This document shows, piece after piece, positions 1 through 64,000 of a DNA stretch of 64,000 bases. The translations under genes were made by a program, and so were the position numbers. Source of the DNA: a virus; the IMG/VR virus record IMGVR_UViG_3300041955_000884, positions 43,198-107,197 of that record; one strand, 5' to 3'. The notes beneath the pieces are model-generated. The model searched no databases, had not been told where the DNA came from, and saw only the letters and a program-made list of their open reading frames with translations. Position 1 is the stretch's first letter. Each line of letters opens with the position of its first letter.

Positions 1-1410
1 GGTCGCCGTCGCCATCTCGATACGGCTGCGGGTCTGCGCAAGCTTCGACAGCGTGATCGTGCGAAGCTCCGGGTCGCCAGCAGTGCGATTCAGTACGTCC
101 TGCTCGAGCTTCGACCAATCCGGCATGTGCCAGCCGGATGGCGCGGCTTGGCCCTCGCCGCCGCCCCCAACGCGGCGCAGCACGTCACCGACATAGCTGG
201 ACGTGGACTTCCCGGTTGGGTCCTTGAGGTCCTGCTTCCACGGCGTCGGGCTGCCGGCTGGGGCCACATTGTCTGGGCCCGAGAAGTAAGCTACGGCCAC
301 GCGCGCCGGGTCGCCATCGTAGCGCTTCGTATAGTCGGCGGCAATGCGGGCGCCAACGATGGCGTTGTCCGTCGGGTCGTCGATGCGCTCGCCGGGCTTC
401 GCATATTGCTGGAACGTCGCCGGCTGGATTTGGTGGCCGCCGGTTGCTCCGGTGACGCTCGTCCGCGCCGTCGCCGCGCCGCCGCTCTCCTGGCTCCACA
501 GCGCCTTGTCCATCTGGTCGGCGGACACCGGAGGGCCGGTCCAGGTCGTGCCGCCCTCTGTGTAGCCGAGGCCCCGCATGGATTGGCCGAGGGCGGCATC
601 GCCCTCGGCATCCTTCACTGCGGGATGCAGCATTCGCGCGATGGCGTCCGCCGAATTGGCGTCGAGCTGGCCGCGAACGCTATTGTAGAGCGTCAGAGCG
701 GCCTGCGCGCCCCCGCCTTGCGCTTCCGGTGCCAGCATTTTCGCTTGGATGATCTGTGACCAATATTTGCCGAGCTCGGCAGAGACATCAGCCTGGGCCT
801 CCTCGGTTGTCTTGTTCAACCGGAGCGCGTTCATCTCGGCGTGGGCACGCACCTGTAGAGCGTTCTTAGCGAGAAGCACGCCGTCATTCTGCATGAATAC
901 GGATTGGTCGGTGATGTTCTTGTTCGCCGCAGTGTTGGTCTCAATATATGAGCGGTCGAGTTCGGTCGCCGCATGAACGCTGGCGCTCGTCTCGATACGC
1001 TGCCGCAGGAAGCGGGCGTTCTGCATGTAGGCGTTCTGCGTCGCGATGCCGCCGCCGATTTGTTTCGCGCCCGCGTCGATGGTGTCCTGCACGTCCTTGA
1101 TGAACGGGTCGTATCCCTCGTGGGCGGCTTGGCCCTTCAGCGACAGGTAGGCAGCGTACTTCTTGTCGATGGCGGGCCCGACTTGGTTGAACAGCACGCT
1201 CTGCAGGTTGCGGGTGTTGATGTCGTCCTGCATCTGCACGGCGACTTGCGCCAGTTTCCCGCCGGCTTGCTCCTCCGCGCCTCCGAGCTTCTCCTCTGCG
1301 GCGCCAATGCCGCCACCGAACATCGCCGGAGTGACGTTCTCCGAGATGTAGGGCGTCCCCTGGGTAGTCGGGGCAACGTCCGGGACGGGCGTGTACGGCG
1401 GCCGAGCCAC
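1..1410 (-). CDS. Internal virion (ejection) protein with lytic transglycosylase (SLT-like) domain; runs off the left edge
   Basis: Hand translation from GTG at 1410 (MARPPYTPVPDVAPT...) is open to position 1. SLT motifs SQESGG, GATGGHQIQPATF, AVAYFSGP. Lies downstream of the tail genes. Confidence 0.75.
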   Translation of the reverse strand, partial: MARPPYTPVPDVAPTTQGTPYISENVTPAMFGGGIGAAEEKLGGAEEQAGGKLAQVAVQMQDDINTRNLQSVLFNQVGPAIDKKYAAYLSLKGQAAHEGYDPFIKDVQDTIDAGAKQIGGGIATQNAYMQNARFLRQRIETSASVHAATELDRSYIETNTAANKNITDQSVFMQNDGVLLAKNALQVRAHAEMNALRLNKTTEEAQADVSAELGKYWSQIIQAKMLAPEAQGGGAQAALTLYNSVRGQLDANSADAIARMLHPAVKDAEGDAALGQSMRGLGYTEGGTTWTGPPVSADQMDKALWSQESGGAATARTSVTGATGGHQIQPATFQQYAKPGERIDDPTDNAIVGARIAADYTKRYDGDPARVAVAYFSGPDNVAPAGSPTPWKQDLKDPTGKSTSSYVGDVLRRVGGGGEGQAAPSGWHMPDWSKLEQDVLNRTAGDPELRTITLSKLAQTRSRIEMATAT

Positions 1411-2046
1411 TTACGGTGCGCCCATGATTCCAGCGCCGGAGAAGTCCTGCGCCGGACCGCCGTTAACACGTTGCCATTGGGCGTACTGAGAGCTGACGCC
1501 GGCCGCACCACTCAAGAGCGATGCCGCAGCACCAAGTGCGCCGGTCGTCGGCGCCTGTGCCGCCTCGGCCTCGTACGCCTGCTGCTGCCCGGTGAACTGA
1601 AGCTGCTGCGTCTGGTAGCCGTAGGCGGTTTTTGCCGCGTTGCTTCGGATAGTCAGCGCGTTGAGTTCACCCAGCTCGGCAGCGCTGGAACGCACATCGA
1701 GGGCCGACCCGGTGTTCACGTCGATGTTGCTGGCCGCCTGGGCGGCCTTGATGGCACCGACTTGCCCTTTCGTCTTCAAGCCAGCTTGCTCGACTTGCGC
1801 TTCCCCAGCGGCTCCCGCAAGAGCCGCGTTCTGGCTCGCGAGCGTAGCGTTCTGGGCCGCCACCTGGGCTTGGTAGCTGGCCATCGCGCCAGTGGCTGCT
1901 GCGGAGCGTTCAGCGCCGATGGCGCCGGTGACGCCGCCAAGCGCGGAGGCTGCCATTCCGACGTCAGCGAGAATGCTGGTCGCGCCAATACCGGAGCCGG
2001 CGGCCGACGCTGCGGCAAGAGCAGCGGGAATGCTAGCTGTGGCCAA
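1411..2046 (-). CDS. Small Ala/Gln-rich internal virion protein (T7 gp14-like ejection protein)
   Basis: AAQAASNIDVNTGSALDV motif; position after the tail tubular B and acetyltransferase genes; TTG start after GGGAGG. Confidence 0.65.
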   Translation of the reverse strand: MATASIPAALAAASAAGSGIGATSILADVGMAASALGGVTGAIGAERSAAATGAMASYQAQVAAQNATLASQNAALAGAAGEAQVEQAGLKTKGQVGAIKAAQAASNIDVNTGSALDVRSSAAELGELNALTIRSNAAKTAYGYQTQQLQFTGQQQAYEAEAAQAPTTGALGAAASLLSGAAGVSSQYAQWQRVNGGPAQDFSGAGIMGAP

Positions 2047-2665
2047 CGGCCGCCTCCCTGCCAATCAATCCGGCACGCGCAAGGCGCCAGAGTTCGGCCT
2101 TCGCCGCCGCCTTGAAGCGGTCAACAGCCTCCTTATGCCGCTGATAGTAAAGGATGAACGATGTGATGTCCTTCTGGACATTGCGCTGCCGCATGTTCTC
2201 CCAGCGGTCCTTCGGCAGCTTGAGCGGCAAGCAGTGCTCAAAAACGGCGGCGCAGGCATCCCTGCGGTCGAGGTCGGCGTAGTCCACCACGAGCACGCCC
2301 GGCTGCACGGCGAGTTCGTCCAGCGCGCGGCGCTGGCGCTGCATCAGCGCTCGCAGCGTCGGTTCATCGTACGTCGCCACGCCACGGAGGTCGGCGCGCA
2401 TCATCGAAGCCACGACGTCGTCCACGGGCCGGCGAACCACCACGCGCTGCAGCTCAGGGACGTGGTAGCCGAACAGCCGCCAGCCCAGCGCGCACGCGGT
2501 TTCCGCCACGCCGGTCCGCGGCAGCCGCAGGAACCACGCCATCTGCTCGATGGAGCGTGCCCGAATGGCCGTCTCGTGGTGGCACTGCCAGCCGCCGTAC
2601 GTCAGGAAGGCCGACAGCCAAGCCGTCCGGGAACGCGGCAGGGCGAATATCATGAACGGCGCCAT
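2033..2665 (-). CDS. Sulfotransferase-like/P-loop-like phage protein
   Basis: N-terminal IFALPRSRTAWL and VVRRP motifs; overlaps both neighbouring genes. Confidence 0.5.
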   Translation of the reverse strand: MAPFMIFALPRSRTAWLSAFLTYGGWQCHHETAIRARSIEQMAWFLRLPRTGVAETACALGWRLFGYHVPELQRVVVRRPVDDVVASMMRADLRGVATYDEPTLRALMQRQRRALDELAVQPGVLVVDYADLDRRDACAAVFEHCLPLKLPKDRWENMRQRNVQKDITSFILYYQRHKEAVDRFKAAAKAELWRLARAGLIGREAAVGHS

Positions 2666-3123
2666 CAGTGCCTTACCATTCGATATTCCCGGAATAACGT
2701 GCGACTCGGACCGAATGCAAATGGTTCGCCAACCGTGAAGCCGAGCACCTCCAGGAGGCGGACGGCCTTGTGGTAGTCTGCCGAGACGCGGCCGCGAAGT
2801 TCGGGGAAGATCGTCAGCATCACCCGCACCGCGCTGCGGGCCTCGGCCAGGAAGGCGATCTTCGCCCGCTCAATCGGTGGAGCGGTGAGCAGCCAAAGCT
2901 CGCCGACGCGGCCGAGCGGGCAGCCGCCAACGCCGCCGACCGCCGCGATCTCGCCATCCACCACCATCGTGCTGGCCAGCACCGAGTTCCGCCAGGAGCG
3001 CCACAGCGCCCGCCGTGGGCTGATGCCAGCCGCCTCTATCTCCGCAGCGTCGCCGACACGGAGGCGGTCGGCGAGGGCCGAGATGTCGCAGGCGAGCGTG
3101 GGGCGGATGGCGTAGGAAGCCAT
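2665..3123 (-). CDS. GNAT-like protein (T7 gp13-like virion assembly acetyltransferase)
   Basis: LRxxDxxEI motif and C-terminal AVRLLEVLGF; typical position after the nozzle gene. Confidence 0.65.
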   Translation of the reverse strand: MASYAIRPTLACDISALADRLRVGDAAEIEAAGISPRRALWRSWRNSVLASTMVVDGEIAAVGGVGGCPLGRVGELWLLTAPPIERAKIAFLAEARSAVRVMLTIFPELRGRVSADYHKAVRLLEVLGFTVGEPFAFGPSRTLFREYRMVRH

Positions 3124-3815
3124 CAATCGGCTGCCAGTTTCAAGACCGCAGCCCCTTGCCTGTCTCTCCTGTCGAGGACGCGCCGGAACACATCGAGGAC
3201 GAGGTCGTCCCCGTAGTTCGCGAGCGCTCTGTTCAGAATCCAAATGACCAGGCGGCAGTTGCTCTGCGTGTACGGACCGCCGGGATTGATGCGGTCGATT
3301 GAGGGAGAGAACGGCGACCACCGGCCTTCTCGGCGGAATTCGAGGCCAGACATTTCACAGGTCCCACGCGCAAGACGTTCGTTCATCCACGCTTCGGTGA
3401 GGTCACAGTCTATTCCGGCCTTCCGCGAGCGCTTCTGGACAGCGCGTAGGATATTCCTGCCCCAGTGACGGCTGTAGCTGCGGTTGCAGATGCGCTTGAA
3501 AAAATCTGGATCCTCGGCCAGCTTCTTGGCCTCGTACGCCTCCCGCTTAGCCTTTCCTTCTGGTGATGCGTTCCGGGCGCGCGCGTACTCTGCTCGCTCT
3601 TCCTTGTGCTGGGCCGCCCACTTTCGATTCCTCTCTCGAATCGCATCTGCATTCTTCTCGCGGCTTCGCTTGCTGTACTCCCGCGTCCTCTCGGGACGCT
3701 CGCGCGCCCAGCGGGCGTTTGACTCGCGGCGCTTGTTCCCAGGCTCATGATAAAGCTCGCGGCGGCGCGCTTTCTGAGCTTCCGTGCGCGGTCGGCTAAT
3801 TCGCGGAGTCGCCAT
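3123..3815 (-). CDS. HNH-like homing endonuclease
   Basis: CEMSG...SPSIDRINPGGPYTQSNCRLV; basic helical N-terminus. Confidence 0.75.
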   Translation of the reverse strand: MATPRISRPRTEAQKARRRELYHEPGNKRRESNARWARERPERTREYSKRSREKNADAIRERNRKWAAQHKEERAEYARARNASPEGKAKREAYEAKKLAEDPDFFKRICNRSYSRHWGRNILRAVQKRSRKAGIDCDLTEAWMNERLARGTCEMSGLEFRREGRWSPFSPSIDRINPGGPYTQSNCRLVIWILNRALANYGDDLVLDVFRRVLDRRDRQGAAVLKLAAD

Positions 3816-3819
3816 TCTG

Positions 3820-6800
3820 TTACTCGCTGTCAACGTCGTCCCCGAGCCTAATCGAGGTCACAATCGAAAGCAAGTTCAAGGGGATAGGGGCGGTCTGTTG
3901 GACGGCGATCTGACCACCCGGCTGATTCCAGGCATCAACGACATCACTAAAAACGTCTCCGCTAAAAAGTTCGAAGGGTTGCTGCGGGCTGAGGCTGTTC
4001 GGCGGCTGCTGGAGGCCGGAGAGGTTGGTCCAGGGCACGTTCACTTGGCCCGGCTGCGTCGCGGCATCTGGCTGGTTGGCGCCAATCTCGAACGGGAAGC
4101 CGCTGCCGGCCAGCCGCACCACGGCGCTGTCGATGAGCTTGCGGCGCCCCTGGACGGTCGCCGGGCCTGGGATGTCGAGATAGAGCGTCTGGAGCTGGCA
4201 GGTGAAGCCGAGGCCGACGACAACCTGCGAGGCTGGCTGCGGCAGACTCACAGTGCCGTTCACCACCTTCTGCGGCGCTACCACTACGCCATCAGCAAGG
4301 ATGGAGACCTGATTTCCCTCGAGGTGATTGAGGCCATAGACCGTCAGCACCGGGGCAGTGATGGTCCAGCCGCCAGCTCCTACGGGCACGGCGGTGTTCA
4401 GCGGGTCGTTCGGGATGGACGGCGCGGCGTCGCGCGTCACCTCGGCGATGAGGGTGGTCGAGTTCACGAACTGCTGCACGGTCATCGTCCGGCCGTTCAT
4501 GCGGATGACATCGCCCGGTTCGCCCTGGCCTGGGGCGTTGGCGAAGACGGGCGCGGAGGCGGTCACTGTCGTCAACGGCACCGAGTAGATTTCCACCGCG
4601 GCGTTCCCGCCCGCCCCCGTCGGGTCGATGATGTTGAACGCCGGGGTCGAGTAGCCGTTGATGTTCCCCCCGATGGCCGCCGTGGTGACGATTCCGCCGC
4701 TCACGGTCACGGCCGCGATGCACCCGGAGCCAGTGCCGCTGGTGTCCAGCACTTCCGCGTAGGTTCCGGCCGAGTAGTTGGATCCTCCGTAAAGCACATG
4801 CCCAGGCTGGCCGCCCAACTGAAGCGTGAGAACGCCGGAAGCCGAGGACACCGTGAGCGTGGCATTCGGCGAGTTCTGCGGCAGCGACAGCCCGGCGTCC
4901 ACGCACCATGCGTCCTCCTGGTCGAGCCAAAGGCGGTTGTCCATGCGCTCCTGGAAGTAAGCCCACACCGGGTTGCCGTTGTTCTGGATGAGCCGCTGGA
5001 CGATGAAGTAAGGGGCGTTCACCGGCGGCTCGGACACCACGGCAACGGACTGGAACAACCCGTTGGTGTCATGGCGCGTCCAGGCATAAACGTCCTGTTC
5101 CTTGAGGTACGTCAGGCAGAGCAGGGTGCCGTCGTTTCTGACAGCCCAGATGAGCTTGTTCGGCTCCTCCGCCCAGCCCCACTGCACGATGGTGAAGCCG
5201 TCGAACAGATGGTTCGACAGCACCGTCATGTCCGTGCCGGTGTAGATGTTGACGAAGAAGTTGTAGCTCAAGTCTCTGACGATGCTGCCCTTTTCCTGGA
5301 CGTAGATGATGTCGTAGTTGATGGGAATCGGGGGCACCGTCGGCGAGCAGCCGTTGTACGCCTGCGGGTTCGCCACCTGGTCGGCCGGGGTAATCGCAGC
5401 AGAGGTCGCCAACCCGGAGCCGGCGCCGGACACCTGCCACGCGCCGAGGCCAGTGAAGATGACGAGGCCGCCCGGCATGTTCAGCATCCACAACACGCCG
5501 TTGACCTGCTGGCTCCAGGGCGTGCCGATGATGGCGTCGGAATCCACCACGGGGTCCGACACGTCCATGTTCGTGAACGCGCCCGGCTGGCTCATGTAGT
5601 AGGTTTCGGGGTTGTTCAGCGTGGCGGCATAGACGCGCCGCTGCTGGAAATAGGAGACGACGGACGGGAACGTGCCCGTCGCCGGCCCAATGCTGGTCGT
5701 CGCCGAGGCCCCGCTTCCCGAGCCGGTCCCGTCGCTGATGACGACGGCCTCGCCGCCCGTGTAGCCGGCGCCTGCGGTGTCAACGACAATCCACGCAATC
5801 TCACCGAACAGCGCGCCCCCGACGCCGATCACAACGGGCGTGAGGGCGGCATTCTGGCCGATGGGGCTTGTCACTGTTGCTGTCGTCGCCGTGATGCTGT
5901 AGCTCGCATTGCCCGTTGAGGTCACCGCCACCGCCGTCACCGAGGACGTGGCGAATGGGTTGCTGTGCAGCGGCGGTCCCGTCGAGAAGTCCGGCGTCAC
6001 GTTGGTGTCGGCGAAGGAAGGCCCGAAGGCGGTCCCGATGTAACCGAACAGGATGCCGGCCGACGGCGGCGCACCGTAGGTCGCCGGCCCACCATAGAAG
6101 TTGTAGGAACCGGCATTCGCCACCGTGGCGAGGTTCACCGTGATGGTGCCGGCCTGCGTCGAGATGTCCACCGACGCCGCGATGGCCACCGGGGAGGCAA
6201 TGCTTTCCTCCCCCGTCGAGGCATCAATCGCCGTGCCGCAGAAGGAGTAGTAGAAACTCGGCGTCCCCGCCGACGTGTTCACCACGTAGCTGATGGAGGC
6301 CGGCGGCCCGATGGAGGCCACGAACGAAGTCGTCGTCAGCGTCCAGTTCGAGTCCGTGATGCGGGCGAGGTCCATCGGCGGGTATTCGGCCTGCGTCGCC
6401 TGGTTAACGCACGTCAGGGACATTACGTCCGCAGACTGAGCCCACTTCAGGTCGGGAAGGTCCGCAGCCGCGTAGGGCGTGGCGAGCGTGTAGATGCGCT
6501 CGGCTGTCCCGCCCGAGGTGTATGGGCCTTGACCGAGCGTGCTCACCGTCGTCCCGTCGAGCACGTCAACGAGGGTGAACGTGTTCGTCGTCGTGTTCGA
6601 CACCTCGAAGGAGCGGTTGTTGAGCTGCGGAATCCCGCCGATGCCCTGAAGGAACACCTCGTCGCCATTCACGTAGCCGTGGGCAACGTCGGTCACCACC
6701 GACGGGCTGGCCGACGTCACGTTGGTGATGGTCGAAGCGCTCTCGGTGACATAGCCGCCGTTGATGACGAAGCGGAAATAGTTGTCGCCGGCCTCGATGA

Positions 6801-7056
6801 CGATGCCCTGAGTAACACTGAAGTTGAAACTGATGTCGCGCGGCGGCGCAACAGTCAAGGCCGCGCCTTTATTGCCCTGCTTACACTGGCCGACGTAGAG
6901 TGTTCCTGCGCGAGACAGGGCGCCGCCGCGATATGACGCGAAAAAATTTCGCAGCGTGGAACAACCATGAGCGTACTTGGCAAGGTCCGTGCGCCCGTAG
7001 AGCTGGGGCGAGAGCTCGCCGGCATTCAGCGCAGAGCGGAGAGTGGGGAGGCTCAC
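3820..7056 (-). CDS. Tail tubular protein B (nozzle)
   Basis: 1078 aa; AGELSPQLYGRTDL N-terminus, WAQSADVM, FPSVVSYFQQR and AWTRHDTNG motifs. Confidence 0.9.
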   Translation of the reverse strand: MSLPTLRSALNAGELSPQLYGRTDLAKYAHGCSTLRNFFASYRGGALSRAGTLYVGQCKQGNKGAALTVAPPRDISFNFSVTQGIVIEAGDNYFRFVINGGYVTESASTITNVTSASPSVVTDVAHGYVNGDEVFLQGIGGIPQLNNRSFEVSNTTTNTFTLVDVLDGTTVSTLGQGPYTSGGTAERIYTLATPYAAADLPDLKWAQSADVMSLTCVNQATQAEYPPMDLARITDSNWTLTTTSFVASIGPPASISYVVNTSAGTPSFYYSFCGTAIDASTGEESIASPVAIAASVDISTQAGTITVNLATVANAGSYNFYGGPATYGAPPSAGILFGYIGTAFGPSFADTNVTPDFSTGPPLHSNPFATSSVTAVAVTSTGNASYSITATTATVTSPIGQNAALTPVVIGVGGALFGEIAWIVVDTAGAGYTGGEAVVISDGTGSGSGASATTSIGPATGTFPSVVSYFQQRRVYAATLNNPETYYMSQPGAFTNMDVSDPVVDSDAIIGTPWSQQVNGVLWMLNMPGGLVIFTGLGAWQVSGAGSGLATSAAITPADQVANPQAYNGCSPTVPPIPINYDIIYVQEKGSIVRDLSYNFFVNIYTGTDMTVLSNHLFDGFTIVQWGWAEEPNKLIWAVRNDGTLLCLTYLKEQDVYAWTRHDTNGLFQSVAVVSEPPVNAPYFIVQRLIQNNGNPVWAYFQERMDNRLWLDQEDAWCVDAGLSLPQNSPNATLTVSSASGVLTLQLGGQPGHVLYGGSNYSAGTYAEVLDTSGTGSGCIAAVTVSGGIVTTAAIGGNINGYSTPAFNIIDPTGAGGNAAVEIYSVPLTTVTASAPVFANAPGQGEPGDVIRMNGRTMTVQQFVNSTTLIAEVTRDAAPSIPNDPLNTAVPVGAGGWTITAPVLTVYGLNHLEGNQVSILADGVVVAPQKVVNGTVSLPQPASQVVVGLGFTCQLQTLYLDIPGPATVQGRRKLIDSAVVRLAGSGFPFEIGANQPDAATQPGQVNVPWTNLSGLQQPPNSLSPQQPFELFSGDVFSDVVDAWNQPGGQIAVQQTAPIPLNLLSIVTSIRLGDDVDSE

Positions 7057-7061
7057 GCCGC

Positions 7062-7090
7062 TTGCCTCATCGTCGCGCTTCCGGCATAAA
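7062..7090 (+). promoter_or_regulatory. Sigma70-like promoter for the methyltransferase (leaderless)
   Basis: TTGCCT-N17-CATAAA, 7 nt before the ATG at 7098, no SD. Confidence 0.45.
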
Positions 7091-7097
7091 TCGCCGC

Positions 7098-8570
7098 ATG
7101 GCCGCTATCGAAATCATCCACGGCGATTGCCTCGCCATCCTGCCGACGCTGCCGGCGGACAGCTTCCACGCCATCGTGACCGACCCTCCCTACGGCTTGG
7201 AGTTTATGGGCCGGGCTTGGGATTCGTTCTCTGACGCGCCGCGCGCCGTGCCTGGAACCGGCGGCCGACAGGCGCCGTTTGCCGTCCACTCGACCGCGAA
7301 CTGGCAGACAGGCGCTGGCTTCTCCAAACCGGGCATCGGTGAGCGCGAGACGCCCTGGCCGTCCTTCACTGGCAGCAACGATGAGTTCGGTGGCGCAAAC
7401 CCGACATGCGCCACCTGCGGCGGCCGAGCGAGGGGCAAGCGGAAGTGTGCTTGTGCCGAACCTGATTGGCGCGTGAAGGGCGCGGCTCCCGACCGCAACT
7501 ACGGGCGACAGCGCCAGATGCAGAATTTCCAGGCGTTCAACGAGGCGTGGGCACGCGAAGGTCTGCGCGTCCTCAAGCCCGGCGCCCACATGCTCGCCTT
7601 CGGCGGCACGCGCACCTATCACCGGCTCGCCTGCGCCATCGAGGACGCCGGGTTCGAGATACGTGACGCGATCATGTGGCACTACGGCTCGGGCTTCCCG
7701 AAATCGCATGATGTCGAACGGTCGATTGCGAAATGCACATGCCAGATGCCGGGCCGGCATTTTGGTCGCGGTTTGCCGCCGCCAGATGAGCGGCAGCCCG
7801 AGGACCACATCTGCCATGTGACTCCGGAGTCGGAGCCGTGGGGCGCCTTCGGCACTGCGCTCAAGCCGGCGACCGAGATTATCTGCGTGGCGCGCAAGCC
7901 GCTCGTCGGCACAGTCGCGGCGAACGTGCTGGCGCACGGATGCGGGGCGTTGAATGTTGACGGGTGCCGCGTGCCAATCGACGCCGACGCCGACGCGTCG
8001 CAGCTCAGGACGATGCAGCGTGGCCAGCGCATTGACGATACCAACGGCCAGACGTGGGGCCTGTCGAAGCTCGCCGCCGACGAGCCGCAAGTGGTGCGCC
8101 CAGATGGCCGCTGGCCCGCCAACCTCATCCACGATGGCAGCGATGAAGTGCTGGCGCTGTTCCCCGAGAGCGACGGTTGCCAGCCGCACGCTGTGAACTC
8201 GCGGAACGAGCAATACGACGGCTGGGGCACAATCACCAACAAGCACGGCGAGACAATCGGATACGAGGGCGCCGGCTCCGCAGCGCGGTTCTTCTATACT
8301 GCCAAGGCCGACAAGCAGGACCGCCTCGGCTCGAAGCATCCCACCGTCAAGCCCGTGGACCTGATGCGCTACCTCGTCCGTCTCATCACGCCGCCCGGCG
8401 GCCGCGTCCTGGACCCATTTGCTGGCAGCGGCACCACTGGCATGGCCGCGCTCGCGGAGGGATTCGACTGCACGCTCATCGAGCGCGAGGCCGAGGCCGT
8501 CGCGGATTGCCGCCGCCGGGTCGCCCACGTTCGCGGGGATGACACGCCGCTGTTCGCTGGGCCGGAGTGA
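7098..8570 (+). CDS. DNA methyltransferase (N6-A/N4-C, beta class)
   Basis: IVTDPPY near the N-terminus; HPTVKP and LDPFAGSGTTG near the C-terminus. Confidence 0.9.
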   Translation: MAAIEIIHGDCLAILPTLPADSFHAIVTDPPYGLEFMGRAWDSFSDAPRAVPGTGGRQAPFAVHSTANWQTGAGFSKPGIGERETPWPSFTGSNDEFGGANPTCATCGGRARGKRKCACAEPDWRVKGAAPDRNYGRQRQMQNFQAFNEAWAREGLRVLKPGAHMLAFGGTRTYHRLACAIEDAGFEIRDAIMWHYGSGFPKSHDVERSIAKCTCQMPGRHFGRGLPPPDERQPEDHICHVTPESEPWGAFGTALKPATEIICVARKPLVGTVAANVLAHGCGALNVDGCRVPIDADADASQLRTMQRGQRIDDTNGQTWGLSKLAADEPQVVRPDGRWPANLIHDGSDEVLALFPESDGCQPHAVNSRNEQYDGWGTITNKHGETIGYEGAGSAARFFYTAKADKQDRLGSKHPTVKPVDLMRYLVRLITPPGGRVLDPFAGSGTTGMAALAEGFDCTLIEREAEAVADCRRRVAHVRGDDTPLFAGPE

Positions 8571-8578
8571 ATCTTTCA

Positions 8579-9373
8579 TCAGTACCGCAGACCGCAGGGA
8601 TACGTGACGCTGTCCCAGCCGCCGTAGCCGCCATATTGGCCCACCGGCCCGGCATTCCAGGCGTTGTTGTATCCGCTCGTGAAGCGCGCGCGCAGCCAGT
8701 CCGGCGAGTGGTCGATCGACGGAATCCCTTCCGCCCCGTTGGCGACGCGGGCTTGGTCGAGGATGGAGGAGCAGGTGGCGACTTGGGCGTTGTATTGGGC
8801 CTGGTTTCTGGCCAGCGCGTTGATGAAATAGGCAGCCAGGTAGGCGGTCTCGGCGTCGAGGAACAGTTTGTCCCAGGTATCTGGAATCATCGAAAGGTCG
8901 CGGGTATAGACGAGCTGAGCATTCGGTAGGTTGCACAGCAGCACGCGAATCGGATTATTGTTTGCATCTACGTCCGTCCCCGGAATGAACGGAATGCCAG
9001 TCGGCACCGGGGGCACGCGAGCGATGTTCGTCGGCGTGGTCGTCAGCGGAGTGCCTGGCGGTGCCACAGGGATGGTCGGCAGCACGAAGCGGGCCTTCAG
9101 ACAATCTGGTGGATACAAATAACTGAAGAGCCAAGGCTGTGGCGGCGGATTGCTGCTGGCGACGCCGTTGGTGATGGCCTCTTTCCAGACGGTGAGCGTG
9201 ATCTGCGCTCGTGCGAAGTCCCAATTAGCCGCCCTCAAAAGCGCTTGGGTTTTTGGCAAGTAGAACGTGCGGGCAATGATGGCCTGCGCGCTCGTGTCAT
9301 TCGTCAGGCTATTCACGAAAACGCGACTGCCTTGTTCCGCGAGCGCGACGTTTATTACGTCCGTTGGAGTCAC
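8579..9373 (-). CDS. Tail tubular protein A (head-tail adaptor)
   Basis: DVINVAL...LRAANWDFA...YLYPPDCLKAR motifs; position upstream of tubular B. Confidence 0.85.
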   Translation of the reverse strand: MTPTDVINVALAEQGSRVFVNSLTNDTSAQAIIARTFYLPKTQALLRAANWDFARAQITLTVWKEAITNGVASSNPPPQPWLFSYLYPPDCLKARFVLPTIPVAPPGTPLTTTPTNIARVPPVPTGIPFIPGTDVDANNNPIRVLLCNLPNAQLVYTRDLSMIPDTWDKLFLDAETAYLAAYFINALARNQAQYNAQVATCSSILDQARVANGAEGIPSIDHSPDWLRARFTSGYNNAWNAGPVGQYGGYGGWDSVTYPCGLRY

Positions 9374-10050
9374 GCAGCATTCTCCTTTCGCTTAGCGCGG
9401 TCGAGATACGCTGCCGCAGCACGCAGCAACTCGGCGTCATCGCGAAGAAGTCCGATTCCCGTGTTGCAGCCGCTGCACAGAATTCCTCTGTTCGCACCAG
9501 TCATGTGGTCGTGGTCAACGTGACACTGGCGAGTAGCGACCGAAAGCGGCTGCTGGCAAATCGCGCAGCAGCCCCCTTGTTCGGCGAGCCACGCCGCGAT
9601 TTCGTGCACGCTCATGCCGTACCTGCGCTTACGCGCTGAATCAACCGAGCGCTTGCTCGCCAAGGCGCGGTTGTCGCCCTTATCGCGCCAGCGTGTCATC
9701 GCCTCTCTGTTGCAATCCTTGCAGCGATAGGCGTAGCCAGTCGGAGACTCGGTCAGGCGAGGGAAATCTGACAAGGCCTTCTCGACACGACATACGGTGC
9801 AGACCCGCCGTCCTGTGCGAAAGAGCGCGTGGGCGGCGGCCCTTTTTGCTACGTTCTCCGGCTTTGCTCGGCTTATTCGAGGCTGCCCAGCGCGCCACAT
9901 GCGCATGCACTCGGCTACGCATGCCTTGCACCGCGACGAGTGCCCGAGCGCGCCGTCCTTGGCCGGCGAAAATTCTGTCAACGATCTCCAGACACCGCAG
10001 CGCGAGCAGGCGCGCTTGCCGTCAACGAGAACGACGAATGGCCTCGCCAT
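9370..10050 (-). CDS. Endonuclease VII-domain homing endonuclease
   Basis: QGGCCAIC...HVDHDHMTGANRGILCSGCNTGIG; two CxxC repeat domains. Confidence 0.85.
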   Translation of the reverse strand: MARPFVVLVDGKRACSRCGVWRSLTEFSPAKDGALGHSSRCKACVAECMRMWRAGQPRISRAKPENVAKRAAAHALFRTGRRVCTVCRVEKALSDFPRLTESPTGYAYRCKDCNREAMTRWRDKGDNRALASKRSVDSARKRRYGMSVHEIAAWLAEQGGCCAICQQPLSVATRQCHVDHDHMTGANRGILCSGCNTGIGLLRDDAELLRAAAAYLDRAKRKENAA

Positions 10051-10166
10051 GGTCGGACGCTCCGAGATGAATGTGAGCGTCATTATAGCGCACAAGCCAT
10101 TGAAACGCCATCGCTTTCAGCCCTGCGCGGGCGCTGGACCGCTGCCGGTATCTGTCCGCAGCGCCA

Positions 10167-10715
10167 TCATGAGGCCCCCGTGAGCGCGAAGATGGAGAAG
10201 TTGGCGTTGTAGACCGTGACCTGGCTCCCGCCCTGCGTGGTGTCCTCGACGCGGAGGTCGTACCTGTCGCCGACAACGGCGCCATCTATGCCCACGATCG
10301 TGCTGGAGACGGCCTTGTTGGCCGTCAGGACATCCGTGGCCACGATGTGGTCCGGGATGGGGCTGTTGTTCTTGAAGATGCCGAACCGGATGCCGTCGGT
10401 GTTGTTGCAGGACCAATTCACCATGCACAGCGTCACGAAGGTGCCGGCGATGTTGACGAGAACGGAACCCGTGGCGAGGCTCGTCACCGCGTTGACCGGC
10501 GCCTGGTCCTGCGTCCAGCCGGCCGTCCATTGGTAATACGCGCTCGCCGTGGTCATCGTCAGCGAAGCGGTGTTCCCGTTGACGGTGATTTCGGCGAAGG
10601 CGAGCGTACCGGCGAGCTTGCCGGCCGTCGCCTGCACTGTGGTCGCGGAAGGCTCGCCAGCCGCTGAAACCGGCACGATGGTGATCAGGTCCTGCGGCTG
10701 CACATCGTACGCCAT
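10167..10715 (-). CDS. Probable structural protein (beta-rich)
   Basis: Thr/Val/Ala-rich ORF in the virion operon. Confidence 0.5.
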   Translation of the reverse strand: MAYDVQPQDLITIVPVSAAGEPSATTVQATAGKLAGTLAFAEITVNGNTASLTMTTASAYYQWTAGWTQDQAPVNAVTSLATGSVLVNIAGTFVTLCMVNWSCNNTDGIRFGIFKNNSPIPDHIVATDVLTANKAVSSTIVGIDGAVVGDRYDLRVEDTTQGGSQVTVYNANFSIFALTGAS

Positions 10716-10717
10716 GG

Positions 10718-11215
10718 CTACCGCCCATCGGTTTCCATGGTTGGGCGCGCCTCTGCGACGTACTGCGCGAGACCGGCGTCCCAGACGAGGACGGTCCCGT
10801 CGGGCGCGGTGATGCGGAGCAGGTTGCCCGTTGGCTCGGGGCCAAGCGGGATCTCCGGTTCCGTCGCCGGCACGGGCGCGGCCTTATCGAACGCGAAGTA
10901 GACGACGTTGGATGGCTCGTCTGGTTTCGGCTCTGCGGCAGCGCGCTGCGGACGCAGGCTTTCCTCCTCGAGGGCGCGAATCTGCGCCTCGGAACTCTTT
11001 ACGTACTGCGTGACGAAGCTCGGCGTGTTACGGAGCGTCTCGTCGCGGGCCGGTTGCGCTGCGGCGAGCACGGCAGGCGCCGCGGCCTCATCCTCGGCCC
11101 AGACATCGACCATGTGCGCGCCAGGAACGACCTTGTCGCTGCACAGCACCTCGTCGCCGGCCTCGATGAGGCGGCCGTCGTGGAAGCCGCGCTTCGTCCA
11201 GCGGTAGAGCCTCAC
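10718..11215 (-). CDS. Hypothetical protein in the head operon
   Basis: Coupled to neighbouring genes; shares a peptide motif with 14364..15035. Confidence 0.6.
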   Translation of the reverse strand: MRLYRWTKRGFHDGRLIEAGDEVLCSDKVVPGAHMVDVWAEDEAAAPAVLAAAQPARDETLRNTPSFVTQYVKSSEAQIRALEEESLRPQRAAAEPKPDEPSNVVYFAFDKAAPVPATEPEIPLGPEPTGNLLRITAPDGTVLVWDAGLAQYVAEARPTMETDGR

Positions 11216-11463
11216 TGGCCGGTCTCCATCATCGCTCGGACGTGCCCGACCGGAGACAAAACGAAACCGCCGAGGCGCTCGGCGCCGTACCCAGCCGCGA
11301 TTAGCTCGGCCTTCATCTCGGCTGTCATTACCGGCTGAAGCAGCTTGTTCACACCCATCTGACGCAGCGCGGCGGTCGTGGCGTCGGAAAGCGGCGTCTG
11401 GAGCTTCTGGCGGCTCGCCGGGGCGAGGCGGTCAACGATGAGGGCCGACAGCGCGGAAGGCAT
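11212..11463 (-). CDS. Hypothetical protein
   Basis: Stop/start overlaps on both sides. Confidence 0.55.
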   Translation of the reverse strand: MPSALSALIVDRLAPASRQKLQTPLSDATTAALRQMGVNKLLQPVMTAEMKAELIAAGYGAERLGGFVLSPVGHVRAMMETGQ

Positions 11464-11801
11464 TACTCCTCCTCGCCGTCGGGCGCTTCCTCAGTGGTCT
11501 CGTCCTCGATACTCAGGTCCGTGATTGCGAGTTCCAGGCATTCCTCGCGGCCGGCACCCGTCGCGTTCTGCTTGATGCCCGTCACTTTGGCGAGGCCGGA
11601 GATATGGATGGTGTCGCCGATGGCCACGTCCTCGTCGAGCTCGATGTTGAGCTTGTCGAGCTCCGTTTCGGTAAGCCGGATGCAGAGGCCGTAGGGGACG
11701 TCAGGCATGGACGAGAGGGCCGGGGGCATCTCGTTTTTCAGCCGCTCCTGCGCCTTCTCGGCGTCAGAACGCTCCATCGAAACCATTTTCCTAAAGGACA
11801 T
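11463..11801 (-). CDS. Capsid staple-like small virion protein
   Basis: PYGLCIRLTETELDKL...IGDTIHISGLAKV motif. Confidence 0.6.
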   Translation of the reverse strand: MSFRKMVSMERSDAEKAQERLKNEMPPALSSMPDVPYGLCIRLTETELDKLNIELDEDVAIGDTIHISGLAKVTGIKQNATGAGREECLELAITDLSIEDETTEEAPDGEEE

Positions 11802-12448
11802 CAGCTCACCCCGTCGTGCGAAATGAGATAGGCCTTCGCCGCGTCAAGGAGCGCGACGCTGTCCTGAAGTGCACCGAGGCCGGAGTTGCACTGGCGACAA
11901 AGGATGCCGCGGACCTTTCCCGTCCGGTGGCTGTGATCAACGCATGTGTGGCGCGAGGAGCGCTCAAGGTTGCCTTTGCATACCGCGCATCTGCCGCCCT
12001 GGGCATCAAACAGGGCATGGAAGGCATCTGGCGTAATGCCGTACTTCGCTGTGCGGCGCTTCAACTGGTTGCGTTCAGCATTCTGCTCATTAGCTTCTGC
12101 CGTCCGCGCGGCCGCACAAGGCTTGCATACGTTCAGCCTGCCGAACTTGAAGCCCGCTGACTTGTGATAGTCGGTGAGCGGCTTTTCGATGCGGCACCGG
12201 GTGCAAACCCTGGCTAGCCCGGCAATCTCCGGGGCCTCATCGTCGTGCGTCTCGTACCGGTTGTAACCAGGCCGCGCGGCTCGGCGGTCTTTGCCATATT
12301 TCGCCTCGCACAATCGGCACCACGAACGTAGTCCGCTCTTCGTCCCGGAGGAGCGCGCGAATACCGCGACCGGTAACTCGACGCGGCAATGGCCGCAGAC
12401 CTTCGTCTGCGCGGGGAATTCCAGGACCTGGGCGGTAGCTTGCGACAT
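11801..12448 (-). CDS. Endonuclease VII-domain homing endonuclease
   Basis: QGGRCAVC...VDHSHRTGKVRGILCRQCNSGLG; leaderless promoter TTGACG-N17-TAGTTT just upstream. Confidence 0.85.
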   Translation of the reverse strand: MSQATAQVLEFPAQTKVCGHCRVELPVAVFARSSGTKSGLRSWCRLCEAKYGKDRRAARPGYNRYETHDDEAPEIAGLARVCTRCRIEKPLTDYHKSAGFKFGRLNVCKPCAAARTAEANEQNAERNQLKRRTAKYGITPDAFHALFDAQGGRCAVCKGNLERSSRHTCVDHSHRTGKVRGILCRQCNSGLGALQDSVALLDAAKAYLISHDGVS

Positions 12449-12496
12449 GCGCGAAACTATCCTAATTTGGCAAGGACGTCAACGCCTTAGCTGGCG

Positions 12497-13021
12497 TCAG
12501 CCGTTCTTCTCGCGCGGTGGCTCGGTGCCGCCCTTGCCCTCGGGCTTCTCGGTGATGCCTCCGGTCGGGCCCGTGCCGCTCTCGCCGCCGAAGTGGCGCT
12601 CGTGCATTTCGCGATGCTCGCCCTCGTGACGGGTGTGCATCCGCTGCAGCTCCTTGTGGTGGCGCTCGGCCATCGCCTGGTGCGTCTCGTGGTGGTGGCC
12701 AGCCTCGCGCATGGAATGCTCGTGCTGGTGGCGCACGTGCATTTCGTGCCGCTCGTGCGCATGACGGGCGTGCATCTGGTTGCGCTCGTGGGCGTGGTGG
12801 TGGGTCTCAACCCCAGCGGTTCCGGCCATCACATCTCCTTTGGCGTTGCCGCCTTCCTTCATGGTTCCTTCGGCCCGCGGCGGCTTCGCGGCAGCGGCCG
12901 CGGCCTCAGCCTCGTGGCCGGACTTGTTGGTGTCGCCCTCGCCAGCGACGGCCTTTTCCTTGATGCGCGGCGACTTGCCGTAGAGCTTGCCGGCGCCCTT
13001 CTTCGTCTTCTCTTCGGCCAT
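12497..13021 (-). CDS. Histidine-rich protein
   Basis: Repeated MHxRH/HxHE units; ATG at 13021 overlaps the upstream stop. Confidence 0.7.
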   Translation of the reverse strand: MAEEKTKKGAGKLYGKSPRIKEKAVAGEGDTNKSGHEAEAAAAAAKPPRAEGTMKEGGNAKGDVMAGTAGVETHHHAHERNQMHARHAHERHEMHVRHQHEHSMREAGHHHETHQAMAERHHKELQRMHTRHEGEHREMHERHFGGESGTGPTGGITEKPEGKGGTEPPREKNG

Positions 13022-13362
13022 CAGTCCCTCCCAACCGTCTTCGGACGGTAGAGCTTCGAGGCCCGCGACTTCTCTTTGCTGCCGCCGATGGGCGGCTCCC
13101 CGAGCTCTTTCGCGCGCTTGTTGATCCACGCGCGGGCGGGCCCGGGATTCTTGGCGCGCCCGATATCGTGCTTGGCATTCGCGAGGTCGGAGGCGTTCCT
13201 GATGGGGAAGCGGCCGCCAGGCATCGACTCGCCCTTGGACTCCGCCTCGCGACGGGCATTCGCGCTCACGCTGCCGGATTCGGTCCGGAAGGAGTGCGTG
13301 CCCTCACCCAGACCGTGGGAGTGCTTCTTCACGACGGTGCTCAGCTTGCGCTTCTCAGCCAC
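13021..13362 (-). CDS. Small basic head-operon protein (DUF6582-like)
   Basis: GGRFPIRNASDLANA motif. Confidence 0.6.
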   Translation of the reverse strand: MAEKRKLSTVVKKHSHGLGEGTHSFRTESGSVSANARREAESKGESMPGGRFPIRNASDLANAKHDIGRAKNPGPARAWINKRAKELGEPPIGGSKEKSRASKLYRPKTVGRD

Positions 13363-13552
13363 GGGCGATGCCTTTCGCCTTGTAGAGACGCGATGCGCGG
13401 GACTTCGCTGGCTTCGGCGCCTTGGCCGGCAGCTTGCCGCCCTGGTCCGCGGCCATGAACTCCTTGCCGACGGACGGCGGGATTCCGAGCTTGGACTTCC
13501 CTTCCATCGCGCTGGCCATCGCGGCTCGCTGTGCGGTTGACACCGGAGGCAT
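13355..13552 (-). CDS. Small basic head-operon protein
   Basis: MPPVSTAQRAAM...LGIPPSVGKEF; ATG overlaps the upstream stop. Confidence 0.65.
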   Translation of the reverse strand: MPPVSTAQRAAMASAMEGKSKLGIPPSVGKEFMAADQGGKLPAKAPKPAKSRASRLYKAKGIARG

Positions 13553-14352
13553 CAGTTCATCGCATCCACGGTCATGAGGTTGAACGTGCTCGAGGTCGTC
13601 GCCGCCGTGTTGTTGCACGTCACGGAGATGTACAGGGCCGACGTGGTCGTGCCCGTCGTGACGGACGGCGCCGTCATGCCGGAATGCGCCGATCCGGCGA
13701 TGGCGCCGTTCGACGTGACGATCTGCCCCGGGCCGCCCGTGTTGAAGACGTTCCCGGACACGTACCAGCCGCCGCTGTTGCTCGTTGTCGTTCCGGTGTC
13801 GGCCATGACGGTGCCGCCGGAGATGGTGGCCCCGGCGGTCTGTGCATTCGGCGAGAAGAACATCTTCACGCGCTTCGCGGTCGCGTCGGCCGAAAAGCTG
13901 CCCCAAGCCTGGGCCGTGATCATCCGGTTCGTGATATCCAGCGAGTTGGCGGGGATGACGTAGACGGCCACCACGATATCGGCGCCGATGAAGGCGGGAT
14001 TGATGCCCGTAGTGCCCTGGCGGAAGATGTTGCCCGCAGCGCTGGCGACAGCGGCGCCGGAGCCGAACTGCGCGCCCTCCGTGTTCGGGTTCGTGCCGCC
14101 GTTGGCGTAGTCGGCCCCGGTGAATACCCACTTTGCGGCCCCGACGGCATTGTCGTGGCATGTCCACCAGCGCAGCGCGCCGGCAGACGTATTGCACCAC
14201 TGGGAGCCGACCTGGTAGTTCTGGGTGCTGTCGTTGGCGGTCGTCGGGTCCGTCGTCTGGTTAAAGGTGTCCAGGACGAGAACCTCAGCCGCGGTGGGCT
14301 GCGTGCCCGCCGACTGCGGATAGACGATCCTTGCCTGGCCGAGAAGCGCCAT
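13552..14352 (-). CDS. Probable virion structural protein
   Basis: Thr/Gly/Ala-rich; DPTTANDSTQNYQVGSQW motif; in the head operon. Confidence 0.6.
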   Translation of the reverse strand: MALLGQARIVYPQSAGTQPTAAEVLVLDTFNQTTDPTTANDSTQNYQVGSQWCNTSAGALRWWTCHDNAVGAAKWVFTGADYANGGTNPNTEGAQFGSGAAVASAAGNIFRQGTTGINPAFIGADIVVAVYVIPANSLDITNRMITAQAWGSFSADATAKRVKMFFSPNAQTAGATISGGTVMADTGTTTSNSGGWYVSGNVFNTGGPGQIVTSNGAIAGSAHSGMTAPSVTTGTTTSALYISVTCNNTAATTSSTFNLMTVDAMN

Positions 14353-14363
14353 TCAATCCGTCC

Positions 14364-15035
14364 TCAGGCCACCCGGCGCTCGCCGGCGGATGGCGACAGC
14401 TCGCCTTCACGCGGTGCGCGCGGTGCGGCGGTCGGCCGGTTTGCTTCGGGCCCAGTCTGCGGTGCGGCAGGCACGGCCATGGCCTTGCGCTGCTTCGGCT
14501 GGCCGCGGCGCTCGGCGGCTTGCGCCTCCGGCAGGTGCGGCATCGCCGGCACGTTGTTCAGTGGCACCGGCATCTTGATTTCCTGCGGGGCCGCATTGGC
14601 CAGCGCCTTGGCGTCTTCCAGAGCGCGGTCGAGAAGCACGCCGCGGTCGGTCATCAGGCCGAGGAATTCGCGGCCGCGAAGGGCGGCGACGTTGCGGGCG
14701 CCGATGGAGAGGCGCTGGAGATGAACCCCCATGGCGCGCTTCGCCGGCTCGTTCTGCGGCACCATCGACGTGTCAGGCTCCTCGGTGTAGTCGAGGGTCA
14801 TGCCGGCCGGGAAGTAGGTGTTGTCGAGGAAAACCGGCTCGTTGAGGAAGTAACGCGGGAGTTCGCCCTGAGGAACGGCGGCAGTGCGCTGCTCCAGCGC
14901 GGCGAGGCGCTGGCGGAGATCCTCGTTCTCGCGAGCGAGGAGTTGCGTCTCGGTGTCCTTCGAGTGCTGCGTCACAAAGCTCGGCGTGTTGCGGGCCGTC
15001 TCGTCGCGCTGGTCTGCGGTCATGTTCAAGGCCAT
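14364..15035 (-). CDS. Hypothetical head-operon protein
   Basis: Clean ORF between the cement gene and the next structural gene. Confidence 0.65.
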   Translation of the reverse strand: MALNMTADQRDETARNTPSFVTQHSKDTETQLLARENEDLRQRLAALEQRTAAVPQGELPRYFLNEPVFLDNTYFPAGMTLDYTEEPDTSMVPQNEPAKRAMGVHLQRLSIGARNVAALRGREFLGLMTDRGVLLDRALEDAKALANAAPQEIKMPVPLNNVPAMPHLPEAQAAERRGQPKQRKAMAVPAAPQTGPEANRPTAAPRAPREGELSPSAGERRVA

Positions 15036-15047
15036 GGGTCAGATACC

Positions 15048-15584
15048 TCAGGAGACCGAGAACCCGGCCGCGTATTGGCCGAGTGTGCCAGCGCTTTCCT
15101 CGGCGGCAAGGACGATGCCGGCCAGGACGGTGCCCGTTGACAGGCCGGCCGTGCCCGCGTTCGCCGAGAGAACCATGTTGAGCTGATAGTAGAGCGGAAG
15201 CGCCACGAGCTGCGCCGAGCTCGATGCCGAGCTTACGGGCCGCGACGGGACATCGAAGGTGTACTGCGTGCCCGCTCCCCAGCTCGCCGTGGTGGACGCC
15301 CCGGTCTCGTAGTAGGTCGTCCAGTGGCTGGAGTCCGTCGAGCCCTGGAACTGGACGTTGACGGCGAGGGTAGCCGACGAGGACGTGAACGCAGTCCCGA
15401 CGACCATCCGAACCTGCGGGATTTCCTGGCCCGGGCCGATGCCGAGGTCGCGGGCATTGCCAAGGTTGATGACAGTGCTCGCCGAGCTCGTGGCGAGGCC
15501 CACCATCGTGGCGAACTCGCCCGACGTGAAGGCATAGGTGCCGCTATTGTGCCAGAAGAGCAGCGTGCTGTCGAAAAGTGCCAT
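15048..15584 (-). CDS. Capsid cement/decoration protein (Bbp16-like)
   Basis: STVINLGNARDLGIG...LAVNVQFQGSTD; directly after the capsid gene. Confidence 0.75.
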   Translation of the reverse strand: MALFDSTLLFWHNSGTYAFTSGEFATMVGLATSSASTVINLGNARDLGIGPGQEIPQVRMVVGTAFTSSSATLAVNVQFQGSTDSSHWTTYYETGASTTASWGAGTQYTFDVPSRPVSSASSSAQLVALPLYYQLNMVLSANAGTAGLSTGTVLAGIVLAAEESAGTLGQYAAGFSVS

Positions 15585-15611
15585 GGGGTGTTCTCTCTCG
15601 CTACTCGGCGT

Positions 15612-16655
15612 TCAGGACAGGGTGCTCTCGGTGGTGAGCAGGGCGTCAACCACGCGGATGGGAATGCCGCGGAATTCCACGACAGGCTGGCCGGCGTACT
15701 CGGTCGGCCGCAGCAGCACGTTCTTGTCACGAATCGCTTGGATATCGAGCGATTCGCGCACGGTGCGGTTGCAGTAGAAGGCCGGATTGATGCCCGGAGC
15801 CGGCTCGTCCGGTGCGTCCGTCTCGATGATGCCGGAGGCCCGCTTCGTCAGTGTCGGGAAGCGGATGACAGCCTTCGACATGAGCAGGAACAGGTCCGGC
15901 GGCGTCGTGCCGAACAGGCCGACTGCAGCCGTGGTCGTGTCGATGTTCGCGATGCGGACGGCGAAGCGCCAGTCCTTCGTCACCAGGCCGGCGTTCCATT
16001 CGAAGTAGCTGGTGTACGCCGGGAACGGGTTGTTGGAAACATCGTAGCCCGGGACGATGTCGCCACGGTCCTCGAAGACGAGGCCTGCCTTCGTGCCCTT
16101 CGGGTAGATGCCGAAGTTGGTTAAGTCGCCCCAGCCGACCATCCAGAGGCTGGCGTTGGACGAGGCCGTGCCACCGGCGTTGATGGTGTTCTGGGCGTTC
16201 GTCGCGTTCGCGGTGCTGATGGTGTTGTAGCGCGGCGAGAAGCCGGTGAACTGGCTCGGCGTGGTGGCTGCGTTGCCGTACCAGAAGGTAGTCGCCATCT
16301 GCTGGCTCATGCCTTCCAGGAAGGCCGAGTCCTCGGTGAGCCGGATCTGCGCCACCTTGCCGCCTAGCTCGGCGACGCGCTTGTCAAGTTGGCTGTAGGC
16401 GGCCAGGAAGCCCAGCGTGTCCACGACCTGCGCGGTGGTCGAACGGGCGTACGGCACGCCAGCGTAGGCGACGCGCCAAGTGCCAGACGGCAGCCCGGTG
16501 CGGACCGTGCTCTTGTGGCCGGTGTCGAGGTTCGACTCTGCCCAGGTCATGTCCTGGAAGAACTCGTTCGCCTGGCTGAGGAGCTCGGCGATGGTGTCGA
16601 TCTCACCGTCGGGGTCGAGCCGGCGTGCGGCGTCCATGAGGGAGAGGAATGCCAT
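15612..16655 (-). CDS. Major capsid protein (BPP-1 Bbp17-like)
   Basis: VRTGLPSGTWR, AFLEGMSQQMA, WRFAVRIANID, FRGIPIRVVDAL. Confidence 0.92.
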   Translation of the reverse strand: MAFLSLMDAARRLDPDGEIDTIAELLSQANEFFQDMTWAESNLDTGHKSTVRTGLPSGTWRVAYAGVPYARSTTAQVVDTLGFLAAYSQLDKRVAELGGKVAQIRLTEDSAFLEGMSQQMATTFWYGNAATTPSQFTGFSPRYNTISTANATNAQNTINAGGTASSNASLWMVGWGDLTNFGIYPKGTKAGLVFEDRGDIVPGYDVSNNPFPAYTSYFEWNAGLVTKDWRFAVRIANIDTTTAAVGLFGTTPPDLFLLMSKAVIRFPTLTKRASGIIETDAPDEPAPGINPAFYCNRTVRESLDIQAIRDKNVLLRPTEYAGQPVVEFRGIPIRVVDALLTTESTLS

Positions 16656-17554
16656 CAGGCAGCTCCTTGATTCGTGCCAGTGTTGCGGTAGAGACGCGCG
16701 GCCCTGCTGGCGCCAGGCACGGGCGCGCGCGGCATCATCGGCGTGACGACGCGGGCGGTTTCGGTCAGGCGGCTCGCGGCCCAGTTGACGAAGCGGAGGA
16801 CCTCGAGGTGGTTGCCGGCGCCCGTCATCGTGAAGACATCACGGAGGGCGGAAAGGCGGTCGGGGCCGACCTGGGAACCGTAGAGGTCCATCAGGCCGCC
16901 CATACGGGTGAGGGTGGTCTCTTGGCGGTTGCGGCCGAGCTGCGGGTCGTTGCGGAAGGCTGTCTGCCATTCCTCCTGCGTCCGCTCCCACGTCTCCTTC
17001 TGGAGGCGAGTGAAGCGGTCGGCGTCCTCGCGGGCCTGGGTGACGTAGAGGTCGGCGAGCTTCTGGCGAAGGTCCGCGAAGGCGGCGTGCATCTCGGCCG
17101 GATTGCTGAGGGCGCGAAGCTCCTGCTCAGCCACGAGGTCATCGAAGGCCGTCACCTTCGCGTCGTCGAACTTCACGCCGTCGGGGAGCTTGAGGGCCTC
17201 ATAGACGGGCTTCGCCGGAGGTTCGGGCTTGGCGGCTTCCGCGGGCTTCTCGGCTTCGGCTGGCTTGGCGTCGGCGACTGGCTCCGCAGGCTTCTCGGCG
17301 GCGGGAGCCTCGGCGGGCGCTGGCTCGGCTGGCTTCTCGCCCTGGGCGCCGCTCAGTATGCTCTGTGGCGCCTCAGCGGCCGGCGCGGCTTCAGAAGAAG
17401 CCGCCGGCGCCGCGTCAGCCGCAGGCGCCGGCGCAGGTGCGTCCGCCGTAGGTCCCAGCACAGTGGCAGCGGACGGGGAGGATGGAGCGGCGGCTGGCGC
17501 GGCAGCAGCCGGAGCTACGGGGGCGGCGGAAGCCGCAGCGACTTCGTCAGTCAC
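16655..17554 (-). CDS. Scaffolding protein
   Basis: Ala/Pro/Glu-rich N-terminus; TGAGNHLEVLRF motif; immediately upstream of the capsid gene. Confidence 0.8.
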   Translation of the reverse strand: MTDEVAAASAAPVAPAAAAPAAAPSSPSAATVLGPTADAPAPAPAADAAPAASSEAAPAAEAPQSILSGAQGEKPAEPAPAEAPAAEKPAEPVADAKPAEAEKPAEAAKPEPPAKPVYEALKLPDGVKFDDAKVTAFDDLVAEQELRALSNPAEMHAAFADLRQKLADLYVTQAREDADRFTRLQKETWERTQEEWQTAFRNDPQLGRNRQETTLTRMGGLMDLYGSQVGPDRLSALRDVFTMTGAGNHLEVLRFVNWAASRLTETARVVTPMMPRAPVPGASRAARLYRNTGTNQGAA

Positions 17555-17885
17555 GGTCGTTCTCGCGAACCATGCGGCCGAAATCCTCCGGGTTCACCTT
17601 GGCGAAGCGGCGCATGGCCTGGAGGCCCGCTTCACGCTCGCCAGCGAAAAATCCGTTCTCGTAGTCGGAACCCGACATAGCCACCCGTTGTTCGAAGACA
17701 TGCAGCCGCTGAAGAAAGCCCCAAAGCCATTCACGTCCTCCGGGGGTCCCGAGAAGCGCCTCTTCAACCTGGCGCAGCCGGTCCTCACGAAGGCTGGCTT
17801 CCGCTTTCCGCTTCCGCTCGCCCTCAGGATCGGCGTGGTCGTAATCGCCGGGTTCGGGAGCGCTTGGCAGCGTTGGCTCGGCCAT
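17547..17885 (-). CDS. Bbp19-like head protein
   Basis: LLGTPGGREWLW...FFAGEREAGL motif. Confidence 0.7.
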   Translation of the reverse strand: MAEPTLPSAPEPGDYDHADPEGERKRKAEASLREDRLRQVEEALLGTPGGREWLWGFLQRLHVFEQRVAMSGSDYENGFFAGEREAGLQAMRRFAKVNPEDFGRMVRENDRD

Positions 17886-17992
17886 GGCTGGTAAAAATGT
17901 CCGGCAAATGCCGCAAGAACAAGGATAACCGCGAGTTTCTTGCATTTCTTCGCCCACTTGCGCACGACGGATGAACGCGGCATACTGCGCGC

Positions 17993-18181
17993 ATGAGTTC
18001 AACCGCATCTCTCGTGTCGAATCGGCTGACGGTGTGCGTGAGCAGCCGACACCGCGAGTTCATCCTGGCCGGAGTTCAGCGCTATCGGCTGAACACGTCG
18101 GAGTACGTCCGGCGGCTACTCGACATCGTCATGGACGAGGTGGAGCGGAACCATGGGCATCTGCCGCAGGTGCCGCGGTGA
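17993..18181 (+). CDS. Small ribbon-helix-helix-like DNA-binding protein
   Basis: RLTVCVS...NTSEYVRRLLD; leaderless promoter TTGCGC-N17-CATACT at 17958..17986. Confidence 0.55.
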   Translation: MSSTASLVSNRLTVCVSSRHREFILAGVQRYRLNTSEYVRRLLDIVMDEVERNHGHLPQVPR

Positions 18182-18675
18182 GCGAGCCGACGGATATGGA
18201 ATTTCGGGCGAGCGGCTACACTGCCGCTGCGAGGCAGTTCCCGCTTTCCGACGCGGCGAAGGAATGGCTGGCGCGCTTTAACGGCGTCGCTGTCGAGCGG
18301 ATGCCAGCGGCATGGCACTACGCACCGAACGAATACATGCGAGCAGAAATGGAATCGCGAGCCGCGGCCCTTGACGAGCGGAATAATCCACGCTATCGGA
18401 CGAGGACAGCACAGAGGATGATGGAAATGCCGCACCTGTTCGCCGGAGAACCGGACGACCGCCAGTCGGAGAGCGCCGAGGCCTCGATGAGCCGTTTCCG
18501 ACCGCGCTACCGCAAACTGACTGACGCGGAAGTCGTGCTCCACGATGAGCTGAAGACGAAGGCGACCGAGCTCGAGGCGCTGTTCGACAAGGTCGCGCCG
18601 GGGCGCTATCGCTCGTTGGCCTACACGGCCCTGGAAGAAGCGATCATGTGGGCCGTGAAGCAGTTGACGGCCTGA
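18178..18675 (+). CDS. Protein with a C-terminal Acb2/Tad1-like helical hairpin (anti-defence nucleotide sponge); may start at 18418-18427
   Basis: YRKLTDAE...LKTKATELEALF...GRYRSLAYTALEEAIMWAVK. Confidence 0.6.
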   Translation: MSEPTDMEFRASGYTAAARQFPLSDAAKEWLARFNGVAVERMPAAWHYAPNEYMRAEMESRAAALDERNNPRYRTRTAQRMMEMPHLFAGEPDDRQSESAEASMSRFRPRYRKLTDAEVVLHDELKTKATELEALFDKVAPGRYRSLAYTALEEAIMWAVKQLTA

Positions 18676-18941
18676 TGAGCGATGACTCAGACTACACCGA
18701 CGCCGACCGCAAGCGCGACAATGCCATCGCGGAGAAGGCCTTCGACGCCGCCATCGACGGCGCCGAGGACGAAATCGGCGTCATCTACGCGCTGTTCCAC
18801 TGCTGCCTGGCAGCGCTGACGGAGTGCGAGTGGCCGCTGGACCAGTTGATGCGGGATATCGTGTACCATGCGGATGTCGCCGAGGAGGACCGGGAGGAGC
18901 AAGCGGCGCCGGTCAGCCACCACGAACCGGGGCACGCGTGA
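18675..18941 (+). CDS. Hypothetical acidic protein
   Basis: TGATG coupling on both sides. Confidence 0.55.
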   Translation: MSDDSDYTDADRKRDNAIAEKAFDAAIDGAEDEIGVIYALFHCCLAALTECEWPLDQLMRDIVYHADVAEEDREEQAAPVSHHEPGHA

Positions 18942-19306
18942 TGGGCGATCTCCTCTTGAAGGCCATCGCGGCGTGGAACGACGAATACTTTCGCTGGGAT
19001 TGGGAGTTCAACCAAGGTCGTTCCACATCTGTAGCGATGCGTTTCGATCGACGGGGGAATTATCTCCCCGTGCGTGTCGAGCCTCTGCCGGTTGCGGAAA
19101 ATCAGGACGAAGACGATGCCTTTGCGATCTTCCGCGATGCCAAGGCCGCACGCGCGTTCTTGGCGGCTCTTCGGGAGCCGACTCAGGCGATGCTCGATTC
19201 CTGCTATGGCGTCACGCGCGCGCCGGACGGCAGCGTCGCCGAACTTCTTCCCGAGGCGCTGGTCGCGCAGATATGGCGCGCGATGATTGACAAGGCGCTG
19301 GAATGA
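18941..19306 (+). CDS. Hypothetical protein
   Basis: TGATG coupling; ALREPTQAML...WRAMIDKAL motif also seen in 60193..60459. Confidence 0.6.
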   Translation: MGDLLLKAIAAWNDEYFRWDWEFNQGRSTSVAMRFDRRGNYLPVRVEPLPVAENQDEDDAFAIFRDAKAARAFLAALREPTQAMLDSCYGVTRAPDGSVAELLPEALVAQIWRAMIDKALE

Positions 19307-19344
19307 ACGCCGCCTGAAAAACCAACAAATCCAAGGAGATCCCA

Positions 19345-19581
19345 GTGAAACTGCAATCGGTTAAGGACGTCGCCGAGGTGAAGCTCGAAGGCATCGGGAT
19401 CACCGCGATGTACGAGGACAATACCCTCAAGGAGCTTCGGCTCCGCGATGCGAAGGGTGTCTTCATCATCATCAAGCCTGGCGAGAGCTACAGCCAATGC
19501 CTTCGGGTATTCGTCCCGCAGCCGCCGGAGAAGCTCGCCGACGCGCCCGCGGCAGCCATCCCAGACGAGATGCCGTTCTGA
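19345..19581 (+). CDS. Hypothetical protein
   Basis: AAGGAG SD upstream; ends DEMPF. Confidence 0.55.
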   Translation: MKLQSVKDVAEVKLEGIGITAMYEDNTLKELRLRDAKGVFIIIKPGESYSQCLRVFVPQPPEKLADAPAAAIPDEMPF

Positions 19582-20483
19582 TGAGCGCCGCCCTCAGAAC
19601 CGGGAACGGGAAGGGAACCCAGCCAATGGCCCCAGCGCAGTTGAAGGCCGTCCCGACCGCCGCAAAGCCGCCGGCTGGTGGCATGATAACGGCCGTGGAA
19701 CTCATCACGCCGGCCCAAGCCGCCGAGTTCCTGAAACTCAACCGCACCAACCGGCCACTGCGGCAGTCGTGGATTCGCGCCCTCGCCGACATCATCGCCC
19801 GCGGTGAATGGAGGGTGACGCACCAGGGCGTGGCCATCACCAAGGAGAACGAACTCCTGGACGGCCAGCACAGGCTTAACGCGATCGTCCTCTGCGGCGT
19901 CTCGGTCGAGATGAACGTGTCCTACGACTGCGACCCAGCGACCTTCCAGGTCATCGATTCGGGCATCAAGCGGACGAGCGCGGATCACCTGCGCGTTTCG
20001 CCGATGACGGCTGCCGTCGCACGTCTGCTGTGGCGGCTGCCGGCGCCGCGGCTTGGCCGGAGCGCGACATCCCAGCAGTTGGCAGAAGTCCTGACATGGG
20101 CGCAGCCGCTCGTCATCGAGCTGCAGGAGATCGCCAGGACAAAGACGACGCGCACGGGGGCGAACGTCCAAATGCCTTTGGCTGTGCACCTCATGGCTGG
20201 CCGCCGGGAGGTCGTCCCGAAGTTCGCTGCCTTCGTGGCGATGGACAAGGACAACATGCCGCCGAGCATCTGGTCCCTGGTCCAGCAGATGACGGACAAG
20301 AAGGCGTCGGCGTCGCGGGACCAATGGGACTTCGCTTGCCGGGTATGGCGAGCGTTCGACCCCACGAACTGGGACCAGAAGCGCGTCATCCTGAAGTCCA
20401 CCGACGTGGCGCTGGACGAGATGAACCGCGTCGTCGAGGCCTATAAGCGGGCGGTGGCGAGCGGGAAGGCGGTGAGGGCGTGA
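19581..20483 (+). CDS. ParB-like/DGQHR-motif protein
   Basis: ITPAQAAEFL...NRPL...LLDGQHRLNAIV. Confidence 0.7.
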   Translation: MSAALRTGNGKGTQPMAPAQLKAVPTAAKPPAGGMITAVELITPAQAAEFLKLNRTNRPLRQSWIRALADIIARGEWRVTHQGVAITKENELLDGQHRLNAIVLCGVSVEMNVSYDCDPATFQVIDSGIKRTSADHLRVSPMTAAVARLLWRLPAPRLGRSATSQQLAEVLTWAQPLVIELQEIARTKTTRTGANVQMPLAVHLMAGRREVVPKFAAFVAMDKDNMPPSIWSLVQQMTDKKASASRDQWDFACRVWRAFDPTNWDQKRVILKSTDVALDEMNRVVEAYKRAVASGKAVRA

Positions 20484-20755
20484 GCATGGAAGCAGTTTCG
20501 CCGAACGTCGTCATCCTGACGCGACAGGAACTTCGCGAGATTGAGGACGCGGCGTTTAAGCGTGGTGTCGAGCGCGGTATATTCGAGGCGGCAACGCCTC
20601 ACGTCCGCGTCGCCGGCAACTGCGCGAACTGGAGCAATGGCCTCTGCGAGGCCTGTGGCGTTGCCTGGCAATCGTACGAAGTGGCTGCCGACTTCCGTTG
20701 CACCCGGTTCTTGCCGCGTCCGGCGGTGGCGAGCGGGAAGGCGGGGAGGGCGTGA
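20480..20755 (+). CDS. Hypothetical Cys-containing protein
   Basis: Overlapping stop/start coupling. Confidence 0.5.
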   Translation: MSMEAVSPNVVILTRQELREIEDAAFKRGVERGIFEAATPHVRVAGNCANWSNGLCEACGVAWQSYEVAADFRCTRFLPRPAVASGKAGRA

Positions 20756-21045
20756 TGGGCGAAGGACTGAAGCGCGCTCGGGCAGCGGCTCGAGCGAGCC
20801 GGAAGGGGCCGAAGCTAACCGCGCCAGAGGACATAGCGGCGCACTTCGGAGCACAAGCTCCGGTCGGCACGCCGTGCCGATACTATCCGGTCCGTCCATG
20901 CCGGGGCGACAACTTCGTCGAAACGCGTATCCGCTCCGCGCCGTGGATCCTGGGGGATGGTTGCGTCGTCGTCGCGGTCGAGGGCTTGACCGGCGGCAAG
21001 AGCATCGAGCACGTCGTTCTTCTGCCGCCGAAGGCGACCACCTGA
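20755..21045 (+). CDS. Hypothetical protein
   Basis: TGATG coupling on both sides. Confidence 0.55.
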   Translation: MGEGLKRARAAARASRKGPKLTAPEDIAAHFGAQAPVGTPCRYYPVRPCRGDNFVETRIRSAPWILGDGCVVVAVEGLTGGKSIEHVVLLPPKATT

Positions 21046-21590
21046 TGGCCGCAAAAGTCCGCCCCGTCCGTGCCGCGACGCCGCCGCCTGGGAACCTCAT
21101 CAGGACCGGCGCCGGCGACACGGGCTACAAGTTCATGGCTGGCTCCATGGGGGCGGCGGCGACAATCGAGGTGCCCCCGACCAAGTTCGAGGCCGCACCG
21201 GAACTGACAGCGGAGCAGATTGCGGAGCGCGAGCGGGCAGCGGGGATTGAGCCGGAAGGCGTGCCGCCGGCGGCAGGCTACGCTCCGCTAGGAAGACCTA
21301 TCGAGGGTCCAGCCAACTGGAACGCTCTCCAGCCGGGGCCAGTCCAGTTTGTCTCATCGCCGCGGCGCGAGGCTGTCACCGACCTTTCCGGCCTGCCGCA
21401 ACGGTTCACCCTCGATGTGGAGTGCAAGGAGAACGGCTGGTGGGTTGTGCGCTCCCCGGCGCTCCATGCCGGCATTTTCGTCGCGCGTGAGGACATCTGC
21501 GATGCCCTCGCTGAAGCTCCCGGAATAATCGCCGAAATTCTGCGCCTGGACGGCGAGCAGCCGGCGAAGCGGCGGAGGGCGAAGAAATGA
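21045..21590 (+). CDS. Hypothetical protein with a HicB-like C-terminal fold
   Basis: ENGWWVVRSPAL...DICDALAEAPGIIAEIL. Confidence 0.45.
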   Translation: MAAKVRPVRAATPPPGNLIRTGAGDTGYKFMAGSMGAAATIEVPPTKFEAAPELTAEQIAERERAAGIEPEGVPPAAGYAPLGRPIEGPANWNALQPGPVQFVSSPRREAVTDLSGLPQRFTLDVECKENGWWVVRSPALHAGIFVAREDICDALAEAPGIIAEILRLDGEQPAKRRRAKK

Positions 21591-21762
21591 TCGCGGCGGG
21601 TGTTCTCTTGACGAGCCTCGCCACTGCGTGCCTGACCAACTGCGCCTGGGGCGCGATCATGGCGGCAGAACGTAAGTCCGAGGGCCTCGCTTGGTTCGCT
21701 GGTGTCAGCGCAGTCGCGGCGGCTGCTTTGGCCATCGGAGCCGCCACTACGCTGGGGCACGC

Positions 21763-22539
21763 ATGAGCGGCCACGTCATCCTCATCCTCGGCTGCCACAG
21801 ATCGGGCACCAGCTTAGTGGCGCGTTCGATGCGCTGCCTTGGAGGCGACTATGGACGGCGTGCGCTGTGGGCGGCGCCGGATAATCCGGTCGGCTTTTTT
21901 GAAGATCAGGGCGTCCTTAACTTGGACGAGCAAATGCTGCTGGCGCTCGGCTCGCGGTGGGATGACCCAGCGCCGCTGCGTGCCGACTTCGAGAAGACAT
22001 GGCCGTTCCGGTACGCCTTTTTCCCGGACGGCTTGGCGCTTCTGCGGTCGCGGCTCGTCGGCTGCCCGATATTTGTTCTGAAGGAGCCGAGGCTGTGCCG
22101 GCTGCTGCCGTTCTGGCGCGGCGTCCTGGCCGAAGTCGGCTGCCGCGTGTCCGTCGTCCACGTCGTCCGGCATCCCATGGCCGTGATGTCCTCCCTCATG
22201 AGGCGGAACGGCATGCCGCCTGGGAAGGCTTTTATGCTTTGGCTGGCGTACACGAACGAAGCGCGCGCCAACGTCGATCCGGCGTGGGCCTCGGTTTCCG
22301 TCCTCTACGACTACATGGTGCTTTTCCCCAGGTCCATCGTCGAGGACATCGGTGCTGCGCTGGGGCTTGAACCGGACCCGGCAGAGACCAAGCGCTTCGC
22401 CACTGAGTTCGTGGACGATGCGCTGTGGCATGAGGACGCTGACGATGACGACAACCTGCCGCTGGAGGTGCGCGTCGTGTGGGAAAAAGAGCGTGCTGCG
22501 GCCATGCGACCTCTATGCAATAATCCGCAGGCGTGCTAA
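21763..22539 (+). CDS. Sulfotransferase family protein
   Basis: LGCHRSGTS PAPS-binding loop, NPVGFFE, LKEPR, VRHP. Confidence 0.85.
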   Translation: MSGHVILILGCHRSGTSLVARSMRCLGGDYGRRALWAAPDNPVGFFEDQGVLNLDEQMLLALGSRWDDPAPLRADFEKTWPFRYAFFPDGLALLRSRLVGCPIFVLKEPRLCRLLPFWRGVLAEVGCRVSVVHVVRHPMAVMSSLMRRNGMPPGKAFMLWLAYTNEARANVDPAWASVSVLYDYMVLFPRSIVEDIGAALGLEPDPAETKRFATEFVDDALWHEDADDDDNLPLEVRVVWEKERAAAMRPLCNNPQAC

Positions 22540-22578
22540 GGGGCGCTGAACCTCAACCCAGCATCGGAAGGCCACGGC

Positions 22579-23019
22579 ATGGGCCACATGACGCCGAAAA
22601 AGAGAGCGGCTCCAGAAACTGCGCACGTGAAGTGCGCAGCTCCAGATGGAGCAGCGGAAACACCACAGGTCGCCACACAAGGAGCGCCGCGCGCTCTCGA
22701 GGAATTCGCTGCGTTCTTTCTCGGCCAAGTGCGGGCCGTCGTCGAATCGGAAAAGCGTGCTGTCAATGCCGAGGCCGAGCTCAACGCGCTGCGCTTGGCA
22801 ATCCGCCATGAACATGACCGCGACTCGGCGGAGGCGTCGGCTGAAGCGACGAGGGCCGCCGACAGCGAATCACGCTGGACGCGCGAGAACAACGCCGTTC
22901 GCCGCGAAATCGACCGTTGGCGCTCCGGCGCGATCACAGCGCAAGAGGCCGTCGAGAAAATCGCCGGCTTTCTCAACGTGCAGGCGACGGTGCCGACGGC
23001 AGCGAGCGCCAAGCAATGA
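22579..23019 (+). CDS. Hypothetical coiled-coil protein
   Basis: ORF in the plus-strand operon. Confidence 0.5.
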   Translation: MGHMTPKKRAAPETAHVKCAAPDGAAETPQVATQGAPRALEEFAAFFLGQVRAVVESEKRAVNAEAELNALRLAIRHEHDRDSAEASAEATRAADSESRWTRENNAVRREIDRWRSGAITAQEAVEKIAGFLNVQATVPTAASAKQ

Positions 23020-23219
23020 GCGGTGTCCTCAACGGGCTGCGCTTCGCCACGCCCGACAACGCGGTCGCGCTGAGCGTAGACCGCCTGCTGGATGAGCCCG
23101 GTTACCTGCAGTTCAGCCTGTCCGCCGCCTGCGGTATCTGTACAATGGGTATTGATCTTGATGTAGAGGAGGCTCGGCAGCTTCGCGACCTCCTGACTGC
23201 GTTCATCCAGGCGCCATGA
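23016..23219 (+). CDS. Hypothetical protein
   Basis: ATGA overlaps on both sides. Confidence 0.5.
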   Translation: MSGVLNGLRFATPDNAVALSVDRLLDEPGYLQFSLSAACGICTMGIDLDVEEARQLRDLLTAFIQAP

Positions 23220-24154
23220 ATCTCGAGGTCCGAGTCGCGATGAGCGCGACGCCGAGCTTCGTCAACCGCACGCGGCTGCTGGCGGCGTCGGTACGGGAGT
23301 TCTACCCAGATGCGCTCGTGCGGGCGTTCGTGGGCGCGCGCGCGGAGCGTCCTGCCGAAAAGCTGATGCTTGAGCTTGATGGCGATGACATCCAGGTAGA
23401 GTGGGTCGGCGGCCAGCGATTCGATGCCTGGAGGGGGACGAGGAACGAATACGTCGGCACGATGGCGGCGCGTTACGAACCGATGTTCGAGGCCGACTAC
23501 GTCCTGATGCTGGATGCAGATGTAATCTGCCTCAAGCCATTCGATGAGCTGCTCGACGCGAAGGCGCTGTCCGGCGTCCAGGCTCACATCCCGCCGTTCT
23601 CCAACGATGTCTGGGAGCGGCTTCTCGTGGAAAGCGGGTTGCGGCCATTCTGGGCCAAGGAGCATCAGCACACGGGTTGGCAGGCAATGTTTACCGACCC
23701 GGCGATGCGCTTCGGTCCGCCTTACGCAAACACTGGCGTCTTGTTCGGCCCCGCGACGCTGTTTGAGCGCCTGTGGCCAGCCTACGACGCGGCCCTGACG
23801 CGGCTGCGGTCCCAGATGGACACCTACTTCTTCGAGCAGATTGCGCTCACGCTGGCGGCTGCCGAGGCCGGTGTTCCCCTCAACATCGTCCCGCTCCGCT
23901 ACAATTTCCCGAACCAAGCCGAGTTCGACCGGCTCCATCCCGAGGAATTGGCCGACTGCCGGTTCCTGCACTACCTGCGGACGGATACGGTGGACCGGGA
24001 GTGGGATTTCGAGAGCAGGGCGGCGATGGCGCGGCTCGTGGCGCGGCCAGGGCTGACGGGAAGCAACCTTTTGCTCCAGCGGCGCGTCGGGGAGCTGCTG
24101 GGCCGGGTCTGGCCAGCCGATGGATACACGGCGGAGGACGCGCCTTATGCCTAG
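23216..24154 (+). CDS. Glycosyltransferase (GT-A fold, GT8-like)
   Basis: LMLDADV DxD motif, YANTGV, FEQIAL, LRYNF. Confidence 0.75.
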   Translation: MNLEVRVAMSATPSFVNRTRLLAASVREFYPDALVRAFVGARAERPAEKLMLELDGDDIQVEWVGGQRFDAWRGTRNEYVGTMAARYEPMFEADYVLMLDADVICLKPFDELLDAKALSGVQAHIPPFSNDVWERLLVESGLRPFWAKEHQHTGWQAMFTDPAMRFGPPYANTGVLFGPATLFERLWPAYDAALTRLRSQMDTYFFEQIALTLAAAEAGVPLNIVPLRYNFPNQAEFDRLHPEELADCRFLHYLRTDTVDREWDFESRAAMARLVARPGLTGSNLLLQRRVGELLGRVWPADGYTAEDAPYA

Positions 24155-24421
24155 CAACACGGTGGCGCCGGTCCAGCGCGATGTGTTGGCGCCGGCTATC
24201 GCCAGGGCGGCCTGCCGTGGCTGAGGCGCCGTTCAGCCTCCCGACGTGGGAAGCCGTGGACAGCAAGCGAGCGGCCGGCGAGAAGCTGTCGCTTCTGGAG
24301 CAGTTCATCTACGGCAACGAGCCGGCCGGCACGCGCGAGAGCGTTGACGAGTGGCGCGAATCGTTGCGGCTTCTCTTAGAGTGGAACGCCGCAGGGCATC
24401 TGGCGAAGGTCATGCATCGCG

Positions 24422-24661
24422 ATGCCTGACGTCCCGTTCTGTCGCGACTGTCGGCACGTCCGAGTACGCGGTTTCTCCCACAAGGACTGGTGCTTTGCAA
24501 AATGCGCCGTCGCGCCGCTGGATCCACCAGCAATCGATATTGTGAGCGGAGAGGTAACGGCGCCACTGCTCCGATATTGCGACTTCGCGAGAAGCGATGT
24601 CGACTCGTGCGGGCCGACTGGCCGCTTTTTCGAACCGCGCCAGAAGCCGGCCGATGCCTGA
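24422..24661 (+). CDS. Small Cys-rich hypothetical protein
   Basis: FCRDCRH...CGPTGRFFEPR. Confidence 0.55.
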   Translation: MPDVPFCRDCRHVRVRGFSHKDWCFAKCAVAPLDPPAIDIVSGEVTAPLLRYCDFARSDVDSCGPTGRFFEPRQKPADA

Positions 24662-26003
24662 CGTTTCGGTCTGGAGCGAGCGGGCGAAGCGCTGGGGCTG
24701 CGGCTGCGTTGACCTGCGGCTGACGCCGGACAGGTTCGATGCTGGCACCAAGATCGAGTGGGATGGCCTCAGCCAGGGGCTTGACCGCGTCGTACCGAGT
24801 GACTTCCACAGCGACAGGCGGCGTATCCTCGATTTCGGCTGTGGCGCTGGGCGGTTCTGCGGCTTCCTCGCGAGCGGCGGCCACCATGATGTCGTCGGAT
24901 ACGATCCCTGCGCCGAACTCATCGCGCTGGCGGAGCCGACGCCGGGCGTGGAGTTTACGACGGAGATGCCGGCTGGGGAATTTGCTCTGGTATGGTGCTT
25001 CGCCGTCCTCGGCGGCCTGACGGATGCGCAGCTCCCCGAGGCGGCCAGCCAAATCGCGGGGGCGCTGGCGCCGAACGGCACGCTGTTCCTGGCAGAGAAT
25101 ACCGACACGACGGCCTATCAGCGCGGGATATGGCGCATCCGGCCAGATGCGCAGTACGCGGAGTGCTTCAAGGCGGTCGGCGTCGGGCTGGCGGCCATCG
25201 GCGTGCACAGCTCCGGCGGCGCCGACACGACGATGTTCTGCGGGAAGCGTACCACGGGGACGATGGAAATCACCATTGACAATCGTGGGGTCAAGCGGCC
25301 GTTTTTCTGCCGCTGCGGGACATCGGACCAGAACGTGATGAACCAGGTGCTTAGATCGCGGGATCTGGACCTGGAGACGCTGAAGCGCTGGCCGGACATC
25401 GAGCGGTGGCTACAGGCGCATCCGAAGCCCCTCATCGTAGATGCCGGGGCGAACGTCGGGGCGGCATCGGTGTGGTTCGCGCTGAAGTACCCGCAGGCGC
25501 GGATTGTCGCCATTGAACCGGAGCCGTCGAACTTCGCCATGTTGGTGAGGAACGTCATGGGCCTCCGGGTCGAAGTATTCGAAACCGCGCTCCAGGGGCG
25601 CCCTGGATACGTCTCGCTGTTTCACCCGACGGGCGATCCCGTCGATGGCATGGGCCACGCCGCCTTCAGGACGCGCCCGGCGGATTCGTCGTTTGATCCG
25701 CGACGCGTCGGCGGTTCCGTCGCGGGAATTACGATGGAGTGGCCGCTTGTGCTTCCTGGCGTGACGCCCTTCATCGCCAAGCTCGACATCGAGGGCGCCG
25801 AGTCGGACGTGTTCTCCGGCGACACCTCGTGGATCAGCCGCTTCCCGGTGCTCATCGTCGAACTGCACGACGGCATCTATCCAGGGGAGCGGCTATCGCA
25901 GTCCTTCCTCAAGGCCGTGGCGCCCCTGGACAGGGACTTCGTGGTGAGGGGGGAACGGGTGTTCTCGATCGCCAATTGGCTGGGGAGAGAGCCGTGCCGA
26001 TAG
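24654..26003 (+). CDS. Two-domain SAM methyltransferase (class I + FkbM family)
   Basis: ILDFGCGAG in the N-domain; IVDAGANVG, AIEP and KLDIEGAE in the C-domain. Confidence 0.85.
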   Translation: MPDVSVWSERAKRWGCGCVDLRLTPDRFDAGTKIEWDGLSQGLDRVVPSDFHSDRRRILDFGCGAGRFCGFLASGGHHDVVGYDPCAELIALAEPTPGVEFTTEMPAGEFALVWCFAVLGGLTDAQLPEAASQIAGALAPNGTLFLAENTDTTAYQRGIWRIRPDAQYAECFKAVGVGLAAIGVHSSGGADTTMFCGKRTTGTMEITIDNRGVKRPFFCRCGTSDQNVMNQVLRSRDLDLETLKRWPDIERWLQAHPKPLIVDAGANVGAASVWFALKYPQARIVAIEPEPSNFAMLVRNVMGLRVEVFETALQGRPGYVSLFHPTGDPVDGMGHAAFRTRPADSSFDPRRVGGSVAGITMEWPLVLPGVTPFIAKLDIEGAESDVFSGDTSWISRFPVLIVELHDGIYPGERLSQSFLKAVAPLDRDFVVRGERVFSIANWLGREPCR

Positions 26004-27118
26004 ACCCAGCCAGGATGCTCCGCAGTCTCTGCGAGGTCCTGAATAGTGACGTCTGGATCGGCGACGGGCCGATGGCGAAGCGCTGCGAGGCGCTCATCCG
26101 CGAGCAGATCGGCGTCCCGCATGCGTACCTGACGCCGTCGTGCACATCGGCGCTGGAGATGGCCTGCGTCCTGGCCGGCATCGGCCACGGCGACGAGGTC
26201 ATCATGCCGAGCTTCGGGTTCTCGTCGGCTGGAAACGCAGTGGTGCTGCGCGGCGGCGTGCCAGTATTCGTGGACGTGAGGCCGGACACGCTGAACATCG
26301 ACGAAACGCTGGTCGAGGGGGCGATCACGCGGAAGACGAAGGCGATTATCGTGGTGCACTACGCCGGGGTCATGTGCGAAATGCCGGCGATCTACGGCGT
26401 CGTTGGTCCGCAGGTGCTCATCATCGAGGATGCTGCGCAGGCCTATCTGTCGCGCTACCAAAACCTTGCCGCTGGCACATGGGGCGACATCAGCGCATTC
26501 AGCTTCCACCAGACGAAGAACATCCGCTGCGGCGAGGGCGGTGCGTTGACGCTTCCAGAGGGAGGGATTGGCGACGAATTCGCAACACGCGCCGAAGTCC
26601 TCCGCGAGAAGGGCACCGACCGCGCCGCCTTCCTCCGCGGCGAGGTCCAGCGCTACACCTGGACGGACGTCGGCTTCTCCGGGGTCGTCAGCGAGTTCCA
26701 GGCGGCGGTGCTGCTGGCGCAGCTCGAGCGGGCGAAGGAAATCACGGAGCGGCGGCTGGCGCTGTGGGACCGCTATCACCACGCCATGACCAACCTCGAC
26801 TACTGGGGCAAGGTGAGGCGCCCAACGGTCCCTCCGCACTGCCAGCACAACGGCCATATCTACCGCATTCTGCTGCCCACGCAAGCCGAGCGCGACCGCA
26901 TTCTCGCTGCACTGAATGCCGACGGGGTGAAGGCAAGTTTCCACTTTCAGGCATTGCACTCCGCTCCCGCAGGATTGCGCTACGGACGCGTTTCTGGTTC
27001 AATGGCCGTCACGGACTCGGTTTGCGGCCGGCTGCTGCGCATGCCGCTTAGCCATGCCACGACGGAGGAAGACGTCGACAGGGCAGTGGACAGGCTGGAG
27101 AAGGCGCTGCGGGGATGA
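25994..27118 (+). CDS. DegT/DnrJ/EryC1/StrS sugar aminotransferase (WecE/RffA-like)
   Basis: TPSCTSALEMA, VVHYAG, IEDAAQ, SFHQTKNIRCGEGG (PLP lysine). Confidence 0.92.
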   Translation: MPIDPARMLRSLCEVLNSDVWIGDGPMAKRCEALIREQIGVPHAYLTPSCTSALEMACVLAGIGHGDEVIMPSFGFSSAGNAVVLRGGVPVFVDVRPDTLNIDETLVEGAITRKTKAIIVVHYAGVMCEMPAIYGVVGPQVLIIEDAAQAYLSRYQNLAAGTWGDISAFSFHQTKNIRCGEGGALTLPEGGIGDEFATRAEVLREKGTDRAAFLRGEVQRYTWTDVGFSGVVSEFQAAVLLAQLERAKEITERRLALWDRYHHAMTNLDYWGKVRRPTVPPHCQHNGHIYRILLPTQAERDRILAALNADGVKASFHFQALHSAPAGLRYGRVSGSMAVTDSVCGRLLRMPLSHATTEEDVDRAVDRLEKALRG

Positions 27119-27642
27119 CACTCTCGGTCCAGCACCAGGCGCTCACTATGGCCGTGACGCAGGACGCGCTCCGGCAGGCGCAGGCCATTTTGGAGCGCGC
27201 TGGTCTGTCGGTCGAGGGCGCCTTCTTCGCCCTGGTCGTCGTGCCGAAGGACGGCGCCATCTTCGAGACGGTCTACTCCTGCATTTGGCCGGACGGACTC
27301 GGCGAGACAGTTGATGCAGCGATAGCGGAGATTATCGCGACGAAGCCAGTTGCGGCCGCAGATGCAAGGAACGCCGCGCAGTGGGCGAGCGCCAGGGCGG
27401 CCGGATGGAAACCTAGCGCCCCGGTACGGCCCGCAGCACCAGAACCAACCGGCACCGAACCGCGAAAAGGCACCGCCGAGGAATTCAGCTTCACGGTGCC
27501 GCCAGCGGCCGCGCCGCAGCCATCGGCCGCTTGGTACTGGCGCCTGCCGTGGTGGGCCGCATCCGCGCTGCTCGGGCTTTTCCTCTTGGCTGGAATTGGC
27601 GTTGCGGCGCTCATCGCTGCGGTCGTTCAGGAGATACCATGA
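27115..27642 (+). CDS. Hypothetical membrane-anchored protein
   Basis: C-terminal hydrophobic helix. Confidence 0.55.
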   Translation: MTLSVQHQALTMAVTQDALRQAQAILERAGLSVEGAFFALVVVPKDGAIFETVYSCIWPDGLGETVDAAIAEIIATKPVAAADARNAAQWASARAAGWKPSAPVRPAAPEPTGTEPRKGTAEEFSFTVPPAAAPQPSAAWYWRLPWWAASALLGLFLLAGIGVAALIAAVVQEIP

Positions 27643-27911
27643 TAACCATGCCGGAACGTGGCCCAGTCAGCGATGTACTCGCGGAGGTGGGCGGCGAAGT
27701 CGTGGACGCCGAGAAGATGTGGCCGCCAATGAACAGCGCGCACGAAGCCTACGCCGTTCTTCTCGAGGAGGTGGACGAACTAAAGGCCCACGTCTGGATG
27801 CACCAGCGGCATCGAGACATGCCAGGCATGCGGAAGGAGGCCATTCAGGTGGCGGCGATGGCCGTCCGCTTCATCCGCGACGTCTGCGACCTGCACCAGG
27901 GCCGGAAATGA
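27639..27911 (+). CDS. MazG-like nucleotide pyrophosphohydrolase
   Basis: LLEEVDEL...KEAIQVAAMA. Confidence 0.65.
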   Translation: MITMPERGPVSDVLAEVGGEVVDAEKMWPPMNSAHEAYAVLLEEVDELKAHVWMHQRHRDMPGMRKEAIQVAAMAVRFIRDVCDLHQGRK

Positions 27912-28141
27912 GCGACACCGCCAGCACCGTCGCCATCGTGCCCGGGCGCCCGATACCCTGGGAGCTAAAGCAAGCCGCCTACGAGGAAGGACGCCGCGCC
28001 CGTACCGAGAAAATCGGCCCCATTATCAAGGCCTTCCACACCCGCCAGCGCAAGAAGCTCGAAGCCGCCGGCGTGGATATGATGGACCCAGACGCGATTG
28101 CCGAGGCCATGCGGAACATGGTAGAGGACGAGCCGGATTGA
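27908..28141 (+). CDS. Hypothetical protein
   Basis: ATGA coupling. Confidence 0.5.
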   Translation: MSDTASTVAIVPGRPIPWELKQAAYEEGRRARTEKIGPIIKAFHTRQRKKLEAAGVDMMDPDAIAEAMRNMVEDEPD

Positions 28142-28575
28142 GCGACACGAAGCCAATGAATCCCAAGGACATCATCGGCAGCGACAAGCTCCCGCTACAT
28201 CTCTGGCCGACCACGGCAACGGCGCTCGGCTGCCTCGCCTTCCTGGATGGCGCCCTCAAGTACGGCCGCAGCAACTTCCGCGTCGTCGGTGTCGGGGCGT
28301 CTATCTACTATGACGCCGCAAAGCGCCATCTCGATGCCTGGTTCGAAGGCGAGGAGGAAGACCCGCAAAGCGGCCTGCCGCACCTCGCCCATGCGTTGGC
28401 CTGTATCGCCATCATGGTTGACGCCGCCGCCGCCGGGAAGCTCAACGATGACCGCATGGCGCCCGGTGGCTACCGTGCCCAGGTCGAGGCGCTGACGCCG
28501 CATGTGGCGCGGCTGAAGGCGCTTCACGCCGGTCATGCGCCGCAACACTACACGATCAAACAGGGGCCGACATGA
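28138..28575 (+). CDS. dATP/dGTP diphosphohydrolase domain protein (DUF5664-like)
   Basis: NPKD...GALKYGRSNFR...RHLDAWFEGEEEDPQSGLPHLAHA. Confidence 0.85.
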   Translation: MSDTKPMNPKDIIGSDKLPLHLWPTTATALGCLAFLDGALKYGRSNFRVVGVGASIYYDAAKRHLDAWFEGEEEDPQSGLPHLAHALACIAIMVDAAAAGKLNDDRMAPGGYRAQVEALTPHVARLKALHAGHAPQHYTIKQGPT

Positions 28576-29036
28576 AGCCGAGCGTCTATCTCGCAGGACC
28601 GATTGCCGGGCTGCATTACGATGCCGCGCAGGACTGGCGCAGCGCAGTGCGTGATGCCCTGGCGCCAGAAATTGACGCCTTTTCACCCCTGCGGTCGAAA
28701 GAGTATCTGCGGAAAGAGGGCGTCCTTCGCGACCAATACGCCTATGCGCCGCTTTCCAGCGACCGCGGCATCACGACGCGCGACCATTTCGACTGCCAGC
28801 GGTGCGACATCATCTTCTGCAATCTTCTCGGCGCCAATTCCGTGAGCATCGGGACGGTCATGGAAATCGCGTGGTCCTACTCCTATAGCAAGCCCCTCGT
28901 GCTTCTGATGGAGCCGAGCGGAAACATCCACGACCATCCGATGGTTCGCGAGGCCACAGGCTTCCGCGTCGAGAGCCTTGAACAAGGTGTCGAAATCGCG
29001 CGCGCCGTGCTTCTGCCGCGCCGTCCGGGGGCCTAA
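28572..29036 (+). CDS. Nucleoside 2-deoxyribosyltransferase-like protein
   Basis: VYLAGPI, RDHFD, SIGTVMEIAW. Confidence 0.8.
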   Translation: MKPSVYLAGPIAGLHYDAAQDWRSAVRDALAPEIDAFSPLRSKEYLRKEGVLRDQYAYAPLSSDRGITTRDHFDCQRCDIIFCNLLGANSVSIGTVMEIAWSYSYSKPLVLLMEPSGNIHDHPMVREATGFRVESLEQGVEIARAVLLPRRPGA

Positions 29037-29142
29037 CGGCTCGCTTCCTCTGGATGCCCGTAGACGGGAGGGCCGGTATCGAAGCCGTCTCCGTCCTCGA
29101 CGCGCTTCCGATGCCGAGGCGGCGGCTTCCAGAACCAAGCCG

Positions 29143-29520
29143 TCAGAAGCCGCGGCCGAGCGACGCGCAGAGGACACGGTTTCCATACCAACAAGCCCAC
29201 GAAACGCCGGTGGGATTATCCTCCGATGTCCGCGAGAAAGCCGTCACCGGCGCCGGCTCCCAGGCGTCCGGCGCCGTCGGGCCGTAGATGTCTTTGCTGA
29301 TCCACGCCTCGTAACCCGAAGGCGACGTGTCGCTGGGGCGGACGATCGTTGGACGGCAATCGCTTTCGATCCCGCAGCAGGGGAAGCCGGTCGTGTCATG
29401 CCAGGAATGCACCCAGTCGGCGATGGGGCCTGTCGGGCTGACGCCAGGCGGCGGCGCTGCGAAGGCGGGATCTCCGCAGGCGCGGAGCAGGAACAGCAGC
29501 GGCAGCAGCCAGCGCGTCAT
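29143..29520 (-). CDS. Secreted Cys-rich hypothetical protein
   Basis: Signal-peptide-like N-terminus; CCGIESDC. Confidence 0.6.
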   Translation of the reverse strand: MTRWLLPLLFLLRACGDPAFAAPPPGVSPTGPIADWVHSWHDTTGFPCCGIESDCRPTIVRPSDTSPSGYEAWISKDIYGPTAPDAWEPAPVTAFSRTSEDNPTGVSWACWYGNRVLCASLGRGF

Positions 29521-29674
29521 GGTTTTCCCCCGGTGGGTGCCGGCCAGCTACAGCGCCAGTCACGGCGGTTGCGGAACAGCTTCCAGACTTCAAGCACAAG
29601 GCGCGTCAGGGAGCAACAGAGAATCGGCAGGCAGACGAACAACGCAACGCCGTCGGCCACGCGCTCGCCGACGG

Positions 29675-29950
29675 TCACTCGTCCTCGTCCGCTCGCTTGA
29701 GAAACACGTCGGACAGCTTCAGCGCGCAACCGCGCTGGAAGTTCACGCTGTCGTCCGGCACTGAGGAGTACTCGAGCTCCTTGTGCGGCGTCTCATAGAC
29801 GAACATGATCTGGGTGGCGCCATCCTTGAGCACCTTCTCGAGGTGGACGCGGGCCTGGACCTCGAACGGGGTCGGCTTCGGGGCACGCTTCGCCCGCGGC
29901 TTCTTCAGCGGCACCACGTTGTCCACGGCGAGCTTCGGACGGTCGTTCAC
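29675..29950 (-). CDS. Hypothetical protein
   Basis: GTG start after GGGG; DNVVPLK motif. Confidence 0.5.
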   Translation of the reverse strand: MNDRPKLAVDNVVPLKKPRAKRAPKPTPFEVQARVHLEKVLKDGATQIMFVYETPHKELEYSSVPDDSVNFQRGCALKLSDVFLKRADEDE

Positions 29951-30155
29951 GGCTGTTCGCCCCTGTCCTGCATGGCATAGGCCGACGGGCAAGCATCGCA
30001 CCGCAGGCCGCCAGGCAGCGTCCCATAGCTACCATTGCAGCAGTTGTTCCCGCACTTGCCGCAGATGACGACGCGGCCCTGGCAGACGCCGCACCAGTCC
30101 CAATAGTGCGACTGCTCCGGCCGCGTGTCCTGCGGCACGCCATTGCGGAGCCAGG

Positions 30156-30809
30156 TCACGTCACCCACTCCGCTGGCGCGATAATCTGCACCCGATGCCG
30201 CCCTACCTCGCCGTGTTCCTTGTGCCAAGTGATGGCCAGTTCCTCGTCAAGTGTCGCGTTCTTGCGGCGGTTTTCGATAGCGGGGATGATGCGCAAGTTC
30301 CAGGGAACGTGCAATCCGCAGACCGAACGACCGCGAAGCGGCACGATATGATCGACATCGTGCGGAACACCGCTTTCGGCGGTGACGCGGACGGCGTCCG
30401 CGTAAACCGCAGCGACGCTTCGACGGTCCGCCCATGGCGGCGTGGCGCGCGTCTTCTCGGCATACCGGCGAGCGCAGGCAGCGCGCGAATGTGCTGGATG
30501 GGCCTTTGCCCATGCCCGGTTCTGCGCCCGGTGCCTCTCCGGATCCAGTGCGCGCCGACGCCGAACAGCAGCACGATGCCGCTCAGGGTTCCGCGCCTGC
30601 CATTCTTTCGTCCGCTTGCGATTTGGCCCTGGGTCCGCCGTGCGGCGCGCCAGTTCCTTCAGGTCTGCGCATGCCATGCACGTCCAGTTTGAGACCTGTC
30701 GCTCGGCAATATGACCGTGCTTGCATGGCCTTCCTGTGAAGTACCTCAGCAAGCCAGCAGCCAGGGCATCTTTTCGCGTGACGATCGGGCCGGAGTATTC
30801 GTGCGTCAC
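30156..30809 (-). CDS. HNH homing endonuclease
   Basis: YFTGRPCKHGH; HDVDHIVPLRGRSVCGLHVPWNL. Confidence 0.85.
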   Translation of the reverse strand: MTHEYSGPIVTRKDALAAGLLRYFTGRPCKHGHIAERQVSNWTCMACADLKELARRTADPGPNRKRTKEWQARNPERHRAAVRRRRALDPERHRAQNRAWAKAHPAHSRAACARRYAEKTRATPPWADRRSVAAVYADAVRVTAESGVPHDVDHIVPLRGRSVCGLHVPWNLRIIPAIENRRKNATLDEELAITWHKEHGEVGRHRVQIIAPAEWVT

Positions 30810-32059
30810 GACGCCCTCGGCGTTGTAATGTTCACCCGATGGCGCCCGATCTCGCCGTGTTCCCGGTGAAAGGTGATGGCCGACATTGCCCGGCCTGGTC
30901 GAAAGCGTGCGGCGTTCCAAGCATCTCGCGCGGCCGGCGTCGAAAAGCTCTCGACCCTGACGCCGCCGATCTCATTCGCCGTTTCGTGATGAACATGGCC
31001 GTACAGAAAGTGCCTATGCTCGGTCATGCCCCAGTCCTCTGGGCGATCTGCCGCGAGCATAATGGCCATCTGCGCCGGACGAATCGTGTGCCCGTGAGTG
31101 GCGCCAAGGAGAACACGACCGAATCGATGGTACCACGCGATTCCAGGCTCCTGATGCACGGTAATCCGTTCATTCGAGCTGTAGAATAGGGCCAAGGCCA
31201 CGGTGAGGCTCATGGCGGAGTCAGGATCATGGTTTCCGGGAAGAAATGCAACCTCTACTTCCGCATGCTTCCTGGCTACCATGTCAACAAGAGCAACTGC
31301 CAGCTTTGCGCCAGCGGCGAAGACCCTAGCCCACCTGCCGTCGACGTCAAGGGCATTCCCAGATTGCGGCGTGATGGCCTTCGCATCATTCGCGTGCCAG
31401 TAGTCGCCTAGGCCCAGGATTATTGCCTTCCGACTCGGCCTGGACTGCGCGACAAGGGCGCCTACGCTGTCGACCGCCAAGGCCGCCGCGATCTTCGTGT
31501 CGTAGTCAGCCCCAGTCTCGCGGCCCCACGCAAGCATCCCGAAATGCAGGTCCGGCAGCGGATAGACCGTCAGCAAATCGTCATCCGATTCGTCCGGCGC
31601 TGGGGCGACCGGGGCTTTTCCGTCGAACTCAGCAAAGGCTGCTTTCAGTCCCGCGATGAGCCCGTCGCCGGCGCCTTCGCGGGTCTTGACCCATTTCGCC
31701 AACACGCGGCCATCGGCATCGAGCAGCGCGCTTTCGCCCTTCACTACGTGGCCAGCCGGAGCCTCGTATTCGTCGCCAGCCGCGCGCCGCGATTGGATGA
31801 ACTGCCGCGTCAGCTTCCCGAGGTCGTCGTATTGCCCACTGTTGCGGACAATCTCGAACCCTTCAGGGGGCACCGCAATCTCGGGAATGGGCGGGCCGCC
31901 GACCTCGCCACGATAGGCGTTCAGCCTAGCCCGCCGGCATCGCCTCAGAACGCACGAGCGAGTGACCCCCAGCGCCTCGCCAGCCTTCGCATAGGACCCG
32001 TATTCGCGATATGCCGCCACGGCGGCGGCGTTGTCTGCGTCTGACGAACGTGCCGTCAC
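30806..32059 (-). CDS. Calcineurin-like metallophosphoesterase with N-terminal HTH
   Basis: DLHFG, LGD, GNHD, THGH and GHVHH motifs. Confidence 0.85.
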   Translation of the reverse strand: MTARSSDADNAAAVAAYREYGSYAKAGEALGVTRSCVLRRCRRARLNAYRGEVGGPPIPEIAVPPEGFEIVRNSGQYDDLGKLTRQFIQSRRAAGDEYEAPAGHVVKGESALLDADGRVLAKWVKTREGAGDGLIAGLKAAFAEFDGKAPVAPAPDESDDDLLTVYPLPDLHFGMLAWGRETGADYDTKIAAALAVDSVGALVAQSRPSRKAIILGLGDYWHANDAKAITPQSGNALDVDGRWARVFAAGAKLAVALVDMVARKHAEVEVAFLPGNHDPDSAMSLTVALALFYSSNERITVHQEPGIAWYHRFGRVLLGATHGHTIRPAQMAIMLAADRPEDWGMTEHRHFLYGHVHHETANEIGGVRVESFSTPAARDAWNAARFRPGRAMSAITFHREHGEIGRHRVNITTPRAS

Positions 32060-32097
32060 CGGCGCCCCCAGGCAGTTGCGGGCGAGAGTTATTCACA

Positions 32098-32344
32098 GGG
32101 ACGCGATTCGTTGCAAGTGCCCATTGTGTGACGGCGGAGGGGAGTGCCGGGCTTCCACCGGCCGCCAGCCTTCCGGGCTGTCTGCGACTGCGTGGGACGA
32201 CCACGCTCACAAGGCCATCGCGGCCTGCTTGCCTGCCCACGGGACAAGACCGCCCAGGTTCCGCTCCGGTCTACCCACCGGCCGCTTCATCGGGACGCTC
32301 TTCTGGTCCCCCCACGGTCGGCCTCTCGGCCATCGACGCGTCCC
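32098..32344 (-). ncRNA. Candidate ~250-nt structured non-coding RNA
   Basis: Ends pair (GGGACGCG/CGCGTCCC) around several hairpins; promoter-like TTGCGC-N17-CATTCT upstream; no credible ORF. Confidence 0.4.
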
Positions 32345-32410
32345 CCGGCTCGGGGAATCGGCAGCGGAAGAATGCCTATAAACGTCGGCTAGCGCAAGCC
32401 CGCAGCGGCT

Positions 32411-33376
32411 TCACGGTGCTCCCGTAACACTAACCGCCTTCGTGCCGAGGAGGCGCCAAGCGCCCTGCCAGAAGGCGCAGAGCTCGAGCAGGTAGTCTCC
32501 CGCTGGCAGCGCGAACACAGCCTCGCCAGCCGTGCCGTACGCCGCGGCGTAGCTGATGCCGCTCACCGGCCTTCCGTTCCAGTAGCCCTTCCCGGCGGCG
32601 TCGAGCACGTTGACGCATGACCAGTCCCCGCCGGTGTCCGTCCAGACGAGCATCAACAGGCCGAGGATAGCGGAGCCGACGGTTATGGTTCCGGTCGGGT
32701 AGCCGAGCGCGGCCCCCACGATGGGATCCAGCGTGGCGAACATCGCCTGAGCCATCAGGTCGTAGCCGGATTGATTCGGATGGATGCCACTCCAGACGTT
32801 GAACATCTCAGAGTAGGACAGATCGGCGTGCCATGCGGCGCCCATCGCCTCCGTCTCGGCGTTGAAGTCAACGAGCGAAAGGCCAGCCGCCTGAGCGGCG
32901 CCGCGAACCATGGCCGCTTTGTCGTCGATGACGGCCGAGGCCCACGACGCATCGACCGCGTTCGGCGTCTCCAGCACGAGGCGCTTGCCAGCGGCCTGCG
33001 TGAGACGGACGATCTCGGCCAGCGGCGCCTGTACAGCCGCCGGCTCGTCGTTCATGCCGAGCGACAGCAGGACGACCGAGGCTGGAGTCGCGGCGACATA
33101 TGCCAGCCAGGAGTTCGCCACGCCGCCGGTGCCATCGAGCCAGTTCTGGAAAGTCGTTCCCGATACCCCGTTGTTGTTGACGACCACCAGCGGCCCGTAT
33201 TTCGCCTGGAGAAGCGCCCCAAGACCAGCCGGTGCTGGCGTCGCCACGACCGAGGAAACCGTGCCGTCGGCGCCGGGGGCCGGACCCGTGCTGGCGCCGT
33301 CGAACGTCAGCCCGAAAACCGTGCTGTCGCCATTGACGTCAACGACGAGGGGACTCGATGCGCTAGATTCGGTCAC
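32411..33376 (-). CDS. SGNH/GDSL hydrolase
   Basis: GDST, GVSG, GMND and GIHPNQSGY blocks. Confidence 0.8.
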   Translation of the reverse strand: MTESSASSPLVVDVNGDSTVFGLTFDGASTGPAPGADGTVSSVVATPAPAGLGALLQAKYGPLVVVNNNGVSGTTFQNWLDGTGGVANSWLAYVAATPASVVLLSLGMNDEPAAVQAPLAEIVRLTQAAGKRLVLETPNAVDASWASAVIDDKAAMVRGAAQAAGLSLVDFNAETEAMGAAWHADLSYSEMFNVWSGIHPNQSGYDLMAQAMFATLDPIVGAALGYPTGTITVGSAILGLLMLVWTDTGGDWSCVNVLDAAGKGYWNGRPVSGISYAAAYGTAGEAVFALPAGDYLLELCAFWQGAWRLLGTKAVSVTGAP

Positions 33377-33978
33377 GGAGCCAACTCCACGTTGTGATAC
33401 AGCCACGAAGCAAAATCCGCGCGTGTCTCGCTGTCAAGGAACTCCAGCCCGGCCCTGAGCAGCTCCGCCGTCGTCGGCTGCCGCGGCGGCTTCAGCGGCC
33501 GCAGGGGGGTGCCCTTCTTGCCGGAGTAGTTCGCTGGCCGGTCACGCTTCTCGACGTTGCACCTCACGCAGCAGCTCAGGATGTTGTCCCACACCGTCTG
33601 GCCGCCAGCCGCCCGCGGGATAACGTGGTCAAACGTCAGATCCTCGCTCTGGAACCGCTCGCCGCAGTACTGGCAGCGGTAGCGGTCCCGGAGGAGGATG
33701 GAGCGGCGACAGAACTTCGGCGCCGCATTGATTGGCGCGTACGACCGGAGCGCCACCACCTTCGGCACATGAATCGTGGTCGACGGCGAGCGGAACACCT
33801 CCGGCCACTCGTCCACGACGGTCACCGTCTCCTTGAAGACGGCGCGGATGGCTTCCTCGGGGCCGATAAGCGAGAGCGGCCAGGTACTTAACGGCCGAAA
33901 GTCGCTGTTCAGCACGAGACAGCGGCGCGCGTGGCGGTCGCGTCTATCAGGCTCAGCAGTGGCGACGGCGGTGCTCAT
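33373..33978 (-). CDS. HNH endonuclease (McrA-like) directly after the tRNA array
   Basis: LVLNSDFRPL, RDRYRCQYCG, LTFDHVIPRAAGG, CVRCNVEK. Confidence 0.9.
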   Translation of the reverse strand: MSTAVATAEPDRRDRHARRCLVLNSDFRPLSTWPLSLIGPEEAIRAVFKETVTVVDEWPEVFRSPSTTIHVPKVVALRSYAPINAAPKFCRRSILLRDRYRCQYCGERFQSEDLTFDHVIPRAAGGQTVWDNILSCCVRCNVEKRDRPANYSGKKGTPLRPLKPPRQPTTAELLRAGLEFLDSETRADFASWLYHNVELAP

Positions 33979-33989
33979 GCGCGGCCTCA

Positions 33990-34006
33990 GCGGCGAATAC
34001 GTCCAC
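33990..34006. repeat. Downstream arm of the inverted repeat bracketing the tRNA array
   Basis: GCGGCGAATACGTCCAC, complementary to 39644..39660 (12-bp perfect core). Confidence 0.75.
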
Positions 34007-34018
34007 TATCGCACGGAA

Positions 34019-34093
34019 TGGTGCTCTCGGGCAAGAATCGAACTGCCGTTTACCGCTTACGAGGCGGTAGTCCTGCCACTGAACGACGAGAGC
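34019..34093 (-). tRNA. tRNA-Thr(CGT)
   Basis: Acceptor GCTCTCG/CGAGAGC, loop CTCGTAA, encoded CCA. Confidence 0.92.
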
Positions 34094-34096
34094 GTA

Positions 34097-34125
34097 TTGA
34101 GCCGGTTAACTGGCTGCGTTATACT
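34097..34125 (+). promoter_or_regulatory. Sigma70-like promoter for the antisense HNH gene (leaderless)
   Basis: TTGAGC-N17-TATACT, 6 nt before the ATG at 34132. Confidence 0.6.
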
Positions 34126-34131
34126 GCGCCT

Positions 34132-34575
34132 ATGCCCCACCGCACCAAAGAAGAAAATGTCGCTGGCGTCCTAGCATGGCGGCGCCGCGCGAAGCTGCGA
34201 CTTATCGAGGCGTTCGGTGGCGGCTGCGGCATATGCGGATATAACCGCTGCGCCGCTAACATGGCGTTCCATCATCTTGATCCGTCTCAGAAGGGCGTCG
34301 GATTTGGAAGCGCTCAGTCTCGCTCCTGGGCGAAAGTGATACACGAGGTCAGAAAGTGCGTGATGCTGTGCCACAACTGCCACGGCGAATATCATGCCGG
34401 CCTTATCACTGACCTTTCCGCTTGCCCGCGCTTCGATGAAACGTGCGCCACCTACAGCACCCGACCAACGAAAGGGAAGACGCGGAGAACTGGAGGATTG
34501 GGAGGGAATCGAACCCGTCCTATGACGCAGATTAAGAGCCTGCCGGCCTCACCAGAGTGCCAACCAATCCGCTAG
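34132..34575 (+). CDS. HNH endonuclease inserted antisense in the tRNA array
   Basis: GGGCGICGY...FHHLDP...CVMLCHNCHGEYH. Confidence 0.85.
   Translation: MPHRTKEENVAGVLAWRRRAKLRLIEAFGGGCGICGYNRCAANMAFHHLDPSQKGVGFGSAQSRSWAKVIHEVRKCVMLCHNCHGEYHAGLITDLSACPRFDETCATYSTRPTKGKTRRTGGLGGNRTRPMTQIKSLPASPECQPIR
34491..34570 (-). tRNA. tRNA-Lys(CTT)
   Basis: GGATTGG/CCAATCC, loop CTCTTAA, U73, CCA. Confidence 0.85.
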
Positions 34576-34652
34576 TGGTGCATGTCCCGAGATTCGAACT
34601 CGGCCTGTGCGGGATTTGAAGCCGCCGCCTCCTGCCTCTGGGCTAGACATGC
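34576..34652 (-). tRNA. tRNA-Leu(CAA), short variable loop
   Basis: GCATGTC/GACATGC, stem GCGGC/CCCGC, loop TTCAAAT, A73, CCA. Confidence 0.7.
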
Positions 34653-34656
34653 GAAC

Positions 34657-34728
34657 TGGCCTCGCCGCCCGGATTCGAACCGGGAAGCCCAACCTTCGGA
34701 GGGTCGGGTGCAGTCCATTGCCGGCGAG
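34657..34728 (-). tRNA. tRNA-Arg(CCG), atypical compact fold
   Basis: CTCGCCG/CGGCGAG, 7-bp anticodon stem, loop CTCCGAA, CCA. Confidence 0.8.
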
Positions 34729-34732
34729 AAAC

Positions 34733-34803
34733 TGGTGCCCCGTGCAGGGATTCAACCTGCCGTCTTTGGCTTAGAACGCCTAGGCCGTCGCAGCGGACGG
34801 GGC
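34733..34803 (-). tRNA. tRNA-Arg(TCT), atypical compact fold
   Basis: GCCCCGT/ACGGGGC, loop GTTCTAA, CCA. Confidence 0.75.
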
Positions 34804-34808
34804 GAGCA

Positions 34809-34881
34809 TGGACCTCCCGGGACGAATCGGACGCCCTCATCGAGTTTCGTAGACTCAAGTCCGCAATCCAGCGGCGGGAGG
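34809..34881 (-). tRNA. tRNA-Arg(ACG), atypical compact fold
   Basis: CCTCCCG/CGGGAGG, 6-bp anticodon stem, loop CTACGAA, CCA. Confidence 0.8.
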
Positions 34882-34885
34882 AATT

Positions 34886-34960
34886 TGGGGGCGCGTGCGG
34901 GGGTCGAACCCGCCTCTCTCGGGTGAAGGCCGAGGCATCTCGCCGGAAATGTAACGCGCC
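34886..34960 (-). tRNA. tRNA-Glu(TTC), C33
   Basis: GGCGCGT/ACGCGCC, loop CCTTCAC, CCA. Confidence 0.85.
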
Positions 34961-34965
34961 GAAGT

Positions 34966-35040
34966 TGGTGGAGCTGACCGAAGTCGAATCGGTGTTACGA
35001 GACTGCCAGCCTCGCGTCCTTGCCACTGAACGACAGCCCC
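34966..35040 (-). tRNA. tRNA-Ala(GGC)
   Basis: G3:U70 present, loop CTGGCAG, CCA. Confidence 0.92.
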
Positions 35041-35115
35041 GAAGCTGTGGTCGGCGTTTGATGCCTATATCCGCCGACACGCCCCATACATGGCAAGGGC
35101 GGCGCCTCGTCAAAC

Positions 35116-35190
35116 TGGTGAAGGGCGTTGGAATCGAACCAACCGTCTCCGCCATGTCAAGGCGGTGCTCATCCGATAAGCTGGCCCTCC
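35116..35190 (-). tRNA. tRNA-Val(GAC)
   Basis: GGAGGGC/GCCCTTC, loop TTGACAT, CCA. Confidence 0.92.
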
Positions 35191-35262
35191 GTACCTCGCC
35201 GTCGAATCGAACGACGGTATCCGCGGTGTGAACGCGGCGCCCTGCCATTGAGCGAGCGAGGC
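35191..35262 (-). tRNA. tRNA-Val(CAC), CCA not fully encoded
   Basis: GCCTCGC/GCGAGGT, loop TTCACAC; ends A-C and abuts the next tRNA. Confidence 0.88.
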
Positions 35263-35266
35263 AAAG

Positions 35267-35341
35267 TGGTCGGGGATGCAGGAATTGAACCTGCGTCGCC
35301 GCCTTCCAAGGGCGGAACCTGGGCCACTAGGCTAATCCCCG
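35267..35341 (-). tRNA. tRNA-Pro(TGG)
   Basis: C1:G72, A73, loop CTTGGAA, CCA. Confidence 0.9.
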
Positions 35342-35345
35342 TAGA

Positions 35346-35416
35346 TGGCGCCCCCGGCTGAAATCGAATCAGCATTCCTTGGCTTAGGAAGCCAGGGCCG
35401 CTCCATCGGCGGGGGC
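35346..35416 (-). tRNA. tRNA-Arg(CCT), atypical compact fold
   Basis: GCCCCCG/CGGGGGC, loop TTCCTAA, CCA. Confidence 0.8.
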
Positions 35417-35420
35417 AATC

Positions 35421-35498
35421 TGGTCAGCGTGCGGTGATTCGAACACCGGCTCTCGTGCGCCCGAGGCACGCGCTTTGGCCTGGCTAAGCTACACGCTG
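35421..35498 (-). tRNA. tRNA-Pro(CGG)
   Basis: CAGCGTG/CACGCTG, loop CTCGGGC, CCA. Confidence 0.92.
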
Positions 35499-35505
35499 TC
35501 GAAGC

Positions 35506-35581
35506 TGGCGCCCCAGACGGGTTCCGACCCCGCCAACATCGGCTTGACAAGCCGAGACCCCCGCCAGGGAGAATCTGGGGC
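35506..35581 (-). tRNA. tRNA-Asp(GTC)
   Basis: GCCCCAG/CTGGGGC, G73, loop TTGTCAA, T-loop GTCGGAA. Confidence 0.8.
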
Positions 35582-35585
35582 AATC

Positions 35586-35667
35586 TGGAGGACGGCGGAG
35601 GTGACGATCCCCTTGCGGCCGGATTAAAGGTCCGGTCCAGCGCCTCGCTGGTATACGCTCGCCGTCC
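35586..35667 (-). tRNA. tRNA-Lys(TTT), divergent (C33, enlarged D region)
   Basis: GGACGGC/GCCGTCC, stem CCGGA/TCCGG, loop CCTTTAA, T-loop ATCGTCA, CCA. Confidence 0.7.
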
Positions 35668-35672
35668 GAAAG

Positions 35673-35747
35673 TGGTTGCCGCACGCGGTACTGCCCCGCG
35701 AGCCTCTCGCTTATCGGGCGAGCGCACGACTTTCATGCTCTACGGCA
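35673..35747 (-). tRNA. tRNA-Ile(GAT), C33
   Basis: TGCCGTA/TGCGGCA, loop CCGATAA, T-loop GGCAGTA, CCA. Confidence 0.82.
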
Positions 35748-35748
35748 A

Positions 35749-35833
35749 TGGTGAGTTGGTGTGGTGCTGCCCCACGCGCCCGAAGGCGAAGGATTTACAG
35801 TCCTCCTGCCGGAGCTGCCGGCTTTACCAACCC
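35749..35833 (-). tRNA. tRNA-Tyr(GTA)
   Basis: Loop CTGTAAA, variable arm GCC-TTCG-GGC, T-loop GGCAGCA, CCA. Confidence 0.85.
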
Positions 35834-35839
35834 GTGAAC

Positions 35840-35910
35840 TGGAGCCGCGTCTCGGTGTTGCGCCGAGCCTCCGTCCATACCAAGGACGGGTGCAGACTGC
35901 TGCGCGCGGC
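35840..35910 (-). tRNA. tRNA-Thr(GGT), compact fold
   Basis: 6-bp stem CCGTCC/GGACGG, loop TTGGTAT, D arm GCAG-CAGT-CTGC, CCA. Confidence 0.78.
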
Positions 35911-35913
35911 AGA

Positions 35914-36001
35914 TGGTGGAAGGCCCCGAGCACGATTCGGACACCTTTCGGTGCGCACGGTTTAGCAGACCGGCCCCGCAACCTTACGGGCTGTGCCTTC
36001 C
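35914..36001 (-). tRNA. tRNA-Ser(GCT)
   Basis: GGAAGGC/GCCTTCC, loop CTGCTAA, long variable arm, CCA. Confidence 0.85.
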
Positions 36002-36007
36002 AGAAAG

Positions 36008-36097
36008 TGGCGGACGGCGGCTAGTGCTGCCCTGCAAACCCGTTGGGGTCTCATCGGTTTTCGAGGCCGAGCCGCAGACTGCTGCGGGTCACCGTCC
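36008..36097 (-). tRNA. tRNA-Ser(CGA), 8/4 fold
   Basis: 8-bp acceptor GGACGGTG/CGCCGTCC, loop CTCGAAA, long variable arm, G73, CCA. Confidence 0.82.
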
Positions 36098-36209
36098 ATG
36101 TGCGCTCCAGCGCACTGTATCGCGGCTAATGTGCTCTTGAGAGCCGATTTTGCGGGCGCCGCATTCGCTGCGGTCGTTCAAGACTGGAGGCGGAGGCCAG
36201 CCCCCATAG

Positions 36210-36297
36210 TGGCGGAGAGCGGGCGCGCACGATGCCCATGCCTTGCGGCACCAGCCGGGTTCAAACCGGCGGTCGGAACCTTCCGACTTCACTCTCC
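36210..36297 (-). tRNA. tRNA-Ser(TGA), 8/4 fold
   Basis: 8-bp acceptor GGAGAGTG/CGCTCTCC, loop TTTGAAC, long variable arm, G73, CCA. Confidence 0.85.
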
Positions 36298-36301
36298 GTA
36301 A

Positions 36302-36389
36302 TGGCGGGCGGCGGGCGCAGTCGAAGCCCTGGCCTTTCGGCCTCATCGCGCTTCCAACGCGAGCCGGCGACCCCGCCGGTTCACCGCCC
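36302..36389 (-). tRNA. tRNA-Ser(GGA), 8/4 fold
   Basis: 8-bp acceptor GGGCGGTG/CGCCGCCC, loop TTGGAAG, long variable arm, G73, CCA. Confidence 0.85.
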
Positions 36390-36393
36390 AAAC

Positions 36394-36478
36394 TGGTAGC
36401 CCACGAAGGAGTTGCACCCTCACGCCGCGATGGCACGAGTTCCTAAGACTCGCGTGTCTGCTGTTCCACCAGTGGGCC
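36394..36478 (-). tRNA. tRNA-Leu(TAG)
   Basis: Loop CTTAGGA, long variable arm, A73, CCA. Confidence 0.9.
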
Positions 36479-36483
36479 TAACT

Positions 36484-36567
36484 TGGTACGCCCGGGGAGA
36501 GTTGCACTCCCACGTCATGCGACACAACGCCCTCAACGTTGCGCGTCTGCTGTTCCGCCACGGGCGC
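36484..36567 (-). tRNA. tRNA-Leu(GAG)
   Basis: Loop TTGAGGG, long variable arm, A73, CCA. Confidence 0.9.
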
Positions 36568-36568
36568 T

Positions 36569-37078
36569 CTATTTCGGTGCTGGCCAAATGTCGGCCAGGG
36601 TCGGACGACGCTCGCCGAGGACGAGCGACAGCCTGGATTTCGAGTGCGCTGGCGCTAGGCGGTCGAGCCGTTGCGCAGGCTGGGGCACATTGGCCAACGT
36701 CGCCTCCGAGATCGGCTCGGCATATTGGCCAATCTTGTGCAGGCCCCAGGACGCCGCGACGTGGAATTCGGGCTTGCGGGAGCCAGACGGACCCGGCTTC
36801 GCCACTGCTCTGACGCACGCCACCGCGCCCCAGCAGTGGCCGCAGGCGGCGCGGAGGTTGTTGCAGTGCCCGCAGACGAGGTGGTGCATTCTCGTGCCCG
36901 TGGGATACTCGTAGCGCCTCGTGCGCGGCAGGATGTGGTCCCGCGTGGCGCTCCGCTTGGCGTGGCCCTCGGGCAGCATCGGGTCGCCGCACTGGGGGCA
37001 GCAGACGGTCTCGCCCATCGCCTTCGCGAGGTCGAACAGGAGCAGCTTCCTCTTCGTGAAGCCCTGCGGCGCGCTCAT
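36569..37078 (-). CDS. HNH-like endonuclease within the tRNA array
   Basis: CPQCG...ATRDHILPR...VCGHCNNLR; leaderless promoter TTGCCT-N16-TAGGCT upstream. Confidence 0.75.
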   Translation of the reverse strand: MSAPQGFTKRKLLLFDLAKAMGETVCCPQCGDPMLPEGHAKRSATRDHILPRTRRYEYPTGTRMHHLVCGHCNNLRAACGHCWGAVACVRAVAKPGPSGSRKPEFHVAASWGLHKIGQYAEPISEATLANVPQPAQRLDRLAPAHSKSRLSLVLGERRPTLADIWPAPK

Positions 37079-37116
37079 GGCGGAAGCCTACCACGCTCGG
37101 CGCCGGAGGCAAGATG

Positions 37117-37200
37117 TGGTGCCGGCGGCAGGCATCGAACCTGCACGCTGCGCGCGGCCCGGTTTAAGCGGGCTGGGTCTACCGATTCCCCCACGCCGGC
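37117..37200 (-). tRNA. tRNA-Leu(TAA)
   Basis: GCCGGCG/CGCCGGC, loop CTTAAAC, long variable arm, CCA. Confidence 0.9.
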
Positions 37201-37203
37201 GAT

Positions 37204-37278
37204 TGGTGGCGCTAGGGGGATTTGAACCCGCCCTTTCCCGGTTGAGAGCCGAGCGGCCTGCCAATAGCCGATAGCGCC
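37204..37278 (-). tRNA. tRNA-Glu(CTC)
   Basis: GGCGCTA/TAGCGCC, loop CTCTCAA, CCA. Confidence 0.9.
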
Positions 37279-37282
37279 GAAA

Positions 37283-37357
37283 TGGAAGCGGGTGCCCGAC
37301 TCGAACGAGCGTGAAGGAGGTCAAAGCTCCCCGTCCTGGCCGCTGAACGAACCCGCC
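37283..37357 (-). tRNA. tRNA-Gln(TTG)
   Basis: G1:U72 weak first pair, loop CTTTGAC, CCA. Confidence 0.88.
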
Positions 37358-37362
37358 GCGAT

Positions 37363-37467
37363 TGGTAGGCGATGACGGTGCCGACCCGTCTCGAACGCCG
37401 CCAGTGCGTAAGGGACCGTCGCCCCCTGGGCCGTCGCCCGCGTTCTGCCCAGCCGGGGCAATCGCCT
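37363..37467 (-). ncRNA. tRNA-like RNA with the anticodon loop replaced by a 41-nt branched domain
   Basis: Acceptor AGGCGAT/ATCGCCT-A-CCA, D arm and T arm intact, stem GAACGC/GCGTTC closing three hairpins. Confidence 0.75.
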
Positions 37468-37505
37468 GCCGAGTTTCTAGCACGTCACATCCGATACCGC
37501 AATAG

Positions 37506-37579
37506 TGGAAGCCGACCAAGGTGTCGAGCCTTGCCCGACGAGCTTCAGAGGCTCGCGTGCCCAGCCGGGGCGATCGGCC
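37506..37579 (-). tRNA. tRNA-Gln(CTG), compact fold
   Basis: GGCCGAT/GTCGGCT, 1-nt linker, loop CTCTGAA, CCA. Confidence 0.8.
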
Positions 37580-37582
37580 GAA

Positions 37583-37661
37583 TGGTGCTCCTGGCCGCGA
37601 TTCGAACGGGCGACCCCCGGGATACAAAGCCGGTGCTCTGGCCAGACTGAGCTACAGGAGC
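37583..37661 (-). tRNA. tRNA-Thr(TGT)
   Basis: GCTCCTG/CAGGAGC, canonical D arm, loop TTTGTAT, CCA. Confidence 0.9.
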
Positions 37662-37662
37662 T

Positions 37663-37739
37663 TGGGGTGACATGCCGGTACCGCCCCGGCCCAAACTGGG
37701 CTCACAACCCAGCGCAATCGCTTGCCTGCCCATGTCACC
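37663..37739 (-). tRNA. tRNA-His(GTG) with G-1:C73
   Basis: G-GTGACAT/ATGTCAC-C-CCA, loop TTGTGAG. Confidence 0.88.
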
Positions 37740-37751
37740 ATACGCAATCCA

Positions 37752-38130
37752 TCCCGTCGCATCTATGCTCGCCTCGGTGTTACCCGTGGCTAGCCGTATC
37801 GCACGGCGAACGGGAGCCGGGGCTACCGTCTGTTTCAACGGTGTCGCCGGAGAGGTTTCGAGCCGGCATCGCTATGCTACGGCGGCATCGAAGACGGCTT
37901 GCCGCCGGCGGAGGGGTTAATCCCGCGCATCACCACCCTGGGTCGGGCTCCGCAATCCCCTGATGACTTAGCCGCTTCGCCGCCGGTTCCATGCCCAGCG
38001 CCGCTCGAAAGCTCCCTGCGGGCTAGCCTCGGCGCGCATCCGAAGCCAAGCTGGGCCAGCCTTAGAACCACCGCAGCGCTGGCCCGTCGCCCGCGTGGAA
38101 GGCTTCGCGTCTGTCCGCGATGCCGCAGGA
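37752..38130 (-). ncRNA. Candidate ~380-nt structured RNA between tRNA-Cys and tRNA-His
   Basis: Ends pair (TCCTG-CG-GCATC / GATGC-GA-CGGGA); many hairpins; no credible ORF. Confidence 0.55.
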
Positions 38131-38133
38131 AGG

Positions 38134-38209
38134 TGGAGAAGCGCCACAGAGTCGAACTGCGTGATGCGGGGTTGCAATCCGCCACCCAAGGCCGTCGGGT
38201 TCGCGCTTC
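38134..38209 (-). tRNA. tRNA-Cys(GCA)
   Basis: U73, loop TTGCAAC, CCA. Confidence 0.88.
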
Positions 38210-38214
38210 AATCT

Positions 38215-38288
38215 TGGCAGGGGCGTGAGGAATTGGACCCCATCTAGCTGGGTTGGAGCCAGCCGTGCTGCCGTAACACTTCGCCCCC
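38215..38288 (-). tRNA. tRNA-Trp(CCA)
   Basis: G73, loop CTCCAAC, CCA. Confidence 0.88.
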
Positions 38289-38292
38289 AAGT

Positions 38293-38367
38293 TGGCTCCA
38301 GAGGCAGGACTTGAACCTGCAACCTCACGGTTAACGGCCGTTTGCTCAGCCATTGAGCTACTCTGGA
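38293..38367 (-). tRNA. tRNA-Asn(GTT), C33
   Basis: TCCAGAG/CTCTGGA, G73, loop CCGTTAA, CCA. Confidence 0.92.
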
Positions 38368-38486
38368 AAACTCGTCTGGCGCTCGGCCCTCTCGGGCCAG
38401 ACTTTCCGGGCTACCCACCAGCGCGTTGCCATGGCTCGCTGGCCTCTATCCGTTATGGACTCGGGGTGACCGAGTCACGCCATGCT

Positions 38487-38562
38487 TGGAGCGGGATGCC
38501 GGGGACGATCCGAGCTTCACTGGTTTGGAAGACCAGCACAGTTACCGAACTGCAAATCCCGC
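38487..38562 (-). tRNA. tRNA-Gly(TCC)
   Basis: GCGGGAT/ATCCCGC, U73, loop CTTCCAA, CCA. Confidence 0.87.
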
Positions 38563-39137
38563 GAAATGGTGCCAGCGCCTGGTTTCGCGCCAGGGTCTTC
38601 GCTTTTTCGGAGCGACGCTTCCACTAGGTTAGCTTCGCTGGCCATTGGCAGGGAAGTCCACGCCTTGCCGAGCTTGATGCGGCTTATCATGTCCTCCGTC
38701 ACGCGAAAACTTGTTGCTATCGAACGGCCAGTTCGGCCAGATGCCAGGAAGCGGCGAATCTCATGCACATCACGCTCCGACAGCTTAGCGTTTCCATTTG
38801 ACGCCCCCACGGAGGGCGGCAGGTTGCCCTTCGGGCGACGCCCCTTCCTGGCACTGTCCCGCATATTTTCGGCGTTCGTTCCGAGCCACAGGTGACGCGG
38901 ATTGCAGCAGGGCGGGTTGTCGCAAGAATGGCAGACGCAAAGGCCGCAGGTCGGTCCCTTCGCTATCTCGTAAGCGACGGCATGTGCCCGCCGAGAGCGG
39001 AGCGTTGGCCTGCTTTGCTTGAACCGACCGTACCCGTCATCGTCAATCTGGCGAGTCCACGGCCAGCACTCGTCAGGCCCGCGGATGTCAACCTTTGACC
39101 AAAAGCGCGCAATCGCCTTATCGTCGTGAATAGCCAT
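38517..39137 (-). CDS. HNH homing endonuclease with C-terminal HTH; the frame runs through tRNA-Phe
   Basis: RFWSKVD...ECWPW...CHSCDNPPCCNPRHLWLGTNAENMRD; SD GAGGAG. Confidence 0.88.
   Translation of the reverse strand: MAIHDDKAIARFWSKVDIRGPDECWPWTRQIDDDGYGRFKQSRPTLRSRRAHAVAYEIAKGPTCGLCVCHSCDNPPCCNPRHLWLGTNAENMRDSARKGRRPKGNLPPSVGASNGNAKLSERDVHEIRRFLASGRTGRSIATSFRVTEDMISRIKLGKAWTSLPMASEANLVEASLRKSEDPGAKPGAGTISRDLQFGNCAGLPNQ
38567..38642 (-). tRNA. tRNA-Phe(GAA), C33
   Basis: GCCAGCG/CGCTGGC, loop CCGAAAA, T-loop CGCGAAA, CCA. Confidence 0.87.
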
Positions 39138-39235
39138 ATCGGCCGTCTCCTCGGCTGGCGTGGTCAGGACCGCCGGGGCGTTCACAGCGCTCCGGCGGCC
39201 CGAGATTTCTAGTCGAAATGTCCAGCCGAAGCAAT

Positions 39236-39307
39236 TGGTTGCAGGGGAGCGAGTCGCACGCTCTGTGGAAAATTTATGAGACTTTCTGGCCTCTGAGGCT
39301 CCCTGCA
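39236..39307 (-). tRNA. tRNA-Met(CAT), compact fold
   Basis: TGCAGGG/CCCTGCA, 1-nt linker, 6-bp anticodon stem, loop CTCATAA, CCA. Confidence 0.75.
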
Positions 39308-39312
39308 ATAAC

Positions 39313-39386
39313 TGGTGGGCGCGCGACGAATCGGACGCCGGTCAAGCCTTTATGAGAGGCTCGCTCTTCCATTGAGCTACACGCCC
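39313..39386 (-). tRNA. tRNA with CAT anticodon (probably Ile2/lysidine; Met not excluded)
   Basis: GGGCGTG/CGCGCCC, loop CTCATAA, no initiator features, CCA. Confidence 0.82.
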
Positions 39387-39399
39387 GTCGCGTGGAATT

Positions 39400-39474
39400 T
39401 GGAGCTGACGCCCGGTACCGCCCCGGGTGATACTGATTGGCAACCAGTCCCGCAACCTTTCGCGGACCGCCAGC
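39400..39474 (-). tRNA. tRNA-Gly(GCC)
   Basis: U73, loop TTGCCAA, T-loop GGCGGTA, CCA. Confidence 0.83.
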
Positions 39475-39485
39475 TAAGACATGAA

Positions 39486-39531
39486 CGAATCTCGCCCGAC
39501 CTGGCGACGACACGGCCAGGTCGGGCATTCG
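39486..39531. other. Strong hairpin spacer between tRNA-Ala and tRNA-Gly
   Basis: Perfect 12-bp stem GCCCGACCTGGC/GCCAGGTCGGGC plus CGAAT/ATTCG. Confidence 0.6.
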
Positions 39532-39536
39532 TGAAA

Positions 39537-39611
39537 TGGTGGAGGCGCGGATAGTCGAAATCCGAGACAGCAATCTTGCAAGGATAGCCCGCTGGTCCGC
39601 AGCTCGCCCCC
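39537..39611 (-). tRNA. tRNA-Ala(TGC), compact fold; first tRNA of the array
   Basis: G3:U70, 1-nt linker, loop CTTGCAA, CCA. Confidence 0.83.
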
Positions 39612-39643
39612 GTCGGGCCGCTTGGCAGGCGGCCCGTAGTCAT

Positions 39644-39660
39644 GTGGACGTATTCACAGC
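39644..39660. repeat. Upstream arm of the inverted repeat bracketing the tRNA array
   Basis: GTGGACGTATTCACAGC, complementary to 33990..34006. Confidence 0.75.
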
Positions 39661-39663
39661 CTC

Positions 39664-39701
39664 AAAGAACAAAAGCCCCCGAGAGTTTCCTCCGGGGGCT
39701 T
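39664..39701 (-). terminator. Intrinsic terminator (attenuator) in front of the tRNA array
   Basis: AAGCCCCCG-GAG-GAAA-CTC-T-CGGGGGCTT followed by TTGTTCTTT. Confidence 0.88.
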
Positions 39702-39757
39702 GGTCGTGTACGCTTCCACAGTCAAAGCCAGAAGCGGTTACAAGGCCAAGCCCTCGG
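39692..39757 (-). promoter_or_regulatory. Antiterminator hairpin, mutually exclusive with the terminator
   Basis: CCGAGGGCTTGG (39757..39746) pairs 11/12 with CCAAGCCCCCGG (39703..39692); inner TGTA/TACA and CGCTTC/GAAGCG. Confidence 0.75.
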
Positions 39758-39860
39758 CGTTCGGCTGATGCGTCGCGGACTTCCCGCCCAAGCTACGCCG
39801 CACGGTGGGTTTTATGCCGCGTCGTTCGGCGTAGCCAGGAAAGGAGGTCCAGAGTGACAT
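39738..39860 (-). CDS. Putative 40-aa codon-sampling leader peptide MSLWTSFPGYAERRGIKPTVRRSLGGKSATHQPNAEGLAL
   Basis: ATG 7 nt after the -10 box; 31 distinct codons in 40; stop lies inside the antiterminator 5' arm. Confidence 0.75.
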   Translation of the reverse strand: MSLWTSFPGYAERRGIKPTVRRSLGGKSATHQPNAEGLAL

Positions 39861-39867
39861 CGCTGCC

Positions 39868-39897
39868 CTTATGCGGGCGGCGGCGGGGGCGTGTCAA
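39868..39897 (-). promoter_or_regulatory. Sigma70-like promoter of the tRNA operon
   Basis: TTGACA-N18-CATAAG. Confidence 0.65.
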
Positions 39898-40342
39898 GCC
39901 CTGAATCGCACCGGAGCGGCGCGTTCGCGATTTCGAGGAGGACGGTGGCGTGGCATGCTTGGTCCAGGCGGCACCAGCAGGCGAGGTCCTTGCCGCGAAG
40001 TTCGCGGCGCACATCATCAATGGTTGTCGCGTCCATGCTGGGAATTTTTCCTTTTGGCCATGGGAGCGCAACAGGAATCCACGCGCCTTCCTTGGCGAGC
40101 ATCGAGCGGAACGCAGCAACCGCCAGTTGGGCGTCCATTGGAAAGCGCTGCCCATTCTGCATGCGATCAGAATGAACGACGAACGGATTGCCCCACTTCG
40201 ATCCGCGTCCGACGTAGACGGCTCCCTCTGGCATCCGCCAGCCCTTCGTCCGGCGCCGCTGGATTCGCCGTGGAGCGAAGGCGCAGACGCGGGCCTCACG
40301 GCAGCGCGCTGGCCCTGGGCAGTAGTCGCATGCCTCGGTCAT
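39869..40342 (-). CDS. DUF4326-like protein
   Basis: RIQRRRTKGWRMPEGAVYVGRGSKWGNPF...LRGKDLACWC...CHA. Confidence 0.8.
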   Translation of the reverse strand: MTEACDYCPGPARCREARVCAFAPRRIQRRRTKGWRMPEGAVYVGRGSKWGNPFVVHSDRMQNGQRFPMDAQLAVAAFRSMLAKEGAWIPVALPWPKGKIPSMDATTIDDVRRELRGKDLACWCRLDQACHATVLLEIANAPLRCDSGLDTPPPPPA

Positions 40343-40941
40343 CAATCCGCCGCCTGGGCGAACAGCGGCGCGTCGCGACGCCGGAACACCGTGACGACCC
40401 GGAAGCGGTGGTTCGTGCTCTTCACCATGCCGATGACGGCTTCCATCTCGAAGGCGTCCTTGCGATACATCGGTAGCACTTGGTCGAGCCAGACGATGTG
40501 CGTTCCTGGCGCCAGCCGCCCCAAGGCGCTCATCACCGCATTTCGCTTCACCATCGTCGTCCGGTAGCGCTCGGCGTCCTCGACGGAGTAGGGCGGGTCG
40601 GCCAGAACAAGGTCGTAGCGCTCCAGTGGCACGCGCTCCAGCGTCTGGGCGTCGTCCACGAACGTCGGCGCCAGCTCCGCGTTCACGTCCACGGTATCGC
40701 CGGGCATCGCGGCAAGGTCCACGCGGCCAGAGAACAGGTGCAGGAGGCGCTCCTTGTCGGGGAACAGAGCCTTGATTCGTCGAAGATATCCGGCCGGATA
40801 GCCGCCGTAATAGGCCGACTTCACGCGGTAGTCGTTCCCCATAATCCAGGTGCCGACGACGCGGCCGTCCTCGCCGATAAACAGGCTCCGCGGAAAGCCC
40901 GTGGCGCGGACGTAGTTGTCGATGCGCTCCTGCCAGTTCAT
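40342..40941 (-). CDS. Adenine methyltransferase-like protein
   Basis: YYGGYP, LHLFSG, VLADPPY. Confidence 0.7.
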   Translation of the reverse strand: MNWQERIDNYVRATGFPRSLFIGEDGRVVGTWIMGNDYRVKSAYYGGYPAGYLRRIKALFPDKERLLHLFSGRVDLAAMPGDTVDVNAELAPTFVDDAQTLERVPLERYDLVLADPPYSVEDAERYRTTMVKRNAVMSALGRLAPGTHIVWLDQVLPMYRKDAFEMEAVIGMVKSTNHRFRVVTVFRRRDAPLFAQAAD

Positions 40942-40987
40942 GGCAGCACCGCCCTGCCAATGGTCTCCGAACGCGCCATGGGCGGCG

Positions 40988-41212
40988 TCAGCGCGGCCAG
41001 AGGCGGATTTGGTGTGGCGGGGCGTAGCATTCGCCGCCGACATCCAGCCTTACGCGCCAGCGCCTCCAGCCGAGGCCATATTCCTCGAAGGCGATGATCT
41101 CGCCGGCTTCGCCTGTCCACGGATGGGCGCCGACGATACAGACACGGTCGCCGGCCTTCATCCGGTTCTGCGGCGGGATGGCGACGAAATCGTTGGGCTT
41201 CTTCACGCTCAT
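40988..41212 (-). CDS. Small KOW/SH3-like protein
   Basis: GDRVCIVGAHPWTGEAGEI; leaderless promoter TTGCGC-N17-CAGGAT. Confidence 0.5.
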   Translation of the reverse strand: MSVKKPNDFVAIPPQNRMKAGDRVCIVGAHPWTGEAGEIIAFEEYGLGWRRWRVRLDVGGECYAPPHQIRLWPR

Positions 41213-41553
41213 GCCGCCATCCTGCCGCAACCGCGCCGCTGGCGCAATAGTCACCAGCCGCGAATCCAGCCCCGCACGGCGTCCACGACCCGCCCCAGCC
41301 GGCAGGACAACCTCCACGGGCATGGCCCCGCCGGCATGGCGTGCTCGACCTGCTCCGCCCAGGCGCCGATGCGGGCCGCGAGTTCGGACGCCGCCGCCGC
41401 CTGCTTCATCAGCCGCTGCTCCCGGAAGGCCACTGCCAGCGCACGCTGCTTCCCCACCTCGATTCGCATCTGGGCGGCGAGTTCGCGCGCGAGCCTGGGC
41501 TGCAATCCAAGCACGGGCCGAGTGTGCCCGAGCCGCCGCCGCCGCGCAACCGC

Positions 41554-42207
41554 TCAGTCGGCCGCGAGCTTCAGCGGGAGCTGGGCGGCGGCTTCGGCAA
41601 CCTTCCTTGCGGCCGTCTTCGCGCGCCTGCCGGCGAGCAGCGCCGCGTGCTGGCGCGCGCGCTTCTCCGGCGGGGACGCGGCCCACCTCGCCGTCTGCGC
41701 GGCGCTGCGTTTGGCCCTGAGCGCCGGGTCGGCGGAGGCGGCTCGCATATTGGCCCGCACCTGGTCGCTTACGGGACCCCGTTTTCCGCGCTTCCCGCGC
41801 ATTGCGGCCCTGTGTTTCTCGGTCTTCGGCTTGCCGGTGAGGGCAGCGCGAATCCTCTCCTTTCCGGCCTCCGGCATCTTAAAATCCAGAAGGCTTCCGG
41901 CCTTCGGCGCAAGATTGTAGCCGCGGTCGCGGTCGGCGGCACCGAGACGGTCAATCCATATCTGCTCGCGTTCCCTGAGCGTCGCCTTATCCTCGACGAC
42001 CTCTAGGATTTCCCAGATGAATGCCTCGGGGCCGTACATGTTCCAGGCGCTCTGGAGATGTACGTTGTGGTGTCGGCCGGCCTCGAGGTCCTTTCGGTGC
42101 TTCGACCTACGCACCGAATAGTTCACTCCGGAGCCGACGTAGAGCCGCCCCGTGACGACGTTCCTGATGACATAGACGGCGGGGACGCATACTCTCTGCT
42201 TAGCCAC
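41554..42207 (-). CDS. GIY-YIG homing endonuclease
   Basis: AVYVIRN...LYVGS...R...HLQSAWNMYG...EILE...REQIWI...GYNL; GTG start after GAGGAG. Confidence 0.88.
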   Translation of the reverse strand: MAKQRVCVPAVYVIRNVVTGRLYVGSGVNYSVRRSKHRKDLEAGRHHNVHLQSAWNMYGPEAFIWEILEVVEDKATLREREQIWIDRLGAADRDRGYNLAPKAGSLLDFKMPEAGKERIRAALTGKPKTEKHRAAMRGKRGKRGPVSDQVRANMRAASADPALRAKRSAAQTARWAASPPEKRARQHAALLAGRRAKTAARKVAEAAAQLPLKLAAD

Positions 42208-42281
42208 GGCAATTTCTCCTCGGTTGCCGGAGGTCAGGAGCGCGACGCCGCTGGAACGGCGTCGCGTTCCGCTTTTGTACC

Positions 42282-43988
42282 CTAGCTCGGCGGCGCTGGC
42301 AATCCAGAAGATGGCGCGAAAGGCGTCGCTGGCATTTCGACATTTGCCGCCGTCGGCCGATCGCAGGTTACCTCCATGACGCCAAGATGAGTCGTGGCAT
42401 ACGTAACGTCGAGGTCGCACCATGCAGTGAACCCCGCCTCCCTGGCCTTGACAATCATGAACAGGTCTTCGGAAAAGTAGCGCTCAGGGCTGCCGGAGTC
42501 GACCGCGACCTCGTAATTATCCATCAACCAAGCACCGAACGGCGTGGCGTCAATCGAGGCGAGCACGTCATCTGGTGGGACCTTCGTGAAATACTCCCGC
42601 ATCTGGTTTTTGAACGCGTCGAGGTTGTCTTTCCCAGCCCAGCGGTAGCATTCCGCGTACCATGGCCATCCGAGCCGACGATATATATCGGCCCTGACGA
42701 GCAGTACGCCTCCCGGCAAAAGCTCGGCTTCAACGAGGCCACCCTTCGCCAACTCCTCCGGCGGCGGCGGAGGTCCCTTGAGCCGGCCGAGCGTGGAGTA
42801 CGGCTTCGTTCTCCGATTGTACGTGGCGCCGACAATATCTTTGTTGTGCCGCAGAAACTTGACAATAGTGTCTGGCGGCACGACCATGTCGCTGTCCAAC
42901 CAGAAAACATAGTCGCAGTTCTGCTCAAGGGCTATCTGCACGATACTGTTCCTACCGTGCGTGACAGACGAAGTCTGAACGTTGAGTAGCGTGCAATCCA
43001 GGCCTGCAAGTGATGTATAGCTGGCCAGCGCCGCGATGCAGTTGGCGGTGGTCGCCTCGTACGTTCTACCACTTGGGGTTGCAATGGCAACCCGCAACTT
43101 CCTCGGCTGCTGTTTGGCGAGGTCGGCCATCATCTTCACGGCGTGGGCCTTGACCTCAGCATACGCGGCGTAGGGCGGCTCGGCGCCAGCGGGGGCGGCC
43201 CAGCGCTCCAGGAAGGCGGGGTGCTTGAGGTGCGCGATGCGGGCTGCGGCGATTTGCTGGCGGCGCGGCAGATCGGCCAGGGCGCGCTTGCCTTCATCGC
43301 CCTCCTTCCCCCAGGCAGCCTCGATGAGTTGGATGCCCTCCTTCAGCCGGACGGGATTGAGGGCGTGGAAGAAGTCGCACCAGAAGGGAAGCTCGTAGCG
43401 ACCGCCGGTGGTGTCGCCCTGGCCATCGGGGGCGCCGAGCTTCACGTCAATCTCGAAGCGGACGCCGAGGAGAACGCCGAGCTGGTCCCAATGGGTGTCG
43501 ATGAACCAATAGGGGTAGCAGGGCGGCATCACGAAGCCGACGGCGCGCTCCATCTGGCGGGTGATGATGGGGAAGGCGGCGTGGTCGGGATGGAAGTCGT
43601 CCTTGGGGTAAGCGACGCCGATGCCGTTCGGGAGCTTCGCGACGGCCTCGCGGAACTTCGCCGGCCAGCCATCGGTCTCCATGACGCGGTCGTTGGCGCA
43701 GAACCAGAGGATGTCGCCCTTGGCCTCGAGGGCGAGCTGGTTGATCTTCTGCCCGAGCGTGAGCGGGCGTGGCCAGCGGAACACGTGGACATTGTGGCGG
43801 AAGGGCGGCTCGTCGGCCGAATGCGTCTCATCGTCCTCGTCTATGGCGATGCACGCTTCCCACCGCTGGTCATCGCCTGCGGTGTCAACGAGTGAGTAGA
43901 TAAGGCGCCGCAGCCCGTCCGGTCGCCCTCTCTCGGGGATGAGGACGGAAATCATCGGCTTCTCGCGGCGCAGTCTGGCCTCGCCCAT
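42282..43988 (-). CDS. Two-domain glycosyltransferase (GT2-like)
   Basis: ISVLIPERGRP...NDR...WFIDTH; second domain IATP...RNSIV...FWLDSDM...SEDLF. Confidence 0.8.
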   Translation of the reverse strand: MGEARLRREKPMISVLIPERGRPDGLRRLIYSLVDTAGDDQRWEACIAIDEDDETHSADEPPFRHNVHVFRWPRPLTLGQKINQLALEAKGDILWFCANDRVMETDGWPAKFREAVAKLPNGIGVAYPKDDFHPDHAAFPIITRQMERAVGFVMPPCYPYWFIDTHWDQLGVLLGVRFEIDVKLGAPDGQGDTTGGRYELPFWCDFFHALNPVRLKEGIQLIEAAWGKEGDEGKRALADLPRRQQIAAARIAHLKHPAFLERWAAPAGAEPPYAAYAEVKAHAVKMMADLAKQQPRKLRVAIATPSGRTYEATTANCIAALASYTSLAGLDCTLLNVQTSSVTHGRNSIVQIALEQNCDYVFWLDSDMVVPPDTIVKFLRHNKDIVGATYNRRTKPYSTLGRLKGPPPPPEELAKGGLVEAELLPGGVLLVRADIYRRLGWPWYAECYRWAGKDNLDAFKNQMREYFTKVPPDDVLASIDATPFGAWLMDNYEVAVDSGSPERYFSEDLFMIVKAREAGFTAWCDLDVTYATTHLGVMEVTCDRPTAANVEMPATPFAPSSGLPAPPS

Positions 43989-44191
43989 CAGGCGGCTTCC
44001 TTCTTCGTCATCAATTCCTCAAGGCGGCGGAGGACGCGGAGCTTGTCCCGCTTCGGCAGCCGGAGCATCGCCTGGAGGGCGGCGGTGGCCTGCCATGAGC
44101 TGAGCTTGTTCGCGGCGTTGCTCTCGCAGTCCGGCGTGCACTGGCGGTAGAGGCCGCACGGGCAACCGCCGCCGTGGTCGAACATCGCCAT
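43988..44191 (-). CDS. Hypothetical protein
   Basis: TGATG coupling. Confidence 0.5.
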   Translation of the reverse strand: MAMFDHGGGCPCGLYRQCTPDCESNAANKLSSWQATAALQAMLRLPKRDKLRVLRRLEELMTKKEAA

Positions 44192-44430
44192 CAGCCGAAC
44201 TCCAGCAGTTTGTCGGGGTGCGTGGCCTCGACGTGCGCAGCAAGCTCGGCATCGAGTTTCTCAATGACCGCTTCCAGCTCGGCAGACACGAAATTGGCGC
44301 GGCCATGCCGGCAGGCACGGATGAGCGCCCATGGCATCACCTCGTGGATGTCCACGACAGCATCGCAATAGGGGCACGACCAGGTGATGTGCGCCCTGGC
44401 GTCGCCACGCTCCGGCGGGAACGTCGCCAT
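44191..44430 (-). CDS. Hypothetical protein
   Basis: TGATG coupling; CPYC. Confidence 0.5.
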   Translation of the reverse strand: MATFPPERGDARAHITWSCPYCDAVVDIHEVMPWALIRACRHGRANFVSAELEAVIEKLDAELAAHVEATHPDKLLEFG

Positions 44431-44825
44431 CAGGAGCCGCCCGGCTTCGCCTCGTACGGCGCCGCCTCGAACAGCGCGCCGATGGCGGCCTCCGCTTCCT
44501 TGATCCAGCCGCGCCAGAATGGGGCACCATCAAGAGGATTCGGGTCGTCCGGTGAAAACCTGTAATATCTGCATTGCGGTGTCGCCGCGCAGATCGCCCT
44601 CGCCGTCGTCTCCACGGCTGGCGTGACTGGTGACGTGTCCGGTTCCAACTGAGGGTCGGCACGCAGCCATGCTGTAATCGCGGCTTTCGCGGCGTCCTCC
44701 AGCGAGCGATAGTCGGCCTCGAAGAGGTGCGGCAAATCATCGCCGTACACGACAGCACCGATGGCAGCGGCCACCTGATTCAGTCTCTTCGTGGGATCAC
44801 CGTTCCCGTGAGGATCACGCAACAT
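44430..44825 (-). CDS. Hypothetical protein
   Basis: AAGGAG SD; TGATG coupling. Confidence 0.55.
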   Translation of the reverse strand: MLRDPHGNGDPTKRLNQVAAAIGAVVYGDDLPHLFEADYRSLEDAAKAAITAWLRADPQLEPDTSPVTPAVETTARAICAATPQCRYYRFSPDDPNPLDGAPFWRGWIKEAEAAIGALFEAAPYEAKPGGS

Positions 44826-44840
44826 GCTCAGTTTCTCTCC

Positions 44841-45269
44841 TTAATGCCACGTCGCCCGTGGCATGATGAGCAGCGGCGCGGCAGCGCGGTCGAACAGCGC
44901 CGTAACGCGGTGCTCCATCTCGTCGAGCAGGAGGCAGCGCTGCTGCCAGCGGGCGGTGCGCTGGGCGACGGCAGAGCCGCCGCGGCCAGCAGCGCGGTAT
45001 TCCTTGTCAAGTTCGGTTTCGAGGCGCTCGGCGACGCGAACCGGGAACAACCAGCGCATGTCTCCACGCAGGAGCGCAAGACCGCGGAAGGCATCGCGGA
45101 GGCCGTGGACGCTCACCTTCGCCTCCAACGGTGTCCGCGCCGTCGAGCGCCGGGCAGCGAAGGCCGAGAAGCATTCCTTGAGCTTGCGGATGTGGCCGAC
45201 GCCCTCGCGCAAGCATTCACGCTCCGTGAGCGCGCGGCCTTCGCGGAGCTGGCCGTCGATTTCAGGCAT
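44841..45269 (-). CDS. Hypothetical protein
   Basis: Overlaps the upstream stop. Confidence 0.5.
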   Translation of the reverse strand: MPEIDGQLREGRALTERECLREGVGHIRKLKECFSAFAARRSTARTPLEAKVSVHGLRDAFRGLALLRGDMRWLFPVRVAERLETELDKEYRAAGRGGSAVAQRTARWQQRCLLLDEMEHRVTALFDRAAAPLLIMPRATWH

Positions 45270-45576
45270 TCGGGAAGTCCATGTCGAGCGGCTCGCCGGC
45301 CTTATCTTTGATGCTGTCTGGATTGTAACCGGCGGCACGGATCGCCTTGCTGTCCTCCTCCCATCGCACACGCGCTTTCGCGGTGCTGGAGCCAGCCACA
45401 GCCGCCCACTCGGTCTGCACGTAGAGCGGCTTGCCATCGAGTTCCATGTACACAGTGTACGCCCTGAATGGCCTCCCATCAGCATCGTAGCCCGGCACGA
45501 TGTCACCGCGATCCTCGAACAGGAACGGGACGCGCTCGTCCGGCGCGTCAGCGCGCGCTATTGTCCACTCGGTCAT
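45262..45576 (-). CDS. Small protein carrying a major-capsid-like segment
   Basis: FEDRGDIVPGYD is identical to the capsid protein; AAAGGA SD. Confidence 0.65.
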   Translation of the reverse strand: MTEWTIARADAPDERVPFLFEDRGDIVPGYDADGRPFRAYTVYMELDGKPLYVQTEWAAVAGSSTAKARVRWEEDSKAIRAAGYNPDSIKDKAGEPLDMDFPNA

Positions 45577-45745
45577 TTTCTTTCCTTTACCTTGGCCCGT
45601 TCGAAGAGTCGGCACCAGGCATTCGGTTGTATCGGCCCGACAACCAACTCGCAGGACCGCGGTGGCCGCCAGTGCTGGCAGACGGAGCAGTGGCGCACGG
45701 GCGAGCCTCGTCCGTAGTGTACTTGGGACTTTCGGAGCTTCTTGG

Positions 45746-46561
45746 TCATCCGAAGAACGTCACGCCAAGCGGGACGACGACCAGCGGCGACCGGCGACGG
45801 GCCAGCTCCGCGCGCAACTCCGATTCCGAGAAGCCGCCGACGTATGTCCGCTTGCGCTGATTTGCGGCTTGTTCCCTAGCCGTTGCCCAACGCACATTGT
45901 GAGGCTCATAGTTGCCGTCAACGTCGATCCGATCAAGCGAATGACGCTTGCTGGGACGGGGACCAGTATCCGAGAGAAAAGCCTCGAAGTCGTTTTCCCA
46001 CCTGTCGCAGACCTGGATACCACGGCCGCCGTAGTTGACGTACTCCTTTGTCTTTGGGTTCCGACACCGGCTGAGCATCGTCCGCCAGATGCCGTACTCG
46101 CTCATCGAGGACTTGCCGTGCGTGCGCCGCAAGGCGCCAATCTTTTCGACGTTAAGGCAGCCACAAGATCGCGTCGTGCCTGCCCGAAGGTTCATTTGCG
46201 CGACCTGCTTTTCCGCTCCACAATCGCAGCGGACGCCCCACGACCTCTGCGGTCCGACGCCAGAAGGACCGTTCACAACCATAAGGCGACCGAAGCGATC
46301 TCCGATGTGCACGACCGGGCAACGCTGGAGAGCCGTAAATTCCGCCTTGCGGCAACCGCACGACTTCGACCTGCCGCTCTGCAGGACCCCGATTTCGACG
46401 GAGCGCTCCTTCCCGCACACGCAGCGAACGGAGCACGCGGGCGCTGCGTCTCCATAGGGATTCGGCGCGTCCTCCAGAATGACCGTCCAGTAACCGAAAG
46501 CGTCACCGACCGCTGGCCGTGGACGACTCGACTTAGACCAGCCTTTGACGCCCTTTGGCAT
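45746..46561 (-). CDS. HNH-like homing endonuclease with repeated CxCG domains
   Basis: CVCG/CDCG...SCGC repeats; [12 protein letters not shown]; [20 protein letters not shown]. Confidence 0.88.
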
Positions 46562-46843
46562 CAGCCGCCGCCCTCAATGCGCTCCGGGCCCCCCGTTTCC
46601 TGGAACACTTCCGTCGCCACATGGCGGCTTAGGTTGTCCTGGACGAACGTCGGCATCAGCGAACGGCCAACTGGCCCGAATTGCGTCAGGTACGCAGTCA
46701 CAGCATCGCCGCGTTCATTCCAGGTCACCAAGGCGAACCCGGCAAGTCGCTCGTCGTGCTGCTCGATCCCGTACTTCACGCTTCGGCCAAGACACCGCCG
46801 CACCTGGGCCAGCCGCTCCTTCGCCGGCTTAATCTCCCGGATT

Positions 46844-47308
46844 TCAGCCACTGTCGCAGAGTTCCGGCTGGCGGCGGCGTAGGATGACCCAACGCTGCTC
46901 GTCAAGATGAACCGCTGGCTCGGCCACTGCCGCGTCGAAGACATCACGCTCCGCGATCTCGTCTTCCGGTTCGCAAGGCCGCGACGCCAGGATGAGGGCC
47001 GTTCCGCCGCCGGGTTCGCCCCAAGCGTAATCCAGCCACGTCATCGGCGGCACGTAGAGCGCCTCGCCAGGAATGAAGCTGAACCTGTCGCGGCGACCGC
47101 CGGTGTCGCAGTTCACGAGCAGGGCGTTGACGGCGGGCACGAGCAACAGGTGGCAGAGGCGGTAGGCGCGGGCACCAGCCCAGATGTAGGCCCGCGGCGC
47201 GCTCACGGTGAGGCAGCGCACGGCCTCGAACGGGATCGGGTCTAGCGTCGCCAGCGTGGTGCAGCCGTCCAGCTTACGCTCTGGAACGAATTTCAGGAGG
47301 CGGGTCAT
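46844..47308 (-). CDS. FdtA/QdtA (WxcM-like) cupin, sugar 3,4-ketoisomerase-like (degenerate)
   Basis: IPFEAVR...DTG...ALYVPPMTW...LILAS; the usual catalytic His residues are not evident. Confidence 0.6.
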   Translation of the reverse strand: MTRLLKFVPERKLDGCTTLATLDPIPFEAVRCLTVSAPRAYIWAGARAYRLCHLLLVPAVNALLVNCDTGGRRDRFSFIPGEALYVPPMTWLDYAWGEPGGGTALILASRPCEPEDEIAERDVFDAAVAEPAVHLDEQRWVILRRRQPELCDSG

Positions 47309-47637
47309 ACGCCGGGCTCCGCGTTGCATGTAACGGCGCCGCTACCGTCGGGCACATTGATAGTCGCCATTTCGGCGAGATAGCGGTCTACCGCTGTCCG
47401 CAACGCATTGAGGTACTCGCCACACGGCGCCAGATCGCCATCGAACTCGGCCGCGCACTTGCTGTAGGCCACGGCGCTGCCGACGACGGGGACCATCGCA
47501 TTGAAAATGCGGCCCTTTCGCTTCAGATCGGCGTTCTCCTGGCGCAGCCGTTTGGCGTCGGACGCCTGGATGCCCCACGCCTCGCGCAGGTGCGCGACGT
47601 CACGGAAGCCAGCGAGTGGGTTCGGGATGTCGGTCAT
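47305..47637 (-). CDS. Hypothetical protein
   Basis: ATGA overlap with the portal stop. Confidence 0.55.
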   Translation of the reverse strand: MTDIPNPLAGFRDVAHLREAWGIQASDAKRLRQENADLKRKGRIFNAMVPVVGSAVAYSKCAAEFDGDLAPCGEYLNALRTAVDRYLAEMATINVPDGSGAVTCNAEPGV

Positions 47638-49538
47638 GAAGCACCCGCTGGTTGCGCGCCACCACCGACGGTCGAGCCGAACCCTGTTAGAGCAGAAAGG
47701 GCACTCTGGCCACCCCCGATGTCTGCCTGCCCCAGCGTCTGCGCCGTATTCGCGGCGTGCTGGGCGGCGATCATCGCCTGGGCGGCCTGCTGCTGCTTTG
47801 CCCTGGCGGCGGCGAGTGCCTTGACCTGGTCTGGGCTGCGGATGATTTTCTTCGGGATGAACAGCACATCGGACATCTCGCGACCCCATTCGACGACGTC
47901 CCAGAGGTCAGCAATTTCCGCATGGAGCTGTTGCTGCGCATTCATCTGGTTCGCGAACTCGGTGAGCGATGCCGACATCGAGGCCTTCGAGGCCAGCGCG
48001 AGAACGCCGACGTACTCGACCCCGAGGGGGACGCCGATAAGCGAGCGCGGCAGCGGCGGCAGGAGGTTTTTCCGGTTCGCAATGGAGAACACACGGCGGA
48101 TGGCCGGACCGAGGCCCTCATTCTGGAGGCGCTCGACGACGGGACCGAGGATTTGCAGCTTCTCCTGGTTCCTAGCCGCCACCTCGTAGGCGGTCATGTC
48201 CTTCTTCGTTTGCTCCAACATAGCGAAGAGGTCGTTAAAGAATCCCTCCCTGGTCCGGTTCTGGATCATCAGGATGGTGTCGGCGAACTCCCTGATTTCC
48301 GGGTTCACGGTATAGGCTGGCCGCATGCCGACGTCAGCGGAGAGCTTCGGAACGTAGGTCAGCTTGCCCGGCAGCACGCTCGCCGGCTCGTTCTTCATCT
48401 CGATGCTAGCCAGCATCGGCGGCCGGACCATCTTCTCCTGGGCCTCGGCCATGCGGCTCGTCATCACCTGGAGCTGCAGGATGTCCGGCAGCACGTCCAT
48501 GCCGACGCTGCGGCCATAGGCGTCATTGGACGTGACGGACCAGCGGGGGCAGATGAAGGGCGGCTCATGGAAGCCGGAGAGGGCCAGCGGCCACTCGTTG
48601 GAGGCGCCCCAGACCCAGTAGGCCTCCCGCCAAGCGAAGCCGCCTGGGACGACGCCCTCGGCATCGTCCATGCCGGGGGCATTGATGGGGCTGTTCGGCT
48701 CAATGATGTGCGCCACCAGCCGCTCGACCTCGAGGGCGCCGCCTTTCTGGCGCCACATCGCCTGGACCTCGGGCGGGCAGTTCTCCAGTTCGAACATCTC
48801 CACCATGGCCGCGATGGTCATGACGAAGAGCCGGCTGAAGACGCCGACGCGGTTGCCGGATGACGAGGACAGCAGATACTCCCCGCAGCACGGGGTATAA
48901 CAGCGGATGAGGTCCTGGGCGTCCTCGTAGATGAGCATCGGCCCCGTGCCGAAGATGACCAAATCCTCAAACATCTGAGCGGCTTCGTCGTAGAAGTTCG
49001 AGCGCGCCATGATGGTATGCAACCGGTCCTCGACCTCTTCGAACCACTCGATGGCGTCCGGCGGGGCTTCGGAGCGGTCGGCCAGGGCGGGCTTGAGCTT
49101 GAACCATTGCCGCGACGGCGACATTTCGTTCGACATGATGCCAGCGGCGCAACGCCGGGCAGCGTAGGTTCCTGTCGGGTCGACGATATTCTGGTTGATC
49201 GGCATGCCGCGGATCATGGTGTTGGGCGTCGGCATGGCGGTGTTGATGAAGATACCGCGACGGGGCTGGATGTAGGCCTCAAGAAGCTGGTAGTGCATCA
49301 TCCAGGACTGGCGCCACGAGCGTTGTAAATTCACCCGCGCTTCTGAGTGATGCCGGATGACGGCCCAGTTGCTATTCGTCCCTTGGGGAGCGCGTTTTTG
49401 CTTTGGTTCCGCTGGCGTCGCCGCAAGCCGAGCGGCACTTGCACCCGCGTAAGAAAGACTCGGCCGCTTGCGTTCGGCCCGTTTTGGGCCAGGGGCCTGC
49501 GCGCGTGCCGCGCCATAGCCGACATTCGTGTCGGACAT
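47634..49538 (-). CDS. Portal (head-to-tail connector) protein, Bbp21/T7 gp8-like
   Basis: SPSRQWFKL, SNFY, DLVIFGTG, PRW...YGRS, MTAYEV...EKLQILGPVVERL. Confidence 0.93.
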   Translation of the reverse strand: MSDTNVGYGAARAQAPGPKRAERKRPSLSYAGASAARLAATPAEPKQKRAPQGTNSNWAVIRHHSEARVNLQRSWRQSWMMHYQLLEAYIQPRRGIFINTAMPTPNTMIRGMPINQNIVDPTGTYAARRCAAGIMSNEMSPSRQWFKLKPALADRSEAPPDAIEWFEEVEDRLHTIMARSNFYDEAAQMFEDLVIFGTGPMLIYEDAQDLIRCYTPCCGEYLLSSSSGNRVGVFSRLFVMTIAAMVEMFELENCPPEVQAMWRQKGGALEVERLVAHIIEPNSPINAPGMDDAEGVVPGGFAWREAYWVWGASNEWPLALSGFHEPPFICPRWSVTSNDAYGRSVGMDVLPDILQLQVMTSRMAEAQEKMVRPPMLASIEMKNEPASVLPGKLTYVPKLSADVGMRPAYTVNPEIREFADTILMIQNRTREGFFNDLFAMLEQTKKDMTAYEVAARNQEKLQILGPVVERLQNEGLGPAIRRVFSIANRKNLLPPLPRSLIGVPLGVEYVGVLALASKASMSASLTEFANQMNAQQQLHAEIADLWDVVEWGREMSDVLFIPKKIIRSPDQVKALAAARAKQQQAAQAMIAAQHAANTAQTLGQADIGGGQSALSALTGFGSTVGGGAQPAGAS

Positions 49539-50185
49539 CAGCAGGCCCCCCAGAACATCTCAATCGGGAAGTGCGGTTCGTTCCACGGCTTTGCGGGAGC
49601 TTCCCATCGCCGCTTTGCGGTCGCGGTCGCTGCGGCGCGGCGGGAGTTTTCCGCTTGCGTGATCCACTCGCAGTTGCCAGGTTCGTAATTGCCCCAGGCA
49701 TTGCGGCGTTCGATGCTCAAGTCGTCAGCATAACCATGCGAAAGCGCCCACGCCCGAAAAGTGAGGAAATCGCGCCATTCCTCGCAAACGCTGATTCCTT
49801 TCGTCCGATAGCAGGCCATCGGGTCGCCCGCTGGGCCGCAGCGCTCGCGGATAGACGCCCATATACGCCAGAGCCTGTTCTTCGAGCCTCGCTCGACGCC
49901 AACAAAGTCGCCATGCGTGGTCTTCGCCCTCGCTTGTCTCGCACCGGAGCAGGCGCGGCACCCGGGCGTCTTTGTCTGCTTTAGCCGATACGTCGCGAGG
50001 GTGACTTCCCCGCCGCAGTCGCAGGCACAGCGCCACTTCGTCGTTTGGCGCGGCTCGGCGATGCGCTCCTGAATGACAAGACGCCCGAAGCGCGCCCCGA
50101 CCTCGACGCCCAATTCGGCTATAATCGGCGCCGGCAGATCGCGGCGCTGGCGTGCGACGCCGTAGCCGACGTTGGTGTCGCTCAT
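49538..50185 (-). CDS. HNH-like homing endonuclease
   Basis: RFGRLVI...WRCACDCG...GISVCEEW...SIERRNAWGNYEPGNCEWIT. Confidence 0.85.
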   Translation of the reverse strand: MSDTNVGYGVARQRRDLPAPIIAELGVEVGARFGRLVIQERIAEPRQTTKWRCACDCGGEVTLATYRLKQTKTPGCRACSGARQARAKTTHGDFVGVERGSKNRLWRIWASIRERCGPAGDPMACYRTKGISVCEEWRDFLTFRAWALSHGYADDLSIERRNAWGNYEPGNCEWITQAENSRRAAATATAKRRWEAPAKPWNEPHFPIEMFWGAC

Positions 50186-50448
50186 GCGGCTGGTTTCCTT
50201 TCCACGACGCGGAGGGGCGCCGGCTCCTTGGGGCCGAACGGCTTCTTCGTCATCAGGCTGCCCTGGGCGATGTAGGACTCGAAAAACACGCAGAGCGAGA
50301 ACAGGTGCGGAATGGGCTGCAGCTCCGGCCTCGCGGCGATAACCTTTGCGGCGCACTCGCACGCGGTGGTCCTGGCGGCGAACGCATCCCCTTCGGTGGC
50401 CCACTCATCGTGCGCGCGGCGCTTCCGGCGCACTACCCGCTCGCTCAT
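50182..50448 (-). CDS. Hypothetical protein
   Basis: ATGA coupling. Confidence 0.5.
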   Translation of the reverse strand: MSERVVRRKRRAHDEWATEGDAFAARTTACECAAKVIAARPELQPIPHLFSLCVFFESYIAQGSLMTKKPFGPKEPAPLRVVERKPAA

Positions 50449-50681
50449 GCTGCGGCTCCGTCGAATGCGAGAAGGGGCATTCCCACGAAGCGCAGCATCA
50501 GCGCGTCGCCCACGCGCGGAAGCGGCCCGGCTCGCTGTGGCAGCCGACGCTAAGGGCGAGCGCAGAAACGGAGCTGAGAAGGCGGCGGCGGTAGGACATG
50601 GAGGCGGCGCAATCCTGGCGTCAGGTTGCGCGGCCGGGTCCTCCGTGCCGCAGTGGGGCGGAGAGTAGGCGGAACGATGGG

Positions 50682-51017
50682 CTAAATCAAGCGGGCGTTC
50701 CAGTCCGGCGGCGGCATCCAGTGCGTGACCGGCCGAAGTTCGTCGGCGCACCAGCCGGCATCAGGGTGCCAGGAGCATGCGGTCTGGAAGGACGGCAGAC
50801 CTTCGTACTCGGCCACGTAGACCCAGACCGGGCGATCGAGCGGGGCTGTGTCGATTGGCCGCCAAGTCCAATCCTGCCGTGCGCCATCCAGGCCGTGAAA
50901 CGCCTTAAACTCGCGTAGGGTGGCGCCGACGGATAGGACCGGAGGCGCCATGACAGCCGGAGCACAGAGGGCGGCGGCGAGGCCAGCGAGAAGGCCGCGG
51001 CGGTTAAGCATCGACAC
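50682..51017 (-). CDS. Hypothetical protein (DUF551-like C-terminus)
   Basis: WRPIDTAP...VTHWMP. Confidence 0.55.
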   Translation of the reverse strand: MSMLNRRGLLAGLAAALCAPAVMAPPVLSVGATLREFKAFHGLDGARQDWTWRPIDTAPLDRPVWVYVAEYEGLPSFQTACSWHPDAGWCADELRPVTHWMPPPDWNARLI

Positions 51018-51402
51018 GGTTTCCTGGGGCGCCCCTGGCGGAAAAGCGCGCGTGGGAAGCGCGAAGCGCGGAGTCTCGGACGTATTCCTCTGCGTTCCCG
51101 AAGCGAAGGCCGGGTTGCCTGCTGCTGTTGTCGTACCAGCCGCCGGCCGTAAGCCATTCGTACTGGACGCTCATCGAAGTATCATAAAAGGGATCGCCGC
51201 CGTCCCAATAGCGGTAAAGCCTACTGACAACGCCAAGTTGAACGCCGGTATCCAGGTCGAAAAGCTCATCGCCGACCCTGTACCTCGCGTAGTCGGCCAT
51301 GTGAGCGTCCATCCAGGCCTTGCGCTTCGTGAGCGCGGCCCCTACGTCGGCGTTGAGCGCGGCGAGTTCTGCGGAAAGCTGCTCAAGGTCGACCATCGGC
51401 AT
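51004..51402 (-). CDS. Hypothetical protein
   Basis: GAAGG SD; protein-like composition. Confidence 0.5.
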   Translation of the reverse strand: MPMVDLEQLSAELAALNADVGAALTKRKAWMDAHMADYARYRVGDELFDLDTGVQLGVVSRLYRYWDGGDPFYDTSMSVQYEWLTAGGWYDNSSRQPGLRFGNAEEYVRDSALRASHARFSARGAPGNRVDA

Positions 51403-51898
51403 CCTTCGGCGCGAACTCTGCGCGCCACGCTTCGAGGGACCGGCGCCAAGCGTCGCAGTCGGCAAGCCAGCGCTCTAGCGCCGCGTCGGCGATGGCGTCC
51501 GCCAGCCATGCCCGCTTGGCGGCGCGGTCGCGAGCGCGGGCGGCTATCGTGCGGCGGGGCATCAGCGCACCAGCGCATGGGTTGCCACGAAGGCCTGGGC
51601 ATGGACGAGCGCCGTCCTGGCCTCGTCGACGAGGTCGGTCGGACGCGTCCCGGTCCAGCGATGAACAGCGGCGGCGGCCTTGACGCGGCGGACGGCGACG
51701 CGGCGGTCAGCTCGGCCGGCTGCGCGCCGCGTGTGAGCTGGCTCCCGCTTGAGCCTGGCCAGCCGCCGCGCTTCCCGCGCAATCCGCCGCTTCCGGTTCT
51801 TCTCGCGCTGGCCGCGGTCGCGGTAGGCTTTGCACCGCGCGCTGTTCCGGCCGAGCTTGCGGCCCTTGGCCTTCGCTTTCTTCGGGCCGGCGATGGCC

Positions 51899-52246
51899 TC
51901 AGCCACGGCGCGGCTCCCTGCCTTCCAGCTCAGCGATGCGGTCGTAGCAGCGCTCAAGCTCGCCCTGGAAGGAGCGGCGCTCGTGGTAAGCGGCGTTGGC
52001 CTCGTGGGCGCGGCAATAGGCGGCGACGCGGGCAGCGAATGCAGCCTCCATGTGCTCCCAGAGGTCGAGCGATAGCTTCGGCGGCTGCCCGCTCCGCACC
52101 TCGGCCTCCAGCAGCCTCGCAAGCTGGCGGAAGAGCAGCCGGAACTCCAACCGCATGCGGTCCTCGCCGGGCAGGCGCTCCATCATCTCGCAGGCTGTCT
52201 CGCGGGGACGTGGCGTCGGCAATGGAGGCGCGAGGCCGACTGTCAT
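51899..52246 (-). CDS. Hypothetical protein
   Basis: ATGA coupling; GAGGAGG SD. Confidence 0.5.
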   Translation of the reverse strand: MTVGLAPPLPTPRPRETACEMMERLPGEDRMRLEFRLLFRQLARLLEAEVRSGQPPKLSLDLWEHMEAAFAARVAAYCRAHEANAAYHERRSFQGELERCYDRIAELEGREPRRG

Positions 52247-52483
52247 CGCTTCGCCTCCTCGTCGTCGGTGAATGTCTGGGCGAGTTCGACCATCCGCGCC
52301 TTCCCAGCCCGGTAGCGGTAGACGACAGTGCCGTAGAACTCCGGCGGCATCGCAGGGGCCTGGCGCAGCATGTCGCGCGGTCGAGTCGCGATGGCGCGAT
52401 GGACGGCGTCGGGAGCAGGAAGCGTGGAGCGAGGCTGAACGAGGTCGGGCACGGCGCGCGGTTCCTCCGCTATGCGAATCGGC

Positions 52484-52726
52484 TCAGCCGAGAAGGCTGC
52501 GCGCCGCTGTAGTCGGTTGGTTCGCTCCGGTCAAGCCGCTGGGGCCGCCGACATTCGTAAGCGTCCCGCCCATGGCAGCGCCGGCGGCAGCGGCGGCCAT
52601 CGCACGCTGGTTGTTCCCGGCCATCGAGACAGCGGGGTTTGCCATCGTCGGAGGCGTCGCGGCTGGCGGCGCGGGCGGAATCGCAGGCGTTGCGGGAATG
52701 CTTGGACTGCTAAATAATGCCCCGAT
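52484..52726 (-). CDS. Small Pro/Ala-rich virion protein of the type found upstream of portal genes; ATC start
   Basis: AGGAGG-N6-ATC then GALFSSPSIPATPAIPPAPPAA...ARSLLG; absent from the ORF track. Confidence 0.65.
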   Translation of the reverse strand: MGALFSSPSIPATPAIPPAPPAATPPTMANPAVSMAGNNQRAMAAAAAGAAMGGTLTNVGGPSGLTGANQPTTAARSLLG

Positions 52727-52765
52727 GTCACACCTCCTGATACCGAGTATCGTTTTTAGAGACTA

Positions 52766-53431
52766 TCACAGAAGCAACTCCAGCCGTTTACCTTTTACGA
52801 TATTCTGCTTTGCAGGTAGCGGCCTCAGATTCGGAAGCCCCCAGCACGCTTTGAACTCGTCGCTCTCGGCGCTATCGAACGAGAAAGATGCTACCGGCCT
52901 GATATGGTCAACATGCCAGAATTTCCCGTAGTTGTGCCACGTCATTTTTCCAACGAACTGGCGCTCAAGGTGCCGGCGAAGATCGCCAATGTCGTAGCCG
53001 GTAAGCGTCTTCCATGCTCTACCGTTCTTCGTGCCGCACAGGAGCTGGTTGATGTAGCCAGAGATCGCACGGTTCAGGCGAAACATCGGGTCTTGCCGAC
53101 GCCGCTCACGCTGGTATTGGTTGCGTGCTACCTTGCGCTCCGGCCGTTCACGGTATTCCTTGCACTGCACAAGGATTTCAGGCTTCTTCGCTTCGTAGCG
53201 CGCTTTAGATGCCGCTATCCGGCTTTCGCGATGGTCGGCGTAGTACTGCTTTGCAGCGGCGATCTGCTTGCCCTTCGTGCGCTGGTACCGGCACTTCCGG
53301 CAGACGCCGCGCAGCAGCCCGGTTGGGCGTTTCTCGAAGAAACGGACTGTACAGGGCTTAACCTGGCCGCAAGCTGAGCTCGCCTTCGTGGTGCCTGGAT
53401 GGATATCTCTGGGGAGGAAAGGCCGAGACAG
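52766..53431 (-). CDS. HNH-like endonuclease; probable CTG start
   Basis: HLERQF...MTWHNYG...WHVDHIRPVASF...NLRPL; frame is open back to AGGAGG-N5-CTG at 53431. Confidence 0.75.
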   Translation of the reverse strand: MSRPFLPRDIHPGTTKASSACGQVKPCTVRFFEKRPTGLLRGVCRKCRYQRTKGKQIAAAKQYYADHRESRIAASKARYEAKKPEILVQCKEYRERPERKVARNQYQRERRRQDPMFRLNRAISGYINQLLCGTKNGRAWKTLTGYDIGDLRRHLERQFVGKMTWHNYGKFWHVDHIRPVASFSFDSAESDEFKACWGLPNLRPLPAKQNIVKGKRLELLL

Positions 53432-54399
53432 CTTAGCCTCCTATCCCGAAAATGAAGCAGAGTACAGCGAAGCCGACGACGATGAGAACAGCGCGCCCAT
53501 CAGACGGTACTCCACGGAGTTGGCCGCGCCCATGGCCGAGCGACGACCGAATCGCCGGTGACGCCGTGCGCGCGGTAGCCGAGGCGCCACACCCACGGGC
53601 CGGTTGAAAGACCGAGCGCGATGCCCAGGAGACAGCAGAGCAGATCCACGAGCACGGTCAGTCTCCGAGGCCGAAGATCAGGCAGAGGACGGCAAAGGCA
53701 ACGACGGTGATGGCAGCGTAGACCGGCGCCTCGGCGGCGTAGTCCCGCCAGTGACATGCCAATCCTCGCTCCTCGCGCGCAAGAATGGCCGCGATGAACG
53801 CGCGCAGGTCGTGGAGCAGAACAGCCTCGGGTTTGGCTCCGTCTCGTACCAGAACGTCACCTTCGTCAGCTTTCCCCCGCATACGCAGAACTCCTGCAGC
53901 GGCGCCTCGGCAGGCTGGCGCCGGCTCTCCTCATACCACGCCTTGCACGCCGCCGAACAGAACCATTCTGCGCCGTCACCGTGGATGGGCAGCAGGGCAC
54001 GCGCGTAGCTCGCGACGCCGCAGTGGCAGTACGTATTCACGTCGTGGAGGGGTCCACCGGGGCCGGCGGGCGGGCATTGTCGAGCAGCCATCGCGCAAGT
54101 TCACGCGCCTTATCGAAGGGTACGTGCACCAGGCGGGCACCCGCCGAAATGACGAGTGGCCCGGTGCCAGCGCTGTAGATGCGGGCGCTGATGGCGCCCC
54201 CCTTCTCATCAACGTGGGTCCAGTCCGGGACCATCATGCGCCTTCGCCGCATTCGTGGTGGAAGGGCACCAAGGCCCCCGCAAAGCTGACGACGCCGCAA
54301 TGGCTGTGGGTGTTCACGGCCAGAGATAGGCGCAAAGGAACAGGCAGAAGCCGACGCCGCTAGCAACCATCACCCAGAACCAAATGTCGTCCATCGCCG

Positions 54400-54705
54400 T
54401 CAGTCGTCGCCCTGCGGCTCAGGCTCTACATCGCAGGGGGCCTCGGGCGGCAATGGGATGCCAGAGCGCGGCTCGATGCGCTGGGGCCGCATGGCGCCAG
54501 CAGCGGCAGGCATGATGGTGGCCAGACGCTTGGCGCCGGGCGGCACGATGGCCGTTCGCATCGGCGCGCGGACGACTGGAACTGGCTCAATGACGCCGTA
54601 GTTTACCACCATCGGCGGGTGCGCGAGCACCAGCTCGATGGCCAACAGCCGCCTGTCGATGCTCGTCAGCAGGGAGATAACCTGCTGCGCTTCGTCGGAG
54701 TTCAT
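54400..54705 (-). CDS. Hypothetical protein
   Basis: ATGA coupling. Confidence 0.45.
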   Translation of the reverse strand: MNSDEAQQVISLLTSIDRRLLAIELVLAHPPMVVNYGVIEPVPVVRAPMRTAIVPPGAKRLATIMPAAAGAMRPQRIEPRSGIPLPPEAPCDVEPEPQGDD

Positions 54706-55316
54706 CGCAGCCTCGTGATGTCAATGAGCGGGTGGCCAGCGGACGCCACGCGGCGAAGTTCCGCGATGGCGTTCTTCGTCTGCTCACACGCGGACCGCGC
54801 ACTGGCCGCTTCCAGCGCGTTGAGCCGGTCGTCGAAGCGCGGATGCTGCGCCTGCTGGCACGCCTCAAGCTCGGCGATGCGCCGCTCCAGACCCCGCGCG
54901 TAGGCCAGAAGTTCGGCGATGGCCACGACGGCATCGAGCAGATGCGCTCGGCCTGGCGTGCCGTCAGCGACGACCCGGGCGATGCGCTTCGACGTGGAGC
55001 CAACAGGCTCGGCGCTCATGGCTGCACAATGCGCTCTAGTCTTGCCATCCGCTCCTCCAGCGCCCGCACCGCAAGCAGCAGCTCCGCGATGGCCGAGAGG
55101 CGGTCGAAGCGGTCCGGGAACCTGTCCGTGGTGCCCCCGCTCGACCATGCCACCGCAGCCTCGGCGTTCGGGCAGGGGAACTCGGCGACCGTCACGGCCA
55201 TCCCTCCCAGTCGTCGTCAATGGCGTCGGAGCCGATGAACGACAGACCGCCGAAGAGACAGCCGAGCGCGACGGCGCCGACAGCGCCGACGAGCACGAAT
55301 TGGAGCCAGATCGGCA

Positions 55317-55586
55317 TCAGATCAGCGACTCGATTTCGTCCATCGCCTCGCGGGCACGCGTAAGGCCGGTATTGGTATGCTGGAATGCCGACTCGAGCGT
55401 GTCCGGCGCTGGACCAATCTTCCTGTCTTCGACGGCGCGCGGCGGCGTCTGGCGCAGGCGGTCGAGCAGAGCATCCAATCTCGCGGCCAAGCGGTGAGCA
55501 TCCGACGCGATTTCACGAGCAACGAACTGTAGGCGCGGTTCCTGCGAGTCGCTCTTCGCGGCGCCGGCTTGTCCTTCGTAGGCCAT
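55317..55586 (-). CDS. Hypothetical protein
   Basis: AAGGAG SD. Confidence 0.55.
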   Translation of the reverse strand: MAYEGQAGAAKSDSQEPRLQFVAREIASDAHRLAARLDALLDRLRQTPPRAVEDRKIGPAPDTLESAFQHTNTGLTRAREAMDEIESLI

Positions 55587-55605
55587 TCTCGTTCTCCTTG
55601 CTGGG

Positions 55606-56004
55606 TTAGGTCTGGCCGCCGGGCGGAGCGGCGATGAACTCGGACGTGGTCACCAGGAACAGGTCAGCCGGCGCGCCCTCGACCCTGATGCGGATGACAC
55701 GCCATTCGCGGTGCTCGGGGTCGCGTTTCGTGCTGCCAACCGCTTCGACGGGGGTGAACATCGTGTCCTCGGCGACGCCGCAGGTGTTGTTCTGGGCCTG
55801 CATGTAGGCGTTGATCTCGGCCCTGTCGCCGGCCGCCGCGAGGTCGCGGAGATGCCCAGCGTCCGCTTGGGCAGCGCATGCCACGACGGTGCCGTGGTAG
55901 CTCTTGCCAGCCTCCAGCGGTGTACCGGCGGCGTGGGCGACGGCAAGCGCCAGGGCGAAGATGAGCGCGGCGATACCCGCGACGAGCAACAGCGGCTGGC
56001 GCAC
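55606..56004 (-). CDS. Secreted/periplasmic hypothetical protein
   Basis: Signal peptide (LLLVAGIAALIFALALAVAHA). Confidence 0.55.
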   Translation of the reverse strand: MRQPLLLVAGIAALIFALALAVAHAAGTPLEAGKSYHGTVVACAAQADAGHLRDLAAAGDRAEINAYMQAQNNTCGVAEDTMFTPVEAVGSTKRDPEHREWRVIRIRVEGAPADLFLVTTSEFIAAPPGGQT

Positions 56005-56005
56005 G

Positions 56006-56563
56006 TCAGGCCACCATACGCTGAGCGAGCTCAGCGCCCTTCTGGGTGAGGTTGATGAAGACGCTGCGGCCATCATGGGGGTCGGGCGTGCGCTGAGCGA
56101 ACGCGTCGGCAACGAGCCGGTCCACGCCGCGCACGACGCTTGACGCCGGCACGCCAAGGAAGCCAGCCAAGCCGCGAATCGTCCGCGGCGGCGTGCCGTG
56201 CCCGCAATGCACGGCGATGAGCAGCCGCCCGAAGCGGTGCGCAGTCTCATCAAGGCCGATGCTGGCCAGATAGTCGAGAACGTCCGGGTACGCGGCCACA
56301 GGCGGCTCCTCGTGTTTCTGTGGAGGCAGCGGCCAGCGCGTTCCCCGATCAGCCGCGCTGTGTTGCACAACCAGCGCCGACCGCCGCTCCAATTCGCCGC
56401 ATACGGCAATGCTGGGCGAGTCGCAAGCGGATTGTTGCGCGGTGTCAGCGCCCAAGGAATGGCGACGGGCGTCCTGGAAACCATCCTTGCTGCCCTTGGC
56501 CGCCGACCTTGAGACCGCCGGCGACGGCCCTCGCCGCCGCGAACGGATCGTATTCGCTTTCAA
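56006..56563 (-). CDS. MarR-like winged-HTH protein (true start uncertain, probably downstream)
   Basis: TIRGLAGFLGVPASSVVRGVDRL...DPHDGRSVFINLTQKG. Confidence 0.7.
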   Translation of the reverse strand: MKANTIRSRRRGPSPAVSRSAAKGSKDGFQDARRHSLGADTAQQSACDSPSIAVCGELERRSALVVQHSAADRGTRWPLPPQKHEEPPVAAYPDVLDYLASIGLDETAHRFGRLLIAVHCGHGTPPRTIRGLAGFLGVPASSVVRGVDRLVADAFAQRTPDPHDGRSVFINLTQKGAELAQRMVA

Positions 56564-57962
56564 GCGTGCCGCGCTTGACCCCGAACGAGGCCAGGGCGGC
56601 GTCCGGCCGGCGCGCGACGGGCTGAGCGAACGTCAGCATTAGCGCGTCGAAGTGGTCCGGCGAGTAGCCCAGCCGCTGCTTCAGCAGCTTCTTCGGCTCA
56701 ATGAGGAACTTGTCACCCTTGAAGCTGTAGGTCGTCTGCGACATGGCCGCCAGCAGCTCCGGCACATCGGGGATACGGCCGCCGCGCTTGACCCACTGCA
56801 CACACTCGAAGGCCATCTCGGCGCGCTTGTTCTCGTAGCGCTGGTCCGCGGCTGCCTCGGCGAAGCCGACGCCGATGGGCGTGTGGCCGAGGCGGATGAG
56901 ATTGTCTATCCACGACGCGCCGTAACCGCCTGTATTGTCCACGAAAACGCCGTCAACGTCCCAGTCAACCCACTTGCGTGCGACCAGTCCGGCGCCCTGG
57001 GTGCCGTCGATGTTGCGGTGCTGCGTCGGGTCGAACGCGACAAGCCCTTGGCGCGGGAAGATGACCGACGAATCGTCGCCCTCGCGCGCCACGTCCACAC
57101 CGAGGACGCGGGCGGCATGGGCGTAGTCGCCTTCGCGGTAGATGCGCGTTGTGGCGTCCCGCAGCTCGTCAATGCCGATGAGCGCGTTCAGCGATGCCGG
57201 CGGGAAGCGGCCGAATACGTTGACCAGCACCCACGGGTTGTCCTTGCCCCACGTGCGGATCTGCTGCCGCGCCCAGTCAATGGACACGCGCGGCGAACGC
57301 TTCGGGTCGTCTGGGTCGCCGTTGACCTCAGACACGTACCAGTCCGCCCGGTCGGTGGTGCAAGCCCGCCACAGCGGCCCATCAAGCCGGGTCGGGTTGC
57401 CGGCCTGGACGATGTGCGCCTCGATGCCGCTGGCGAGTGCCGCCTCCGCAGAGGCCATCACCGCATCGGGTATGTCCCCGCTCTCGTCGAGCAGGAACAG
57501 GATGTAATCGGCGTGCAACCCGGCCAAGGTGGCGCTTTGCTGCGTTCGGTCCGCCGTCTTCGACCAGCTACGGGCGGCCATCCACCACGTCTCAGGATGG
57601 TCGCGGGCCTCGATTCGCGTCTTTTTCCACTCGAACGCGCGCAGCAGGAGTGGCGACTTTCCCTGCCACAATGACATTTCCGTCCACAGGTTGTCCGCAA
57701 GGTTGTCCGCCGAGACCGAGGTAGCAGCGATCTTCGGGTAGGGGCGCGTCAGCAGGAAGTTCCAGCCGAGCCACGCCAGCACCGTGGTCTTGCCGGGCCC
57801 CTTCGATGCCCGCATTGCGATGCGCTGGTGCCGCGGGAATGCCTCCAGCACGTCGTCCTGCCACGTGTCTGGCGTGGCGCCGAACACCTCGCGCACGAAC
57901 TGGCTGGGGTGCTCGCGCCAGCGCGCCAGGGCTTCTACGGCGGCGGTGTCAATGGCCATCAC
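56445..57962 (-). CDS. terL: Terminase large subunit
   Basis: Walker A ASKGPGKT, Walker B LLDES, GNPT, nuclease LGVDVAREGDD, SPDHFDAL. Confidence 0.95.
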   Translation of the reverse strand: MMAIDTAAVEALARWREHPSQFVREVFGATPDTWQDDVLEAFPRHQRIAMRASKGPGKTTVLAWLGWNFLLTRPYPKIAATSVSADNLADNLWTEMSLWQGKSPLLLRAFEWKKTRIEARDHPETWWMAARSWSKTADRTQQSATLAGLHADYILFLLDESGDIPDAVMASAEAALASGIEAHIVQAGNPTRLDGPLWRACTTDRADWYVSEVNGDPDDPKRSPRVSIDWARQQIRTWGKDNPWVLVNVFGRFPPASLNALIGIDELRDATTRIYREGDYAHAARVLGVDVAREGDDSSVIFPRQGLVAFDPTQHRNIDGTQGAGLVARKWVDWDVDGVFVDNTGGYGASWIDNLIRLGHTPIGVGFAEAAADQRYENKRAEMAFECVQWVKRGGRIPDVPELLAAMSQTTYSFKGDKFLIEPKKLLKQRLGYSPDHFDALMLTFAQPVARRPDAALASFGVKRGTLESEYDPFAAARAVAGGLKVGGQGQQGWFPGRPSPFLGR

Positions 57963-58006
57963 CCGCCACTAAGCCGCAGAATCAGCGGCTTGTCCAGCCC
58001 GAGCGT
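57962..58006 (-). repeat. Dispersed ~45-bp promoter/operator-like repeat, copy 1 (upstream of terL)
   Basis: cccgccactaagccgcagaatcagcggcttgtccagcccgagcgt. Confidence 0.75.
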
Positions 58007-58233
58007 CGGCGGCGAACAAATCGCTTGCGCCGACTCGCGGTGGTGCAGGAAGTGTGGGGCGTTGCCGGGGCAGGCTGGGAAGCCTGCCCCGGCGGTGAAC
58101 GCTCAGTGAACGCTGGCGCGCACCAGAGGACCTTGCGGGCCGTCCCCGTGGCTTATATGCCACAGGCGGAACCGTGAGCATCCCGAGGAGTCAATCAGGA
58201 AGTCTACGAAGCGGCTACGCGGCAAGCAGCGGC

Positions 58234-58641
58234 CTAAGACTCCGGTATAGCCGCCCGAGTTGTCGGGCTGGCTGGCGCCGGGTCCGCCATCGCAGCCGCC
58301 TTCGGAGCCTCAGCCAGCACGCGCGGGGCTTCTGGGGCAGCGGGAGGCCGCCCCCGCAGCCATTCGCACGCCAACTTGTAGGTCTCCCTCGCGTGCTGGC
58401 TCATCGCGCCGACGCGCCCGGCGGCGAGGTCGTCCAGCCATTGCGCGGACGGCAGCCTCGCCAGCAACTCCGCCGGCACGCACGGGGCCGGGCGAAGGCG
58501 GCCGGCGATGAGGGCGGCGGCGGCTTGATCCTCGGCGTCGAGTGCGGCCCGGATGCGGCCAGCGTCGGCGTCGTGCATACGGCCACCCTCGTGCAGAACG
58601 AGCAGCGCCTTGGCGACGGCGATGGAGAGCGGGGATGTCAT
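58234..58641 (-). CDS. Hypothetical protein
   Basis: AGGAG SD. Confidence 0.5.
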   Translation of the reverse strand: MTSPLSIAVAKALLVLHEGGRMHDADAGRIRAALDAEDQAAAALIAGRLRPAPCVPAELLARLPSAQWLDDLAAGRVGAMSQHARETYKLACEWLRGRPPAAPEAPRVLAEAPKAAAMADPAPASPTTRAAIPES

Positions 58642-59474
58642 GGGGTTACTCCTAAGACGGTTGGAAATTCATGCCATTCGCGGCGATGGGCAGTCCTCGC
58701 AAACATCAAGCATCGCAAATCCGGCGGCTCGCGCACCCGCACCGCTCCGACGGCGTCGAATACCAGCCGATCTTGTCACACCACCAGCAATGATCGCACA
58801 ATTCATCGCCCGGCACCACGTCGTCGCACTCGGAGCACCATACGGAATCTTGTTCGATACCATGCTCTTCGAGCCAGTCCAACAGATCAACCGCACCATC
58901 GAGTGACCACGGAATCGCGCGCAATCGGCGCGTCTTGTTCAGCCGCCGGATGAGCCGCGTGCGTTTGCCGCGCCATGGCGGCTTGTCCTTGGGATCGACC
59001 AAGCGGCAGGGATGCTCCTTTATGCGGACATCACCGCAGGCATAGTAGATGCCCTCGACCGGGACCGGACTGTTGCCGCCGCCGCTTCCGCTCTTATCGA
59101 AGAGGTAACCATACTTCCGGCTCAGATCGACATCGTAGATGTCGCGCTGGATGCCCGGCTTGCCGCCGAACAGCGTGCATGGCGTGATAACTGTCAGGCT
59201 GAACAATTCCAGCCGACGGCCAGGCATCTTGTGGAACAGGGCGACGATAGCGCGCGCGTTCACGCCCCGGCCTCCCGGGCGCCCATGCCCCGCCTCACCA
59301 TCAAGCGTCACTTTCTCGGCGTGCACGTCCACCGCCAGTTCGAGTAGGCCATTCCATAGCCAAGGAGGGCAAACGCGACGTCTGGCGAGTGATGAGAGAG
59401 GACAATGAACGCCGCCGCAGTGGCAGCTCCTATCACCGTCCCGCACAGCTCTCGCTTGACGTCGCTCATTCCGC

Positions 59475-59681
59475 TCATTTCGCTCCCCCTTCATGAATCG
59501 GCGGAGGGTCGAGCCGCGCGGCTATCGCACGGCGCTGCAGCCACTCCTCGATGTCCAGCGGCATCTCCGCGCCAGCGAACCAGCGCCGCACCGTCCGGTC
59601 GTCGGCGCAGAGCTGCCGCGCCAGGCCGCGCTGCGTCCAGCCCAGGGATGTGAGACAGTCGCGGCGCTGGGCGGCGGTCAT
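59475..59681 (-). CDS. Small HTH DNA-binding protein
   Basis: LGWTQRGLARQLCADDRTVRRW. Confidence 0.7.
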   Translation of the reverse strand: MTAAQRRDCLTSLGWTQRGLARQLCADDRTVRRWFAGAEMPLDIEEWLQRRAIAARLDPPPIHEGGAK

Positions 59682-59718
59682 CGCAACGCCATTTGTTCGG
59701 CGCGATGCTTAAGCAGCC

Positions 59719-60135
59719 CTATGGTCGGCCAGCGGCGCAGACCAGGACCGTCTGGCCAGCCAGCGGAGCCGGGCCTATCGGACGCCATGCCAGCACCGGC
59801 CGTGCGGCAGCGACAGCGGCCTCGGCGGCAAGCACCAGCCGCGCATCGTACAGCGCCCTTTGCAGGCTTTCCGTCGGGCCGCCGACAGCGTGGATTGTCG
59901 CGCGGCCGCCTAGCTGGGCGTCAATTGCGTCGGCCACACCCTCGGTGATTGCATCCATGCCCGTTGCTTCTTTCCGCTCACGTTCCTCGGCCGCCGCGAT
60001 CAGCTCGAACCAGCACACGCTGCGGCGGCCGAGGAGCGGCACCTCGACGGCTGGATATTCCTGCGCCGCCCATACCCGCAGGATGTTCGACCGCGTCGTG
60101 GTGCACCAAAGCGGCAGGTCTGTGGTGTCAAGCAT
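59719..60135 (-). CDS. Hypothetical protein
   Basis: ATG immediately after repeat copy 2. Confidence 0.45.
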   Translation of the reverse strand: MLDTTDLPLWCTTTRSNILRVWAAQEYPAVEVPLLGRRSVCWFELIAAAEERERKEATGMDAITEGVADAIDAQLGGRATIHAVGGPTESLQRALYDARLVLAAEAAVAAARPVLAWRPIGPAPLAGQTVLVCAAGRP

Positions 60136-60136
60136 G

Positions 60137-60181
60137 CCCGCCACTAAGCCCCACAATCAGCGGCTTGTCCAGCCCGAGCGT
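60137..60181 (-). repeat. Dispersed repeat, copy 2
   Basis: cccgccactaagccccacaatcagcggcttgtccagcccgagcgt. Confidence 0.75.
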
Positions 60182-60192
60182 GGGCGCGGCGG

Positions 60193-60459
60193 TCATGGCT
60201 TGAGGGCCGCGTCGACCATGGCCTGCCAGCAGCCGGTGGCCTGGTCGTTGCCGACGCCACGGCCGTTTTTGTTGATTGACCAGTCGCGTGCGCCGTCAAG
60301 CATCGCCTCGGTCGGCTCACGCAGTTCAGCGAGGGCGGCCCGCGCGGCGTCATAGCAGCAGCAATCCGCTGGTAACGAATATCCGCGGTTGGTGCTGCAC
60401 CATTCGCACAAATGCTTGCCCCGAATCGCCCGCGCCACTCGCTCGATGATCTCGTTCAT
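60193..60459 (-). CDS. Hypothetical protein
   Basis: IERVARAI...ELREPTEAML...WQAMVDAAL; GGAGG SD. Confidence 0.6.
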   Translation of the reverse strand: MNEIIERVARAIRGKHLCEWCSTNRGYSLPADCCCYDAARAALAELREPTEAMLDGARDWSINKNGRGVGNDQATGCWQAMVDAALKP

Positions 60460-60477
60460 TCCGGTCAACCTCCAACT

Positions 60478-60512
60478 CCCGCACTAAGCCGCGAATCGAC
60501 GGCTTGTCCAGC
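60478..60512 (-). repeat. Dispersed repeat, copy 3 (diverged)
   Basis: cccgcactaagccgcgaatcgacggcttgtccagc. Confidence 0.65.
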
Positions 60513-60700
60513 GCTGCCCGAGCTCCGATCTCGACCAAGCGAATCTGCCGGAAGTCAAGTGAATTGCGGGCTGTACAGAATGCTCGCCACGTCCTCAAAC
60601 GATCGTTTTGTCATACTTGGTGAGATTGGACAGCGCCCCGCGCATAGCTTCGCAACTTTCTCTAATCCCGCCGACGAGCGCGCGAAAGAAAATTGCGCGC

Positions 60701-61231
60701 TTAGCCGCCTGGCTTCCGCACAATCGCCGCAGTGACCAAGTCGCCAAGGCTCACGGTGGCGTTCACGTCCTGCTGGATGCGCTCGCCGTACACCTTGGGC
60801 TTGAGCTTGGCCGCGACCCACTTCCGCGCGTCGACCCGGTTCTTGACGGCATTGTAGTTCTCGGGCGTCGAGGTGTCCGCTAACTCAATGATTTCGCCAG
60901 CCAATTTGTCCGCACTGGCCTCACGCGCACGAACGTACCTATCGCGAAATGCGTCGCCATTTGCGTCGCGTTTTGCAAGCCACCGCATCACTGTCGCGTA
61001 GTCAGGAAGGCCGTCGCTGTCGCAGATTGTGACAAGGCTCTCGCCAAGGCCGAGGCGAAAGCAGATTTCTGTGACGACCTCCTCGCAGTAGATACTCGGG
61101 CGCCCCACGCAGCGCTTCGGGGTTGGCGCAGGAAGCGCGCGCACTTCCGTGAACTCTTTTGGCGTGGCAAAGCCGTCAAGTATCTCCTTGACTTTCCTCG
61201 CATCTCTCGGCGTCGGGCGTCGCTTTGCCAT
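60701..61231 (-). CDS. terS: Terminase small subunit (Sf6 gp1-like)
   Basis: GRPSIY...ICFRLGLGESL...PDYATVMRWL...RVDARKWVAAKLKPKVYG. Confidence 0.88.
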   Translation of the reverse strand: MAKRRPTPRDARKVKEILDGFATPKEFTEVRALPAPTPKRCVGRPSIYCEEVVTEICFRLGLGESLVTICDSDGLPDYATVMRWLAKRDANGDAFRDRYVRAREASADKLAGEIIELADTSTPENYNAVKNRVDARKWVAAKLKPKVYGERIQQDVNATVSLGDLVTAAIVRKPGG

Positions 61232-61285
61232 GGCACTGAGAGTAAGGAAGAACGTCGAGTCGCGCAAGGCCGAAGAAGATTGAGC

Positions 61286-61315
61286 TTGACAACCGCTCCG
61301 CTCGCGGCTTAATAT
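61286..61315 (+). promoter_or_regulatory. Sigma70-like promoter of the rightward gene cluster
   Basis: TTGACA-N18-TAATAT in the divergent gap next to terS. Confidence 0.55.
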
Positions 61316-61380
61316 AACTGTCGCGCGGGTAATCCGCGCCGCTGCGTCCTCGGGCGATATCAGGGGCCAGGAGATTGAAC

Positions 61381-61596
61381 ATGCCGGAGTTGTTCACGAC
61401 CATTGTCCGCCACGAATGGCCGGATCGGATGGTCTCCGTCTATCGAGGGCGCGTGCACCACGGGCTGGTGCTGCCGGTGTTATCCGGGGGTGGCTTCGAC
61501 GCCCTGCCATCGGCACCGCTGTGGCCTCGAGTGCCGAACCGGCGCTTCCCGAGCGAATCGACGGCAATCGCTTATCTGGCGGAGGCGACATCATGA
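61381..61596 (+). CDS. Hypothetical protein
   Basis: AGGAG SD. Confidence 0.5.
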   Translation: MPELFTTIVRHEWPDRMVSVYRGRVHHGLVLPVLSGGGFDALPSAPLWPRVPNRRFPSESTAIAYLAEATS

Positions 61597-61892
61597 GTGC
61601 CCCGCAAATGCTCGGGAACGGCGAGTCCGTGGGCAATCATCCGAGCCGCCTTAGTCCTCAGCAGAAGGAAATGCTTTTGTCGCTGCCGCGCCTCGGCAGG
61701 GAATGGTTGTGCGTTGACCTATGGTCTTCGACAAGCATCGACCGGCTGAAAAGGCTGCGCAACAAGGGACTCGTCGACATCTGGATTGAACATATCGCAT
61801 TCGACGGCATGCACGCTCGGTTGACCGTGGACGGCGATCGGCTGGTGCGCGAAATAGCGCAAGCATGCGAGACCGCGCCAGGGGAGGGCTGA
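61593..61892 (+). CDS. Hypothetical wHTH-like protein
   Basis: RLSPQQKEMLL...LKRLRNKGLV...RLTVDG. Confidence 0.5.
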   Translation: MSAPQMLGNGESVGNHPSRLSPQQKEMLLSLPRLGREWLCVDLWSSTSIDRLKRLRNKGLVDIWIEHIAFDGMHARLTVDGDRLVREIAQACETAPGEG

Positions 61893-61895
61893 GCC

Positions 61896-62207
61896 ATGGC
61901 AACCCTTCAGACCCCCTGGGGCGCGGCTGAGACCGTCGAGGAAGTCGCGCCGGGCATTATCTTCGTGAGCACATGCTCGCACGGCGGCTATCACTTGACG
62001 CGGGAGCTGAACGAGCGCGTCCCGCCGGCTTGGCGGCTGGCCTCGTTCAATCACCGCGCCTTGCAGGGCTGGTACGAGGAGGACGTTGACGCCTGCATGG
62101 TGCCGCTCGCATTCCCCGAGCATTTTCCAGCCCCAGCGCTGCCGAGGGCACAGGCGTGCTTCGACCGCTGCATTGCGCCCAAGCTGGCGAAGGCGAGGGC
62201 GGTGTAA
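61896..62207 (+). CDS. Hypothetical phage protein (DUF7007-like)
   Basis: TPWG...GIIFVSTCSHGG...WYEED. Confidence 0.65.
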   Translation: MATLQTPWGAAETVEEVAPGIIFVSTCSHGGYHLTRELNERVPPAWRLASFNHRALQGWYEEDVDACMVPLAFPEHFPAPALPRAQACFDRCIAPKLAKARAV

Positions 62208-62545
62208 TGGCCCACGACCAACAGGTGGCTCAGACCATCCTCCAGCAGCTCGGCGGCCGGCGATTCATCGCCATGACCGGGGCCAGCAGCTTCAGCAGCG
62301 GACCGGATTCGCTCGGCTTTCGCGTGCCAACCCGGCTGGCGGGCGGGATCGGCGGCATCGTCATCACGCTCACGCAGATGGACGATTACCGCATCGAGAG
62401 CGTGCGGATGCGCGGCTCAATCGCCAAGGGCGACCTGCGGGCCGAGCGCAAGGTCGAGGCTGAGGGCGTCTACTGCGACAACCTGCAGGAGGCGTTCACC
62501 CGCATCACAGGGTTGGCTACCAGCTTGGGGAGCATGGGACGATGA
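62207..62545 (+). CDS. Hypothetical phage protein
   Basis: AQTILQQLGGRRFIAMTGA...VYCDNLQEAFTRITGLATSL. Confidence 0.7.
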   Translation: MAHDQQVAQTILQQLGGRRFIAMTGASSFSSGPDSLGFRVPTRLAGGIGGIVITLTQMDDYRIESVRMRGSIAKGDLRAERKVEAEGVYCDNLQEAFTRITGLATSLGSMGR

Positions 62546-62994
62546 GCACGACATTGCCGACCTTCCGCCTGCGGTCATGGGCCGAGCAGACGCTCTACGA
62601 CGCGCGGGACTATCTCGTGGTGGCCGAGAGCCTTGAGGCGGCCATCGAGAAGCTTGCGGCTGCGGAGCAAGCGGTGGCCGAGGACGGCGGCACGCCGCGG
62701 CGGTTCGGCGGCATTGCCGGGATCGACAGATGGATGAGCGACGACGTCGTGCCGCTTGATCCCGGGGAAATCGTGGGCGGTGAGCACGACATCTGCCAGA
62801 TCGACGAAGCCGGCGATCCTATCCGGCCGCCGCCTGCCCGCCGGCGAGACATGGCTGCGGCCATCCGTTTCGCGTTGGACTGCCTCGACTTCGCCTGCGA
62901 CAGCGACGACAGCTCGGGCGCGCGGGACGAGGCCGTGGAGGATGCCCGGCGGCGGCTGGCCGCTGTGGCTGCGAAGCTGGAGGGACGGTCGTGA
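62542..62994 (+). CDS. Hypothetical protein
   Basis: ATGA coupling. Confidence 0.5.
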   Translation: MSTTLPTFRLRSWAEQTLYDARDYLVVAESLEAAIEKLAAAEQAVAEDGGTPRRFGGIAGIDRWMSDDVVPLDPGEIVGGEHDICQIDEAGDPIRPPPARRRDMAAAIRFALDCLDFACDSDDSSGARDEAVEDARRRLAAVAAKLEGRS

Positions 62995-63419
62995 GCGACA
63001 TTCATGGACTCATGGGCTGGTGGTACACGACTGGCCCAGGCGCACTTCACCAGGTCGTCGCGTGCCCGCAAGACACTCCATCATGCGTGCTGGTGGAGAA
63101 CGCCGCAGGCCAGCGCTTCTGGGCGCCAACCGAACTGGTCAAGGGAATCGCCACGGCGCCTGAGTCTCGCCTGTTCATCGGTGTCTTCCCTGGCGGCATC
63201 GTCTACGCCGACAGGGCACGCGAGACGTTCGGGGATTACGAGCGGCTGGCGTTCCTGCCATTCGGCACGTTGGAGTTCCAGTGGAGCAAGAACCCATGCC
63301 CGGCTAGCCTCCGCGCGCTGGTCGTGGCCGACGCTGCTGGCGTCCAGGCCCGGCGCGGCGAGGACTTCCAGGTGTCTACCTCCGGGCAGACAGTCAGGCT
63401 TGGGGAGATGGCGGCATGA
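62991..63419 (+). CDS. Hypothetical protein
   Basis: GTGA coupling. Confidence 0.55.
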   Translation: MSDIHGLMGWWYTTGPGALHQVVACPQDTPSCVLVENAAGQRFWAPTELVKGIATAPESRLFIGVFPGGIVYADRARETFGDYERLAFLPFGTLEFQWSKNPCPASLRALVVADAAGVQARRGEDFQVSTSGQTVRLGEMAA

Positions 63420-64000
63420 GCAAGATTTCTGGTTCTCAAAGCCCCGGCACCGCTGGCGGCTCAACGGGCACCGTACTGGCTTGGCACTTCGTCGGCCCCA
63501 TCTTACGGGATGGCCGAGCCGTGCCGGAGGACGGCGTCCTACTGCGTCATCGCGGCAGACTGGTGATGTGCGGAGCCGGCTTACACGCGTCCGAGCGCAT
63601 CATTGACGCTCTTCGCTACGCGCCGGGCGAGACAATCTGCCGTGTGAACTGCGGCGGGCGGATCGAGCGTGACAGGGATAAGCTTGTCTGTAGCGAACGC
63701 ACGATCCTGTGGCGCGTCGATGGGTCGGCGCTGCTTCGCAGATTCGCCTGTTTGTGCGCATTGGATGTGATTCACCTTTCGTCGCCGCCGGCCATAGTCA
63801 GGCGCTACCTCGAAACGCAGGACGAGTCGCTTAGGGAGGCGGCGTGGGAGGCGGCGTGGGCTGCGTCGGAGGCTGCGTCGACTGTGGCGCGGAAGGCGGG
63901 ATGGTATGCGGCGTGGGCTGCGTCGGAGGCTGCGTCGACTGTGGCGCGGAAGGCGGGATGGTATGCGGCGTGGGCTGCGTCGGAGGCAGCGTGGGCTGCG
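63416..64000 (+). CDS. Phage protein with AAWAA-type low-complexity tail; runs off the right edge
   Basis: Hand translation: LAWHF...MCGAGLHAS...DALRYA...DKLVC...REAAWEAAWAA. Confidence 0.7.
   Translation, partial: MSKISGSQSPGTAGGSTGTVLAWHFVGPILRDGRAVPEDGVLLRHRGRLVMCGAGLHASERIIDALRYAPGETICRVNCGGRIERDRDKLVCSERTILWRVDGSALLRRFACLCALDVIHLSSPPAIVRRYLETQDESLREAAWEAAWAASEAASTVARKAGWYAAWAASEAASTVARKAGWYAAWAASEAAWAA
63851..63987 (+). repeat. 57-bp tandem repeat, about 2.4 copies, in frame
   Basis: Identical units 63851..63907 and 63908..63964 encoding AAWAASEAASTVARKAGWY. Confidence 0.9.

Follow-up and report, generated by a model that had tools for sequence, protein, structure and literature searches.

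A tRNA-shaped RNA with three hairpins in place of its anticodon loop in a phage tRNA array, and its relation to tRNA-Val(UAC)

Phage tRNA arrays are now viewed as tools for escaping tRNA-directed host defences, which makes it of interest when one member of an array is shaped like a tRNA and has no anticodon loop. A 105 nt element of this kind lies within the tRNA array of a phage known from an IMG/VR virus record (107 kb, 94% complete), on the minus strand of the 64,000 nt stretch of that record analysed here, which we call the window. Among the genes of the phage are those for a large terminase, tail proteins, a major head protein and a portal that PHROG labels 'head-tail adaptor'; its exonuclease is closest (~40%) to those of Sinorhizobium and Rhizobium phages. 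The array is nearly complete, and its sole missing U34 tRNA is replaced by this perfectly folded, host-like body without a usable anticodon. We ask what the element descends from, and whether it is a dead gene, a tRNA that still works, or a non-decoding RNA kept for what its body can bind.

Fold and parts of the element

The sequence and every pairing given for this locus in the original prediction (acceptor, T arm, closing stem and three hairpins) proved exact, and the minimum free energy fold computed with ViennaRNA is the same structure (-55.8 kcal/mol; z = -2.6 against dinucleotide shuffles). All 36 of 36 base pairs are intact, those of the new hairpins included, and the seven helices have pair probabilities of 0.95-1.0 except at three end pairs (1:101, 0.89; 7:95, 0.83; 41:58, 0.73). 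Where the anticodon loop belongs, a 6 bp stem closes three perfect hairpins (H1-H3) in a four-way junction, and the 41 nt insert that makes them up has no reading frame (Table 1).

Table 1. Parts of the element and its immediate neighbours, in window coordinates
Feature	Coordinates	Strand	Basis or remark
Whole tRNA-shaped element, 105 nt	37363-37467	-	fold; self-hit of covariance model R1, 130.7 bits
Acceptor 5' strand (nt 1-7)	37461-37467	-	7/7 Watson-Crick with 37367-37373
U8, directly after acceptor 5' strand	37460	-	
Compact D arm: 4 bp, 5 nt loop with GG	37447-37459	-	predicted fold
A26 equivalent, single A after D arm	37446	-	
6 bp closing stem, 5' strand, at anticodon-stem position	37440-37445	-	pairs with 37393-37398, probability >0.99
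Hairpin H1: 4 bp, GACG tetraloop	37428-37439	-	predicted fold; direct repeat of H2 top
Hairpin H2: 7 bp including 2 G-U, GACG tetraloop	37410-37427	-	predicted fold
Anticodon-loop relic CUUACGC (nt 56-62)	37406-37412	-	spans H2 base, unpaired A at 37409 and H3 start
Hairpin H3: 3 bp, ACUG tetraloop	37399-37408	-	predicted fold
6 bp closing stem, 3' strand	37393-37398	-	predicted fold
2 nt linker after closing stem (variable region)	37391-37392	-	
T arm: 5 bp, 7 nt loop with G54, U55, C56, G58	37374-37390	-	stem 9/10 as in bacterial tRNA-Val(UAC)
Acceptor 3' strand, discriminator A73, encoded CCA	37363-37373	-	part of 3' 16-mer with T-stem 3' strand
tRNA-Gln(TTG), next downstream	37283-37357	-	starts 5 nt after CCA of element, normal spacing
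Spacer between tRNA-Gln(CTG) and element, 38 nt	37468-37505	-	weakly structured, -3.2 kcal/mol
tRNA-Gln(CTG), adjacent, shares D-arm block	37506-37579	-	R1 match 35.8 bits, E = 2e-4

Much of a canonical tRNA is present: a 7 bp acceptor stem, a discriminator, CCA, a T arm of 5 bp and 7 nt, and a D arm with GG. The cloverleaf with a 5 bp anticodon stem and 7 nt loop is absent, and positions 54 and 58 of the T loop depart from the canonical sequence. ARAGORN makes no call of the element with or without introns or in tmRNA mode (-i, -io, -m), and Rfam 15 gives no match even at E up to 10, be it to YrlA, to viral tRNA-like structures or to any other family. The bacterial Y RNA YrlA and the valylatable tymovirus 3' element resemble our element as cases of tRNA mimicry without decoding, although YrlA is permuted relative to it, with its ends in the Ro-binding stem. 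The element is also like tmRNA in principle, having an acceptor/T-arm domain and an inserted structured domain instead of the anticodon arm, but a tmRNA is rejected: it is 105 nt long, carries G3-C70 rather than the alanine identity pair G3-U70, has no tag reading frame or pseudoknots, and is negative with ARAGORN -m. A protein-coding reading was likewise rejected, the overlapping ORFs running through neighbouring tRNA genes as well.

The bare frame of the element (a 7 bp acceptor, a T hairpin and a D hairpin within 92-140 nt) is common in this GC-rich genome, with 16 matches as compared with 6-10 after shuffling. Of these 16, the element alone lies in the array on the array strand and has an A-CCA end 5 nt before the next tRNA.

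Valine ancestry and place in the array

Judged by sequence comparison, the frame of the element is a derivative of an alphaproteobacterial tRNA-Val(UAC), since its 3' 16-mer, stem identities, isotype ranking and anticodon heptamer all agree on this source. The 16-mer (T-stem 3' strand, acceptor 3' strand, A73 and CCA, queried with one position free) is present in 16 of 61 sampled Alphaproteobacteria and its reversed control in 0; the 11 matches that ARAGORN called are all tRNA-Val(UAC). Relative to the consensus of bacterial tRNA-Val(UAC), the element has 6 of 7 acceptor pairs, U8 and 9 of 10 T-stem positions in common, with A73, CCA and the heptamer also in order; the one differing acceptor pair is 1:72, where the element has A-U, and U72 was seen in one bacterial tRNA-Val(UAC) gene. 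Over acceptor and T stems together it agrees with a Rhizobium tRNA-Val(UAC) at 21 of 24 positions, as compared with a median of 12/24 when the other array tRNAs are set against their own bacterial counterparts. In both bacterial tRNA sets no isotype matches it better than Val(UAC), and tRNA-Val(UAC) is the best match to its frame among the 46 tRNAs of a Sphingopyxis genome, these comparison genomes being samples and not the host's own. Acceptor and T stems with A73 are thus of the isotype-specific kind found in alphaproteobacterial tRNA-Val(UAC), and a match that so far exceeds chance expectation places the element itself well beyond chance.

The element differs from alphaproteobacterial tRNA-Val(UAC) in having no anticodon stem-loop, the 6 bp stem closing three hairpins instead; in its compact D arm, which lacks nucleotide 9, A14 and A21; in its 2 nt variable region; in the A-U pair at 1:72; and in G54 and G58 of the T loop. 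A shifted alignment, in which the T loop would come from the variable loop and T stem of tRNA-Val (13/14 match), appears less parsimonious than direct homology with the changes U54G and A58G, both of which also occur in a tRNA-Asp. That tRNA-Asp is the only one in the array and its T stem is otherwise of bacterial type, and the compact D arm is likewise present in tRNA-Gln(CTG), presumably a working neighbour. The T-loop changes of the element are accordingly best taken as belonging to a 'dialect' of the array, not to decay.

The likeness to tRNA-Val(UAC) extends into the rebuilt region. The heptamer CUUACGC, of the form Y-U-UAC-R-Y, resembles UUUACAC at positions 32-38 of bacterial tRNA-Val(UAC), and a heptamer of that form appears in the middle region in 0.6% of shuffles (P = 0.006). 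Compared with tRNA-Val, ~28 extra nt lie 5' of it and ~5 nt 3' of it. In the predicted fold U57 and U58 are taken up in the basal pairs of H2 and C60-C62 in those of H3, with A59 left at the junction, and among alternative pairings in the pair-probability analysis we found no stem that closes the heptamer as a 7 nt loop around UAC. Lying across the junction, the heptamer cannot form an anticodon loop. The major identity elements for ValRS in E. coli are A35 and C36; the element does not present them in an anticodon loop, U58 and C60 being paired and A59 at the junction. It had been remarked that the insert contains GAC, GAC, TAC and CAC, all valine anticodon triplets. Their number does exceed expectation (4 seen against 1.7 expected, P = 0.04), but the excess is nearly trivial because any AC dinucleotide makes such a triplet, and TAC is the one that carries meaning. 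The broader proposals that the element is 'Val-like' and linked to a missing Val(TAC) are borne out by acceptor, T stem, A73, CCA and heptamer.

The co-oriented array occupies 34019-39611 and comprises 39 tRNAs: 25 called by ARAGORN and 14 added from a scan for an acceptor stem with N-CCA and from Rfam at relaxed thresholds, all with plausible cloverleaves and anticodons. Val(TAC), which the original prediction had reported absent, is absent from all 39 mapped tRNAs. A U34 tRNA serves every one of the four-codon boxes of Thr, Ala, Pro, Gly, Ser and Leu, and Arg has ACG, whereas Val has GAC and CAC only, making it the sole four-codon box without a U34 or inosine-type (ACG) tRNA. Among the Val codons of 13 confident genes GUA accounts for 5.6%, and it is no rarer than ACA (4.8%), UCA (6.2%) and CUA (2.6%), for which there is a U34 tRNA. 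It is the array's Val(UAC) slot that the element occupies.

One part of the element has another affinity. Its nt 4-22 are identical to the adjacent tRNA-Gln(CTG) at 18 of 19 positions, within which the D-arm identity noticed earlier holds at 14/14, and tRNA-Gln(CTG) alone gives a significant match to covariance model R1, all other array tRNAs scoring <17 bits. Throughout the stems common to the two, every difference keeps pairing, with 5 double changes, in what is a model-fitted alignment of two sequences. The common block seems better explained by gene conversion between neighbours or by a chimeric origin than by descent of the whole element from tRNA-Gln(CTG).

Relic, mimic or working tRNA

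We favour, with a probability of about one half, the reading that the element began as the tRNA-Val(UAC) gene of the array, had its anticodon arm rebuilt, and is now a relic that no longer serves translation. The gene would have gained ~28 nt 5' and ~5 nt 3' of its anticodon loop, partly by tandem duplication of a small hairpin, and the old anticodon heptamer would have been left lying across the four-way junction. A 12 nt motif found nowhere else in the genome stands here twice as a direct repeat, in H1 and at the top of H2, a slippage signature that points to such a duplication, as far as sequence can tell. A dispersed repeat or mobile palindromic insert was considered and rejected: in this genome the motif is confined to the element, and 98 metagenome matches cover the 27 nt repeat alone and not its context in the element.

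The RNA is probably transcribed with the rest of the array. No sigma-70-like promoter site was found on the array strand inside the array or beside the element, and no terminator-like site on that strand in or beside the element, the sole one lying ~1.8 kb upstream at 39293-39278. The spacer upstream of the element is atypical, as other spacers within runs of adjacent array tRNAs measure 0-7 nt; a candidate for the element's own promoter, found there by hand, was discarded when it failed the criteria of the promoter scan. The substrate features recognised by RNase P and by 3' trimming enzymes are the elbow and the acceptor/T minihelix. The element has kept both, with GG in its D loop and UC in its T loop to make the elbow contacts, as well as an encoded CCA, and we infer that these enzymes would probably trim it to a stable, tRNA-shaped RNA of 105 nt ending in CCA. 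With no 7 nt anticodon loop to present, this RNA is predicted to decode neither GUA nor GUG, nor any other codon, and the phage would rely on the host's tRNA-Val(UAC) for GUA.

The slippage signature, the atypical spacer and the lack of a homologue in any collection searched (see below) all favour a relic, and dead members of tRNA arrays have precedent: in the Anabaena trn operon, 3 of 26 genes have no detectable tRNA (PMC8421152). Our element resembles the pseudo-tRNAs of that array as a member of a long co-transcribed array unable to decode. Typical pseudo-tRNAs have broken stems or are truncated, whereas here every helix is perfect and structure has been gained. Simple decay would not predict 36 intact pairs, new hairpins included; nor does it sit easily with acceptor and T stems closer to their bacterial counterpart than those of almost any other array member, or with stem differences from tRNA-Gln(CTG) that all preserve pairing. 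Host-like stems combined with an array-specific D arm and T loop could instead mean that the body has long been under purifying selection.

Stable RNA species I and II of phage T4, known from older literature, are co-processed and of unknown function. The element is like them in being a non-tRNA stable RNA within a phage tRNA gene region, its stability being predicted; unlike the element, they are to our knowledge not known to derive from a specific tRNA. A passage of PMC2330249 places the two species in the T4 tRNA region.

The same evidence of an intact body feeds the strongest alternative, which we consider less probable than a relic: that the element is a selected, non-decoding tRNA-Val mimic. 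Its role would be that of a decoy, a sponge or a sensor, directed against a host factor with tRNA-Val or ValRS as its target. Selection would have kept the acceptor/T body of host type, together with A73 and CCA, for binding by a host or phage factor that reads tRNA-Val (ValRS, a tRNA-directed defence nuclease or toxin, or a modification or CCA-directed enzyme), and the bulk of the three-hairpin junction would exclude the RNA from the ribosome. Perfectly paired helices in a very well-defined fold, an identity to bacterial tRNA-Val(UAC) that is unusually high for this array, and pairing-preserving differences from its block partner would all suit such a role, as would D-arm and T-loop changes of an array type common to working members, which could mean that the element co-evolved with the array. 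The many non-canonical loops in the array fit pressure from tRNA-targeting factors, and a passage of PMC10264068 proposes that phage tRNAs escape anticodon nucleases. Against selection stand the lack of a homologue, and with it of conservation or covariation evidence; the contigs with 89-90% portal identity, which have no array in the stretches examined; the lack of an identified partner protein; and the tandem-repeat origin of H1 and H2, which is equally compatible with neutral slippage. A more specific version, in which the processed mimic of host tRNA-Val(UAC) would be recognised, even valylated, through its body and the UAC displayed at the junction, strikes us as hardly less probable than the mimic reading in general; partial recognition by ValRS can be imagined given that UAC sits at the end of a 6 bp stem, approximately in the place of an anticodon.

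If selected, the element would be a new class of phage tRNA-derived counter-defence RNA, the first phage tRNA-body decoy of such design, and also a natural case of a four-way junction built on a tRNA scaffold. Should it prove a relic, it would show how hairpin duplication can disable a tRNA gene while a processable RNA remains.

A third reading, that the element arose by tandem duplication of tRNA-Gln(CTG) and then lost the anticodon loop, is improbable. The two genes adjoin, nt 4-22 and the sole significant R1 match among array tRNAs link them, and CUG is present in the loop of H3. Outside nt 4-22, though, the frame is that of bacterial tRNA-Val(UAC) (the 21/24 positions and best isotype given above), and bacterial tRNA-Gln is not close to the element; a pure Gln(CTG) duplicate was our initial reading and was dropped after the comparison with bacterial tRNAs.

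Least probable, and very much so, is a working tRNA-Val(UAC) precursor whose inserts are removed as unusual introns or opened on demand in a caged tRNA. In its favour, the array has no other candidate for the Val(UAC) slot, and the sequence of the anticodon heptamer has survived intact. Against it, ARAGORN's intron mode is negative, the fold shows no bulge-helix-bulge, and a group I intron would not fit into so small an insert (so that the 'unusual intron' of the original prediction finds no support); no stem can close the heptamer; extra nucleotides on both sides of the anticodon mean that a single excision could not restore the cloverleaf and two separate ones would be needed; and RtcB, splicing endonuclease, Rnl2-type ligase and CCA-adding enzyme are all missing from the gene complement of the phage.

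Relatives and other features of the array

Homologues of the element were sought in several ways. Exact and degenerate DNA patterns found none in viral, metagenome and genome contigs; megablast and blastn found none among INPHARED phages; and a loop-and-geometry descriptor with free stems also found none. A covariance search for homologues in phage arrays, proposed with the original prediction, returned none when run with R1 over all array-bearing loci. In five bacterial genomes R1 found no homologue either; its best match there (34 bits) breaks many of the pairs, lies in sequence that looks coding, and is a false positive. When 401 Alphaproteobacteria were searched for expanded Val-type genes, the only matches were by eye coding-like or chance-like.

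Relatives of the phage itself were found through its exonuclease, HNH endonuclease and portal, and have no array in the stretches examined; none came from a query with the DUF4326 protein, whose gene lies upstream of the array. In ENA and JGI there are near-identical contigs that carry the neighbouring HNH gene at 99% identity. Loci L045 and L050, which belong to one viral contig, and loci L049-L054 have 89-90% portal identity to the phage, and the L045/L050 contig spans the syntenic region with an HNH homologue and has a single tRNA-Met in place of the 39-gene array. The array may therefore be a recent gain in this phage lineage.

Three homing-endonuclease genes are scattered through the array or sit directly at its downstream end; ~2 kb upstream there is a fourth (GIY-YIG). 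One of these is a 169 aa ORF at 36569-37078 (minus) with a conserved HNH-like motif and homologues at 35-65% identity, some of which adjoin a single tRNA-Met in related array-less phage contigs (L044, L045); on this sequence evidence it is probably a homing endonuclease. The other endonuclease genes are at 33373-33978, 38517-39308 and 41554-42423.

Gene-finder counts for arrays of this kind are incomplete, ARAGORN having missed 14 of the 39 tRNAs. Those missed, all within 34733-39474 on the minus strand, are Arg TCT, Arg ACG, Asp GTC, Lys TTT, Ile GAT, Tyr GTA, Thr GGT, Ser GCT, CGA, TGA and GGA, Cys GCA, Phe GAA and Gly GCC. Many of them have non-canonical T loops, and with them the 39-tRNA array covers all 20 amino acids.

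Several further stretches of the array, all on the minus strand, are unusual in structure. The gap between tRNA-His and tRNA-Cys (37739-38133, 395 nt) has no credible ORF and no Rfam match, is predicted to be strongly structured (-186 kcal/mol), and contains at 38079-38096 a 17/18 match to nt 25-42 of the element (E = 0.03). The spacer between tRNA-Gly(TCC) and tRNA-Asn (38368-38486, 119 nt, -47.7 kcal/mol) gives no tRNA call and ends in CGCCA 9 nt before tRNA-Asn. The sole tRNA-Lys(UUU) (35586-35667, 82 nt) is structurally expanded: a 6 bp hairpin replaces the normal D arm, and an extra 3 bp stem encloses this hairpin together with the anticodon arm, whose loop is kept. At 35191-35262, tRNA-Val(CAC) is apparently the only array member without an encoded CCA, and abuts tRNA-Val(GAC) with no spacer.

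A T arm with G55 is common to tRNA-His (37663-37738) and tRNA-Gly(GCC) (39400-39474). Exact 15 nt matches to it occur in at least 119 viral contigs, 8 of which carry 3-23 tRNAs in the stretches examined (23 in L182); in L218 the match sits in the T arm of an apparent tRNA-Cys. Going by these matches, the G55 T loop may have spread across several phage tRNA arrays.

Follow-up and report, generated by a model that had tools for sequence, protein, structure and literature searches.

An intrinsic terminator and a mutually exclusive upstream hairpin precede the tRNA array of an uncultured phage

Genomic setting of the tRNA array

We analyzed a window of 64,000 nucleotides that extends from base 43198 to base 107197 of an uncultured virus record of 107,197 bp (IMG/VR record IMGVR_UViG_3300041955_000884) that is approximately 94% complete and contains approximately 65% G+C. 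Coordinates refer to this window unless the whole record is named. Genes for tail, portal-like, terminase, and exonuclease proteins confirmed that the record belongs to a phage. The minus strand carries all genes from approximately position 43988 down to 30806, in the following order: a glycosyltransferase-like gene, further protein genes including one of 233 aa, a DUF4326 gene, the leader region, the tRNA array, an HNH endonuclease gene, and an exonuclease gene. The host is probably a proteobacterium, because relatives of the large terminase sit in long contigs of metagenome-assembled Alphaproteobacteria genomes.

The DUF4326 gene (39869..40342, minus strand; Pfam PF14216, E 2e-24) is the last protein gene ahead of the array and ends with TAA at 39871..39869. 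Its product is recorded in the protein collection, and the gene was called on nine contigs. The DNA of this gene is 77-81% identical to that of genes in Mycobacterium, Gordonia, and Arthrobacter phages over 15-17% of a 1,101-nt query. These matches, while the terminase points to Alphaproteobacteria, suggest that the gene may move between distant phages.

The tRNA array, delineated using ARAGORN and Infernal, occupies 34019..39611 on the minus strand, with homing-endonuclease genes interspersed in it and following it; endonuclease-like frames interrupt the array, as they do the tRNA region of T4. The first gene of the array, according to ARAGORN, is tRNA-Ala(UGC) at 39611..39537. A previous reading of the sequence without database searches (hereafter, the sequence-only reading) had called the array complete, and our annotation did not confirm this. 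ARAGORN detected 25 tRNAs for 14 amino acids, and Infernal added three untyped ones (38570-38642, 35918-36001, and 36012-36097). Relaxed ARAGORN settings added Asp, such that 14-15 amino acids are covered by standard tools; tRNAs for Ser, Tyr, Cys, and Phe, or an Ile tRNA typed as such, were not detected in the array even with the relaxed settings. Many of the array tRNAs score low, and the two programs disagree on the array content.

An inverted repeat (17 nt, 12 perfect) has one arm at 39644..39660 on the minus strand and its partner at 34006..33990, just past the last tRNA. The repeat brackets the whole 5.6-kb array, with one arm after the U-tract of the terminator described below and the other after the last tRNA, and could serve in processing as a long-range stem or mark the ends of a mobile cassette. 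None of seven further repeat pairs of comparable quality in the 7.1 kb is placed in this way. The HNH homing-endonuclease gene (33376-33978, minus strand) begins 12 nt past the downstream repeat arm.

Hairpins ahead of the array

The leader of 216 nt folds with z -3.6, and its hairpins all lie on the minus strand. Hairpin A (39776..39851) is long and imperfect, with approximately 25 bp and a perfect core of 10 bp; its dG is -41.3 kcal/mol (z -3.77), and none of 200 shuffles equaled it. It is followed by a hairpin at 39692..39757 that we refer to as the antiterminator (dG -32.3 kcal/mol; z -4.64, a value inflated by the post hoc choice of the folding window). Its outer helix joins 39757..39746 with 39703..39692 and encloses an inner hairpin B (approximately 39742..39707). 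The intrinsic terminator (39664..39701; dG -23.5 kcal/mol, z -3.9) consists of a hairpin at 39701..39673, with a G+C-rich stem of 12 bp, one bulge, and a GAAA loop, and a U-rich tract that contains 9 U among the 11 nt from the stem end. The remaining 52-nt spacer before tRNA-Ala (39663..39612) has a dG of -20.6 kcal/mol (z -2.5) and holds a predicted hairpin D (39614..39636), an 8-bp G+C stem directly ahead of the first tRNA. No promoter-like site was found in this spacer.

The sequence-only reading had reported pairing at 11 of 12 positions between the end of a short open reading frame and the 5' arm of the terminator, and this pairing was reproduced: CCGAGGGCTTGG (39757..39746) is complementary to CCAAGCCCCCGG (39703..39692). 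The overall layout was likewise as claimed, with a terminator directly ahead of the array, a mutually exclusive upstream hairpin that shares its 5' arm, and the stop codon of the frame in the 5' strand of that hairpin, 63 nt before the terminator stem end. Because the antiterminator and the terminator both use 39703..39692, only one of them can form at a time.

We then compared the best duplex between the terminator arm and the upstream 154-162 nt with null sequences. The complement was above chance (P 0.012-0.045): shuffled sequences gave P 0.036 and genome windows P 0.03, and P was 0.012 when the arm was defined slightly differently. The 107-kb record contains three clean intrinsic terminators in all. 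The other two, which a terminator scan placed on the plus strand at 2812-2860 and 27385-27425 of the whole record, have no such complement (P 0.90 and 0.33, respectively). One of these follows a solitary tRNA gene (27028-27099 of the whole record) at a distance of approximately 320 nt. The terminator and the competing hairpin at the array are real and non-random.

In the growing transcript, the antiterminator was the minimum-energy fold until the 3' arm of the terminator had been made, after which the terminator won. The predicted equilibrium shares were 73-82% for the terminator and 18% for the antiterminator, and the minimum-energy fold flipped between the two hairpins when the transcript ends were shifted slightly. 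The pairing that would disrupt the antiterminator is a weak local hairpin of about -6 kcal/mol, and the probability of the terminator in the absence of a ribosome is 0.73. A search of 8 kb with Rfam families, including T-box, riboswitches, and His_leader, returned no match in the leader at E <= 1. In a 301-nt search, even the best hits were at chance level and were rejected; His_leader, for instance, scored 17.2 bits (E 1.3), whereas the Rfam gathering threshold of this family is 49.

The 40-codon frame

The frame proposed as a leader peptide (39738..39860, minus strand) appears in the open reading frame list and its translation as described, with ATG at 39860, TAA at 39740..39738, and 40 sense codons, of which 31 are distinct, for 18 kinds of amino acid. 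The DUF4326 stop codon precedes the ATG by 8 nt, and the terminator begins 36 nt past the stop codon of the frame. Hairpin A spans codons 4-29, and the stop codon is held in hairpin B.

Evidence that the frame encodes a protein was sought in several ways. The 40-aa peptide matched no Pfam family, was absent from a set of 15 billion proteins in an exact look-up, and gave a best E of at least 0.6 when compared with phages by tblastn. Gene callers never predicted the frame, though they called the DUF4326 gene on nine contigs. Its codon-usage score fell between those of coding and non-coding sequence: it exceeded the score of 96% of off-frame windows and ranked at the 8th percentile among gene windows. 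An equal score was reached by 27% of short frames across the genome and, within the array region, by 11% of open windows; at 40 codons, such a score has no power to separate coding from non-coding sequence. GC3 was highest in this frame among the three frames.

The sequence-only reading held that the frame had been built to sample codons. Codon counts did not bear this out, as 31 distinct codons in 40 is ordinary for an unbiased sequence (P 0.12-0.17). Open mononucleotide shuffles of the frame contained 28.6 distinct codons on average (sd 2.0), with a P of 0.17 for at least 31; in open 40-codon windows of the tRNA-array region, the corresponding P was 0.12. The 18 kinds of amino acid (P 0.03-0.05) were likewise not taken as exceeding chance. 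When the frame was compared with the genes of the phage itself, its diversity was indeed rare (0.4% of 40-codon windows). Such genes, however, are codon-biased; therefore, this rarity shows only that the frame is without codon bias. The AT-rich codons, which had been read as a further sign of sampling, have a structural explanation instead: ATA and AAA form the apical loop of hairpin A, and in the predicted fold TCA belongs to the unpaired 5' tail and TTT sits at a bulge. Regulatory codons were not enriched in the stall window; at positions 22-31, all ten codons differ from one another, and they specify eight amino acids. Moreover, the array spans most amino acids; therefore, matching of the codons to its tRNAs cannot discriminate.

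Signals for transcription and translation

The promoter postulated immediately ahead of the frame is partly as claimed. The TTGACA (39897..39892), the 18-nt spacer, and the CATAAG (39873..39868) exist on the minus strand, but the idea that they make a good promoter was not supported. Both hexamers lie inside the last 10 codons of the DUF4326 gene, in its unconserved C-terminal tail; the -35-like element is within Leu-Asp-Thr codons, and the -10-like element contains the TAA of the gene. A sigma-70-type promoter would have two hexamers separated by 16-18 nt, with A as the second and T as the sixth base of the -10 hexamer. TTGACA matches at 6/6 positions and the spacer is within this range, but CATAAG matches at 4/6 and carries G at position 6. 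A promoter scan that required T at the end of the -10 hexamer found no minus-strand site in 33500-41000. TTGACA occurs 33 times in the genome, mostly within genes. The best of these is part of a near-consensus promoter-like site on the plus strand (61286-61314; TTGACA, 17 nt, TAATAT), and this textbook site indicates that consensus-type sites do occur in the genome.

A possible Shine-Dalgarno site, UAAGGG (39866..39871, minus strand), was identified by its pairing with the 16S 3' end. Because it precedes the ATG by 5 nt, the frame need not be leaderless, as had been supposed. The pairing (-5.0 kcal/mol) is at the weak end among genes of this phage and is matched by 24% of the ATGs in the genome. 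UAAGGG could act as a ribosome-binding site on transcripts started upstream. Alternatively, a ribosome finishing DUF4326, 8 nt upstream, could re-initiate on the frame.

Predicted effect of the ribosome position

We moved a 30-nt ribosome footprint mask codon by codon along this one sequence and calculated equilibrium folding. The mask switched the predicted fold and yielded a trp-like profile. In the absence of a ribosome, the probabilities were 0.73 for the terminator and 0.18 for the antiterminator. With the ribosome at codons 11-15 and 22-31, the terminator fell to 0.01-0.34 and the antiterminator rose to 0.59-0.83. With the ribosome at codons 33-41, the terminator was at 0.83 and the antiterminator at 0-0.13; at codons 1-5 and 16-18, the values were 0.61-0.80 and 0.04-0.20, respectively. 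Stalling at almost any codon had been expected to cause read-through, and the scan did not agree with this expectation: the antiterminator was favored at 16 of the first 30 footprint positions, and the terminator was still favored at 13. AAA (codon 17) falls within a footprint window in which the fold does not switch.

We also asked how often the arrangement as a whole arises in shuffled sequences. In dinucleotide shuffles of the spacer, we required jointly that a frame have at least 20 codons, that its stop codon fall 5-70 nt ahead of the terminator, and that a complement no weaker than the observed one lie under the terminating ribosome. This combination occurred in 0.07% of shuffles when only ATG starts were allowed and in 0.7% when GTG and TTG were included. 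The true surprise of this geometry is smaller than these values, because the criteria were set after the case had been seen.

RNA data and relatives

A single contig of 448 nt and depth 10.4 from a metatranscriptome spans 39847..39400, bridging the terminator and running into tRNA-Ala and beyond. It begins 13 nt inside the frame; the piece from the DUF4326 gene has a depth of 4.2. The contig fits read-through and also allows a start near 39860; it comes from one study, contigs cannot show RNA ends, and the libraries may contain DNA. No RNA-library contig was placed over 39848-40024, where gaps in contig cover prove nothing.

The phage was found at an identity of at least 99% in wetland, peat, soil, and lake runs of different studies, of which four runs were compared; near-identical strains from one soil and one lake run showed no sequence differences within 39660-39860. 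Relatives with this array were not found in GenBank phages, IMG/VR, or JGI metagenomes. The best relatives of the DUF4326 gene were 62% identical in IMG/VR and 64% identical in JGI metagenomes, and none of its relatives adjoin tRNAs. Those of the neighboring 233-aa gene reached 81% identity and were without arrays, those of the large terminase (49-74% identity) were in records with 0-2 tRNAs each, and the 169-aa frame inside the array had no match. Exact 30- and 33-nt patterns from tRNA-Ala and the terminator also had no match, and blastn against GenBank phages returned matches to the DUF4326 gene and tRNA-Asn only. In the alphaproteobacterial Ochrobactrum phage ORM_20, an array of five tRNAs starts 18 nt past a gene, which leaves no room for a leader; this array has no bearing on the present locus.

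Comparison with known systems

As predicted here, the locus has the architecture of leader-peptide attenuators in four structural respects and lacks their regulatory codons, and translation of the frame is putative. As in the trpL, hisL, thrL, and ilvL attenuators, a short frame is followed by a terminator and by an antiterminator that shares the terminator 5' arm, the stop codon is placed such that a terminating ribosome masks the antiterminator, and a stall window lies just upstream. Unlike these attenuators, the frame has no run of codons for one or a few amino acids, contains a very stable hairpin, and is combined with a weak anti-antiterminator. The downstream genes are tRNAs, not biosynthetic enzymes, and regulation is only predicted here.

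The leader frames of vmlR and msrD sense translation inhibition ahead of resistance genes (PMC9226507; bioRxiv 10.1101/2021.11.29.470318). If the present locus is an attenuator, it would resemble these in sensing general ribosome progress and in its output, i.e., terminator read-through into a gene that aids translation; however, the vmlR and msrD frames are much shorter and stall ribosomes at drug-specific peptide motifs. The trn operon of Anabaena, to our knowledge the only inducible tRNA array studied so far, is a silent array of 26 tRNA genes induced by translational stress (PMC8421152, PMC10272220). Both are accessory tRNA arrays with expression that rises when translation is impaired, which is only proposed for the phage; the Anabaena operon, in contrast, is controlled by a protein repressor, TrcR, at its promoter, and the words attenuator, leader, and terminator are absent from both papers. 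The literature search found no published case of an attenuator ahead of tRNA genes.

The locus resembles ordinary intrinsic terminators weakened by a competing upstream sequence throughout, in its G+C stem, U-tract, complement to the 5' arm, and occupancy of approximately 75-80%. There is no difference of substance, and an ordinary leaky terminator is the default reading.

Interpretation of the leader

We favor, with modest confidence, a leaky terminator in a structured leader, with the array fed by read-through and the frame incidental. The 200 bases that separate the first tRNA from the DUF4326 gene form a structured RNA leader, in which one of three strong hairpins is a genuine intrinsic terminator. 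The 5' arm of the terminator can pair instead with a segment 45 nt upstream, and this competing hairpin, which in the predictions precedes the terminator on the nascent RNA, probably renders termination leaky. The array would most likely be supplied by read-through of upstream transcription, because the 52-nt spacer before tRNA-Ala holds no promoter-like site. Most likely, the frame is incidental. Codon variety of this degree and AT-rich codons are expected of an unbiased, hairpin-forming sequence. The structures, their energies, and their mutual exclusion are what we found; from these we infer the leakiness, the supply by read-through, and a frame that is not a sensor. Several results agree with this reading, including equilibrium shares of 73-82% and 18% with folds that flip easily, codon diversity that fits a composition-matched null, ATA and AAA in a loop and TCA in an unpaired tail, a hairpin A that fills codons 4-29 unlike in known leader peptides, a poor -10 element within a gene, a frame that has neither a gene call nor a peptide homologue, and an RNA-library contig that crosses the terminator (39847 to 39400). 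Other results speak against it: the joint geometry of frame and complement is rare in shuffles (0.07%, or 0.7%), the other two terminators of the genome lack a complement (P 0.90 and 0.33), the footprint pattern is trp-like (codons 11-15 and 22-31 against 33-41), and the frame has the top GC3 and a coding score above 96% of off-frame windows.

The geometry statistics, the folding order of the nascent RNA, and the footprint scan would also suit a ribosome-mediated attenuator that senses translation speed in general, for which ordinary codon variety suffices and no special design is needed. The frame would be translated leaderless or by re-initiation after the DUF4326 stop, a ribosome at the stop codon would cover the antiterminator 5' strand and let the terminator form, and a lag in codons 11-31 would allow read-through into the tRNAs. 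The stop codon within that strand, 63 nt before the terminator stem end, is well placed for this, and UAAGGG with the adjacent stop codon permits coupled initiation; the start of the RNA contig 13 nt inside the frame, a single contig, is less than a weak hint. We nevertheless consider such an attenuator unlikely, as it relies on a single sequence and on test criteria set after the case was seen, a very stable hairpin occupies most of the frame, only weak pairing (about -6 kcal/mol) would secure termination when no ribosome is present, 13 of 30 first footprint positions still favor the terminator, and no published case for tRNA genes was found, the inducible Anabaena array using TrcR. The claim that the frame is translated, that its ribosome decides between stopping and run-on, and that it senses decoding in general, with the array on when translation slows, seems doubtful to us. 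The sequence-only reading went further and proposed a frame selected for maximal codon sampling, an OR gate through which the loss of almost any host tRNA to defense nucleases or toxins would induce a full set of replacement tRNAs. It draws on the same points as the general attenuator, on 31 distinct codons being slightly above the unbiased mean of 28.6, and on phage tRNAs being known to counter tRNA-cleaving defenses (PMC11464382, PMC11555353). The diversity, however, lacks significance (P 0.12-0.17), hairpin loops account for the AT-rich codons, the footprint on AAA (codon 17) leaves the fold unswitched, and standard tools detect array tRNAs for only 14-15 amino acids; we regard the proposal as highly improbable. 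Hardly less improbable is a real 40-aa protein gene that ends the upstream operon ahead of an operon terminator, with arm pairing that is coincidental or tunes termination. An ATG 8 nt past the previous stop with UAAGGG, a terminator 36 nt after the frame, and the best GC3 would fit such a gene, but it has no homologue or gene call, scores at the 8th percentile of gene windows, a level that 27% of the short frames of the genome also reach, and is mostly one hairpin. Somewhat less remote, and still quite unlikely, is an element for RNA processing, stability, or factor-dependent antitermination, in which hairpin A and the array-bracketing repeat would be double-strand RNase sites that free the tRNA precursor, or the hairpins would act like the put RNA of phage HK022 or a nut site. 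Three hairpins with z -3.8 or lower, an inverted repeat exactly at both array ends, and a terminator that sits within a long block of same-strand genes point to such an element, whereas no Rfam match exceeded chance, no factor was identified, and the position of the frame is left unexplained.

Phage tRNA arrays are now regarded as counter-measures to tRNA-cleaving defense systems. If the frame does sense decoding, the array would also be switched on when defense nucleases cut host tRNAs, and an attenuator of this translation-sensing kind ahead of tRNA genes would represent a regulatory logic that is new. The locus offers a well-defined terminator/antiterminator pair; we found no support for its extraordinary-looking feature, deliberate codon sampling. 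It further illustrates that a match between codons and tRNAs has no discriminating value when an array spans most amino acids.

Occurrence of the phage

Approximately 20 studies, with runs from wetland, peat, soil, lake, and freshwater, contained the same phage, an unusually wide occurrence for an environmental phage. One possibility is that its host is a common laboratory or reagent contaminant.
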